In this document: piece after piece, positions 1 to 64,000 of the stretch | How the letters are laid out: the number at the start of each line of letters is the position of its first letter | Numbering within the stretch: the stretch's first letter is position 1 | Assembly: GCA_048571215.1 (NCBI GenBank) | Contig: CP182352.1 | Span: forward strand, 192,001-256,000 | DNA: 64,000 nt | From: Halarcobacter sp. | GTDB lineage: Bacteria; Campylobacterota; Campylobacteria; Campylobacterales; Arcobacteraceae | Direction: 5' to 3' | Made by a program: the position numbers and the translations under genes | Notes under the pieces: generated by a model | What the model saw: the letters and a program-made list of their open reading frames with translations, nothing else | Told to the model about the DNA's origin: nothing | Database searches by the model: none

Positions 1-37
1 TGTACAAATATTGTACAAAATAATATTTAGACAATAA

Positions 38-63
38 AAAAAGCCCTATTACTAGGGCTTTTT
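38..63. terminator. Intrinsic terminator downstream of nuoN, probably bidirectional
   Basis: AAAAAGCCCT-attact-AGGGCTTTTT hairpin with A/T tracts on both sides. Confidence 0.8.
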
Positions 64-128
64 AGGCTTATGTCTGCGAGTACATAATTTTTAAAAATTA
101 TGGACATATGTTACTTATTAACACACTG

Positions 129-1634
129 TTATTTTATAAATAGCGATTGTATAGCTGTTTGTGTTAAGTCTATAAGTGTATCAATATTTAATACAGGTAT
201 AAAGAATACTATTGCACTACCAATACCTCCAACAACTGTAACTATTGCTAAAAATCCAATAGCATAAGTTGAGATTCTTTTATCATTAAAATCATTACTT
301 ACACACTCATCTTTTGTAGGATAAAAATACATCATTGCGATAAGTTTGAAGTAATAATATACAGATACAAAAGTTGCAATAATTGCTAATACTGCAAGTG
401 GTGCAAATCCAGCATTTATAGCTTCAGTAAATACATAAAATTTACCGATAAAACCAATAGTTGAAGGGATACCAGCTAGTGAAAATAAGAAAATAGTCAT
501 CATAGCAGCTAAAAATGGTCTCTCTTTTGCTAAACCTTTAAAGTCATCATATGTAACTCTAACTTTTGTCTCAGAGATAATATGTGAGATGATACCAAAT
601 GAACCAAGTGCAGATAATAAATATGCAATAAGATAAAATACAGTTGCATATGCTGCATCAATATTTTGACCAATGGCTATAAATGCTAATAGTAAATAAC
701 CTGTATGAACAATTGAAGATGCTGCTAACATTCTTTTTACAATTTTTTGTGTTATTGCTAACCAAGTACCAAATACTAATGTTAAGATAATGATTACATA
801 AATAATTGAATCCCAGAAATTTATCATAGAACCCATATCTTGTAAAATTGCTCTTAAGAAGAATGAAAAAATCGCAATTTTAAAAGTAGATGCCATATAT
901 GCAGTGATGATCATAGGAGCACCTCTATACACATCTAGAACCCAAGATTGGAATGGGAAGGCTGCAACTTTGAATAGGAACGTAAATAAAATAAGTGATA
1001 ATCCTATATATATAAGTGCTAAATCTCCATTATTATGAGTAGAAATAAAGTTTGCAATCTCTGTTAAATTAGTACTTTGTGCCGCTCCATAAACTAGTAC
1101 AACACCTAATAGATAAAAAGCACCAATAAATGAACCTAAAACTAAATATTTGAAAATAGCCTCAACCCTTTTTGAGTCATCAGTGTTGTACCCAACCATA
1201 ATATAAACTGAAAAAGATGCAATCTCTAAAGCAATATATGCAGTAACTAAATCGTTTGAGTTAGCTAATAACATCATCCCAAATAAAGCAAACAATAAAA
1301 TTGAGAAAAACTCACCTTTAAAGTATGATCTAGATTGAAAATAGTTTTCACCAATTAATAATGTAAGTAAAGTACCACCAATTAATAGTACATTGAAAAA
1401 GTTTGAAAAAGTATCAAATATCAAAACATTATTAAAAACTGAATTGTATGGTTTAACCGAATACAACTCACCAAATGGAATAAAAGTTAAGATAAGTGCT
1501 AATATTAAAACAACAGATGAAACTATAATGTATTGTTTAGTATTAAATTTATTTTCAAACATACTCATAAACATTAAAGCAACAGCCGCTATTAAAACTA
1601 TTGATACAGGTAATATATGTATTAAGTTACTCAT
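129..1634 (-). CDS. nuoN: NADH-quinone oxidoreductase subunit N
   Basis: 501-aa polytopic antiporter-like subunit, [11 protein letters not shown] motif, last gene of nuo operon. Confidence 0.95.
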
Positions 1635-3112
1635 TTTGTTGCTCCAATATGTAAAATGTCATTTAAGTAGTGTGTAACAGTTGGTTCAAATTTATCTATG
1701 AAGATATCTGGATAGATACCCATTAAAAATACTAAGAAAACCCATGGTGCTAAACCAATAATCTCTTTGATTTTTAAATCTCTAAATTTTAAATCTGAAC
1801 CCTCTCTATTTTGCAAAATTGCCCTTTGAAACATCCATAACATATATGAGGCACCAATTATTACAGTAAGAGCTGAGATATAACCTAAAGTGTGATTAAA
1901 CTCATAGATACCAAAGATAATTAGTAATTCTGAAACAAAACCATTTGTTCCAGGAAGTCCCACATTTGCAAATAACATAATTGCAAAAATTGTTGTAAAT
2001 ATTGGAGCTTGTTTTGCTAACCCACCTAAGTCTTTAATTGTTTTAAATCCAGTCTCTTCATGAATCAATCCAACAAGTAAGAATAATGCACCTGTTGCAA
2101 TTGCATGGGCAATGATTAAGTATAATGCCCCATTTACACCAAAAGCATTTAGTGAAAAAATACCAGCAGCAATAAAACTTAAGTGTGATGCTGAAGAGTA
2201 TGCAAACATTCTTTTAATATCATCTTGCATAAGTGCTGCAATACCAAAGTAAACAAGTCCAAATAAACCAATAAATACAAACCAGCTTGAGAATTCAACA
2301 TAAATCTCAGGGAAGATTGGAATTAAAAATCTTACAACTGCATAAACTCCAAGTTTTGCCATAATAGATGATAATAAAAATACTGCACCAGTAGGAGCAT
2401 TTTTATATGTTTCCATAATCCAAGTGTGTAATGGGAACATTGGAATCTTAATAGCAAATGCAGAAAGAAAAGCTAAAAATAACCAAATTTGTTCAGTATA
2501 GCTTAGTGTTGTGATTTGTGTAAGTTTATCGTATTGGAATGCCCATTGACCAAACTCATTATGATAAGCAACACCTAAATAGATAATTGCTACAAACATA
2601 AGTAAAGAACCAAGCATAGTATAAACAGTAACTTTAATAGTTGTAAATACCTTGTCTCCAAATCCATAAATACCTATCATTAAGAAAACAGGTAAAAGCA
2701 TAACTTCCCAGAAAAAGTAAAAAAGAACAACATCAAGAGCTAAAAGTGAACCAGTAACACCAGTTTGAACTAATAGCATGTTTATCCAATATCCTTTTGT
2801 TCTACCTTCCCAAAGTAGAAGATATGCTGTTGGAATTAAAATAGCAATCATCATTAGAATTGTTAATGAGAAACCATCAACACCAATATAGTAATTAATA
2901 CCATAAGACTCAATCCAAGGAACATTAGTAACAAACTGCATTCCGGCACTTGGCTCAAAATCGATGTAGATTTTAAGAACAAGTGCTAATATTACAGTAG
3001 TAGTTAGAAATGCTATATTTCTAACTGTTTCTATATGTTTTGTAGTTATCATTAAACCAAAGGCAACAACCGCTGGTAAAAAGATAATAAATGATAAAAT
3101 ATCTGCACTCAT
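1631..3112 (-). CDS. nuoM: NADH-quinone oxidoreductase subunit M
   Basis: [18 protein letters not shown] and [11 protein letters not shown] motifs. Confidence 0.95.
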
Positions 3113-3113
3113 C

Positions 3114-5003
3114 TTATAATCCTAAAGAAATATATAAATATATAAAAACACAACTCATACCAATAAGCATAAAGGCCGCGTAAAATCTTACATTTGCATT
3201 TTGTATCATTGCAACTTTTTTACCAAAAGAAACAAACTCATTACAAACACCCATTATAAATCCATCAATAATCTTAGTATCAACTACTTTGTCAATAAAA
3301 GTAGAGATTTTTTTAGAAAATTGAACAAAAATTATGTCATAGAACTCATCAACATAGAATTTATTAGCAATAATCCCTTTTTCATCTTCAGGTTTATAAA
3401 CATCAAAGTTGGCATATTTTTTATAAGCTACAACAATTCCTGCAACTGCTACAACAATAGATAATATCATCAGAATATATTCTGTTGCATGTGACATATG
3501 AATATGTGTAGAGTTAGTTTGTGCTAACCATGTATCAACTAAATGTTCACCTCCAAATATTGCTGGTAAGTTAAGAAAACCTGCTCCAACTGCTCCAACT
3601 GCTAATATAACAAGTGGGAAAGTGATAGTTTTTGATGTATAAACATATTGTTTTGTATGTTTATTTGGCGCTACAAATAAAATAAAATACATTCTAAACA
3701 TATAAAATGCTGTTAAAAATGCTGTAAACATTCCAATTGCCCAGATTAGGTATTGACCCTCTTGGAAAGCTGCTGCTAAAATAGCATCTTTTGAAAAGAA
3801 TCCAGAAAATGGAGGGATACCAGAAATTGCAATAACACCAATTAAGAATGTAATTCCAATAATTGGAAGTTGCACTCTATGTTGTGCCATTTTAAAAATA
3901 TTTTGTTCATGGTGTAAAGCTATAATCATACCACCAGCACCCATGAATAACATCGCTTTAAAAAATGCGTGAGTAAATACATGAAATAGTCCTGAACTAT
4001 AAAAACCTAAACCAACACCTATAAACATATATCCAAGTTGTGACATAGTTGAGTATGCAAGAATTTTTTTAATATCTTGTTGTCTTGTTGCAATTATTGC
4101 TGCAAATAGTGCTGAAAATGCACCAATATAAGCTATAAATGTACCAATCTCTTCAATTCCACTATATAAGAAGTGAAATCTTGCAACCATATAAACCCCA
4201 GCTGTTACCATTGTAGCTGCGTGGATAAGTGCTGAAATTGGAGTTGGTCCTGCCATTGCATCAGGAAGCCACACATATAATGGAATCTGTGCTGATTTAC
4301 CCATAGCTCCAACAAATAGTAGGAAACCTGATAATACTAATAATCCAGTTGGTGCATTATTTATATTTGCTTCAAGGGAAGTAAAGCTTAAGTCAACTTC
4401 TCCTAAAGCAAAGAATAGGGTGATAAGACCTAAAAGAAAACCAAAATCTCCAACTCTATTTGCAATAAAAGCTTTGTTACCAGCTATAACATTATCTTTA
4501 TCAGTATAATAAAAGGCAATTAGTAGGTATGAACAAACACCAACACCTTCCCAACCAATGAAAAGAATAATTGGATTATCTGCTAATACTAGGATTAACA
4601 TTGAAGCTAAGAATAGGTTAAAGTATGCAAAAAATTTACCAAACCCTTTATCTCCTGTCATATAACCAATAGCATAAATATGAATTAACCAACCAACAAA
4701 AGTTACAAACATTGACATGAAAATAGCTAGGTTATCACCTAAAAAGCCCATATTTACATTTAGTGTTCCAATATTTAGCCAAGTAAATAGTGTTTGTTTA
4801 TATGTAATACCACCATCAACCATGCCTAAAAAGATATTTAAAGTTATTAAAAAAGCTATTAAGGGTGTACCTGTACCAATTATAGAGAAAACCAATTCTG
4901 AAACAGGCTTTTTCTTAATGTGATAGAAGTAGATACCACCATTTAATATTGCACCAAGCAGTGGTGCTAATATTATCCAAACAAGAAGCGAAGTATCCAT
5001 CAT
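3114..5003 (-). CDS. nuoL: NADH-quinone oxidoreductase subunit L
   Basis: GKSAQIPLYVWLPDAMAGPTPISALIHAATMV motif. Confidence 0.97.
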   Translation of the reverse strand: MMDTSLLVWIILAPLLGAILNGGIYFYHIKKKPVSELVFSIIGTGTPLIAFLITLNIFLGMVDGGITYKQTLFTWLNIGTLNVNMGFLGDNLAIFMSMFVTFVGWLIHIYAIGYMTGDKGFGKFFAYFNLFLASMLILVLADNPIILFIGWEGVGVCSYLLIAFYYTDKDNVIAGNKAFIANRVGDFGFLLGLITLFFALGEVDLSFTSLEANINNAPTGLLVLSGFLLFVGAMGKSAQIPLYVWLPDAMAGPTPISALIHAATMVTAGVYMVARFHFLYSGIEEIGTFIAYIGAFSALFAAIIATRQQDIKKILAYSTMSQLGYMFIGVGLGFYSSGLFHVFTHAFFKAMLFMGAGGMIIALHHEQNIFKMAQHRVQLPIIGITFLIGVIAISGIPPFSGFFSKDAILAAAFQEGQYLIWAIGMFTAFLTAFYMFRMYFILFVAPNKHTKQYVYTSKTITFPLVILAVGAVGAGFLNLPAIFGGEHLVDTWLAQTNSTHIHMSHATEYILMILSIVVAVAGIVVAYKKYANFDVYKPEDEKGIIANKFYVDEFYDIIFVQFSKKISTFIDKVVDTKIIDGFIMGVCNEFVSFGKKVAMIQNANVRFYAAFMLIGMSCVFIYLYISLGL

Positions 5004-5314
5004 GATTTCTCTCCTTGAGTTAATGTAGTAAAGATATCTGTATCAAGTGATCTTTTTGATCTAAATAATAATATGATTACTGATAAAAATATTGCAGCTT
5101 CAGCAGCAGCAATTGAAATTACCATAATAGTGATAATTTGAGGATCCATATTGAAGTGATATCTTGCAAATGTTATTAGAAATAGATTTACTCCATTTAA
5201 CATAAGTTCGATTGACATATAGATTACAAAGATATTTCTTCTTGCAATTACACCTATAACTCCGATTGAAAAAAGAATCATAGAAACAAAAGCATATGAT
5301 GTTAAACTAATCAT
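5000..5314 (-). CDS. nuoK: NADH-quinone oxidoreductase subunit K
   Basis: SIELMLN and AAAEAA motifs, 104 aa. Confidence 0.95.
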   Translation of the reverse strand: MISLTSYAFVSMILFSIGVIGVIARRNIFVIYMSIELMLNGVNLFLITFARYHFNMDPQIITIMVISIAAAEAAIFLSVIILLFRSKRSLDTDIFTTLTQGEKS

Positions 5315-5826
5315 GCGTCTTCCTTATTCATTTTTTTTCTTCTTGCTAATACAATTGAACCTACAAGTGCAATTAGTAGTAAAATTGAGATTAACTCAAA
5401 TGATATAATCCAATCGTTGTATAATAATTTACCGATAGGTTTAATATCTCCAAAAGAACTCTCTACAAGTTTCATATCTGCATCAGGTAGATTTGAAATA
5501 GCTTTTAAAATTACAATATTAAAAGGGATCATAACTACTACACCTAAAGCAATAAGTGAGAATTTTTTAGGCTCTTTTGGTAAATGTTCATCTTTAATAT
5601 TTAAGAACATTAGTAAAAATAGAATAAGTGTCATAATAGCACCTGCATATACTATTATTTGAACCATAAATAAAAATGTTGCATTAAGTAGTGCAAAAAG
5701 TCCTGCAACTGACATAATAGAAATCAACAAGCCAAGAGCAGAGTACATTGGACTTCTATAAACTAACATTGCTACACCACCAGCAATTGCAAAAAAACTA
5801 AGTGCTAGAAAAATTAAATTACTCAT
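5311..5826 (-). CDS. nuoJ: NADH-quinone oxidoreductase subunit J
   Basis: QIIVYAGAI and FELISILLL motifs; start moved to the ATG of MSNLIF. Confidence 0.92.
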   Translation of the reverse strand: MSNLIFLALSFFAIAGGVAMLVYRSPMYSALGLLISIMSVAGLFALLNATFLFMVQIIVYAGAIMTLILFLLMFLNIKDEHLPKEPKKFSLIALGVVVMIPFNIVILKAISNLPDADMKLVESSFGDIKPIGKLLYNDWIISFELISILLLIALVGSIVLARRKKMNKEDA

Positions 5827-6325
5827 TATCAAAATCCTTTGAACGCTCATAAGACATAAGTTGTTTTTTATCTACTACGAAATCTTCTCTTTTACTAGCA
5901 GTGAAACTAAAAATTCCTGTATCCATTCTAATAGCATCACATGGACAAGCTTCAACACAATATCCACAAAATACACACTCTAATAAATCGATTTTAAACT
6001 CTTTAGGTCTTTTTTCTGCTACTCCATCGAATCTCTCTTGGGCATCAATAAAGATACATTGAGCTGGACATGCAGTTGCACACATATAACATGCCACACA
6101 TTTTTCACTACCATCATCCCATTTTGTTAACCTATGTACACCTCTATATCTATCTGTGATATCTGTTGGTTGAACCTCAGGATATTGTTGCGTTTTTAAC
6201 TTCGATACATCACCTAAATTTTCTTTAAAGTGTGTAAACGTAGTTTTCATTCCCCCTATAATTGCTGGAATGTATAATCTATCTTTTAATGACTTTCCAT
6301 GTCTTGGTACAATTTTAATTCCCAT
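5819..6325 (-). CDS. nuoI: NADH-quinone oxidoreductase subunit I
   Basis: Two CxxCxxCxxxCP [4Fe-4S] motifs; YRGVHRL. Confidence 0.95.
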   Translation of the reverse strand: MGIKIVPRHGKSLKDRLYIPAIIGGMKTTFTHFKENLGDVSKLKTQQYPEVQPTDITDRYRGVHRLTKWDDGSEKCVACYMCATACPAQCIFIDAQERFDGVAEKRPKEFKIDLLECVFCGYCVEACPCDAIRMDTGIFSFTASKREDFVVDKKQLMSYERSKDFDNE

Positions 6326-6326
6326 A

Positions 6327-7610
6327 TTAACTTCCTGACACTACTACAAAAATAGCAGTTATTACAATATTTAGTATTGATAAAGGTATTAATACTTTCC
6401 AACCTAACATTTGAAGTTGGTCATATCTAAATCTTAATAGTGTCCATCTAATCCAAATGAATACAAAATTCATAAAGAAGAATTTAGCGATGAATGTTCC
6501 TATTTGGATTACAGCAGTTGCAATATTTACACCATTTGAACCAAGTCCTGTTATTAAGAACAAGATTAAAATAGCCATTACTACAGCAGTAATTCCCCAG
6601 AAAGCTTTTATTAAGATATTTTTTTCTCTATCTCTTTTGTCGTTAGCATCTAGCCAGTTATAGTTTTTGTTCATCCATTTATTTAAAAAGAATGCCTTGA
6701 TTGGTAAGATAATTATAATTGCTAGAATAACATAGTTGATATTACTTTGAATTGTTTGTGTATCCAACCAAGGGATTTGATAACCACCTAAAAATAGTGT
6801 AACTATAATAGCTGACGAAGCACTCATTGCCGCATATTCACCAACTTGGAAAAGACCAAATCTCATAGCTGAATACTCTGTATGATACCCAGCAACAATC
6901 TCTGATTCACCCTCTGCTATATCAAATGGTGTTCTATTTGTTTCAGCAAAAGCAGTAACTACAAAAATTAATGCTGCAAGTGGTTGCATAAAAATACCCC
7001 AAGCTGGAATAAATCCAAAAAATACTCCACTTTGGGCTTGAACCATTTCACTAAGATTAATTGTCCCATATGTTAATAAAACAGAGATAACAGATAATGA
7101 CATAGCTGCTTCATAAGAGATAACTTGTGCTGATGCTCTAATCCCACCTAAAAGTCCATATTTGTTTTCAGATGAATAACCACCTAAAATAATACCAAAT
7201 ACAGACAAACCTGCAAATGCTAAAAACCACATAATTCCAAGGGTTGTTGGAATTGCTTGCATCATAAAACTTTCCCCATCTATTACCAATGTATCAGAAA
7301 AAGGAATAACTGCCATTGTCATAAATGAACAGAAAAAAACTATTGCAGGAGCAATTGTATATAGAAACTTTTCTTTAATATGTGCTGGAGTAAAATCCTC
7401 TTTAAACACAAGTTTTAACATATCTGCGATTGCTTGAATTAGACCACCTAATCTAATCCCAGCAATATCTGCTCTGTTAGGACCAGTTCTATCTTGCATA
7501 AGACCTGCAACCCTTCTTTCCCACCAAACCATAATTGGAGTTGTTCCAACCGATAAGATTTTAGCAAGAAGAATATTTACAATAATTACTACTATTGAAA
7601 CCGTACTCAT
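6327..7610 (-). CDS. nuoH: NADH-quinone oxidoreductase subunit H
   Basis: ERRV..QDRTGPN and AETNRTPFD..EGESEIVAGYHTEYS motifs. Confidence 0.95.
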   Translation of the reverse strand: MSTVSIVVIIVNILLAKILSVGTTPIMVWWERRVAGLMQDRTGPNRADIAGIRLGGLIQAIADMLKLVFKEDFTPAHIKEKFLYTIAPAIVFFCSFMTMAVIPFSDTLVIDGESFMMQAIPTTLGIMWFLAFAGLSVFGIILGGYSSENKYGLLGGIRASAQVISYEAAMSLSVISVLLTYGTINLSEMVQAQSGVFFGFIPAWGIFMQPLAALIFVVTAFAETNRTPFDIAEGESEIVAGYHTEYSAMRFGLFQVGEYAAMSASSAIIVTLFLGGYQIPWLDTQTIQSNINYVILAIIIILPIKAFFLNKWMNKNYNWLDANDKRDREKNILIKAFWGITAVVMAILILFLITGLGSNGVNIATAVIQIGTFIAKFFFMNFVFIWIRWTLLRFRYDQLQMLGWKVLIPLSILNIVITAIFVVVSGS

Positions 7611-9043
7611 AGACTACCTTTTTCTATCATAGATTTGATATACTCAATTATTGAAGTGATTGACTCCATTGGTTTATCTTTTCTAATTTTTGAAATAACT
7701 TTTTGTTTAATACCTTCAAAGTTGATATATGTTCCACTTTTTTCATAAAATGAAGCAGTTGGAATTACAATATCAGACTTAGTAAGTGTTTCACAATTGT
7801 GAGAGAAACAACTTACAACTTTTTTACCATCTAAAAGTTTTAGATTGTTATCAAAATAGTTGTTACCTAAAATAACAACTGCAGATGCAGCTTTTAATGA
7901 TGAATTAAAATGCTCTTCATCTTCACTAATCTCTAACTCTTTAAATGCAGCTCTATTAGCTGATTTGTCAGATTTTCTTAAATAATCATCTCCAAAACTT
8001 TCATCAAATGAATGTGGAGCATATCCTGTTATATCTGCTTTAATTATTGATGCTAAATTTTTAACATTTTGCATCTCTTCAAGTGAAAGACTCGGGTCTA
8101 ATACAAATAAAATTTTACTTTCAGTTGTTAAAATTTTAAAAGTGTTAGTAATAGCATTATCGAAGTTACTTTCTTCATTTCCAATTTTCGCTTCTAAAAC
8201 TCTATTTTCAGCTTCATTCTTATAAGATAATCTTCCCTCATCACATATAAACCAACCATTAACCGCTTTGTTAACTCTTGGTCTAAATCTAAAGATTTGA
8301 TCATCTTTGTATTTTTCTTTTCTATGGTCCACTTTGATATTACATCCTCTTGCACAACCACTACAGATTGCATCAAAAGATTCCATAAACCAAACTCTTT
8401 GTTTAAATCTAAAATCTTGTGAGGTTAAAGCTCCAACAGGACATAGATCAACAACATTCATAGCATATGGATTATCTAAAGGACGTCCAGGAAAAGTTCC
8501 AATTACAGAATGGTCTGCTCTATTAATAACACCTAACTCATTTGTTTTGGTTATATCAGAACAGAATCTTACACATCTTATACAAAGAACACATCTTTCT
8601 TGGTCAAGCATAACATTGCTTCCAAGTTCAATTCTTTTTCTAGCTGTAACCTTATTGTCTACTTGTACTCTAGAATCATAAAATCCTGATTCCATATAGT
8701 AGTCTTGAAGTTTACATTCTCCAGCTTGATCACATGTAGGGCAGTCAATTGGGTGATTGATTAGTTCTAATTCAAGAATATCTCGTCTAACTTTTTCAAT
8801 ATTCTCACCCTTTGTTCTTACAATCATACCCTCTTTAATAGGAGTATCACACGCAATTTGTGGTCTTTTTTGTCCTTCGATTTCAACCATACACATTCTG
8901 CAGTTACCATCTTTACCTAAGGCTTGGTGATAGCAAAAATGGGGAATATGAATATCTCTGTCTATTAGGGCGTCTATTAAAAGACTCCCTTTCTCTGCAT
9001 CTATTTCTTCCCCATTAACTGATAGTTTAACAAGTTCACTCAT
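7607..9043 (-). CDS. nuoG: NADH-quinone oxidoreductase subunit G, short form
   Basis: PHFCYH..GNCRMC, NHPIDCPTCDQAGEC, CVLCIRCVRFC and CSGCARGC Fe-S motifs. Confidence 0.92.
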   Translation of the reverse strand: MSELVKLSVNGEEIDAEKGSLLIDALIDRDIHIPHFCYHQALGKDGNCRMCMVEIEGQKRPQIACDTPIKEGMIVRTKGENIEKVRRDILELELINHPIDCPTCDQAGECKLQDYYMESGFYDSRVQVDNKVTARKRIELGSNVMLDQERCVLCIRCVRFCSDITKTNELGVINRADHSVIGTFPGRPLDNPYAMNVVDLCPVGALTSQDFRFKQRVWFMESFDAICSGCARGCNIKVDHRKEKYKDDQIFRFRPRVNKAVNGWFICDEGRLSYKNEAENRVLEAKIGNEESNFDNAITNTFKILTTESKILFVLDPSLSLEEMQNVKNLASIIKADITGYAPHSFDESFGDDYLRKSDKSANRAAFKELEISEDEEHFNSSLKAASAVVILGNNYFDNNLKLLDGKKVVSCFSHNCETLTKSDIVIPTASFYEKSGTYINFEGIKQKVISKIRKDKPMESITSIIEYIKSMIEKGSL

Positions 9044-9078
9044 GTTGTGTCATCTCCTTTTTTGACCGCTTAATTTTT

Positions 9079-10365
9079 TTATTTACCTGTGTATAATTGT
9101 CTTGGTCTAGCAATTCTAGCTGTTGAGTCTTGTTTTAATTCTGACCACTGTGTGATCCATCCAACAGTTCTACCAATAACAAAAACTGGTGTAAACATCT
9201 CTACAGGAATTTTAAGAGCTGTTAAAATAACACCTGAATAGAAGTCAATATTTGGATATAAACCTCTTTGTTTGAAATAATCATCTTTTAATGCTGCTTC
9301 TTCTACAGCTGCAGCAACATCTAATAATCTAGAGTCAAGATTTAACTCTTCTCTTAATTTATCTTGTAAACCTTTTAGCGTTTCAGCTCTTGGGTCTCTG
9401 TTTTTATAAACTCTGTGACCAAATCCCATTAATCTAAATGGATCATTTTTATCTTTTGCTTTTGCAATATAAGTTGGTACATTTTTAACATCACCAATTA
9501 ATTTTAATTGATCCATAACTTTTTCATTTGCACCACCGTGAGCTGATCCCCATAATGCAGCAATACCAGAAGCAATTGCAACATAAGGGTGTGCTTCTGT
9601 TGAACCTACATTTCTAACAGTTGTTGTAGAAGCATTTTGTTCATGATCTGCATGAAGAGTAAAAATCGCATCTAAAGCATCAACTTCAACTTGTCTAATA
9701 TCATCATTATGACCATTACCTAGGTATTTCATTTTTCCACCTGGATATGCTCTTAACATATATAAGAAGTTTTCAGTAAAGTATCTATTTACATCTGGAT
9801 AGATTTGTGGAACGCCAATTGAATTTCTATAAGCCATTGCAGCAATAGTTGGTATTTTTGCAACTATTCTTCTTCTCATTTCTTTAAATTGATCTTCATC
9901 TTCTAAATGTAAGTGATCCTTATAAAAAGTTGATAAAGCCATAGTAGCTGCACCAAGTGTTGCCATTGGGTGAGCATGATCTGGAAATGCATCAAAGATT
10001 CTTGTTAAACCCTCATGTACAAAAGATCTATGTCTAATTTCTAAATCAAAACCTCTTGATTCTTCAGGACTAGGAAGTCTACCTCTCATTAATAAATAAC
10101 ATACATCTAGATAAGATTTTTTACCCGCAAGTTCTTGTATTGGGTATCCTCTATATCTTAATTCCGAATTTTCTCCATCAATAAATGTGATTTTTGAATC
10201 ACAAGCTGCAGTTGATGTATAACCTGGGTCATATGTAAACATACCAGAATCTTTATAGAAACTTCTAATATCTACTACATCTGGTCCTCTTGTACCACTT
10301 ATGATATTATACTCATATGCTTTGCCATCTCTGTTATCCGTTAATGTAAATGTATTCTTTCCCAT
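9079..10365 (-). CDS. gltA: Citrate synthase
   Basis: HADHEQNAST, AHGGANE, MGFGHRVYK and NIDFYSG catalytic motifs intact. Confidence 0.96.
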   Translation of the reverse strand: MGKNTFTLTDNRDGKAYEYNIISGTRGPDVVDIRSFYKDSGMFTYDPGYTSTAACDSKITFIDGENSELRYRGYPIQELAGKKSYLDVCYLLMRGRLPSPEESRGFDLEIRHRSFVHEGLTRIFDAFPDHAHPMATLGAATMALSTFYKDHLHLEDEDQFKEMRRRIVAKIPTIAAMAYRNSIGVPQIYPDVNRYFTENFLYMLRAYPGGKMKYLGNGHNDDIRQVEVDALDAIFTLHADHEQNASTTTVRNVGSTEAHPYVAIASGIAALWGSAHGGANEKVMDQLKLIGDVKNVPTYIAKAKDKNDPFRLMGFGHRVYKNRDPRAETLKGLQDKLREELNLDSRLLDVAAAVEEAALKDDYFKQRGLYPNIDFYSGVILTALKIPVEMFTPVFVIGRTVGWITQWSELKQDSTARIARPRQLYTGK

Positions 10366-10386
10366 CTGTTGTTCTCCTTATTTAAA

Positions 10387-11646
10387 TTATTTACTAAAAT
10401 GCGTTTCAAATTCATGTCTATATTTTTGCACGATACTTTTTATAATATCTTTTACAGCAGGTGCAAATACACAAACAGTTTTACCATTCATTGTTTCACA
10501 AACATCTAATATAGTTTGGATATCATCACTTGAACCTTCACCGTCTAGAATCTTCTTGATGATTTTATCAATCCATCCAGTTCCCTCTCTACACGGTGTA
10601 CACTGCCCACAAGATTCATGGTGATAAAACTCTATTAGGTTTTTTGCTACATCAACCATTGATACGCCTTCAGGGATAATCATCATCCCACCAGTACCTA
10701 AAGTAGAACCTATATCCCACATAGATTCATAATCTAGATATGCCTTTTCAACTTCTTCCGCAGTTAAAATAGGACACGAAGCCCCACCTGGAATAACAGC
10801 TTTAAGTTTTAAGCCCTCTTTCATCCCACCACCAATATCGTTGATAACATCAGTCATCTTTTCACCATATTGTAACTCATAAACTCCAGGATTTTTAACT
10901 GGTCCACTCATCGCAAATAGCATAGTTCCAGGAGCCTTTTCTGTACCATATTTAGTATATGATTCATATCCATTTAATACAATATTTGGAACAGATGAAA
11001 TAGTTTCAACATTATTAACTGTTGCTGGTTGGTCATAAAACCACTCACACTCTTTTCCATGTGGTTTTAATCTTGGGTGTCCACGTTTACCTTCAATAGA
11101 TTCAATAAGAGCAGATTTTTCTCCACAAATATAAGCTCCTCCTCCTCTATGTACTGTGATATCCATTCTAAAGTCATATTTATTCATAACTTTTGGACCA
11201 ATTATTCCAGCTTCATATGCTTCTTCAATAGCCTCATTTAATCTATCGATGAACCATTTGTATTCACCTCTAATATAAATATATGCATCATGGGCACCAA
11301 TTGCATATGAAGAGCATATAATTCCTTCAATAAGGATATGTGGATCATATTGAAAAATTTGTCTATCTTTAAATGTTCCTGGTTCTGATTCATCCCCATT
11401 TACAATTAAGTATCTAGGTCTATCATCAACTGGAGGCATAAGTTTCCATTTAGGTCCACAGGCAGCTCCACCACCACCTTTTCCTCTAAGACCACTTTTA
11501 CAAACCTCTTCAGTTACCTCTTCAGGTTTCATTGTAAAAAGTTTATCTATTGATTCATATCTTCCATTTTTAAGAGCAACTTCAAGTTTATGTGAATCGG
11601 GAATGTCAAAGTTTTTACTTACAATTTTTATTGGTTGAACAGACAT
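10387..11646 (-). CDS. nuoF: NADH-quinone oxidoreductase subunit F (FMN subunit) with atypical nucleotide pocket
   Basis: NGDESEPGTFKDR, AYICGE, NNVET and ESCGQCTPCREG motifs. Confidence 0.93.
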   Translation of the reverse strand: MSVQPIKIVSKNFDIPDSHKLEVALKNGRYESIDKLFTMKPEEVTEEVCKSGLRGKGGGGAACGPKWKLMPPVDDRPRYLIVNGDESEPGTFKDRQIFQYDPHILIEGIICSSYAIGAHDAYIYIRGEYKWFIDRLNEAIEEAYEAGIIGPKVMNKYDFRMDITVHRGGGAYICGEKSALIESIEGKRGHPRLKPHGKECEWFYDQPATVNNVETISSVPNIVLNGYESYTKYGTEKAPGTMLFAMSGPVKNPGVYELQYGEKMTDVINDIGGGMKEGLKLKAVIPGGASCPILTAEEVEKAYLDYESMWDIGSTLGTGGMMIIPEGVSMVDVAKNLIEFYHHESCGQCTPCREGTGWIDKIIKKILDGEGSSDDIQTILDVCETMNGKTVCVFAPAVKDIIKSIVQKYRHEFETHFSK

Positions 11647-12122
11647 TACTTACACTCCTCAATGATTTTTTTTAACTTATCTACAGTTAAATTTTCATGA
11701 TATTTGTGGTTTAATGCAATCATTGGAGCGCCACCACAAGCACCTTGACACTCAACTTCACTTAGATGAAATTTACCATCTTCACTAGTTTCACCTGGGT
11801 TAATTCCTAAAGTATCTTTAATGAATTTTTTAAGTTCTGGTGCGCCCATTATCATACAAGATAGGGTTTTACATAACTCAATATGATATGTACCAATTGG
11901 TTTTAAGTTAAACATTGTATAAAATGTTGCAAACTCATAAACCTCAATTGGAGTTTTGTTAAGTCTATCTGCCACATAAATCATAGCATCTGGACTAACC
12001 CATCCCTCTTGCTCTTGAACTAGCCATAAAGCAGGAAGCATCATTGCATCAATTTTTGGATACTTTTTCGCTGTTTTTTGGAATTTTTCTTCGTTTTCTT
12101 TGGTATATTCAAATTTTGCCAT
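11646..12122 (-). CDS. nuoE: NADH-quinone oxidoreductase subunit E
   Basis: ATFYTMF and CKTLSC...CQGAC [2Fe-2S] ligands. Confidence 0.93.
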   Translation of the reverse strand: MAKFEYTKENEEKFQKTAKKYPKIDAMMLPALWLVQEQEGWVSPDAMIYVADRLNKTPIEVYEFATFYTMFNLKPIGTYHIELCKTLSCMIMGAPELKKFIKDTLGINPGETSEDGKFHLSEVECQGACGGAPMIALNHKYHENLTVDKLKKIIEECK

Positions 12123-13756
12123 TATCTATCAAACTCCCCTGCAATAAAGTTCATACTTGCCATTGTAACAACAGCATCTGCTAACATAATACCCTCTACA
12201 ATTTTTGCATAAGCACCTAAAGAGTAGAAACAAGGTGGTCTACATTTAACTTTGTATGGTGTACCACTTCCATCACTAACTGTATAAAAACCTAATTCCC
12301 CATTTCCACCTTCAGTTGCAGAATAAAATTCACCTTTTGGAACTTTAATACCTTCAAAAGTTAGTTTAAATTGGTTCATTAAACCTTCAATATTTCCATA
12401 TACATCTTTTTTATTTGGTAGTACAATTGCTGGATGGTCAACATTAATAGGACCATCTGGAAGCTCTTTCATTGCTTGTCTAATGATTTTCATAGATTGT
12501 CTCATCTCTTCAAATCTACACATTATTCTGTCATAAACATCACCATGTGAACCTACTACAATATCAAAATCAAAGTTTTCATAACCATAATATGGAGTAT
12601 CTTTTCTTAAATCAAAAGGAACACCTGCAGCTCTTAAGTTAGGACCTGTAATACCTGCATCTAAAGCAAATTGTGAATCAATAACACCCACATCTTGAGT
12701 TCTATCGTGGAAAATTCTATTATGCTCAACAAGTGACAATGAGTCTTCAATAGCTTTTTCAACATCTTTTAACACATCTTCTAAATCTTCAGCAAAGCCA
12801 TCATAAAGATCAAACTCTAAACCACCAATTCTTGTATAAGAGTTTGTAAGTCTAGCTCCTGTTAGTTTTGAAAATAAATCGTAAGCCTTATCTCTTGGTG
12901 CAAAGATGTACCAGAAGTTAGTTAAACCACCAAGGTCAACCATGTTTGCTGCATTACAAACAATATGGTCAGTGATTCTACTTAACTCTCCAATGATTAT
13001 TCTAATCATTTTTGCTCTAGGTGTAATATCAATCTCTAACATATCTTCAATAGCTTTTGCATAACCAATATTATTTAATATAGCTGAACAATAATTTAAT
13101 CTATCTGTATATGGAATGATTTGTGAGTAGGTATGGTTTTCACAAGATTTTTCAAAACCTCTGTGTAGGTATCCAATCTCTGTTACACATGCAGTGATAG
13201 TTTCACCTTCCATTGCAACAAAGTTTCTAATAGTACCATGTGAAGCTGGGTGAGAAGGACCAACATTAAGCATCATTAAATCTTCTAAATCACTTTCTTT
13301 GTAACCTTTAGATTTAAGTAATGGAATCATCTCATCCATTAAATCTTCAGTTTCTGTACATCTTTGACCTTTTGTTATCTCATAATCTTTTCTTAATGGA
13401 TGTCCTACAAATTGGTGATGATTTAAAACTCTTTTTAGATTTTTATGCCCTTTAAATCTAATACCGTACTGGTCAAATACTTCTCTTTCTCCCCAATCTG
13501 CTGCATGGTATAAATCAGAGATTGTATCAACTTCTAAAGTATTGTCATCAACATAAGCTTTAACCGTAGTATGCTTTTTGAAGTTACTAGTTCTTAAGAT
13601 ATAAATAACTGCAAATCTAGATGGAGTAACATCTGGAAATGTTGAATAATCAACAGCAGTTACATCTAATAAAATTGTGAAATCTTCATCATTTTTAAGT
13701 CGAGTAATTGTTGATTTAATATCTTTTGCATCAATTAACATATCTGGTTTAAGCAT
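12122..13756 (-). CDS. nuoCD: Fused NADH-quinone oxidoreductase subunit C/D
   Basis: ERE..D.YGI.F.GH and GHPLRKDY (C domain) followed by [20 protein letters not shown] and C-terminal GEFDR (D domain). Confidence 0.94.
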
Positions 13757-14264
13757 CTAAAAATCCTTTGAACTTTCTTTCTCTTTCTTTTATGATTGAT
13801 TCATCATAAGATTTTTCTTGGATTCTCATAATTGCATCTAGTACTGCTTCAGGTCTTGGGGGACAACCTGCAACATACTCGTCTACTGGGATGATTTCGT
13901 CAATCCCTTGTAAAGTTGTGTAGTTATCATAAAAACCACCAGAACATGCACATGCTCCCATAGAGATGACCCATTTAGGTTCACACATTTGATCCCAAAT
14001 TTTCTTTAATACAGGAGCTTGTTTATATGAAATAGTTCCTGCAACAATTAGTAAGTCCGCTTGTCTTGGGGAAAATCTTACTACCTCTGCTCCAAATCTT
14101 GATATATCATAACGAGCTGCTGCAACTGACATAAACTCAATACCACAACATGCAGTACCAAATGCCATTGGCCACATTGAGTATGATCTAGCCCAGTTAA
14201 TAGCTGTATCAAGTTTTGTTGTAACTATAGAGTCACCTAGGTTTGACTCTGCTCCTAATCCCAT
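13749..14264 (-). CDS. nuoB: NADH-quinone oxidoreductase subunit B
   Basis: TACCGIE, SPRQAD and GCPPRPE motifs. Confidence 0.96.
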
Positions 14265-14617
14265 GATAACGCCTTTTTCTTATACATATATATTAAGCCT
14301 GAAAAAAGAAGACCTATAAAGATAAACATCTTTATTAGACCTGCGAAGCCAAGTTCTGTAATATTGATTGCCCAAGGAAACATAAAAATGATTTCTACAT
14401 CAAATAGTAAGAAACCTATAGCTACTAAATAAAATTTTACAGAGAATCTGATGTTTGTATTTCCAATTGGATTTGATACACCACTCTCATAAACTGTGTT
14501 TTTTAACTTGTCTTCAGTATTATTTGGTCCAAGATACTTTGTTAATAAGAATACTCCTATTAACACAAAAGCAATTGCGACAAATATTACTGACGAAAGA
14601 ATTAGATGTGTTGACAT
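14255..14617 (-). CDS. nuoA: NADH-quinone oxidoreductase subunit A
   Basis: YESG and [14 protein letters not shown] motifs. Confidence 0.95.
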
Positions 14618-14746
14618 AATTCATCCCATATTTTAATGTTTGAAAAAATTGTACAATATTTTGAGTTACTATTTGGTCATATGTGAATTTAAATTATGAG
14701 ATAATTTCAATAGTGAGAAGAATGGTAATACTTAAAAAAAATCGCC

Positions 14747-15895
14747 TCAAAAATTTGTAACTATTTTACACAGTGCTTTTTCTAATTCCTCCTTTGGTAA
14801 GGCACAATTTAGCCTAAAAAAGCCCTTGCCTTCGGTGCCGAAACTTCGTCCATCATTTAAAGCTACTTTTGATTCTTTTAGTAGCTTTTGTTTAACTTTA
14901 TCATGAGAGATAGAATATTTTTTAAAGTTTAACCAAAGTAAATATGTTGCTTCTGGTTCAAAAAATTCGATTTTTGACTTACTGTTTTCTAGATAATCTT
15001 TAGTAAAAGTTATATTATTTTTAAGATAAACTAATAGTTCTTCAAGCCAAGGTTCACCCCATTCATAAGCTGCTTCAAGTGCAACATAACCAAATACATT
15101 TATAGAGTGTAACTCTCTTTTTTTCACTATTTTTTCAAATTTATCTAATATTTGTTTATTTCTTGAAATTGCATAAGCACAATTAAGTCCTGCAATATTA
15201 AATGATTTACCAGCTGAATTAAGAGTTAAAGTTATATTTGAAATATCTTCTGATATTGATGCAAGTGGGGTGAATTTTTTAAAAACTAAATCTGCATGAA
15301 TCTCATCACTTATTATTAGTATCTCATTTTTAATACAAATTTTTGCTAACTCTTCTAGTTCATTTTTATTCCATACTCTTCCAACAGGATTGTGTGGAGA
15401 GCACAGGGCTAAGATTTTTGTTTTTGGTGTGATTTTTGACTTTAAGTCTTCTAGGTCCATAGTGTAATAACCATTTTCCTCTTTTAAAGGGTTTGTAACT
15501 AGAGTTCTATTATTGGCTTTTATACTATTAAACAAGGGAAAATAAACAGGTGTTTGTACAATTATCTCATCCCCTTCATTGCTAAAGGCTTCTAAAGCAG
15601 CACTATATGCTGGTACCACACCATTTACAAAACTTATCCAAGAGCTATCAATATCCCATCCATGTCTTTTTTTCATCCAGTTTTGAATAAGTTCGTAGGT
15701 TTTATTTGTAGCTTTTGCATAGCCATATACTCCATGCTTAGCTCTTTTAATAATAGCTTCATTTACAAGGTCTGGAGTTTTGAAGTCCATATCTGCTACC
15801 CATAAAGGTTGTAAATCTGCATCAGCAAAGTAAGTATCTAGGGCATCGTATTTAACACAATTTGTATCTTTTCTTTTAATTATTTCATCAAACAT
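14747..15895 (-). CDS. patB: MalY/PatB family PLP-dependent C-S lyase (cystathionine beta-lyase-like)
   Basis: WVADMDF, CSPHNPVGRVW, SDEIHADL and SAGKSFNIAG motifs. Confidence 0.88.
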   Translation of the reverse strand: MFDEIIKRKDTNCVKYDALDTYFADADLQPLWVADMDFKTPDLVNEAIIKRAKHGVYGYAKATNKTYELIQNWMKKRHGWDIDSSWISFVNGVVPAYSAALEAFSNEGDEIIVQTPVYFPLFNSIKANNRTLVTNPLKEENGYYTMDLEDLKSKITPKTKILALCSPHNPVGRVWNKNELEELAKICIKNEILIISDEIHADLVFKKFTPLASISEDISNITLTLNSAGKSFNIAGLNCAYAISRNKQILDKFEKIVKKRELHSINVFGYVALEAAYEWGEPWLEELLVYLKNNITFTKDYLENSKSKIEFFEPEATYLLWLNFKKYSISHDKVKQKLLKESKVALNDGRSFGTEGKGFFRLNCALPKEELEKALCKIVTNF

Positions 15896-15980
15896 ATATA
15901 AAACCTCTACTATAAACTATTTTTTAATGATAAAATGATATAAGATTTATACTAATTATTTGTTTATTTTAGAGGAAAAT

Positions 15981-17795
15981 ATGGAAAAAGCAATAGAGCT
16001 ACTTAGAAAAAATGATTTATTAAAAGTGATTGATGATGAACTGGATATATACTTAGAGATACCGCATATTGCATATGTTGAAGTTAAAAAAGAGGATTCA
16101 AAAGCAATTTTATTTACAAATGTAGTTGATAAAAAAAACAATAAAAAATTTGATATTCCAGTATTGATGAATGTATTTTGTAATGAAAAAGCAGTTAAAC
16201 TTTTCATTGGAGATGGGGATAAAATCGGTTCAGAGATAGAAAGTTTACTTAAAATGAAACCACCTACAACATTTAGTGAAAAGCTTTCAACCTTTGGCAA
16301 ACTGTTTGCTTTAAAAAACACAATACCTAAAAAACTTAGTGGAAAGGGTGAGTGTCAAGAAGTGATAAAATTAGGTAAAGAAGCTAAGTTATCAGATTTA
16401 CCAATTCTTACAACTTGGGAACAAGATGGTGGACCATTTATAACAATGGGACAGGTTTATACTACCTCTTTAAATGGTGAGCTTAAAAATCTTGGTATGT
16501 ATAGGTTACAAGTGTATGATGATCATACTTTAGGTATGCATTGGCAAATACATAAAGACTCTAATCATTTTTTCCATGAATATAAAGAAGCTGGGAAAAA
16601 GATGCCAGTTTCAATTGGTATTGGTGGAGACCCAATGTATATTTGGTGTGGACAAGCTCCACTTCCTATTGGAATTTTTGAGCTTATGCTTTATGGCTTT
16701 GTAAAAAACAAAAATGCTAAACTGGTAAAAAGTATTACAAATGATATATATGTACCAAAAGATAATGATTTTATAATAGAAGGGTTTGTTGATACTTCTA
16801 AAATGAAAATAGAGGGACCTTTTGGGGATCATACTGGATATTATACTCTAGAAGAGGAGTATCCATTTTTAGAAGTAAGTGCAATAACTCACAAGAAAAA
16901 ACCTACTTACTTAGCCACTGTTGTCGGAAAACCACCTTTAGAAGATAAATATATGGGACATGCAACAGAAAGGATATTTTTGCCGCTTCTAAAAACTACA
17001 GCCCCAGATTTGATTGATTATTATATGCCAGAAAATGGAGTGTTTCATAATCTTATTTTAGCAAAAATCAAAACTCTTTATCCAGGACATGCACAACAAA
17101 TGATGCATGCTTTCTGGGGAGTAGGGCAGATGAGTTTTGTTAAACATGCAATTTTTGTTAATGAAGATGCACCCCAATTAAATAATCATGATGCTATAGC
17201 AAAACATATATTAAATCGTATAAATATAGAAGATATTCTAATCACAAAAGGTGTAGTTGATGCACTTGATCACTCAAGTCCAAAATTTGCAGTTGGTGGA
17301 AAACTTGGTCTTGATTGTACAGGTGATGAGATTAGTGATTTAGGAATTACTATTTTAAGTGATGAAGAGTTATTAGCTAAAATAAATTGTATTACAAATG
17401 AAGTAAAAATTTTAAAACAATATTATACTGATACAAAGAATCCAGTAACTGTTGTAACAGTTGACAAAAATAGAAATCAGAAACATCTTTTTGAGGATCT
17501 AAAAGCAGTTTATGAAAATATAAAAATATTAGTATTAGTTGATGCTGCAAATCAAAATGATGTAGAAAACATATATATGCTTATTTGGAGAGTTGTTAAT
17601 AATATAGATTCAAATAGAGATATTTATATAGATTCAAATACCATATGTTTAGATGGTACAAATAAAAACTCATTTGATAATTTTCAAAGAAGATGGCCTG
17701 ATGATGTAGACTGTACAAGAGAAGTACTTGATTCTTTGAAACAAAGAGGTATTTTAGATATAGATGATGAATTTATAAAAAAATATCAACTTTAG
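15981..17795 (+). CDS. UbiD-family menaquinone biosynthesis decarboxylase (MqnL-like)
   Basis: EGPFGDHTGYY, NLGMYRLQ and VVGKPPLED motifs; SD AGAGG before ATG 15981. Confidence 0.88.
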   Translation: MEKAIELLRKNDLLKVIDDELDIYLEIPHIAYVEVKKEDSKAILFTNVVDKKNNKKFDIPVLMNVFCNEKAVKLFIGDGDKIGSEIESLLKMKPPTTFSEKLSTFGKLFALKNTIPKKLSGKGECQEVIKLGKEAKLSDLPILTTWEQDGGPFITMGQVYTTSLNGELKNLGMYRLQVYDDHTLGMHWQIHKDSNHFFHEYKEAGKKMPVSIGIGGDPMYIWCGQAPLPIGIFELMLYGFVKNKNAKLVKSITNDIYVPKDNDFIIEGFVDTSKMKIEGPFGDHTGYYTLEEEYPFLEVSAITHKKKPTYLATVVGKPPLEDKYMGHATERIFLPLLKTTAPDLIDYYMPENGVFHNLILAKIKTLYPGHAQQMMHAFWGVGQMSFVKHAIFVNEDAPQLNNHDAIAKHILNRINIEDILITKGVVDALDHSSPKFAVGGKLGLDCTGDEISDLGITILSDEELLAKINCITNEVKILKQYYTDTKNPVTVVTVDKNRNQKHLFEDLKAVYENIKILVLVDAANQNDVENIYMLIWRVVNNIDSNRDIYIDSNTICLDGTNKNSFDNFQRRWPDDVDCTREVLDSLKQRGILDIDDEFIKKYQL

Positions 17796-17804
17796 TAAAA
17801 GTAG

Positions 17805-20078
17805 TTAAACTACTTTTACTTCATTTTTCCCACTTCTTTTCACCTCATACATTGCATTATCAACTCTTGTAATTAAAGTATCAGAGTTATCATTCTCTTC
17901 AAATTGAGATACTCCAAAACTACAGGTTATTTTTCTATCAATTTTAAAATCAAAATTTATAATCTTATCTCTTAGATTATAAGCTAACTCTTGTGCATCT
18001 TTTTTATTTGTTTCTGGTAAAACTATTACAAACTCTTCTCCACCCCATCTTCCTAGATAATCAGTTTTTCTTATATGTTTTGAAATTAGTTTACAGAGTT
18101 TTATTAAAACTTCATCACCAATCTTATGACCTAATTGGTCATTGATAAGTTTAAAATCATCAATATCAAAGAAGATAACTGATAAGTCTCTTTTGTATCT
18201 TTTAGACCTTTCTAACTCAAAGTTATATAAAGACTCAATTTTTCTTCTATTATTGATATTTGTTAGTACATCAATATTGACAATTTCATGTAATTCCTTT
18301 TCTATCTCTTTTCTTTTTTTAATCTCATTTTTTAATTTTCTATTTGTGATTACAATTATTAAAATAATAATAACAAGTGGCATTACAACTTTGTAAACCC
18401 ATGAATAGTCAACTGATGTTTGATATATTACGGAGTAGTATTTATTGTTTATATCTGAAATCTCTTCATGACTAATACTAGTAATCACTTTATTTAAAAT
18501 ATTTAATAACAAAGGATTTTTTTTGTTAACTAATAGTCTGATTTTAAATGGTTTGCCAATTGTTCCAGAGATTTTTATATTTGTTAGTCCACCTTGAGTA
18601 ATATCGTAAGACAAGGCAGGAAGTTTATCAATTGAGGCATAAATTTTTCCTTCAGTTAAAAGCTTTAGACCCTCTTTTATATTTAAAACTTCAATGAAAT
18701 TAATATTTGGAAACTCTTTTTTTAATTTATTGTAGTAAGTACTATATTTATTAATTGCAACCTTTTTGCCTGCTAATTCATCTATAGAACTAATAAAAGG
18801 TTTATTATTTAAAGTTGCAATTGCAATTTTTATTTTTGAAATAGTTTCTGTGATATAGAGTTTATCATTGTAGTCATAATCTGAGTAGGCAAATTTTATT
18901 TTATTTGGTGAATTTTTTATTTTTTCTATTAAAACTTTGTTTTTATTTTCAATCTCAAAATTTGCTTCTAGTTTTAACTTTTTATTTATAAGTCTCCAAA
19001 AGTCAATTTCAATACCTTTAATCTTATTGTTTATAGTCATTGTAAAAGGTGGAAAATTAGTATTGGTAAGTAATGAAAATTTATTTTTTTGTAAAAATCT
19101 TTTTTCCTCTTTTGTTAAATTGATTTTATTTGGATTATATATTATCTCATTTAAATCAAAATCAATATGATTGTTAGTTAATCCTAATAAAAGATAGAGT
19201 CTTTTAATCTCTTCAATCTTATTTATGTTTAAATTACCTAACATCCCTTCATCAAATTTAGCAAGTTTTTTAAGCACTTCCCCTTCATAAATCAAAGAAT
19301 CTAGGCTTTTATTTTGTGTATTGTATTTCTCATAAATTATTTTTGCTGTTTCTTCAATATTTTTAAAGGCATACTCCCAACCTTTTAAAGTGGCATTGTA
19401 CATCTTTTTTACTCTAATGGGATTTTCAAATAACTCTTTTTCTGAGGTAAAAAATATACCCCCATAAAAATCAAAACCATAATCACTAGGATTGTATATA
19501 TTAAAATCTATATTTTTTTCTTTTAAAATATATGGTTCATTTGAAAGGTAACAACCCATCATATCAGTTTTACCATTTATTAAATCTTCAAGTTTAAATG
19601 AGTGGGTGATAAAATTTATTTGATTGAGTTTAACTCCTTGTGAAATTATCATTGAGTTAATAGATGCAGTTGATCTAGCATCAGATGTAAGCATAATTTT
19701 TTTATTTATTAAATCTTTAAGTGTTTTTATATTTGATTTTTTTAGTGATAATAATACCATTGGAGAGTTTTGGTAAATTGCAGCTAACAATATTACTTTT
19801 TTATCTTCCATCCTATCTATAATAAGTGAAGATTTGCCTACTGCATAGCTTGATTTCTTATTTAGAACATCTTTAATTAAATTAACATTAGAATCAAACT
19901 CTTTTATCTCAACATCAAGATTTTCTTCTTTGTAAAACCCTTTTTCTTTGGCTATATAATAACCAGCAAATTGGAATTGATGTAGCCAATCTAATTGTAT
20001 TGATACTTTTTCTAAATTTTTTGCATTTAAAGATATAACAATAAAAAAAATAAAAAATAAAAACTTTAAAAATTTCAT
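17805..20078 (-). CDS. Diguanylate cyclase with periplasmic NMT1/THI5-like and amino-acid-type binding domains
   Basis: Signal peptide, LDWLHQFQFAGYY, second binding-protein domain, one TM helix, RKTD I-site and GGEEF. Confidence 0.88.
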   Translation of the reverse strand: MKFLKFLFFIFFIVISLNAKNLEKVSIQLDWLHQFQFAGYYIAKEKGFYKEENLDVEIKEFDSNVNLIKDVLNKKSSYAVGKSSLIIDRMEDKKVILLAAIYQNSPMVLLSLKKSNIKTLKDLINKKIMLTSDARSTASINSMIISQGVKLNQINFITHSFKLEDLINGKTDMMGCYLSNEPYILKEKNIDFNIYNPSDYGFDFYGGIFFTSEKELFENPIRVKKMYNATLKGWEYAFKNIEETAKIIYEKYNTQNKSLDSLIYEGEVLKKLAKFDEGMLGNLNINKIEEIKRLYLLLGLTNNHIDFDLNEIIYNPNKINLTKEEKRFLQKNKFSLLTNTNFPPFTMTINNKIKGIEIDFWRLINKKLKLEANFEIENKNKVLIEKIKNSPNKIKFAYSDYDYNDKLYITETISKIKIAIATLNNKPFISSIDELAGKKVAINKYSTYYNKLKKEFPNINFIEVLNIKEGLKLLTEGKIYASIDKLPALSYDITQGGLTNIKISGTIGKPFKIRLLVNKKNPLLLNILNKVITSISHEEISDINNKYYSVIYQTSVDYSWVYKVVMPLVIIILIIVITNRKLKNEIKKRKEIEKELHEIVNIDVLTNINNRRKIESLYNFELERSKRYKRDLSVIFFDIDDFKLINDQLGHKIGDEVLIKLCKLISKHIRKTDYLGRWGGEEFVIVLPETNKKDAQELAYNLRDKIINFDFKIDRKITCSFGVSQFEENDNSDTLITRVDNAMYEVKRSGKNEVKVV

Positions 20079-20258
20079 ATAAAATTATATCTTAATATTG
20101 ATAAATATACCTAAAAAGCTTTAAATAAAATAAGTAACATAATTATATAATAGTTTTAATTATTCATTAACAATCTTCTGTTTAAAGTACTATCCATAAT
20201 CTAAATGATATAATCTTTTTTCATAAAATGTAGTTTTAAATTAGAGGATAAAAATAAT

Positions 20259-20828
20259 ATGATATTAATGATTGATAATTATGACTCTTTTACTTATAAC
20301 ATAGTTCAGTATTGCTTAGAATTAGGAGCAGATTTGAAGGTTATAAGAAATGATGAATTAACAATTAAAGAAATAGAAGAGCTAAATCCAGAAAAGATAA
20401 TAATCTCTCCTGGACCTGCTACTCCAGATGATGCTGGAATATGTTTAGAGCTTATTGAATACTTTGCAGACAAAAAACCAATATTTGGAATTTGTTTAGG
20501 ACATCAAAGTATTGCTCAAGTGTTTGGTGCAAATGTGATAAGAGCTGATAATATGATGCATGGTAAAACATCTAAAATAAAAGTTGTATTTGATACTATT
20601 CTTTTTAATGGTATACCAAAAGAGTTTACCCAAACTAGATATCACTCTTTAATTGTACAAAAAGATAATTTGCCTGATTGTATAATCCCTACCTCTTATA
20701 GTACCGATGATGGTGAGATTATGTCTTTGCAAATAAAAGGTAAGAAGGTTTATGGGGTACAGTTTCATCCTGAATCTATTATGAGTGAGCATGGATTCAC
20801 AATAATTAACAATTTTCTAAAACTATGA
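20259..20828 (+). CDS. Aminodeoxychorismate/anthranilate synthase component II (PabA/TrpG)
   Basis: IDNYDSFTYN, SPGP, GICLGHQ, RYHSL and QFHPES motifs. Confidence 0.93.
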   Translation: MILMIDNYDSFTYNIVQYCLELGADLKVIRNDELTIKEIEELNPEKIIISPGPATPDDAGICLELIEYFADKKPIFGICLGHQSIAQVFGANVIRADNMMHGKTSKIKVVFDTILFNGIPKEFTQTRYHSLIVQKDNLPDCIIPTSYSTDDGEIMSLQIKGKKVYGVQFHPESIMSEHGFTIINNFLKL

Positions 20829-22030
20829 GTTATTCAGATAATATATATAAATATGCCTTTTATTCTATTTTATTTATAGTATTATCTATATTACTTTATA
20901 CTGCAAATACATTAAGTATCTCATATAAAGAGGCACTAAATGTGTTTGTAAATACCTCTTTATTATCGATAATAACAAATACATCTATAACTATTTTTGG
21001 ACAAAATGATATAGCATTAAGAGTTCCATTTATTATATTTTATGCTTTAACTGTAATTTTAATGTATGACATTACAAAAGATTTTTTCAAAAAACAAGAA
21101 GATAGATTGTTTTCAGTTATTATTTTTATGGTTTTACCAGGTCTTATAAGTGCTTCATTATTGGTAAATAGTGCTATCGTTGTGACATTTCTTACTCTCT
21201 TATATGTATATTACTTTAAAAGAAAAGGGAAACACTGTTATGCCTTGCTTGTTTTATTTTTATTTGTAGATAACTCTTTTGCTATATTCTTTCTTGCACT
21301 ATTCTTTTATAGTTTAGCAAACAAAGAGAACAAACTATTGATTGTGTCACTTATTTTGTTTGGTTTATCTATGAGTATTTATGGTTTTGATACAGAGGGA
21401 AAACCTAGAGGTTTTTTAGTGGATACTTTTGGAATATATGCTTCAATATTTTCACCCTTATTATTTATATACTTTTTTTATACCATATATAGAAATGGAT
21501 TAAAAGGTGAGAGAACATTAGTTTGGTATATAAGTACAACCTCTTTATTGTTCTCATTACTATTTTCTATGAGACAAAAAATATATATAGAAGATTTTGC
21601 TCCTTTTGTTGTGATTTTTCTGCCTTATATGGTTAGAATTTTTTTACATACAGTTAGAGTTAGACTTCCTCAATTTAGAAGTAGACATTATAAAGTAGCT
21701 ACAATCACATTTTTTGTACTTTTTTTAAATGTTGTTTTAACTATATATAATAAACCTTTGTATCTAGTTCTTGATAATCCAAGAAAACATTTTGCATATC
21801 AATATGATTTTATAAAAGATATATCAATATATTTAAAAAAGTATTCTATCAATAAGGTTACTTCAGAAGATAAAAAACTACTTTTGAGATTAAAGTTTTA
21901 TGGGATTAAAAGTGGTGGGGATTATTATATAACTACAAAACCCTTAAGCAATTTTTCTAAAAGAATTAGAATTAAATATAATGGTAAAGATATTTACTCT
22001 TTATATATAAAAAAATTAAAGTATGACTAA
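20825..22030 (+). CDS. Polytopic membrane protein, probable GT-C glycosyltransferase (family 39/ArnT-like)
   Basis: Many TM helices; FGQNDIALRVPF resembles the ArnT/PMT N-terminal motif. Confidence 0.6.
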   Translation: MSYSDNIYKYAFYSILFIVLSILLYTANTLSISYKEALNVFVNTSLLSIITNTSITIFGQNDIALRVPFIIFYALTVILMYDITKDFFKKQEDRLFSVIIFMVLPGLISASLLVNSAIVVTFLTLLYVYYFKRKGKHCYALLVLFLFVDNSFAIFFLALFFYSLANKENKLLIVSLILFGLSMSIYGFDTEGKPRGFLVDTFGIYASIFSPLLFIYFFYTIYRNGLKGERTLVWYISTTSLLFSLLFSMRQKIYIEDFAPFVVIFLPYMVRIFLHTVRVRLPQFRSRHYKVATITFFVLFLNVVLTIYNKPLYLVLDNPRKHFAYQYDFIKDISIYLKKYSINKVTSEDKKLLLRLKFYGIKSGGDYYITTKPLSNFSKRIRIKYNGKDIYSLYIKKLKYD

Positions 22031-22649
22031 AAGTTCTTTTTCTTTATTTGAACTTATCTTAATTATAATCCTTATATCAATAATTGCTGTTTTTATTAAA
22101 ATCAAAGAACCTATAAATAAATTAGATTTAGCAACAAATAGATTAGCTCTTTATTTAAAAGAGGTAAGATATAAAGCTTTAATAGATGACAAGTATAACA
22201 AAAATAATCCTTTATGGCATAAACAAAGGTGGACATTGAAGTTTTTTAGATGTTCTAGCAGTGTTGGTGGAATATATTATTCTATTTATAGTGATGAAAA
22301 TAAAACAGGTCATCCAAGTGCAGATGAATCATTAAAAGACCCATTAACAAAAAAAGCAATTTTCTCTACTAATAAATGTGAAAGTAATAATAAGTATTCA
22401 AAATATGTTCTTTTAAGTAAAGAGTATGGTATAAAAAATATAGAGATGAGTTGTAATACTACTTCAAGTTTAGGACAACTATCCTTTGGTATTGATGGAA
22501 GAGTTTATACAAAACTGAGTCCATATGATGAAGAACACTATACATATGAACTTACAAATAGTTGTAAAATAAAACTTTTAGATGAAAACAAAAAAACAAA
22601 AATAATAGAAATAATCCCTAAAACAGGCTATGTAAGAGTAATCAATTAA
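22023..22649 (+). CDS. Prepilin-type (type IV pilin/T2SS pseudopilin-like) protein
   Basis: Class III signal KSS/FSLFE followed by a hydrophobic helix. Confidence 0.75.
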   Translation: MTKSSFSLFELILIIILISIIAVFIKIKEPINKLDLATNRLALYLKEVRYKALIDDKYNKNNPLWHKQRWTLKFFRCSSSVGGIYYSIYSDENKTGHPSADESLKDPLTKKAIFSTNKCESNNKYSKYVLLSKEYGIKNIEMSCNTTSSLGQLSFGIDGRVYTKLSPYDEEHYTYELTNSCKIKLLDENKKTKIIEIIPKTGYVRVIN

Positions 22650-22708
22650 TAAAAAAGATGAAAAGAGTGATAAAATTTAAAATTTAAGCCTATATTAAGA
22701 GTAAACCC

Positions 22709-22737
22709 TTGACAAGAGGAAAAAAATCTATTATAAT
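22709..22737 (+). promoter_or_regulatory. Sigma70 promoter of rRNA operon
   Basis: Perfect TTGACA-17 bp-TATAAT; boxA-like TGATCTTTAACAA at about 22800. Confidence 0.88.
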
Positions 22738-23024
22738 TCCCGTCCAATTTCAGAGGAACGACATCAAAAGTAAATGATGAGAGAGCCTAGGGGATAGGAT
22801 GATCTTTAACAATAAAAGGTTTGTAAAGAAGTAATCTTTATAAACCGAATATGATAATAACGAAGAACAAGAAGATATGGTAAAACATATCCTTGTCTAT
22901 TAAAGTATTCTAAAAGAATTAATTTTTTTAGAGTACTACTTTAAGCTTTTAACTATGAGAGTAGTTAAAACACATGAGTGATAGTTTTGTAATGTAAATT
23001 ATAAAAATGTCAGTTTCAAACACT

Positions 23025-24542
<1,518 letters not shown>

Positions 24543-24663
24543 AGAGAAAAGAAGAGTTATTCGATTAACTCTTCTAAAATATCTATTAAAAATAGATAGA
24601 GAAATGAAAAAAGTTATTATTGTGTTCGGTTTATAAAGATTATTTAAAAAATAGGTGACAAAT

Positions 24664-24740
24664 GGGCCTATAGCTCAGCTGGCTAGAGCGCTCGACTGAT
24701 AATCGTGAGGTCCCAGGTTCAAGTCCTGGTAGGCCCACCA
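24664..24740 (+). tRNA. tRNA-Ile(GAT)
   Basis: Cloverleaf GGGCCTA..TAGGCCC-ACCA, anticodon loop CTGATAA. Confidence 0.97.
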
Positions 24741-24770
24741 TTATTAAATAATCTGTAAAGATTTAGTTGT

Positions 24771-24846
24771 GGGGATATAGCTCAGCTGGGAGAGCGCCTG
24801 CCTTGCACGCAGGAGGTCAGCGGTTCGATCCCGCTTATCTCCACCA
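24771..24846 (+). tRNA. tRNA-Ala(TGC)
   Basis: GGGGATA..TATCTCC-ACCA with G3:U70, anticodon loop CTTGCAC. Confidence 0.97.
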
Positions 24847-25237
24847 TCTATTATAAATCTGGGTTTAAAATGAAAATTTAAAATTTAAAAATGAAATTTT
24901 TTTATCTTTGAATAATCATAATGTAAAACTAAATATAAGTCTTAAAGAATTAAGATTTATATTTGGTTTTTTAAAAACCAAAATGCTTTCAGACATTATT
25001 CTGAAAATGATATTTAAAAATTTAATGTTAAAGTCTTTAATTTTTTCGTTTAATTAAATTTCGTATGAATTTAATTAAAAAATAAAAATTTAATATCAAA
25101 TTAACTTGAAAGAATTCAATTTTTTTAAGATAATAATGATAGACACAACTGTTTTGTTGAATATGTATGTATTCAATAAGATAGTAGCCAAGGAATAATT
25201 ATTCAAAAAGGTGAAGTAATGAAAATTACTTTGTCAA

Positions 25238-28121
<2,884 letters not shown>

Positions 28122-28261
28122 AATTAATATTTCTTGGTTTACTATCTTATTGAGTACACTCAATAAAGTAAATATTGTGTTTAAAGACTTTTAACATTAA
28201 CATTTTAACTCATTCAATGTGAGTACAAAGCAAACTTTTTAAGTTTGTTTGATACTCATAT

Positions 28262-28378
28262 TGCTGGTGGTTATTGCGAGGTGGAAATACCCAGCCCCAT
28301 TCCGAACCTGGAAGTCAAGCACCTCTGCGCTGATAATACTGCAGGGTCCCCTTGTGGAAACGTAAGCCGCTGCCAGCT
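28262..28378 (+). rRNA. rrf: 5S rRNA
   Basis: GCTGGTGG..CCATTCCGAAC..CTGCCAGC. Confidence 0.96.
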
Positions 28379-28394
28379 CTTGAGTATTCTATTT

Positions 28395-28446
28395 AGCTTC
28401 TGTCTAATCTATCCTTCCCGATAGCTTTGACAGAAGCTTTTTTTTT
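28395..28446 (+). terminator. rRNA operon terminator
   Basis: AGCTTCTGTC...GACAGAAGCT stem followed by a long T run. Confidence 0.85.
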
Positions 28447-28669
28447 ATCCTTTTTTATATTTAATCACTTTTATTTGCCAATCTCTTTCTTATCTCTTTG
28501 CTTAAAGCCTCTTTTTTTAATGAAAAAGCAACTATTTTATAAAAGTTGTAAGAAATATAGATATAAAGGGTGAGTAAAATAGTAAGGTAGTTATATTATA
28601 ATATATAGTAAGTTTATTTTTAAGAAAAATAAACCACCACTAGATGGTGATTTATCTAAATGTATTTAA

Positions 28670-29179
28670 TTAGTTATTATCTCTTGATTCTAAGATCTCT
28701 ATTGATACTATTTCATCTCTTTGTTTTATTGAATCTAATGTTTCAAAACTCTCTTTATCATCTTCCTCTATTTCACCAAATACAGTATGTCCACCATCTA
28801 GATGAGGACAAGGGACAAAACAAATAAAGAATTGACTACTTCCAGTATCTTTTCCTGCATGTGCCATTGATAAAGAACCTCTATTATGAACTTGTTTTTG
28901 GGCGTCAGTTTCACAAGCTATACTATTTTCTGCACCACCCATTCCTGTTCCATCTGGGCATCCAGCTTGTGCCATAAAACCTGGGATAACTCTATGAAAT
29001 ACTAAACCATTATAAAAACCATCATTTGCTAATGTTGCAAAGTTAGCGACTGTATTTGGTGTTTCTTCATAAAAAAGTTTTTCCCAAATAACTCCTTTTT
29101 CTGTAGTTATTTTTGCATATTTAAATTTACTTAATTCCTCTTTTGAGTAGTCATATACTTTTAATTTTCTTCCAAACAT
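28670..29179 (-). CDS. Cyclophilin-type peptidyl-prolyl isomerase
   Basis: FHRVIPGFMAQAG, SMAHAG, SQFFI and HLDGGHTVFG motifs. Confidence 0.93.
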   Translation of the reverse strand: MFGRKLKVYDYSKEELSKFKYAKITTEKGVIWEKLFYEETPNTVANFATLANDGFYNGLVFHRVIPGFMAQAGCPDGTGMGGAENSIACETDAQKQVHNRGSLSMAHAGKDTGSSQFFICFVPCPHLDGGHTVFGEIEEDDKESFETLDSIKQRDEIVSIEILESRDNN

Positions 29180-29193
29180 ATTTTTCCTTTAAA

Positions 29194-31068
29194 TTATTTT
29201 TTTGAAATTATATCTTCTTTAGGTGTAAGATAGTTTAATTTTACTAAGTTGTTTACTATTTCTTTAAATACTGGTACCGCTGACCATGAAGCATAATGGT
29301 AGTACCAATGTTTTCCTTTTGAAACTGGATTCATAACTGTTACCCCTATAGTATAAGAGTTTTTCCCATCATTTACAAAGCCAAAAAATGAGGAGATATA
29401 TTTTTTTAGATATTTACCACCTCTAGCTATCTGTGCAGTACCTGTTTTACCACCTATTTCTAAACCATCAATTTTAGCAGCTACCCCTGTTCCTTGTTGT
29501 ACTGTTTTAATTAAAAGCCTTTTTATCTCATTTGCAGTTTTTTTGGTGATAATTCTTTCATTCTTAAGCTTATCTTCTTTATATTTTTCCCCATCTATAT
29601 CTATATATGATAATATTTTTGGAGTAGCTATTTTACCATCATTATTAAAAACAGTATAAGCTTTTAATATTTGCATAAAAGTTGCAGTCATACCTTGTCC
29701 ATATGATACAGTGGCTTTAAAGATATTGTCTTCTTGTTTTTGATCATTTGCTGAAAATTGCCAAATTTTTGGGATAACACCTGTTTTTTCGTAAGGTAAG
29801 TCTATGCCAGTTTTTCTAGTAAAACCAAATCTTTTTATACCTTCATAAAACTCTGGTCCACTTAATCTTTGTGCTAGTTGCAAGGTTCCAATATTTGAAG
29901 AATAAATTACAATATCATCAACTGTTAAATAGTGTTTTTTAAATTCATGATCATCTTTTATTGTATATCTTCCAAGTTTATATCTACCTCTTGGGTATTC
30001 CCCATCTTTATTAGCTTTCCCTTTTGTATTATAAGCAAAAAATAGTTCATTCTTTTTTATTCTATGTTTGTCCATTACTAAGGCAATGGATACGGGTTTG
30101 ATAACAGAACCAGGTTCAAATTGATACTCTATTGCATTTACATTTAAAGAGGGTATATCTTTTTGTAAAATATTTTCAGGGTTAAATCTATTAGATGAGG
30201 CTAAAGAGAGAATTTTTCCTGTTTTACTATCCATAATTGATAAAATAATCTCATCTGCTTCAAGTTTTTCTTTATAAATATCTAATATCATCTCATTGTT
30301 TTTTTGTAGCTTTAATGGGATATTTAAAATAAGATTTGCACCATCAACTCTTTGTTTAATTATCGATTCTTTGTTAAATGAGATATAAGAAAGCACATCT
30401 CTTTTCCCACTTAGAACTCCATCTTTTGTATTATTTAAAAGTTCATTGAATTTTTTTTCTAAACCTTTTATCCCTTTTACTTTTGTTTTTCCATTACCCG
30501 ATTCAAATTTTGTTATATAACCTACAACTGGAGTTAAGGTATCTTCATATGAGTAGATTCTTTTTTCACCACTTTCATTTATATTAAGACCTCTTAAAAT
30601 TTTTCCACCATCTACTTTTATTGATTTAAATACTCCTAAACGTCTAAGTTTAAAACCTAACTCTTTAAGATTTTTAGCAGTTTTTGAATCAATATTATAT
30701 GATAAAACCAAATTTCCAGGACTTAGAAGTGATTCTTCCACTTTTTTATATATTTTATTATAAGGGATGTTGCTATAGATGCTAAATAGTTTTATAAAAA
30801 GTTCTTTTTTATTTAAGTCAAGATATCTTGTATCAATAGAGGCTTTATAAATTTTTTTTGAAGTAGCAATTTTAAAATTATCAGAACTAATAATATCACC
30901 CCTTACTGACAACTCTTTTTTTGTAGTATTAAGTGATGGTAATCTTCTATTCCCCTCGATTGTGTCAAAAATTGAGATTAGAAGTATAAGTAACATGAAA
31001 AGTATAAAGAAAAATAGTATTACTATTTTTTTTATTTTGTTATCTTTTTCTGTAGAATTCTGAGACAT
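29194..31068 (-). CDS. ftsI: Class B penicillin-binding protein, FtsI-like
   Basis: N-terminal TM, RGDI, EPGSVIK (SxxK), SSN and KTGT motifs; adjacent to ftsW. Confidence 0.82.
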   Translation of the reverse strand: MSQNSTEKDNKIKKIVILFFFILFMLLILLISIFDTIEGNRRLPSLNTTKKELSVRGDIISSDNFKIATSKKIYKASIDTRYLDLNKKELFIKLFSIYSNIPYNKIYKKVEESLLSPGNLVLSYNIDSKTAKNLKELGFKLRRLGVFKSIKVDGGKILRGLNINESGEKRIYSYEDTLTPVVGYITKFESGNGKTKVKGIKGLEKKFNELLNNTKDGVLSGKRDVLSYISFNKESIIKQRVDGANLILNIPLKLQKNNEMILDIYKEKLEADEIILSIMDSKTGKILSLASSNRFNPENILQKDIPSLNVNAIEYQFEPGSVIKPVSIALVMDKHRIKKNELFFAYNTKGKANKDGEYPRGRYKLGRYTIKDDHEFKKHYLTVDDIVIYSSNIGTLQLAQRLSGPEFYEGIKRFGFTRKTGIDLPYEKTGVIPKIWQFSANDQKQEDNIFKATVSYGQGMTATFMQILKAYTVFNNDGKIATPKILSYIDIDGEKYKEDKLKNERIITKKTANEIKRLLIKTVQQGTGVAAKIDGLEIGGKTGTAQIARGGKYLKKYISSFFGFVNDGKNSYTIGVTVMNPVSKGKHWYYHYASWSAVPVFKEIVNNLVKLNYLTPKEDIISKK

Positions 31069-31097
31069 ATTTATCCATAATATAATATAATAGCGAC

Positions 31098-32330
31098 ATG
31101 CATTCTAACAAAAATCAAATTAAAACTAATAATAGAAAAGAGAAACTATACGAAGCAGATTATCTACTGTTTTTATTGGTGTCAACTTTAATTATAATTA
31201 GTATAATCTTTTCATACTCTTTAAGTATTTACACAGTTGAATATTTTGATTATAATCAATTCCACTTCTTTATAAGACAGTTATTAGTAGGTGTTTTATC
31301 AATATTTTTAATGTGGGGATTATCATTGGTTCCTCCAGATAAAATAATAAATAAAGTGGGAATGGGATTGTTTTTATTCTTTTTTCTTCTAATGGCAATT
31401 ATGCCTGTATTACCTAGCTCATTAGTTACAGCTTCAGGTGGGGCAAATAGGTGGATTAGATTACCTGGATTTTCACTTTCACCTGTAGAGTTTTTTAAAA
31501 TAGGTTTTATATATTTTTTATCTTGGTCTTTTCATAGAAGATTAATAGAGGTTCCAAGGAAAATTGGATTAAAGCAAGAGTTTATACTTTTAGCACCATA
31601 TTTTTTAACTTTTTTAGTTGTTGTATTTATTATCGCCTTTTTACAAAAAGATTTAGGTCAAGTGGTATTATTAGGTATCATTTTATTTATTTTACTATTT
31701 TTTGCAAATAGAAGTTATAAGGTATTTGTTACTTTAGGAGTAGGGGGACTTTTAGCTTTTATTGGACTTATTTTAGCAGCACCCCATAGACTTCAAAGAA
31801 TCTATTCATGGTGGGCGATGGTTCAAGATAAAATCTTATCAATTTTGCCAGAATGGGCTGATAATTATTTGAGAATTGATGAATTACCTGAACCCTATCA
31901 AGTATCCCATTCTTTAAATGCTATTCATAATGGTGGTATATTTGGACAAGGTATAAGTTTAGGTAATATAAAACTTGGTTTTTTAAGTGAAGTACACACT
32001 GACTTTGTATTAGCAGGAATAACTGAAGAGATAGGTTTAGTAGGCTTGTCTTTTATCACTTTTATAATGTTTTTAATAGTTTTAAGGATTTTTAAAATAA
32101 GTGGAAGGGTTGAAAATAAAATATATCATTTATTTACTATAGGTATTGCTTTGATGATAATAATTGCATTTTTAATTAATTCATATGGGATTTCAGGAAT
32201 GATTCCAATAAAAGGTATTGCTGTACCATTTCTAAGTTATGGTGGTTCATCTATGTTAGCTACATCTTTAGCAGTAGGATTAGTTTTATCAATAAGTAAG
32301 TCTGTAGACTTAAGAAAAAAGGTTAAATAA
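31098..32330 (+). CDS. ftsW: SEDS protein FtsW
   Basis: GANRWI, QKDLG, EVHTDF and PFLSYGGSS motifs; directly upstream of murG. Confidence 0.9.
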   Translation: MHSNKNQIKTNNRKEKLYEADYLLFLLVSTLIIISIIFSYSLSIYTVEYFDYNQFHFFIRQLLVGVLSIFLMWGLSLVPPDKIINKVGMGLFLFFFLLMAIMPVLPSSLVTASGGANRWIRLPGFSLSPVEFFKIGFIYFLSWSFHRRLIEVPRKIGLKQEFILLAPYFLTFLVVVFIIAFLQKDLGQVVLLGIILFILLFFANRSYKVFVTLGVGGLLAFIGLILAAPHRLQRIYSWWAMVQDKILSILPEWADNYLRIDELPEPYQVSHSLNAIHNGGIFGQGISLGNIKLGFLSEVHTDFVLAGITEEIGLVGLSFITFIMFLIVLRIFKISGRVENKIYHLFTIGIALMIIIAFLINSYGISGMIPIKGIAVPFLSYGGSSMLATSLAVGLVLSISKSVDLRKKVK

Positions 32331-32331
32331 T

Positions 32332-33360
32332 ATGTTAAGAGGTTCAATTGTAATTACAGGTGGTGGAACAGGTGGACATCTAAAAGTAGCAGATGCTTTG
32401 ATTGATGAGTTAAATAAAAAAGGGATTAAACCAATTTTTATAGGTTCTATAAACGGACAAGATAAAGAGTGGTTTGAAAAAGATAAAAGGTTAAGAAAAA
32501 CTTACTTTCTAGATACTAAAGGGGTGGTAAATAAAAACTTCTTTGGAAAAATAAAATCCTTATTTCAAATATTTATGAAGATGTTAGAGTGTCAAGATAT
32601 CTTTGATAAATATGATGTAAAAAAGGTTATAAGTGTTGGGGGATTTTCTGCTGCACCTGCAACTTTTGCTGCTATTACAAGCTTTGGGTGTAAGTTGTAT
32701 ATCCATGAACAAAACTCTGTAATGGGTAAATTAAATGAGATTACATCAAAATTTGCTTCAAAACTATTTTCATCTTTTGATAGTAAATCTGAAGTAAAAG
32801 ATTATCCTGTCTCAGAAGAGTTTTTTGATAATGCAAGAATAAGGGACGAATTAAAAAGTATTATATTTTTAGGTGGTTCTCAAGGGGCTAAGGCTATAAA
32901 TGATTTTGCAATAAAAGTTGCTCCCAAGTTAAAATCTCTTGGATTAAAAATAATTCATCAAACAGGTAAAAATGATTATGAACGAGTTAAAGAGCAGTAT
33001 GATAAGCTTAAAATAGAAGTTGATGTTTTTGCTTTTTCTAAAGATATTTCTCAAAAGATGAGTGAAGCTGATTTTGCAGTAAGTCGTGCTGGGGCTTCAA
33101 CTTTATGGGAGTTGTGTGCAAATTCATTGCCTACATTATTTGTTCCTTATCCATATGCAGCAAAAGATCACCAATATACAAATGCAAAGTTTATAGAAAA
33201 AAAAGAGCTTTGTTATGTAACAAGGGAAAAAGAATTAACAGAGGAATTACTAATAAAGATATTAAAAAAAGATAATTATATTATAAGTAAAAAATTAGTT
33301 GATTCTATCAATTGCAATGGAGCTGAGTCTATAGTTAATACTATTTTAGAAGATGAGTAA
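32332..33360 (+). CDS. murG: Lipid II GlcNAc transferase
   Basis: GGGTGGH, HEQN, GGSQGA and SRAGAST motifs. Confidence 0.95.
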
Positions 33361-34113
33361 TAGTACTATTCCAAATAGTATTCTATAGATTCCAAAAGCT
33401 ACAAAAGTAAAGTTTTCTAAGAATTTCAAAAAAAGTTTTATTGTTAAAAATGCAATAATAAAAGATACTATAAAACCAATCAAAAGATTTAAAGAATTAG
33501 CACCTGTAAATAGTTCATTATGGTGCTTTAGTAAATCATAAGCAGTTGTTGCACACATAACAGGAAATGCTAAAAGAAAAGAAAACTCAGCACTAGCTTT
33601 TCTATTTAAACCCATAATCATAGCTCCAATTATTGTTGAACCTGCTCTTGAAGTACCAGGAATCAGTGCAAATACTTGAGCTATACCTATATATACAGCT
33701 TGTTTATAGGAGATATCCTCAACATCAGAAGTTACATGTTTAGACTCATCATAGAACTTTTCAACTATTAAAAACACAATACCACCAACTATAAACATAA
33801 TCGCAACAATTTCAAGGGAAAATAAAGCCTTTACTTGCTTTGAAAAGATAAAACCTATTATAGCTATTGGTAAAAAGGCTATAGCTATTTTTATCCAAAG
33901 ATTTATATGTTTAAAAGTAAATTTTGAAGGGTAGTTTAATATTACTGCTAAGATAGCTGCAAATTGGATTATAACCTCATATGCTTTTGTTACATTTGTT
34001 TGGTCTATTCCTAAGAACTCACTTGCTACTATTAAATGTCCAGTTGAAGAGATTGGCAAGAATTCAGTAAAACCCTCTATTATTCCTAAGATTATTGAAT
34101 CGATAGCTGTCAT
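33346..34113 (-). CDS. uppP: Undecaprenyl-diphosphate phosphatase
   Basis: [14 protein letters not shown] and PGTSRAG motifs. Confidence 0.95.
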
Positions 34114-34766
34114 TTTAAACCTTTTGTCATAATAAGAAATTTTTTTAGTGCTTTTTTCTCTTTTAAACCAATTTCATAATCTATTTTTTTTAAATAGTTT
34201 AATATATCTTTATTTGATACTCCTGATCTTTTTGAGTATTGGTTTAAAATATATCTTGGAATTTTAACTTTTCTTTTTTCAAATTTTTTTGTTACTTTTT
34301 TTAAGTAATTTCCATTTTTGCAATAACATAAAGTTGCAAATACAAAAGGCAGATTAAATCTTTTTTTCCACTCTTGTGCTAAGTCAATAATGATAGCATC
34401 AGGATTGTCATGGTAATACTTCAAAGCCTTATCACCTATTAGTACTTTACCTTCTATATTAAGTACTTTTGCAAGGGCATTAGATGTTTCACTTTGGTAA
34501 TCACTTTTGTTTTCCCCTGGAATTACAAAAACTGAGCGAACATCATTTCTTGCAACAATCCCTAAGTTTAGTCTTTTTTCACCCCTTGAAGCAATTGAAG
34601 AGATAAAAGCTGAGTCAACAACCCTTTTTTTAAATTTTTTATTTATTTTTGAAGGGTAAGATTTTTTATAGTTAATTATTGCTTTAATTTGACTAGATTG
34701 AATATTTTTTTTAATAAAAATATGAAACGGAAGTAAATTGATAAAATCTATTTTGGCAAATATCAT
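34110..34766 (-). CDS. mqnA: Chorismate dehydratase, MqnA family (futalosine pathway)
   Basis: [15 protein letters not shown] and W...LPFVFA motifs. Confidence 0.8.
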
Positions 34767-34838
34767 TGATTTAGGTCATCCTAAGATTAAAATTAATTGG
34801 ATATAATACAATAATTGATGTAAATAAGGGGTTAAAAA

Positions 34839-35060
34839 TTGGTAAAAATAGAATTTCTTGGACCTATAAATAAAGAGTCGATGAGTTTAGATATTACAAG
34901 TATAAAAGAGTTAAGTGAAGTATTAAAAGATGATGAAGCAATGGTTAAGTGGTTGGAAAATTGTGCAGTAGCAGTTAATGACACTTTAATCTCTTCAAAA
35001 GATATTGCCTTAAGTGATGGTGATAAGGTTTCATTATTACCTCCTGTTTGTGGTGGATAA
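34839..35060 (+). CDS. moaD: Molybdopterin synthase sulfur carrier
   Basis: 73 aa ending in PPVCGG; upstream of moaE. Confidence 0.9.
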   Translation: MVKIEFLGPINKESMSLDITSIKELSEVLKDDEAMVKWLENCAVAVNDTLISSKDIALSDGDKVSLLPPVCGG

Positions 35061-35080
35061 TTGAAAGTGAAAAATTAAAA

Positions 35081-35530
35081 ATGAATAGTGAAAAATTAAG
35101 ATTATATGATGGTAGTTTACCTGTAGAGCAAATAACAAATGCTTGGTATAGTGAGTTTAAAAATTCCAACTATGGTGCAATAATAACTTTTGTTGGAGTT
35201 GTACGAGATGAAGATGGTATTGATGGTTTGAGTTTTGATATTTATGAACCAATATTAAACTCTTGGTTTGATTCTTGGCAAGAAAAAGCAAATAAACAAA
35301 ATGCAATTGTTTTGATGGCTCATAGTAGAGGAAATGTTTTAAATCATGAGAGTTCATATATAGCAGCAGTTTGTTCTCCTAAAAGAAGAGTTGCCTTAGA
35401 ACTGATTGATGAGTTTGTTGAAGACTTTAAAAAAAATGCACCAATCTGGAAATATGATTTAAAAGATAATAAGCGTATTTATGCAGAAGATAGAAGTACC
35501 CCAATAAGTGGTGCTGGTATACTATCATAG
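35081..35530 (+). CDS. moaE: Molybdopterin synthase catalytic subunit (start uncertain)
   Basis: GAIITFVGVVR and KKNAPIWK motifs. Confidence 0.88.
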   Translation: MNSEKLRLYDGSLPVEQITNAWYSEFKNSNYGAIITFVGVVRDEDGIDGLSFDIYEPILNSWFDSWQEKANKQNAIVLMAHSRGNVLNHESSYIAAVCSPKRRVALELIDEFVEDFKKNAPIWKYDLKDNKRIYAEDRSTPISGAGILS

Positions 35531-35549
35531 CAGTTATGAGGAATTATAA

Positions 35550-36341
35550 ATGAGAGTTGATTTACATAATCATACAATTTTATGTAACCATGCAGAAGGT
35601 AGTATGGAGGAGTATATTCAAAAAGCAATTGAAAAAAAGATTGATGTTTTTGGTTTTTCTGAGCATGCCCCTATGAATTTTGATGAGAAATATAGATTGC
35701 CTTTAGATAAAAAAGAGTTTTATGAAAGTGAAGTTTTAAATTTAAAAGAGAAGTATAAAAAAAATATCGAGATACTATTAGCCTATGAGGTGGATTTTTT
35801 AGATGGATATATTTTAGATGAAATAATAAACTCAAAGGTAGACTATCTAATAGGTTCAGTACACTTTTTAAAAAACAATCAAGATATGTGGGGATTTGAT
35901 AATCCAGAATTTATAGGTATCTATAAATCAAAAGATATAGATACAATTTGGCAAGAATATTTTGATGCAATTGAGGCTATGGCAAAAACTCAACTTTTTG
36001 ATATAGTTGGGCACTTTGATTTAATAAAAATCTTTAAATTTATGCCAAAAAAAGATATAAGAACTATTGCTAAAAATGCCTTATTAGAGATAAAAAAATC
36101 AAATATGGTTTTAGAGTTAAATGCTGCTGGTTTAAGAAAACCTATAGGGGAACCTTATCCTTCAAAAGAGATTTTAGAACTTGCATTTGAGTTAGATATT
36201 CCTATTACTTTTGGTTCTGATGCACATAGTATTGAGCAAGTAGGATTTAAGTATGAAGAGGTGAAAAATCTAGCAAAACAAATTGGTTATGAAAAGTGTA
36301 TAAAATTTAGCAGAAGAGAGAAGCAACTAGTTACTTTTTAA
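35550..36341 (+). CDS. hisJ: Histidinol-phosphatase, PHP (HisJ/HisK) family
   Basis: DLHNHT, SEH, GSVH, GHFD and GSDAH motifs. Confidence 0.85.
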   Translation: MRVDLHNHTILCNHAEGSMEEYIQKAIEKKIDVFGFSEHAPMNFDEKYRLPLDKKEFYESEVLNLKEKYKKNIEILLAYEVDFLDGYILDEIINSKVDYLIGSVHFLKNNQDMWGFDNPEFIGIYKSKDIDTIWQEYFDAIEAMAKTQLFDIVGHFDLIKIFKFMPKKDIRTIAKNALLEIKKSNMVLELNAAGLRKPIGEPYPSKEILELAFELDIPITFGSDAHSIEQVGFKYEEVKNLAKQIGYEKCIKFSRREKQLVTF

Positions 36342-36464
36342 ACAAAATAAAAGAAGTTATAATTAGAAATATTAGACTATTGTATATTTTTTATACATGA
36401 TTTTTTATCTAAAATTATATTTTTTGAGATATAATAAATTTAATATTTTTAAGGAGTTATGAAC

Positions 36465-37892
36465 ATGGGTAAATTTGTTAACAATACTGAAGAGTTTTTC
36501 AAATATTGCGAAGAAAATGAAGTAAAATTTGTAGATCTTAGATTTTCGGATATGAAAGGTATGTGGCACCACTTAACATATATGCTAAGTGCAGTAAATG
36601 AAGACAACTTAACTAATGGTATGCCATTTGATGGTTCTTCTGTTGATGCATGGCAACCAATTAATAAATCTGACATGCTTTTAAAGCCAGATGTAGAAAC
36701 TGCATTTTTGGATCCATTTACAGCTGATTCAACTATTATTTTATTTTGTGATGTATATGATATTTATAAGGGTGAAATGTATGAAAAATGTCCAAGATCA
36801 ATTGCTAAAAAAGCATTAAAGCATTTAGATGATTCTGGACTTGGTGATGTTGCTTACTTCGGACCTGAAAATGAGTTTTTTATTTTTGATGATGTAAAAA
36901 TTGTTGATGATATTAATGAATCTTACTATAGAGTTGATTCAGAAGAGGGTTGTTGGTCAGATGCAAGTGATTATGAAGGTGGAAATATGGGTCACAGACC
37001 TAGAACTAAAGGTGGTTACTTCCCAGTACAACCAACAGATTCTATGGTAGACTTAAGAGCAGAAATGATGCAAGTATTAGAGCAAGTAGGTCTTGAAGTT
37101 ACTTTAGGACACCACGAAGTTGCTCAAGCACAAGGTGAGATTGGTGTTGTATTTGGAACATTAGTTGAAGCTGCTGATAATGTACAAAAATATAAATATG
37201 TTTGTAAAATGGTTGCACACTTAAATGGTAAATCTTGTACATTTATGCCAAAACCACTATTTGGTGATAATGGTAATGGTATGCATACTCACCAATCAAT
37301 TTGGAAAGATGGTAAAAACTTATTCTACAAAGAGGGTGAGTATGGAAATCTAAGTGATATTGCTAGATATTATGTAGGTGGTATTTTTAAACACGCTAGA
37401 GCAGTTGCAGCGTTTACAAATGCATCAACTAACTCTTATAAAAGATTAATCCCAGGATTTGAAGCTCCTTCAATTTTAACTTATTCTTCTCAAAATAGAT
37501 CTGCTTCTTGTAGAGTACCTTATGGTGCTGGTGAAAAAGCAACTAGAATTGAGATGAGATTCCCAGATTCAACAGCTTGTCCATATTTAGCATTTGCTGC
37601 AATGTTAATGGCTGGTCTTGATGGTATTAAAAATAAATATGAGCCTGTTGGACCAATGGATGAAGATTTATTTGAATTACCATTAGATGAAATTAGAGAG
37701 AGAAAAATTCCTCAAATGCCTCATACATTAAGAGGTTCTTTAGAAGCATTAATTAGAGATAATGATTTCTTACAACCTGTATTTACTAAAGAGATGGTAG
37801 ATACATACCAACACTATAAATTTGAAACTCAAGTTTGGCCTGATGAAGCTAGACCAACTGCATTTGAGTTTAAATCAACTTATTCTTGTTAA
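36465..37892 (+). CDS. glnA: Glutamine synthetase type I
   Basis: FDGSS, HHEVA, FMPKP..DNGNGMH and NSYKRL.PGFEAP motifs; AAGGAG SD 8 nt before ATG 36465. Confidence 0.97.
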
Positions 37893-37914
37893 TATAAATT
37901 ATTATATAGAAAAT

Positions 37915-37948
37915 AAAAAGGCTAGTTCATATGAACTAGCCTTTTTTT
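37915..37948. terminator. Bidirectional intrinsic terminator between glnA and the PBP1A gene
   Basis: Perfect palindrome AAAAAGGCTAGTTCAT/ATGAACTAGCCTTTTT between convergent genes. Confidence 0.9.
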
Positions 37949-37969
37949 ATGTGGTTTTAAAATCATAGT

Positions 37970-39973
37970 TTAAAACTGTATTGAGTTCCCATTTGTATTT
38001 GAAATAGATTTAGTTTGAATCTCAGGTAGTGGTGACTTATCTGTATAATACTCTTTTTTCCCACCACTATTTGAAACCTTTACCCCATCAGGTTTTATAA
38101 ATTCCCTTTGAATTTCTGGATGTATTTCTAAATATTTACTATAAAAATGTGAAAAAGCAGGTGCTGCTGTAGTTCCTCCACCTTCTGAACTTCTCATTGG
38201 AAGGTTATTATCCTTACCAAACCATACAATAGTTTGAATTGTAGGTGAAAAACCACAGAACCACGCATCAACATTACTGTTTGTTGTTCCTGTTTTCCCA
38301 GCTAATTCAATCCCTTTTACCCGTGCCCGTCTTCCTGTTCCTTTTGTAACAACATCCATTAGTATAGATTTTGTTAAAAATACTTGTTCAGGAGATGTTA
38401 TATATTTTGTTTGTGGCTCATAACTAATAGTCTCATTTTTACTAGTTGTAATGCTATTTATAATATATGGAGTAACTTCAGTACCGTCATTTGAAAACAA
38501 AGAATAAGCTTTACTAAAATCAAGTGGTGAGATGGAAAAAGAGCCTAAAGTGATTGATAAATCCCTTGGGATATCTTCTATACCATAATATTTAAGTGAG
38601 TTATATATCTCCCCTAAACCTACCTCTGTAACAAGATTAATCGTAGCAAGATTTCTAGATTTTGTTAAAGCTTCTCTTAGGGTCATTATCCCTTTAAACT
38701 TTCCACCATAATTCTTAGGTTGCCATTTTTTTTCTTCTTCACCAATAGTATACTCATAAGTTCTTCCTATATCAACAACTTGTGAAGCTGGTGAATATCC
38801 AAGCTCAATAGCAGAGTGGTAGATAAATGGTTTAACAGCAGAACCTGGTTGCCTTTTACTTTGAACTGCTCTATTAAAAGAGGATTCTTTATAATCAATT
38901 CCACCAACTAAAGCTAAGATTTTTCCTGTATTATTTTCAATTGAAACCATTGCCCCATTTAATGTATCAACAAAATATCCCTCTTCTACAGGGATCTCTT
39001 CACCATCTTTTTTAATTACATTATTTAATGAGTTTTTTTGTAAACGTTTATCCCTATCAATAATTTTTTTATAGGCAAATTTTAAAGACTCTTTAGCGAT
39101 ATCTTGAGCATCCAAATCTATAGTTAGATCTATTTTATATCCACCAGATTTTATATCTTTTAGATCATCTTTTAAAAGTTTTTGAACATAATCAATAACA
39201 TATGGTGCTTTATTTTGTGTTAGGGTTTGATCAAAAACTTCAGGGATATAGTTTACTGCTTCTTCATATTCATTATTATTAATCCACCCTAAAGTGTTCA
39301 TTCTTTTTACTACTTGATTAGCTCTTGTTAGGGCATATTTTAAATTTCTAGTTGGGTCATAAAAACTAGGAGCTTTTGGAAGACCAACTAAAATAGCAAT
39401 CTCTTTTATATTTAGTTCATATAAGTTTTTTTTAAAATATCCTTGTGCTGCAGTTCTTATTCCATAATATCCATGACCAAAATATACTTGATTTAGATAT
39501 CTTTCTAAAATCTCCTCTTTTGTAAGAATAGTTTCTAATCTAATAGATAAAAGAGCTTCTTTGATTTTTCTAATAAGTTTTTTCTCTCTTGTTAGAACTA
39601 AGGTTTTTACTAATTGTTGAGTTAAGGTACTAGCCCCTTCAACTAATTTCATTGCTTTAATATCTTTTATTATTGCTCTACTAATTGCATCTGGATTTAC
39701 CCCATTGTGTTCAAAAAACTGAGTATCTTCAATAGCAACTAAAGCTTCAACAACCCTTGCTGGAATATTTTCATAACTAACATATAATCTATTCTCTTTA
39801 TCAAAGATATTTGCAACTAGTTTTCCATTTCTATCAAAAAACTGAGTTGTTTGTGGGGGATTGTAGTTAACAATATTTTCTATATCAAATCTAATATCTG
39901 AATATAGTTTAAGTAGCCATGCAAATACTGCAATTGTAATTACTAATATAAAAGTAAATATATATTTAAGCAT
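37970..39973 (-). CDS. Class A penicillin-binding protein 1A
   Basis: EDTQFFEHNG and GASTLTQQL (transglycosylase); PGSAVK, SRN and KTGT (transpeptidase). Confidence 0.93.
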   Translation of the reverse strand: MLKYIFTFILVITIAVFAWLLKLYSDIRFDIENIVNYNPPQTTQFFDRNGKLVANIFDKENRLYVSYENIPARVVEALVAIEDTQFFEHNGVNPDAISRAIIKDIKAMKLVEGASTLTQQLVKTLVLTREKKLIRKIKEALLSIRLETILTKEEILERYLNQVYFGHGYYGIRTAAQGYFKKNLYELNIKEIAILVGLPKAPSFYDPTRNLKYALTRANQVVKRMNTLGWINNNEYEEAVNYIPEVFDQTLTQNKAPYVIDYVQKLLKDDLKDIKSGGYKIDLTIDLDAQDIAKESLKFAYKKIIDRDKRLQKNSLNNVIKKDGEEIPVEEGYFVDTLNGAMVSIENNTGKILALVGGIDYKESSFNRAVQSKRQPGSAVKPFIYHSAIELGYSPASQVVDIGRTYEYTIGEEEKKWQPKNYGGKFKGIMTLREALTKSRNLATINLVTEVGLGEIYNSLKYYGIEDIPRDLSITLGSFSISPLDFSKAYSLFSNDGTEVTPYIINSITTSKNETISYEPQTKYITSPEQVFLTKSILMDVVTKGTGRRARVKGIELAGKTGTTNSNVDAWFCGFSPTIQTIVWFGKDNNLPMRSSEGGGTTAAPAFSHFYSKYLEIHPEIQREFIKPDGVKVSNSGGKKEYYTDKSPLPEIQTKSISNTNGNSIQF

Positions 39974-39975
39974 AT

Positions 39976-40674
39976 TTATTTCCTGAATTTTTTATTTTCG
40001 AATGTTGATTCTATAAGTTTTTTTGTGTACTCATTTTTGGGATTTTCTAAGATAGTTTTAGTATCTCCTGCTTCTATAATTTTGCCACTTTTTATAATAA
40101 CTATATTTTTACAAATATTTTTTATTGAGTTAATATCATGGGTTACATATAAGAGTAGGAAGTTAAATCTACTAGAAAGTTCTTTAAGAAGATTTAAAAT
40201 TGTTATTTTTGATTCATCATCTAAAGCGGTAGTTGGTTCATCTAAAAGTAGCAGTTTTATTTGCTTAGATAAAGCTATTGCTATTACAACCCTTTGAAGT
40301 TGCCCTCCACTTAATTGGCTTGGGAATCTATTTAATATTGTTTCTTCTAAACCAACAAGTTTTAAGAGTTCAAGTTTTCTATTTTTTTCACAAAAAAACT
40401 GTTTTTCAACTTTTGTCATAGGAGATAGGGATGTAAATGGATTTTGTGGAATAAATCCAATATTTGAACTATCTAACTCAAAACTAGAATCTATATTGGA
40501 AACTAGTTTTAAGTTATTTGGTAATAGATTTAATAGGGATTTTAAAGTTAAAGATTTTCCACTACCACTTTGACCTATTAGTGCTGTAGAATCTTCTATT
40601 TTAAAACTTATATCAACTAAAACTTCCTCTTTTGAAGATACTTGAAGTTTTTTAATATCTACAGAAAAGTTCAT
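39976..40674 (-). CDS. ABC transporter ATP-binding protein, DppD/NikD-like
   Basis: GQSGSGKS, LSGGQLQR and LLLDEPT motifs. Confidence 0.85.
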   Translation of the reverse strand: MNFSVDIKKLQVSSKEEVLVDISFKIEDSTALIGQSGSGKSLTLKSLLNLLPNNLKLVSNIDSSFELDSSNIGFIPQNPFTSLSPMTKVEKQFFCEKNRKLELLKLVGLEETILNRFPSQLSGGQLQRVVIAIALSKQIKLLLLDEPTTALDDESKITILNLLKELSSRFNFLLLYVTHDINSIKNICKNIVIIKSGKIIEAGDTKTILENPKNEYTKKLIESTFENKKFRK

Positions 40675-42150
40675 CTAGAATAATGCCTCATCCATCTCTT
40701 CTGGTTTATCAAGTTCCATTAGTTTTAATATTGTTGGTGCAATATTATTTAAACTTCCCTCTTTTACTTCTTTAACTTTTGAAGAGAAAATAAAACAATA
40801 AACATCTCCCACTGTATGGTTTGTTAAGGTTTTGCCAGAATCATCTTTCATCATCTCACAGTTTCCATGGTCACTTGTTAAAACTAAATTATAATCTTTT
40901 TCTTTTGCTTTTTCAATTATAAGACCTAACTCTTTATCTACTGCCTCAACAGCTTTTATTCCAGCTTCAAAAACTCCAGTATGACCAACCATATCACCAT
41001 TAGCAAAATTTACTACGATAAAATCCATATCATTATCCATAGCACGTCTAACTTCAACACCAACTTCAGGTGCACTCATCTCAGGTTGCATATCATAGGT
41101 TGCCACTTGTGGAGAGGGGATTAAAACTCTACTTTCATTTAATACAGGTTCTTCAACCCCACCATTAAAGAAAAATGTTACATGGGCATATTTTTCAGTT
41201 TCTGCTGTATGAAGTTGAGATAATCCGGCATCTGATATCACATCAGCTAAGGTGTTTTTAGGAGTCTCTTTAGGAAATGCAACAGGTAAAGGTAGGTTTT
41301 TATCATATTGAGTCATTGTAACTATATTTAGATTTTCAGCAAATCTAGGAAAATTGCTAAACTCTTTATTTGCTATAGCATTTGAGATCTCTCTCATTCT
41401 ATCAGATCTAAAGTTACAAAAAATCACTGAATCATCTTTGCTAAATCCATTATAACCATTAAATGTAGTTGGAACTAAAAATTCATCAAAAATCTCATCT
41501 TTGTATGAGTCATCTATATAGCTTAAAATATCTTTTGATGATTTTGGTAAAGCTAAGGCAATAGCATCGTATCCCTTTTGAACTCTTTCCCATCTATTAT
41601 CTCTATCCATTGTATAATATCTTCCTGATATACTTGCAAGTTTAATATCTTCATCACAAATATCAAGAAATTGTTGAATATATTTTTTTGCACAATTTGG
41701 TGCAACATCTCTTCCATCTGTAATAGCATGAATATATACTTTTTTTCCTTTTGATTTTGCTATTTTTGCTAAGGCAATTATATGATTTATATGGGAATGA
41801 ACTCCACCATCACTTGCAAGACCTATTAGGTGTACATTATTTGATTTATCCATAGATGTTTTGATAATTTCATTATTTTTTAGGGTGTCATTTTCAATTG
41901 CCATATTTATTTTTACTAAATCCTGGTATAAAACTCTACCACTACCAATAGTCATATGTCCAACTTCACTATTTCCCATTTGTCCATCTGGAAGACCAAC
42001 ATACTTTCCATAGGTATGTATTAAAGAATATGGAGTGTTTTTAAAGAGGTAATCATATGTTGGAGTGTTTGCATTGGTAAATGCATTATAGGAATTTGAT
42101 TCGTTATGCCCTATACCATCTGTAATTATTAGTATTGCTTTTTTACTCAT
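40675..42150 (-). CDS. gpmI: 2,3-bisphosphoglycerate-independent phosphoglycerate mutase
   Basis: GQMGNSEVGH, AETEKYAHVTFF, DMVGHTG and SDHGN motifs. Confidence 0.96.
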   Translation of the reverse strand: MSKKAILIITDGIGHNESNSYNAFTNANTPTYDYLFKNTPYSLIHTYGKYVGLPDGQMGNSEVGHMTIGSGRVLYQDLVKINMAIENDTLKNNEIIKTSMDKSNNVHLIGLASDGGVHSHINHIIALAKIAKSKGKKVYIHAITDGRDVAPNCAKKYIQQFLDICDEDIKLASISGRYYTMDRDNRWERVQKGYDAIALALPKSSKDILSYIDDSYKDEIFDEFLVPTTFNGYNGFSKDDSVIFCNFRSDRMREISNAIANKEFSNFPRFAENLNIVTMTQYDKNLPLPVAFPKETPKNTLADVISDAGLSQLHTAETEKYAHVTFFFNGGVEEPVLNESRVLIPSPQVATYDMQPEMSAPEVGVEVRRAMDNDMDFIVVNFANGDMVGHTGVFEAGIKAVEAVDKELGLIIEKAKEKDYNLVLTSDHGNCEMMKDDSGKTLTNHTVGDVYCFIFSSKVKEVKEGSLNNIAPTILKLMELDKPEEMDEALF

Positions 42151-42202
42151 TACTTAAACCTTTTGAAAACTATATTATATTATAATCTACGCGGATTATA
42201 TC

Positions 42203-42323
42203 AAAACATAGGAATAAATTCGCTGAAAGCATCAGATTATGTTTCTTTGAAAACATAGGAATAAATTCGCTGAAGGCATCAAGTTATGTTTCTGTGAAAA
42301 CATAGGAATATGTTTGCTGAAAA
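42203..42323. repeat. Tandem repeat of 47-bp units, about 2.6 copies
   Basis: AAAACATAGGAATAAATTCGCTGAARGCATC...TTATGTTTCTKTG at 42203 and 42250; partial copy at 42297. Confidence 0.93.
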
Positions 42324-42473
42324 CTCATTTTGTATAAAATGATTATTTTTTTAACCTATTCTTAGGTTTCTTTAAAAACTTACTCCTATCTTCGCTAGAT
42401 ATGTAAGCTTTGCTAAAAGCAAAGATGGAGTTTATAAAACTCAGGAATTTTTCCTGGAATTGAAGGTTTAAGT

Positions 42474-43535
42474 TTGTTTTATTGGTTCTATAGACACCTT
42501 GATATTAATATTTTTCAATACATATCAGTTCGAGCAGGAATTGCTTTTTTCATCTCCTTTTTACTTACAATGTATTTGTTACCCAAATTTGTTAAGTGGG
42601 CTAAATCAAAAAATGCTTCGCAACCTATATATGAGTATGCACCTGAATCTCACCAAATAAAAGCTGGAACACCAACTATGGGTGGTGTTGTTTTTATTTT
42701 TTCAACTATTATTGCTACTGTTTTAACAGTCAAGCTAAATAACTTCTATGTTGTTAGTGCAATTTTGACTTTGGGATTGTTTTCATTAATAGGTATTAAA
42801 GATGATTATTCAAAAATAGCAAAAAAGGCTAACTCCGCTGGGCTTAGTTCAAGAGCTAAATTTATTTTACAAATCACCTGTGCTATTGCAATAGCTGTAG
42901 TATTAATAACTTACAATCATACTACAACTTTATATACCCCTTTTTATAAATACCCTTTATTTGATATGGGATATTTTGCTATAGCCTTTTGGGTTTTGGT
43001 TATGGTTGCAGCTTCAAATGCAGTTAACTTAACTGATGGTTTAGATGGTTTAGCTACAGTTCCATCTATTATGGCATTTGTTAGTTTATCAGTAATTGTG
43101 TATATAACAGGGCATGCGATTTTCTCTTCATATCTACTTTTACCAAATATAAGTACCATAGGTGAATTAACAATAGTAGGTACTGCAATGATTGGTGCAC
43201 TTATTGCTTTTCTTTGGTATAACTGTCATCCTGCACAAGTCTTTATGGGTGATAGTGGAAGTTTACCTATTGGGGCTTTTATGGGATATTTAGCAATAGT
43301 TACAAAATCTGAAATCTTATTAGTTTTGATTGGACTTATCTTTGTTATTGAAACTGTTTCTGTAATCTTACAAGTAGGTTCATATAAACTTAGAAAAAAA
43401 AGAGTATTTTTAATGGCACCAATCCATCATCATTTTGAGGAAAAGGGTTGGAAAGAGAATAAGATAATTGTTAGGTTCTGGATAATCTCTTTTATGGCAA
43501 ATTTAGTAGCTCTTTTAACCCTTAAAATCAGATAG
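42474..43535 (+). CDS. mraY: Phospho-MurNAc-pentapeptide transferase
   Basis: [28 protein letters not shown] and MAPIHHHFE motifs; TTG start. Confidence 0.96.
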
Positions 43536-43544
43536 GCTTATATA

Positions 43545-44705
43545 ATGATACGAGTATTAGGTAAGGGGATAACAGCACAAGCTATAAAGAAGAGTTTTGA
43601 TGAGGTTGTATTATATGATGATTCAGATTTTGATACATATGATAAAAACTCAGATGAGATAACAGTAGTAAGTCCTGGAATACCACCAAATAACAAGATG
43701 GTAAAGAGTGCAAAAAATATACAAAGTGACTATGACTTGGTTTCCAAAGATATGCCTTTTTCTATTTGGATAAGTGGAACAAATGGGAAAACAACTACTA
43801 CACAAATGATTCAACACCTACTTAAAGAGAAAGGTTCAGTTTGTGGTGGAAATATTGGAACACCTGTAAGCTTATTAGATAAAAAAGCATTTATATGGAT
43901 TTTAGAGACCTCTTCATTTACTTTTCATTATACAAAAAAAGCAAAACCAAATTTATATATTTTACTTCCTATAAGTGAAGATCATATATCTTGGCATGGA
44001 ACATTTGAAGAGTATAAAAAAGCAAAATTAAAACCACTTGAGATGATGGTTGAGGGTGAAGTGGTTATTATTCCTGAAGAGTTTAAAGCTTATGATACAA
44101 GTGCTATGAAAATAACATATAAAAATAGTGATGATTTATGTGAGTTCTTTAATATCGACAAAAGTAGAATAAATTTTAAAGAACCATTTTTGATGGATTC
44201 AATATTAGCCCTAGCATCAAAGAAGATATTATTTGATGAGCTTGATTATGAAAGTATAAATAGTTTTAAAATTGATGAACATAAAATAGAAGAGTTTTTT
44301 GATAGCAAAAAAAGAATGTGGATAAATGATAGTAAAGCTACAAATGTAGACGCAACTATAAATGCTCTTAATTCATATACTAATAAAAAGATATATTTAA
44401 TTTTAGGTGGGGATGACAAGGGTGCAAATTTAGAACCACTTTTTTTATATATTAAAAACCTTGAGATAGAAATATTTGCAATAGGCTCAAATCAAAATAG
44501 GATAAAAGAGTATTGTGAAAAATTTAATTTGAAAATTTCAACTTGTAATATTTTAAAAAATGCAGTTAATGAAATATCACTAAAACACGATACAAACAGC
44601 GTTGCAATCCTATCTCCAGCTGCTGCTTCATTAGATCAATTTTCCTCATATGCACAAAGAGGAAAACAATTTAAAGAATTTGTATTTGGTTTAAGCTTAT
44701 TTTAA
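43545..44705 (+). CDS. murD: UDP-MurNAc-L-Ala:D-Glu ligase
   Basis: SPGIP, GTNGKTTT, NDSKATN and LSPAAASLDQF motifs. Confidence 0.94.
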   Translation: MIRVLGKGITAQAIKKSFDEVVLYDDSDFDTYDKNSDEITVVSPGIPPNNKMVKSAKNIQSDYDLVSKDMPFSIWISGTNGKTTTTQMIQHLLKEKGSVCGGNIGTPVSLLDKKAFIWILETSSFTFHYTKKAKPNLYILLPISEDHISWHGTFEEYKKAKLKPLEMMVEGEVVIIPEEFKAYDTSAMKITYKNSDDLCEFFNIDKSRINFKEPFLMDSILALASKKILFDELDYESINSFKIDEHKIEEFFDSKKRMWINDSKATNVDATINALNSYTNKKIYLILGGDDKGANLEPLFLYIKNLEIEIFAIGSNQNRIKEYCEKFNLKISTCNILKNAVNEISLKHDTNSVAILSPAAASLDQFSSYAQRGKQFKEFVFGLSLF

Positions 44706-44741
44706 TTATGTCCTGTGTATAATTTCACTCCAATTTAAGAC

Positions 44742-44817
44742 GGCTCGGTAGCTCAGTCGGTAGAGCAAAGGACTGAAAATCCTTGTGTCGACGGTTCGAT
44801 TCCGCCCCGCGCCACCA
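44742..44817 (+). tRNA. tRNA-Phe(GAA)
   Basis: Cloverleaf with CTGAAAA anticodon loop and CCA end; two stem mismatches. Confidence 0.93.
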
Positions 44818-44832
44818 CTTAAATTATTGGAC

Positions 44833-44909
44833 GCTGGTGTAGCTCAGTTGGCTAGAGCAGCTGATTTGTAATCAGCAGGTCGGGGGTTCGACTCCCTTCA
44901 CCAGCTCCA
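44833..44909 (+). tRNA. tRNA-Thr(TGT)
   Basis: GCTGGTG/CACCAGC acceptor stem, TTTGTAA loop. Confidence 0.96.
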
Positions 44910-44976
44910 CTTTTATTAATGTCGTGCGTAATCTTTAAAAGATCAGCGCTTGACCAGAACAATAAAATTTTTCAAC

Positions 44977-45061
44977 GGTGAGGTTGGAGAGTGGTCAAAT
45001 CCAGGAGACTGTAAATCTCCCGCCTATGGCTTCGAAGGTTCAAATCCTTCTCTCACCACCA
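44977..45061 (+). tRNA. tRNA-Tyr(GTA)
   Basis: CTGTAAA loop, long variable arm, CCA end. Confidence 0.96.
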
Positions 45062-45071
45062 CTTAATGCGT

Positions 45072-45148
<77 letters not shown>

Positions 45149-45173
45149 TTTATTTATTGATTACTGGGAGCTG

Positions 45174-45208
45174 AGTTATAACGCAAATTTTTTATAACTC
45201 CTTTTTTT
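45174..45208 (+). terminator. Probable terminator or attenuator after the tRNA cluster
   Basis: GAGTTATAA...TTATAACTC stem followed by a T run. Confidence 0.55.
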
Positions 45209-45388
45209 ATACAAAATAACTCCCATTAAAGTTTTTTTTAGTATTTTTTAAGTAAAATACCAGTCCACAAAAAATTTACATTAGTTTTTTGTAGGAATTT
45301 AATAACAAATATCCCCTCTGAATAGAGAAGTTATCGGACTTATCTACTCAGAGGGCAATAACAACCAAAATTTTTTAAGGGGAATTTT

Positions 45389-46597
45389 ATGGCAAAAGCA
45401 AAATTCGAGCGAAATAAACCGCACGTAAATATCGGTACTATTGGTCACGTTGACCACGGTAAAACTACATTAACAGCAGCTATCACTATGTGTTTAGGTC
45501 TTAAAAATGGTCAAGCGACTATGGATTATGATCAAATTGATAATGCTCCAGAAGAGAGAGAAAGAGGAATTACTATTGCTACTTCTCATGTTGAGTATGA
45601 AACTGATACTAGACACTACGCACACGTAGATTGTCCAGGTCACGCCGATTATGTTAAAAACATGATTACTGGTGCTGCTCAAATGGATGGAGCTATCTTA
45701 GTTATTGCTTCAACAGATGGACCAATGGCTCAAACTAGAGAGCACATTCTATTATCTAAACAAGTAGGTGTTCCATACATCGTTGTTTTCTTAAATAAAG
45801 AAGATCAACTTGATGATGAAGATAAAGAAGAGATGTTAGAATTAGTTGAAATGGAAGTTAGAGAACTATTATCTGAGTATGATTTCCCAGGTGATGACAC
45901 TCCAATCGTTGCAGGTTCTGCATTCCAAGCATTAGAAGAAGCTAAATCAGGTACTGCTGGTGAATGGTCTGAAAAAATCTATAACCTAATGGCAGAAGTA
46001 GATGCTTATATTCCAACTCCAGAAAGAGATTCTGAACAAGATTTCTTAATGCCAGTTGAAGATGTATTTACTATCCAAGGTAGAGGTACTGTTGTTACTG
46101 GTAGAATTGAAAAAGGTACTATTAAACTAAACGAAGAGATTGAAATCGTTGGTTTCAAAGATACTGTTAAAACTACAGTAACTGGTATTGAAATGTTTAG
46201 AAAAGAGATGGACGAAGGTGTTGCTGGTGATAATGCTGGTATCCTTTTAAGAGGTATTAAAAAAGACGACGTTCAAAGAGGACAAGTTTTAGTTAAGCCA
46301 GGTTCAATTACTCCACATACTAATTTCAGATGTGAAGTGTATATCCTTTCTAAAGAGGAAGGTGGTAGACATACTCCATTCTTCTCAGGTTATAGACCAC
46401 AATTTTATGTAAGAACAACAGACGTAACAGGTTCTTGTACTTTACCAGAAGGTACAGAGATGGTTATGCCAGGTGATAACGTTGAAATGACAGTTGAATT
46501 AGTTGCTCCAATTGCTCTAGACAAAGGTACAAAGTTTGCTATTAGAGAAGGTGGTAGAACTGTAGGTGCTGGAGTTGTTGCTGAAGTAATTGCGTAA
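45389..46597 (+). CDS. tuf: Elongation factor Tu
   Basis: [17 protein letters not shown] and [10 protein letters not shown] motifs. Confidence 0.99.
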
Positions 46598-46606
46598 GGA
46601 TAACTT

Positions 46607-46777
46607 ATGGGTAACGGAGTAAGTATAAAAATTGGACTAAAATGTGAAGAGTGTGGTGATATTAACTACACTACTTATAAAAACCCAAAAACTCACACTG
46701 AGAAAATGGGAATTAAAAAGTATAGTCCAAGATTGAAAAAACACACTTTACATAAAGAAGTTAAACTTAAGTCTTAG
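46607..46777 (+). CDS. rpmG: 50S ribosomal protein L33 (absent from the ORF track)
   Basis: Translated by hand: [56 protein letters not shown]; canonical position between tuf and tRNA-Trp. Confidence 0.95.
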
Positions 46778-46869
46778 GACTTAAGTTTAATTCGTAGTTT
46801 GCTAAGTTTGTAAAAGTTATTAAGATTATCTTATTAACTTGAAACTTACTAATTTACAAACCAACTAAA

Positions 46870-46945
46870 AGGTCAGTAGCTCCAATGGTAGAGCGCCGGA
46901 TTCCAAATCCGATGGTTGGGGGTTCGAGTCCCTCCTGGCCTGCCA
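46870..46945 (+). tRNA. tRNA-Trp(CCA)
   Basis: AGGTCAG/CTGGCCT stem, TTCCAAA loop, upstream of secE. Confidence 0.95.
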
Positions 46946-47017
46946 CTAAATTTTTTTAAAAACAGTTTCGACTTTTTTTAAAAGAATTTATAAGCTTAAA
47001 ATTTTCTGGAGTCGATT

Positions 47018-47200
47018 GTGAATAAATTAAAAATATATTATAAAAATGCTAAAGATGAACTTGATAAAGTTATTTTCCCTATAAAAGAACAAATTAGATC
47101 TGCATATGTTTCAGTATTTGTAGTAGTTACTGTTATTACACTATTTCTAGCATTAATTGATGCAATTATGTCTTTAAGCTTATCAGCAGTTATGAACTAA
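47018..47200 (+). CDS. secE: Preprotein translocase subunit SecE
   Basis: ELDKVIFP plus one TM helix; directly before nusG. Confidence 0.92.
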   Translation: MNKLKIYYKNAKDELDKVIFPIKEQIRSAYVSVFVVVTVITLFLALIDAIMSLSLSAVMN

Positions 47201-47209
47201 GGAAATTAT

Positions 47210-47737
47210 ATGGCACAACAATGGTATGCAATTCAAACACACTCAGGTAGTGAACTTACTGTAAAAAGAGCACTTGAAAGATTAGCTGATGAGATGGCTG
47301 ATGGAAAAATAGCAGAAGTATTAGTTCCTACAGAAGACTTAATTGAGGTTAAAAAAGGTAAAAAAACAATAGTTGAAAGACCTTTATATCCTGCATATGC
47401 TTTTGCAAAAATTGATTTAGATACAGCTTTATGGCACAGAATACAATCTATGCCAAAAGTTGGTAGATTTATTGGTGAATCAAAAAAACCAACTCCTTTA
47501 TCAAAAAAAGATATTGATTCTATTTTAGATAAAGTAAACAATAGAGCTGCAGCTAAACCAAAAGTTTCTTTTGATGAGGGTGAACTTGTAAGAATTAACG
47601 AAGGTCCATTTGCAAACTTTAATGGAGTTGTAGAAGACTTTGATATGGCTTCTGGAATTTTAAAATTAAATGTTTCTATTTTTGGAAGAAATACACCTGT
47701 TGAAATCAATTATACTCAGGTAGAAAGAGCAGTTTAA
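47210..47737 (+). CDS. nusG: Transcription elongation factor NusG
   Basis: WYAIQT.SGSE and KOW motif GPFANF..SIFGRNTPVE. Confidence 0.97.
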   Translation: MAQQWYAIQTHSGSELTVKRALERLADEMADGKIAEVLVPTEDLIEVKKGKKTIVERPLYPAYAFAKIDLDTALWHRIQSMPKVGRFIGESKKPTPLSKKDIDSILDKVNNRAAAKPKVSFDEGELVRINEGPFANFNGVVEDFDMASGILKLNVSIFGRNTPVEINYTQVERAV

Positions 47738-47836
47738 AACTATTTTTAGGCATTAGGCAATAAAACTTTGCTTCCATTGAGTTTTCTTGCCTAATGCCTA
47801 AATCACATTAACAATAAAATTTAAAAAGGAAAAAAG

Positions 47837-48262
47837 ATGGCTAAAAAAGTTGACGGTTATTTAAAACTTCAAATACCTGCTGGTGCAGCTAATCCTTCAC
47901 CACCTGTTGGTCCTGCACTTGGACAAAGAGGGATTAACATTATGGAGTTTTGTAAAGCATTTAACGAAAAAACAAAAGATAAAGCTGGTTTTAATATTCC
48001 AGTTGAAATCACTGTTTATAGTGACAAAAGTTTTACATTTGTAACAAAACAACCACCTATGACTGACTTAATTAAGAAAGTTTCAGGAATTAAAAAAGGT
48101 AGTGACAATCCACTTAAAAACAAAATTGGAAAGTTAACTAAAGATCAAGTTTTAGAAATCGTTGAAATGAAAATTTCAGATTTAAATACAAATGATAAAG
48201 AGCAAGCTTCAAAAATTGTTGCAGGTTCAGCTAGATCAATGGGAATTGAAGTAGAATTATAA
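47837..48262 (+). CDS. rplK: 50S ribosomal protein L11
   Basis: [11 protein letters not shown] and GSARSMG motifs. Confidence 0.98.
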
Positions 48263-48369
48263 TATTAGTCTGACCACGAGACTAAAACTTTGTGGTAGCA
48301 AAGCAAGTTTTCTAAATCCTATTTTAAATGGTGCGAAAATTTGAAAAAAATAAAATTGCGGAGAAAAAA

Positions 48370-49071
48370 ATGGCAAAAAAAGTTTCAAAAAGATTTAAAG
48401 CTTTATTAGAAAAAGTTGAAAATAGAGATTATACATTAGAAGAAGCGTGTACTTCAGTAAAAGGTTTAAAATCAGCAAAATTTGATGAGTCAGTTGAAGT
48501 TGCATTAAACCTAAACATTGACCCAAGACATGCAGATCAAATGATTAGAGGTGCAGTTGTACTTCCTCATGGTACTGGTAAAACTGTAAGAGTTGCAGTA
48601 TTTGCTAAGGGTGCTAAAATGGATGAAGCAACAGCAGCTGGTGCTGATATTGTTGGTAATGATGATTTAGTAGAAACAGTGCAAGCTGGAAATATTGATT
48701 TTGATGTATTAATAGCAACTCCTGATTGTATGGGACTAGTTGGTAAATTAGGTAGAATCTTAGGACCAAAAGGTTTAATGCCTAACCCTAAAACTGGAAC
48801 AGTAACTATGGATGTTAATAAAGCAGTAACTGATGCTAAAGGTGGTAAGGTTACATATAGAGTTGACAAAAAAGGTAATATGCAAGCAGCAGTTGGAAAA
48901 GTTTCTTTTTCAGATGAAGCAATAAAAGAAAATGTTAAAGCTTTCATTTCTGCTATCAATAAAGCAAAACCTGCTTCTGCAAAAGGTAGATATATTACTA
49001 ATGCAGCTATTTCATTAACTATGTCACCATCAATTAATATGGATGTATTAGAATTAATGGATATTAAATAA
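48370..49071 (+). CDS. rplA: 50S ribosomal protein L1
   Basis: KFDESV, LPHGTG and [11 protein letters not shown] motifs; GGAG SD before ATG 48370. Confidence 0.98.
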
Positions 49072-49091
49072 GGGTTTCCCCTTATTTAATT

Positions 49092-49230
49092 AACATTCAA
49101 TAGTGAAGATTATAATCTTCATGTTTGAGTGTTATTCAAAGCACTGAAATAAAACTGATGACAGCTGGTAAAAAACATCCTTCGTTTTTTGTAAGTCCCG
49201 CCTAAGTCCGATGTTTTGAAGGGAGGAAAT
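49092..49230 (+). promoter_or_regulatory. L10 leader (autogenous r-protein leader); boundaries approximate
   Basis: CTGATGACAGCTGG...TAA..CCCGCCTAAG resembles the L10-leader core; canonical position before rplJ. Confidence 0.7.
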
Positions 49231-49236
49231 ATAAAG

Positions 49237-49725
49237 ATGACAAAACAAGATAAAAATTTAATTATTGATTCTTTAACTGCAGAATTTAAAGACTCTCAAG
49301 CTATTGTTGTATGTGATTATAAAGGTTTAACTCACAAACAATTAGAAGTATTGAGAAATGATGCAAGTGCAAATGGAACAAAAGTTCAAGTTGCAAAAAA
49401 TTCATTAGTTTCGATTGCAGTTAAAAATGCAGAATTAGGAGATATTGAACTTTCTGGTACAAATATTTTCTTATGGTCAGAAGATCAAATTTCTGCTTGT
49501 AAAGTTGCTGATAAATTTGCAAATGATAATAAAGAAAAATTTATTATTAAATCAGGTATCATCGAGGGTGAAATCTCTGATGTATCTAGAGTTAATGCAT
49601 TTGCTAAATTACCATCAAGAGAAGAGCTTCTTGGTATGCTTGCTGCTACATGGATGGCACCACTTACTAACTTTACTATTGGGCTTGATGCTCTTAGAAG
49701 AAAAAAAGAAGAAGAAGCGGCGTAA
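49237..49725 (+). CDS. rplJ: 50S ribosomal protein L10
   Basis: DYKGLT, VAKNSL and AKLPSREEL motifs; GGAGG SD. Confidence 0.96.
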   Translation: MTKQDKNLIIDSLTAEFKDSQAIVVCDYKGLTHKQLEVLRNDASANGTKVQVAKNSLVSIAVKNAELGDIELSGTNIFLWSEDQISACKVADKFANDNKEKFIIKSGIIEGEISDVSRVNAFAKLPSREELLGMLAATWMAPLTNFTIGLDALRRKKEEEAA

Positions 49726-49815
49726 TTAGTTAATAACTAATAATAAATAGTGAATAATGGTTTAATTTGCTTGGCAAATTAATTTTATAAAAAATAAAAA
49801 TTATAAGGAAAAGAA

Positions 49816-50190
49816 ATGGCAATTTCTAAAGAAGACGTATTAGAATACATCTCTGGTTTATCTGTATTAGAGTTATCTGAATTAGTAAAAGAATTCGAAG
49901 AAAAATTTGGTGTATCTGCACAGCCTGTAGCTGTAGCTGGTGCTGTAGCTGGTGGAGCTGCTGAAGCTGCTGAAGAACAAACTGAATTTAATGTTATCAT
50001 TAAAGATCCAGGTGCTAAAAAAATCAATGTTATTAAAGAGATTAGAGCACTTACTGGTCTTGGATTAAAAGAAGCTAAAGCAATGGCAGAAGAAGCTGGT
50101 GCTGTAGTTAAAGAAGGTATCTCTAAAGATGATGCTGAAGCTGCTAAAGCTGCATTAGAAGCTGCAGGGGCAACTGTAGAATTACAATAG
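49816..50190 (+). CDS. rplL: 50S ribosomal protein L7/L12
   Basis: EEKFGVSA and TGLGLKEAK motifs. Confidence 0.98.
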
Positions 50191-50211
50191 TTAATTCTTT
50201 TAAAATTACTG

Positions 50212-50308
50212 TTATACAAGGCTAAGTGCCTTGTATAAAGACTAGCATCTTTGAAGGCTAAGGTTAAAATTCATAGGAATTTTAACCCTATCCTTTAAGG
50301 ATGCTTTT
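50212..50308 (+). terminator. rplL-rpoB intergenic hairpins, attenuator-like
   Basis: TTATACAAGGC/GCCTTGTATAA stem, then a long AGCATC...GATGCT stem followed by TTT. Confidence 0.6.
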
Positions 50309-50334
50309 GCGCTTTATATATAAAGCTAAAGTAA

Positions 50335-59023
<8,689 letters not shown>

Positions 59024-59030
59024 AACAAAA

Positions 59031-59058
59031 ACTTTGGGGAATCTCCCCAGAGTATTTT
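59031..59058 (+). terminator. Terminator after rpoC
   Basis: ACTTTGGGGA-atc-TCCCCAGAGT followed by ATTTT. Confidence 0.65.
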
Positions 59059-59062
59059 AATC

Positions 59063-59452
59063 ATGGATACTTTATCTTTACTTTTAATATTTATTGCCAT
59101 TGAACTCTTTGAATCAAATTGGCAAAAAAATGATACACTTTATGGACTTATCCATAACAACTTTATAATTTATCAAAAAAATCTTATTTTATATTTTATT
59201 TTACATGCAAGCTTTTTTTATACTCTTTTTTTAGCTGTCTTTTTAAACAATTTTGGCTTTTGGATGAGTTCAATTATTATTATTAAATTTTTAGATATGG
59301 CATTTAAACTTAATATGATGCAAAAACTTAGTAATGGTATGGATGTAAGTGAAGTTATGCCTATAAATATAAAAATGACACCTCTATTTAGATATATGAA
59401 TGTAATTATATATCCTCTTACTTTCGTATTTGCAACAAAACTTTTTTTTTAA
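59063..59452 (+). CDS. Hypothetical membrane protein
   Basis: 129-aa ORF with about four hydrophobic segments. Confidence 0.7.
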   Translation: MDTLSLLLIFIAIELFESNWQKNDTLYGLIHNNFIIYQKNLILYFILHASFFYTLFLAVFLNNFGFWMSSIIIIKFLDMAFKLNMMQKLSNGMDVSEVMPINIKMTPLFRYMNVIIYPLTFVFATKLFF

Positions 59453-59460
59453 TTTATAAT

Positions 59461-59475
59461 TGATAATTAATATCA
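59461..59475. promoter_or_regulatory. Fur-family box upstream of the EAL gene
   Basis: TGATAAT-T-AATATCA, 13/14 match to TGATAAT-N-ATTATCA. Confidence 0.55.
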
Positions 59476-59505
59476 ATTTAAAGAAAACTTGCTAATATAA
59501 CATTT

Positions 59506-60213
59506 ATGAATATTTTTGAATTTAAACACTTAATTACCAATGCAAAATATAACACTAAGTATGAACCAATTATTGATCTAAACACAAATGAAGTTTTTGC
59601 TTATGAAGCTTTGTCTTCATTTGATATAGATAATAGACTAATCTCTACAGAAAATATATTTAGAAAGTTACATCAAAATAATGATCTTTTTTTTAACTTA
59701 GAAAAGAGAAATAAATATTTGCAAGTTAAACATTTTGATCTAAACTCAAAACTTTTTTTAAATTTTGATGCAGATATTGTTATTAGTGAAGAACAACAAA
59801 AGTATTGGGCTGAGTTTTTAATAAAACATAAAGATTATATTGTTGTTGAGATTACTGAAAATGGAAGTGATGATGAAACTAGTTCTGAAGTAATGAGAAA
59901 CTTTTCCTTATGGTTAAAAGAGAAAAATATAGAAACAGCTTTAGATGATTTTGCGCAAGAGGGCTCAATGTTTTCTTTTTTTATTATGGGTAATTCACAA
60001 TATATTAAAATTGATAAATCTTTTATAAAACAAGTTAGAATAAATCCAAACTATATCCATTATCTAAAAGGTTTGTTATTGACGATACAAGTTAATAATC
60101 AAAAAGCAATACTAGAAGGTGTAGAAACTAAAGAGGATTTGGATTTAGCCAGAAAACTTAGATGTGACTATGTTCAAGGGTATTACTTCAAAGATCTAAC
60201 TGTAATAAAATAG
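59506..60213 (+). CDS. Stand-alone EAL-domain protein
   Basis: YEAL, EITE, LDDF, IKID, EGVE and QGYY motifs. Confidence 0.9.
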   Translation: MNIFEFKHLITNAKYNTKYEPIIDLNTNEVFAYEALSSFDIDNRLISTENIFRKLHQNNDLFFNLEKRNKYLQVKHFDLNSKLFLNFDADIVISEEQQKYWAEFLIKHKDYIVVEITENGSDDETSSEVMRNFSLWLKEKNIETALDDFAQEGSMFSFFIMGNSQYIKIDKSFIKQVRINPNYIHYLKGLLLTIQVNNQKAILEGVETKEDLDLARKLRCDYVQGYYFKDLTVIK

Positions 60214-60274
60214 CTCTAACATTTATCATATAAACTAAATGCTAAAATATCGTTTTAATATTAAAGGAAAAATA

Positions 60275-60562
60275 ATGCAATATTTAGTAATAGCTTATGA
60301 TAATGAAGGCGCACTTGAAAAAAGAATGGAAAATAGAGCTGAACATCTTAAAGGAACTCAAAAATTAATGGCAGAGGGTAAGATTATAAGTGCATGTGCT
60401 TTGATAGAAGATGAAAAAATGGTTGGCTCATCAGTTCTTACAAGCTTTGAAAGTGATGATGCGTTTGATTCTTGGTTAAGTAATGAACCATATGTAACAG
60501 GTGGAGTTTGGAATATGGATGAGATTCAAATCGTTCCTGTAAATGTTATGCCTAAGGGATAA
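60275..60562 (+). CDS. YciI family protein
   Basis: R..HL, GS and EPYV..GVW motifs; AAGGA SD before ATG 60275. Confidence 0.85.
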   Translation: MQYLVIAYDNEGALEKRMENRAEHLKGTQKLMAEGKIISACALIEDEKMVGSSVLTSFESDDAFDSWLSNEPYVTGGVWNMDEIQIVPVNVMPKG

Positions 60563-60681
60563 TTTAAAAAGGCTTAAAGATCTTTTTTAAATTAGTTCTA
60601 AAAATACATAAGAAAATAAATAATTTATTGCGCTATAACAGAGATATATCTATAATCACTTTTATTTAATAAAGGATTAAT

Positions 60682-61404
60682 ATGAAGATAGTTTTTTTAG
60701 TTTTTTTAGTTATTTGTTCACTTAATGCTCATTTTCTTACTTTTTTGCCTACAACTGACAATGTAAAATCAAGAGATGAGATGAGAGTTGATTTTAATCT
60801 TATGTTTATACACCCTTTTGAACAAACAGGTATGACTTTAGAAAAACCACTTGGGATATATTTGGAAGATAAAAAAGAGGTTTTACCTTTAACTAAAACA
60901 AAAAAGTTAGATCATAAGGCGTGGGATAGTACCTACACTATTAAAAGACCAGGTGTTTATAAATTTTATGCACAACCACAACCTTATTTTGAACCAGCAG
61001 AGGGAAAATTTATCTCTCATGTACCAAAAGTTATTATAAGTGCTTTTGGTTTAGAAGATGGTTGGGATGAAGCTATTGGTTTAAAATATGAGATTGTCCC
61101 TATGGTAAAACCTTTTGCTTTATATAGTGGAAATCTTTTTCAAGGAAAAGTACTTCACAATGGAAAACCAGCTTCAAATGTTGAAGTTGAAGTTGAACTT
61201 TATAATGAGTTTGGATTAAAAGCTCCAAATGATGCCCATGTAACACAAGTTGTTAAAACAGATAACAATGGTGTCTTTTCTTTTGTTATGAACCATAAAG
61301 GTTGGTGGGGATTTGCTGCTCTTATAGAAGAGGGGCAAAAAGAGCACAATGGTAAAAAATATCCAATAGAAAATGGTGCCTTAATTTGGGTAAAGGCTTA
61401 TTAG
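60682..61404 (+). CDS. DUF4198 / NikK-like periplasmic component of Ni/Co ECF transporter
   Basis: Signal peptide ending AH-F, HPFE and PYFEPAE motifs; first gene of the M-L-Q-O cluster. Confidence 0.78.
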   Translation: MKIVFLVFLVICSLNAHFLTFLPTTDNVKSRDEMRVDFNLMFIHPFEQTGMTLEKPLGIYLEDKKEVLPLTKTKKLDHKAWDSTYTIKRPGVYKFYAQPQPYFEPAEGKFISHVPKVIISAFGLEDGWDEAIGLKYEIVPMVKPFALYSGNLFQGKVLHNGKPASNVEVEVELYNEFGLKAPNDAHVTQVVKTDNNGVFSFVMNHKGWWGFAALIEEGQKEHNGKKYPIENGALIWVKAY

Positions 61405-61407
61405 AAG

Positions 61408-62010
61408 ATGCATATTTCAGATGGTATTTTATCAAGTGATGTTGTGATAGTAACTTCAGTGATTAGTTGTGGTTTACTTATATACTCATTAAAAAATTTA
61501 AAAAATAAAAATATTGCTCATATAGCCGCTATGGGAGCAGTATTTTTTATTGCATCTTTTATCCACATACCTTTGGGACCAACTCAAATCCACTTGGTTT
61601 TGACTGGAGTTATTGGGCTAATAATAGGTTCATCGGTATTTTTTTCTTTGTTTATTGCACTTTTATTGCAAGCCTTACTATTAGGTTATGGGGGACTTAG
61701 TTCCTTAGGAGCAAATCTTTTAATTATGGCTTTACCTGCATATATAATTTATTTAATAGCCAAGAGTCAAGTTTTAAACTTTTTGAATGAAAAGATTAGA
61801 TATTTTTTAATTGGATTTATTCCAGTACTTATCTCTACTATACTTTTAGCTTTGGTTTTAGCTCTTTCTAAACAAGAGTATATTTATGCTTCATATACTA
61901 TAGTTTTAGCAAATACTCCAGCTATGGTAATAGAAGGTTTGATAACTATGTTTTTGATTAATTATATTAAAAAATCTATGCCTGAACTTTTAAATGGAGT
62001 AAAAATATGA
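61408..62010 (+). CDS. cbiM: Ni/Co ECF transporter substrate component (CbiM/NikM)
   Basis: N-terminal MHISDG; LLQALLLGYGGLSSLGAN. Confidence 0.88.
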   Translation: MHISDGILSSDVVIVTSVISCGLLIYSLKNLKNKNIAHIAAMGAVFFIASFIHIPLGPTQIHLVLTGVIGLIIGSSVFFSLFIALLLQALLLGYGGLSSLGANLLIMALPAYIIYLIAKSQVLNFLNEKIRYFLIGFIPVLISTILLALVLALSKQEYIYASYTIVLANTPAMVIEGLITMFLINYIKKSMPELLNGVKI

Positions 62011-62444
62011 GATTATTATTTTTAGTATTTGTATTTATAAGCTCATTATTTGCCCATAAGTTAAATCTTTTTTATTTAAATGAAAATGATAAAATATATT
62101 TTAATAGTTATTTTGCTTCTGGTTCACCTTGTCAAGAGTGTAGCGTAGAGATTTATGATAATAACAATAAACTCATAAAAAAGTTAAAAACTGATAAGAA
62201 AGGTGAGTTTGTAATTGAAAATATGAATAACTTTTTTGTAAAAGTGCATACAATTGAGGGGCATGCAGTTGAACAAAAAGTTGTTATTGATAAAAAAATA
62301 ACTAATAAAAAAGCTAAAGAACTTACTGAAAATAAATATGTAGAAGCTAAAAAACAAAGCTTAATGGGTAGTTTTATAGCAATATTAGCTATACTATTTA
62401 TATTTTATTTATTGAAGAGGTTTAAAAAAGATGATAAATCTTAA
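62007..62444 (+). CDS. CbiL/NikL-like accessory component
   Basis: Signal peptide ending FAH, periplasmic domain with EGH, C-terminal TM; lies between M and Q. Confidence 0.65.
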   Translation: MRLLFLVFVFISSLFAHKLNLFYLNENDKIYFNSYFASGSPCQECSVEIYDNNNKLIKKLKTDKKGEFVIENMNNFFVKVHTIEGHAVEQKVVIDKKITNKKAKELTENKYVEAKKQSLMGSFIAILAILFIFYLLKRFKKDDKS

Positions 62445-63078
62445 CTCATCTGTTAGATTGATTTGTGCCTTTTTATATTCCATATTTATAAGTTTTAACC
62501 AAATAGAATTAATTTATCTTCTTCCTATAGTTTTTATGGTTTTTTGTGAATATAAAGTTATATTCCTTGTAGTAAAAAAACTTTTATTTTTAAATGTTTT
62601 TATTGGGATGATATTTATAATCTTACTTTTACAAGGGGATACAAAAGAGGCTTTAAATATATATTTTAGAACAAATATGATTATCTTTTTTAATCTACTA
62701 CTTTTTTTTAGATCAAATGGCTACGATATTGTAAGGGCTATGAATGAACTTAGATTTTCAAAAAAAGTTGTAAGTTCAACATATTTTACCCTAAAGATGA
62801 TACAAAGTTTAAGTGATGAGATAAAAAGAGTAAGACAAACATTAAAAGCTAGAGGCTTTAAGGCTGCTTCAAATCTATTTTCTTATGAAACCTTTGGGAA
62901 TATATTTGGACATATTTTTATACTTTCAATAAAAAAAGCAAACCAGATGCAAGATTCCTTTAAACTTAGGGGTTTTCATGGAAGAATATATCTTATTCAA
63001 AATAGTAAATTAAGTTTTTATGATGTTATACTTATATTTTTAGTTTGTATGTTATTTGTAAAAAAGGTGATTGTTTGA
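62431..63078 (+). CDS. cbiQ: ECF transmembrane T component (CbiQ/NikQ)
   Basis: KARGF and KLRGF motifs. Confidence 0.85.
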   Translation: MINLNSSVRLICAFLYSIFISFNQIELIYLLPIVFMVFCEYKVIFLVVKKLLFLNVFIGMIFIILLLQGDTKEALNIYFRTNMIIFFNLLLFFRSNGYDIVRAMNELRFSKKVVSSTYFTLKMIQSLSDEIKRVRQTLKARGFKAASNLFSYETFGNIFGHIFILSIKKANQMQDSFKLRGFHGRIYLIQNSKLSFYDVILIFLVCMLFVKKVIV

Positions 63079-63728
63079 GTTGTTCTATAAATCTAAAAGA
63101 GGTGTCATACTCTACCCCAACAAAAGAGGTTTTCAATAGTGTAAGTCTAGATGTATCCCATGAAGAAAAAGTTGCAATTATTGGTGCCAATGGAAGTGGG
63201 AAAAGCTCTTTGTTGAAGATACTTGCTGGTCTAATTAAACAAGAAACTGGAGAGGTTTTTCTTTTTCATAAACAGATGAATAGTTTAAAAGATTTTAAAA
63301 CCTTTAGGACAGATATAGGGTATCTTCCCCAAGATGTTAGTGATCACTTTTTATGTCCAACAGTTATAGAAGATGTGATGTTTGCCCTAAGAGCAAAGGG
63401 TGAAAGCAAGGATGAATCTTATGAAAAATCTTGTAAAATACTTGAAGAACTAGGAATATCCCATTTAGAAAATAGAAATATTTATGATTTAAGTGGAGGG
63501 GAACAAAAAATAGTTGCTCTTGCAGGGATACTTATTACAAAACCAAAAATCTTACTTTTGGATGAGCCAACAAATGCTTTAGATGAAGAGGCAGAAAAAA
63601 AGATAATTGATATTTTAAACTCTATAAAAAAGTCAATGATTATAGTTTCTCATCATAAGACTTTTATTGAAAAGTTAGCTCCAAATATATATAAACTAGA
63701 AAAAAATGGACTTAATAAAGTTGATTAG
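63075..63728 (+). CDS. cbiO: ECF ATPase (CbiO/NikO)
   Basis: GANGSGKS, LSGGEQK and LDEPT motifs; TTG start overlapping the cbiQ stop. Confidence 0.88.
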   Translation: MSCSINLKEVSYSTPTKEVFNSVSLDVSHEEKVAIIGANGSGKSSLLKILAGLIKQETGEVFLFHKQMNSLKDFKTFRTDIGYLPQDVSDHFLCPTVIEDVMFALRAKGESKDESYEKSCKILEELGISHLENRNIYDLSGGEQKIVALAGILITKPKILLLDEPTNALDEEAEKKIIDILNSIKKSMIIVSHHKTFIEKLAPNIYKLEKNGLNKVD

Positions 63729-63927
63729 AATAAAATAATAATATTTTCACCATATAAATTTTCACAATTTATTCACTAAGAAAAGTTATAAAATAGCACT
63801 AAAATAGCAATTCTGTGTTTTTTTATAAAAAAGCTAGAATAAGGTAAAAATAATGAAAAATCTTAAGATAAGATTAATTATATTTATGAGAAACTATTTT
63901 TAGATTAATTAACTTTAAGGAGCAAAG

Positions 63928-64000
63928 ATGAGTAGATTAGTTAAAGTAGCTGCAGCTTTATTATTAGGTGGAGCAACTTATGCCTTCGCATTAACAGCAG
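63928..64000 (+). CDS. Partial ORF of an exported protein, truncated by window end
   Basis: AAGGAG SD; MSRLVKVAAALLLGGATYAFA-LTA Sec signal peptide. Confidence 0.75.
   Translation, partial: MSRLVKVAAALLLGGATYAFALTA

What the first reader, a model, noticed from the sequence alone, without database searches (positions are those of the whole stretch)
11041..11490. NuoF with a remodelled nucleotide pocket: possible NADPH-driven or non-NADH complex I
Seen: three canonical NuoF motifs are changed. GRGGAGFPTGxKWSF reads GKGGGGAACGPKWKL; YICGEETAL reads YICGEKSAL (Lys codon at 11116-11118); RLKPPFP reads RLKPHGK. FMN-contacting motifs (NGDESEP, GE, NN) and the N3 cluster ligands are intact. Established: in Thermus thermophilus Nqo1, F70, F78 and F205 stack the NADH adenine and E185 binds the ribose; mutating the equivalent E. 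coli NuoF E183 permits NADPH oxidation. My alignment from memory gives F70->A, F78->L, F205->G and E185->K, so all four are replaced. Inference: concerted change confined to the substrate pocket suggests a different electron donor, either NADPH (Lys could bind the 2'-phosphate) or another carrier.
Basis: partly seen in the sequence, partly recalled or inferred. Interest (0 to 1): 0.82.

Follow-up and report, generated by a model that had tools for sequence, protein, structure and literature searches.

The report
Complex I that probably oxidises NADPH
The respiratory complex I of this Arcobacter-family bacterium, always annotated as an NADH oxidiser, has a rebuilt cofactor pocket shared across a branch of Campylobacterota, and that pocket and the enzymes that feed it point to NADPH as the fuel; this has not been measured.

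Summary
NuoF (10387-11646, minus strand) lies in a complete nuo operon. The residues that hold the adenosine end of NADH are replaced (Thermus F70>A, E185>K, F205>G, P204>H, P206>K, G210>W), while flavin, nicotinamide-side and N3 residues are kept. It is not decay: K177 is fixed in 120/120, 64/64 and 120/120 clade members, absent from 150 outside representatives, and dN/dS is 0.06. The clade spans Arcobacteraceae, Sulfurospirillum, Sulfurimonas/Sulfurovum and the Campylobacter fetus group. Indirect support for NADPH: the NADP-using HydB of T. kivui also loses this Glu; the genome's pyruvate-dehydrogenase E3, NDH-2-like protein, HoxF and IDH carry NADP-type fingerprints; and in 121 family genomes this NuoF and a GltD-like, putatively NADPH-binding complex I subunit are nearly mutually exclusive (79/37/3/2). 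Against: 15 of 55 E3s read are NAD-type, MDH keeps its Asp, a new aromatic may restore adenine stacking, and nothing is measured. Verdict: new variant of complex I; NADPH a physiological donor about 0.7. The scan noted this pocket before on other DNA (e1-7771595).

The parts
10387..11646 (-). nuoF, 419 aa flavin subunit of complex I with rebuilt adenosine subsite
   Evidence: ORF; NF010120 436 bits over cut-off 389, TIGR01959 503 under 558.65; model pLDDT 96.4, TM 0.95 to 3i9v_1
11440..11481 (-). Gly-rich loop K56-L69 (R65>K, A68>G, F70>A, F78>L; K75 kept as K66)
   Evidence: K56 and G59 64 of 64, A/G61 64 of 64 in the clade
11365..11400 (-). NGDESEPGTFKD: FMN and nicotinamide-side residues (E86, E88, D94 = Aquifex E95, E97, D103), unchanged
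   Evidence: 120 of 120; roles from PMC6560083 and PMC9299107
11113..11121 (-). E176-K177-S178; K177 replaces the Glu that binds the adenosine ribose 2' and 3' hydroxyls
   Evidence: role of E185 from PMC6560083 supplement
11038..11067 (-). K194-F203 loop KPHGKECEWF replacing KPPFPAxxGL: loses P204/F205/P206, gains basic residues at 196/198, acid at 201, aromatic at 202
11011..11016 (-). N211-N212 FMN phosphate motif, unchanged
   Evidence: 120 of 120; role recalled
10462..10611 (-). N3 cluster ligands C346, C349, C352, C392 intact; clade-fixed F394-A395 in place of the usual L-G
11646..12122 (-). nuoE, 158 aa, four N1a cysteines (84, 89, 125, 129)
   Evidence: TIGR01958 over cut-off
12122..14617 (-). 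nuoA, nuoB and fused nuoCD
9079..10365 (-). gltA, citrate synthase inserted between nuoF and nuoG
   Evidence: TIGR01798 and NF004126 over cut-off
7607..9043 (-). short nuoG (478 aa) with cysteines for four Fe-S clusters
129..7610 (-). nuoH, I, J, K, L, M, N (membrane arm and NuoI); all frames open
   Evidence: each matches the genome's second nuo operon or the orthologous loci

Best explanation
This is an intact, proton-pumping complex I whose NuoF takes NADPH as a physiological donor (strong preference about 0.5, real dual use about 0.2). Shown: the nicotinamide, pyrophosphate, FMN and N3 residues are kept, so hydride transfer to FMN and the Fe-S wire look possible; the Glu that binds the adenosine 2'-OH is a fixed Lys and the adjoining loop gains basic residues. 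Inferred: K177 with K/H196, K198 or K56 binds the 2'-phosphate; the new aromatic at 202 replaces F70/F205 as the adenine platform; NADPH from NADP-type isocitrate dehydrogenase, NADP-type pyruvate dehydrogenase (most Arcobacteraceae) or a flavodoxin:NADP reductase is oxidised to reduce menaquinone. The genome's second, epsilon-type complex I would handle flavodoxin/ferredoxin. In chemolithotrophic carriers the same enzyme could run backwards to make NADPH.
For: (1) Fixed and selected: K177 in 120/120 close homologs, 64/64 orthologs at 53-93% identity, 120/120 homologs of a distant member; 0/150 outside; dN/dS 0.063 gene, 0.038 pocket, 29 pairs. (2) Of 74 positions conserved in at least 85% of representatives, 63 are kept and 8 of the 11 others are in the adenosine segments. 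(3) E185 binds AO2'/AO3' (PMC6560083 supplement). The NADP-using T. kivui HydB has Ser there and Arg340 at the F205 position, NAD-using A. woodii HydB has Glu and Phe (PMC10021017). (4) Own E3 has I322-R323 at E. coli E205-M206; E205G/A gives NADP activity (PMC8406311); 40 of 55 family E3s read have this pattern. (5) NDH-2-like protein has Ser at C. thermarum E198 (PMC5220320), 17/17 orthologs. HoxF has Ala for the Glu in 20/20. IDH has the NADP His/Arg pair (PMC4360740). (6) PntB not found in the own genome and in 1 of 121; NqrF 0 of 121. (7) This NuoF and the GltD/NfnB-like subunit of the other complex I type (bioRxiv 10.1101/717884; YRR motif and nuo context) are complementary: 79 NuoF only, 37 GltD-type only, 3 both, 2 neither.
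Against: No activity data. 15 of 55 E3s are canonical NAD-type (VVEM); all 15 genomes carry this NuoF (K177 read directly in 7), and in 10 of the 15 no acidic-type NDH-2 was found, so their NADH needs a sink, which this enzyme could be. All 65 aceE-positive genomes lie among the 82 carriers, which also fits NADH. Both own MDHs keep the NAD-type Asp. In the C. fetus group, where it is the only complex I found (3 of 3), IDH has Ile for His589 (8 of 8) and MDH is NAD-type. T. kivui HydB keeps the F70 equivalent; this clade loses it, so the match is partial. Segment 199-205 is acidic (mean -2.3 against -0.1), offsetting the basic gain (+2.2 against -0.8). Outside Arcobacteraceae 3 of 21 carriers also have the GltD-type subunit. 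Kin are not independent, and fingerprints are predictions.
Confidence: 0.7

Rival explanations
1. The enzyme takes a donor that is not a pyridine dinucleotide, such as flavodoxin, ferredoxin or a small reduced flavin; the adenosine pocket was rebuilt as a docking surface and FMN stays as the entry point.
For: Both main adenine-stacking aromatics are lost, more than in the NADP-using HydB. Campylobacterota use flavodoxin/ferredoxin as carriers (PMC6682613). In three C. fetus-group genomes it is the only complex I found and no PDH-type E3 was found, so it may have taken over the flavodoxin role.
Against: Residues that position nicotinamide and pyrophosphate (E86, E88, D94, Y172, K66, K194) are kept in 120/120. 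The own genome and both Sulfurospirillum-group genomes checked also hold an epsilon-type complex I. The distribution complements the GltD-type module, not the flavodoxin-type one.
Confidence: 0.14
2. It is still an NADH-only enzyme with a rearranged adenine site: W/F/Y202 replaces F70/F205 and E199/E201 or the Lys amine replace E185.
For: A new aromatic at 202 (64/64 W, F or Y) and an acid at 201 (120/120) are fixed. PDH occurs only in carriers (65 of 65) and 15 of 55 E3s are NAD-type. The papers seen assume NADH (PMC5630845, PMC4585668, PMC6682613).
Against: A Lys at the 2'-OH position removes the known discriminator. In the own genome E3, NDH-2-like protein, HoxF and IDH all look NADP-type, so an NADH-only complex I would have little substrate. 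The papers rest on annotation, not assay.
Confidence: 0.14
3. The pocket is decaying or dead, and NuoF is kept only as a structural subunit.
For: The 'standard' complex I was barely detected in S. multivorans proteomes under the anaerobic conditions tested (PMC4585668).
Against: The replacing residues are themselves fixed across several families; pocket dN/dS 0.038; whole operon intact; sole complex I in 3 of 3 C. fetus-group genomes.
Confidence: 0.02

Closest known systems
Canonical NADH-specific complex I NuoF/Nqo1 (T. thermophilus 3I9V/2FUG, A. aeolicus 6HLA, E. coli, Paracoccus 8QBY)
   Same: Fold (TM 0.91-0.96), 41-44% identity, FMN, nicotinamide-side and N3 residues, full nuoA-N context.
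   Different: E185, F70, F/Y205, P204, P206 and G210 replaced by K, A/G, a variable mostly non-aromatic residue, H/K/Q, K/P and W/F/Y.
T. kivui HydB (PDB 8A6T/8BEW), NADP-using NuoF-fold subunit of a bifurcating hydrogenase
   Same: Loss of the ribose-binding Glu and a basic residue in the 204-206 loop (PMC10021017).
   Different: Ser not Lys; Arg at the F205 position itself; keeps F70; 630 aa with extra Fe-S domains; soluble hydrogenase, not complex I.
Engineered or evolved E. coli NuoF E183 variants (Morina 2011; Auriol 2011)
   Same: Same position changed (E183 = K177).
   Different: Single laboratory mutations on an intact pocket. Recalled only: the papers were not held; only Morina's title was seen in a reference list.
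Epsilon-type complex I of Campylobacterota: flavodoxin type (NuoX/NuoY, C. jejuni) and Sulfurimonas type with a GltD/NfnB-like subunit
   Same: Same phylum, complex I not fed by NADH; the Sulfurimonas type is proposed to bind NADP(H) (bioRxiv 10.1101/717884).
   Different: Those replace NuoEF with other proteins; this one keeps true NuoE and NuoF. The own genome encodes the NuoX/Y type separately (C1:3439512-3453535).

Membership tests
Complex I NuoF (structural family) | Curated family score | tested here: inconclusive
   NF010120 436 over 389; TIGR01959 502.8 under 558.65
Complex I NuoF (structural family) | NuoF fold with FMN, SLBB and N3 domains and four N3 cysteines | tested here: met
   Pfam PF01512, PF10531, PF10589; TM 0.95 to 3i9v_1
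Complex I NuoF (structural family) | Encoded with all other core subunits | tested here: met
   nuoA, B, CD, E, F, G, H-N at 129-14617
NADH-specific NuoF | Glu binding adenosine ribose (E185) and adenine-stacking F70 and F/Y205 | tested here: not met
   K177, A61, G197; roles
NADH-specific NuoF | NADH oxidised far better than NADPH | not testable with these tools
   needs an assay
Epsilon-type flavodoxin complex I | NuoX/NuoY in place of NuoE/NuoF | tested here: not met
   true NuoE and NuoF present; definition from PMC6682613
Sulfurimonas-type complex I | GltD/NfnB-like subunit and two NuoG copies | tested here: not met
   no match in G000 at E<=1e-120; one nuoG in this operon
NADP-using HydB-type subunit | Ribose Glu lost and basic residue in the 204-206 loop | tested here: met
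   K177, H196/K198 against S320, R340
NADP-using HydB-type subunit | Extra Fe-S domains, hydrogenase partners, F70 equivalent kept | tested here: not met
   419 aa, three-domain Pfam pattern; A61; nuo context
NADP-using HydB-type subunit | 2'-phosphate contacted by the basic residues in three dimensions | not testable with these tools

The most novel reading that the evidence does not exclude
Much of Arcobacteraceae respires on NADPH: a horizontally acquired, E. coli-like pyruvate dehydrogenase was naturally switched to NADP, and with NADP-IDH it feeds a natural NADPH:menaquinone proton-pumping complex I that displaced the older GltD-type NADPH module, leaving a chain with no dedicated NADH entry point.
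Probability: 0.4. Interest if true: 0.86.

Novelty: new variant of a known kind. Interest (0 to 1): 0.72.

Why it matters
Complex I is the standard example of an NADH-specific enzyme, and the NADH/NADPH split between catabolism and biosynthesis is taken as general. A natural NuoF-type NADPH:quinone oxidoreductase in several Campylobacterota families would change the metabolic models of these organisms, which treat it as 'standard' or 'canonical' in the papers seen. It would show a solution to 2'-phosphate binding different from single-residue mutants, and offer ready parts (an NADPH-oxidising pump, an NADP-type PDH E3) for redox engineering. It also makes an old question, how Campylobacterota link their NADP pool to respiration, testable with one cuvette assay.

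Tried and rejected
Structure: folding without an alignment failed (pLDDT 35); the alignment model was good but no coordinates were returned, so whether W202 faces the adenine site stays open. No complex prediction was run: ligands cannot be scored and no binding claim is made. Expression: contigs of one RNA-library run lie on nuoF, the gltA-nuoF junction and nuoE-nuoCD with few differences, but DNA carry-over was not controlled, so this is not counted. Atlas search gave only the NuoF family. Donor lineage: the clade is one branch (18 of 58 rows, SH-like 1.0, FastTree) among Glu-type NuoF, but its sister group is unresolved and no clade test was run. Strict co-variation of K177 with NADP-type E3 was rejected (15 of 55 exceptions). 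An acidic NDH-2 as the NADH sink of NAD-E3 genomes holds in only 5 of 15 (2 of 29 loci not read by the pattern). A physical GltA-NuoF link was not pursued: gltA is missing from the operon outside core Arcobacteraceae. Two FqrB-like genes in the own genome were recognised from recall only; NCBIfam did not name them. One of 120 GTDB pattern hits (L166, Eubacteriales) is a chance match, not a NuoF. Literature: searches showed no paper on this pocket or on NADPH use by this complex; the library lacks most subscription papers, and Berrisford 2009, Morina 2011, Auriol 2011, Weerakoon 2008 and St Maurice 2007 were not held. Supplements were searched for PMC6560083 only; those of the genome and proteome papers were not seen and could bear on expression.

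Full report
Observation. The finding lies in a 419-aa ORF at 10387-11646 on the minus strand. It is nuoF of an operon nuoA-B-CD-E-F-gltA-G-H-I-J-K-L-M-N (129-14617), all frames open, with G+C like the genome's. The closest named proteins are Halarcobacter and Arcobacter NuoF. Counting on the phmmer alignments to T. thermophilus Nqo1 and E. coli NuoF gives R65>K56, A68>G59, F70>A61, F78>L69, E185 (E. coli E183)>K177, P204>H196, F205>G197, P206>K198 and G210>W202. K75, E95, E97, D103, Y180, E184, K202, N219/N220 and the four N3 cysteines are kept. The Lys codon is AAA at 11116-11118.

What these residues do. In A. aeolicus NuoEF, E185 makes two hydrogen bonds to the adenosine 2' and 3' hydroxyls; F71 and Y205 stack the adenine; F79 does not; E97 and Y180 place the nicotinamide (PMC6560083, parts 1-2 of 6 and supplement passages). 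PMC9299107 (parts 1-2 of 3) lists F71, F79, Y205, P206 and V207 as adenine contacts, and K76, K202, E95 and D103 elsewhere. So the changes fall on the adenosine end and spare the hydride-transfer end. A model from a 135-sequence alignment has pLDDT 96.4 and matches complex I NuoF at TM 0.91-0.96; it gave no coordinates to inspect.

Conservation. K56, G59, A61, L69, K177, H196, K198 and W202 are fixed in 120 of 120 best homologs. Orthologs occur in 82 of 121 Arcobacteraceae genomes; I read 50 of the 82, all K177. Among 301 class-level genomes, 21 carriers lie outside the family; I read 15, all K177. [quoted passage not shown] A GTDB scan for the motif stopped at 120 hits: 116 are titled as Campylobacterota, 3 are unclassified and 1 is a chance match. 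120 homologs of a distant member all have K56, K177, E201 and F394-A395; position 202 is F, W or Y in 115 and position 198 is mostly Pro. Against this, 0 of 150 representatives of other 50%-identity clusters have Lys177. Of 74 positions conserved in at least 85% of them, 63 are kept in the clade; 8 of the other 11 lie in the two adenosine segments, 1 is a gap artefact and 2 lie elsewhere. dN/dS against 29 orthologs is 0.063 for the gene and 0.038 for the pocket segments. The 18 clade rows form one branch among Glu-type NuoF. This is one old, selected rebuild, not decay.

Which donor? First, a natural precedent: T. kivui HydABC works on NADP+, with the nucleotide held by Phe205 and Arg340 (PMC10021017 passages). 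Its HydB reads GESTAL...RPPRT where NAD-using homologs read GEETAL...RPPFP: the same Glu is lost and the same loop gains a basic residue, though the F70 equivalent stays.

Second, the enzymes that make and use the cofactor in this genome. The E3 beside aceEF has Ile-Arg at E. coli E205-M206; E205G or E205A alone gives NADP+ activity, and an engineered E205V variant with four more changes prefers NADP+ 100-fold (PMC8406311 passages). Of 55 family E3s read (54 of the 62 hits, plus one partial gene), 40 have this pattern and 15 the canonical Glu-Met; in a tree of 47 rows the two types separate with full support, midpoint-rooted. The NDH-2-like protein has Ser at C. thermarum E198, the residue that excludes NADPH (PMC5220320 passages); 17 of 17 orthologs agree. 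The HoxF of the genome has Ala for the same Glu as NuoF, in 20 of 20 family copies, whereas Synechocystis Hox is NAD-only (bioRxiv 10.64898/2026.06.25.734504 passages; its sequence was not checked here). IDH has the NADP-defining His and Arg (PMC4360740 passages). PntB was not found in the genome and in only 1 of 121; NqrF in 0 of 121, with controls ringing.

Third, distribution. An earlier scan note (e1-4374105) pointed to a roughly 670-aa GltD-like subunit in the nuoF slot of the other complex I type, proposed to bind NADP(H) in Sulfurimonas (bioRxiv 10.1101/717884 passages). I confirmed its nuo context in four genomes. In the same 121 genomes, 79 have only the K177 NuoF, 37 only the GltD-type subunit, 3 both and 2 neither. 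Among 40 genomes picked from other families, 18 of 21 NuoF carriers lack it and 14 of 19 non-carriers have it. The pattern fits functional replacement, but it rests on few independent events.

Against. All 65 aceE-positive genomes are carriers, and the 15 with NAD-type E3 keep this NuoF; 10 of the 15 showed no acidic-type NDH-2. Their NADH may go through MDH plus malate:quinone oxidoreductase (inference, not tested) or through this enzyme, which argues for dual use. The genome's two MDHs keep the Asp. In the C. fetus group, where this is the only complex I found (3 of 3) and no PDH-type E3 was found, IDH has Ile for His (8 of 8) and MDH is NAD-type. The segment after the loop is acidic and brings a fixed aromatic, which could rebuild an NADH site. 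S. multivorans made little of this complex under the anaerobic conditions tested (PMC4585668 passages).

Known or new. The operon is known: A. butzleri (PMC2147049, PMC6682613), C. iguaniorum and the C. fetus clade (PMC5630845) and S. multivorans (PMC4585668) are described as having a canonical NADH complex I (passages). Two complex I surveys (PMC4453560, PMC4758237; passages) showed no mention of this pocket. Eight searches found no paper on it, within an open-access library.

Verdict. A structural member of the NuoF family that fails the NADH-specific test. New variant of complex I. NADPH as physiological donor 0.70, other carrier 0.14, NADH only 0.14, decay 0.02. Interest 0.72.

Noticed in passing
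G000:C1:1474284-1476062 (L186:2288-4063, minus strand): Pyruvate dehydrogenase E3 with Ile-Arg in place of E. coli E205-M206, an apparent natural switch to NADP; 40 of 55 family E3s read share it, 15 do not. Worth its own assay.
   Followed up: partly
window 9079-10365: Citrate synthase gltA sits between nuoF and nuoG in 45 of 46 core Arcobacteraceae loci read but not in the divergent members or other families, tying TCA entry to this complex I.
   Followed up: partly
G000:C1:2782520-2787310 (L187): HoxEFUYH hydrogenase whose HoxF has Ala for the ribose-binding Glu and His for F205 in 20 of 20 family copies: a candidate NADP-linked Hox.
   Followed up: partly
G000:C1:3429233-3430432 (L259): NDH-2-like flavoprotein with Ser at the NADH-selecting Glu, 17 of 17 orthologs.
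   Followed up: partly
L051, L052, L055, L056: In four Sulfurospirillum-group genomes the operon is split into convergent halves, nuoA-F facing nuoG-N.
   Followed up: no
L334, L338, L340: Malate dehydrogenases of three Arcobacteraceae without this NuoF have Arg-Ala or Arg-Ser where the NAD-type Asp usually stands, suggesting NADP-type MDH.
   Followed up: no
L327-L330, L332, L333, L335, L336: C. fetus-group monomeric IDH has Ile at His589 but keeps Arg600, intermediate between the described NADP and NAD types.
   Followed up: no
G000:C1:3439512-3453535: Second, epsilon-type complex I with two small genes (100 and 269 aa) in the nuoE/nuoF slots and an 834-aa NuoG.
   Followed up: partly
P0169, P0207, P0208, P0210, P0244, P0258: Other NuoF-fold representatives lose the same Glu (Ser or Ala) together with a changed PPFP loop: further candidate NADP-using lineages.
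   Followed up: no
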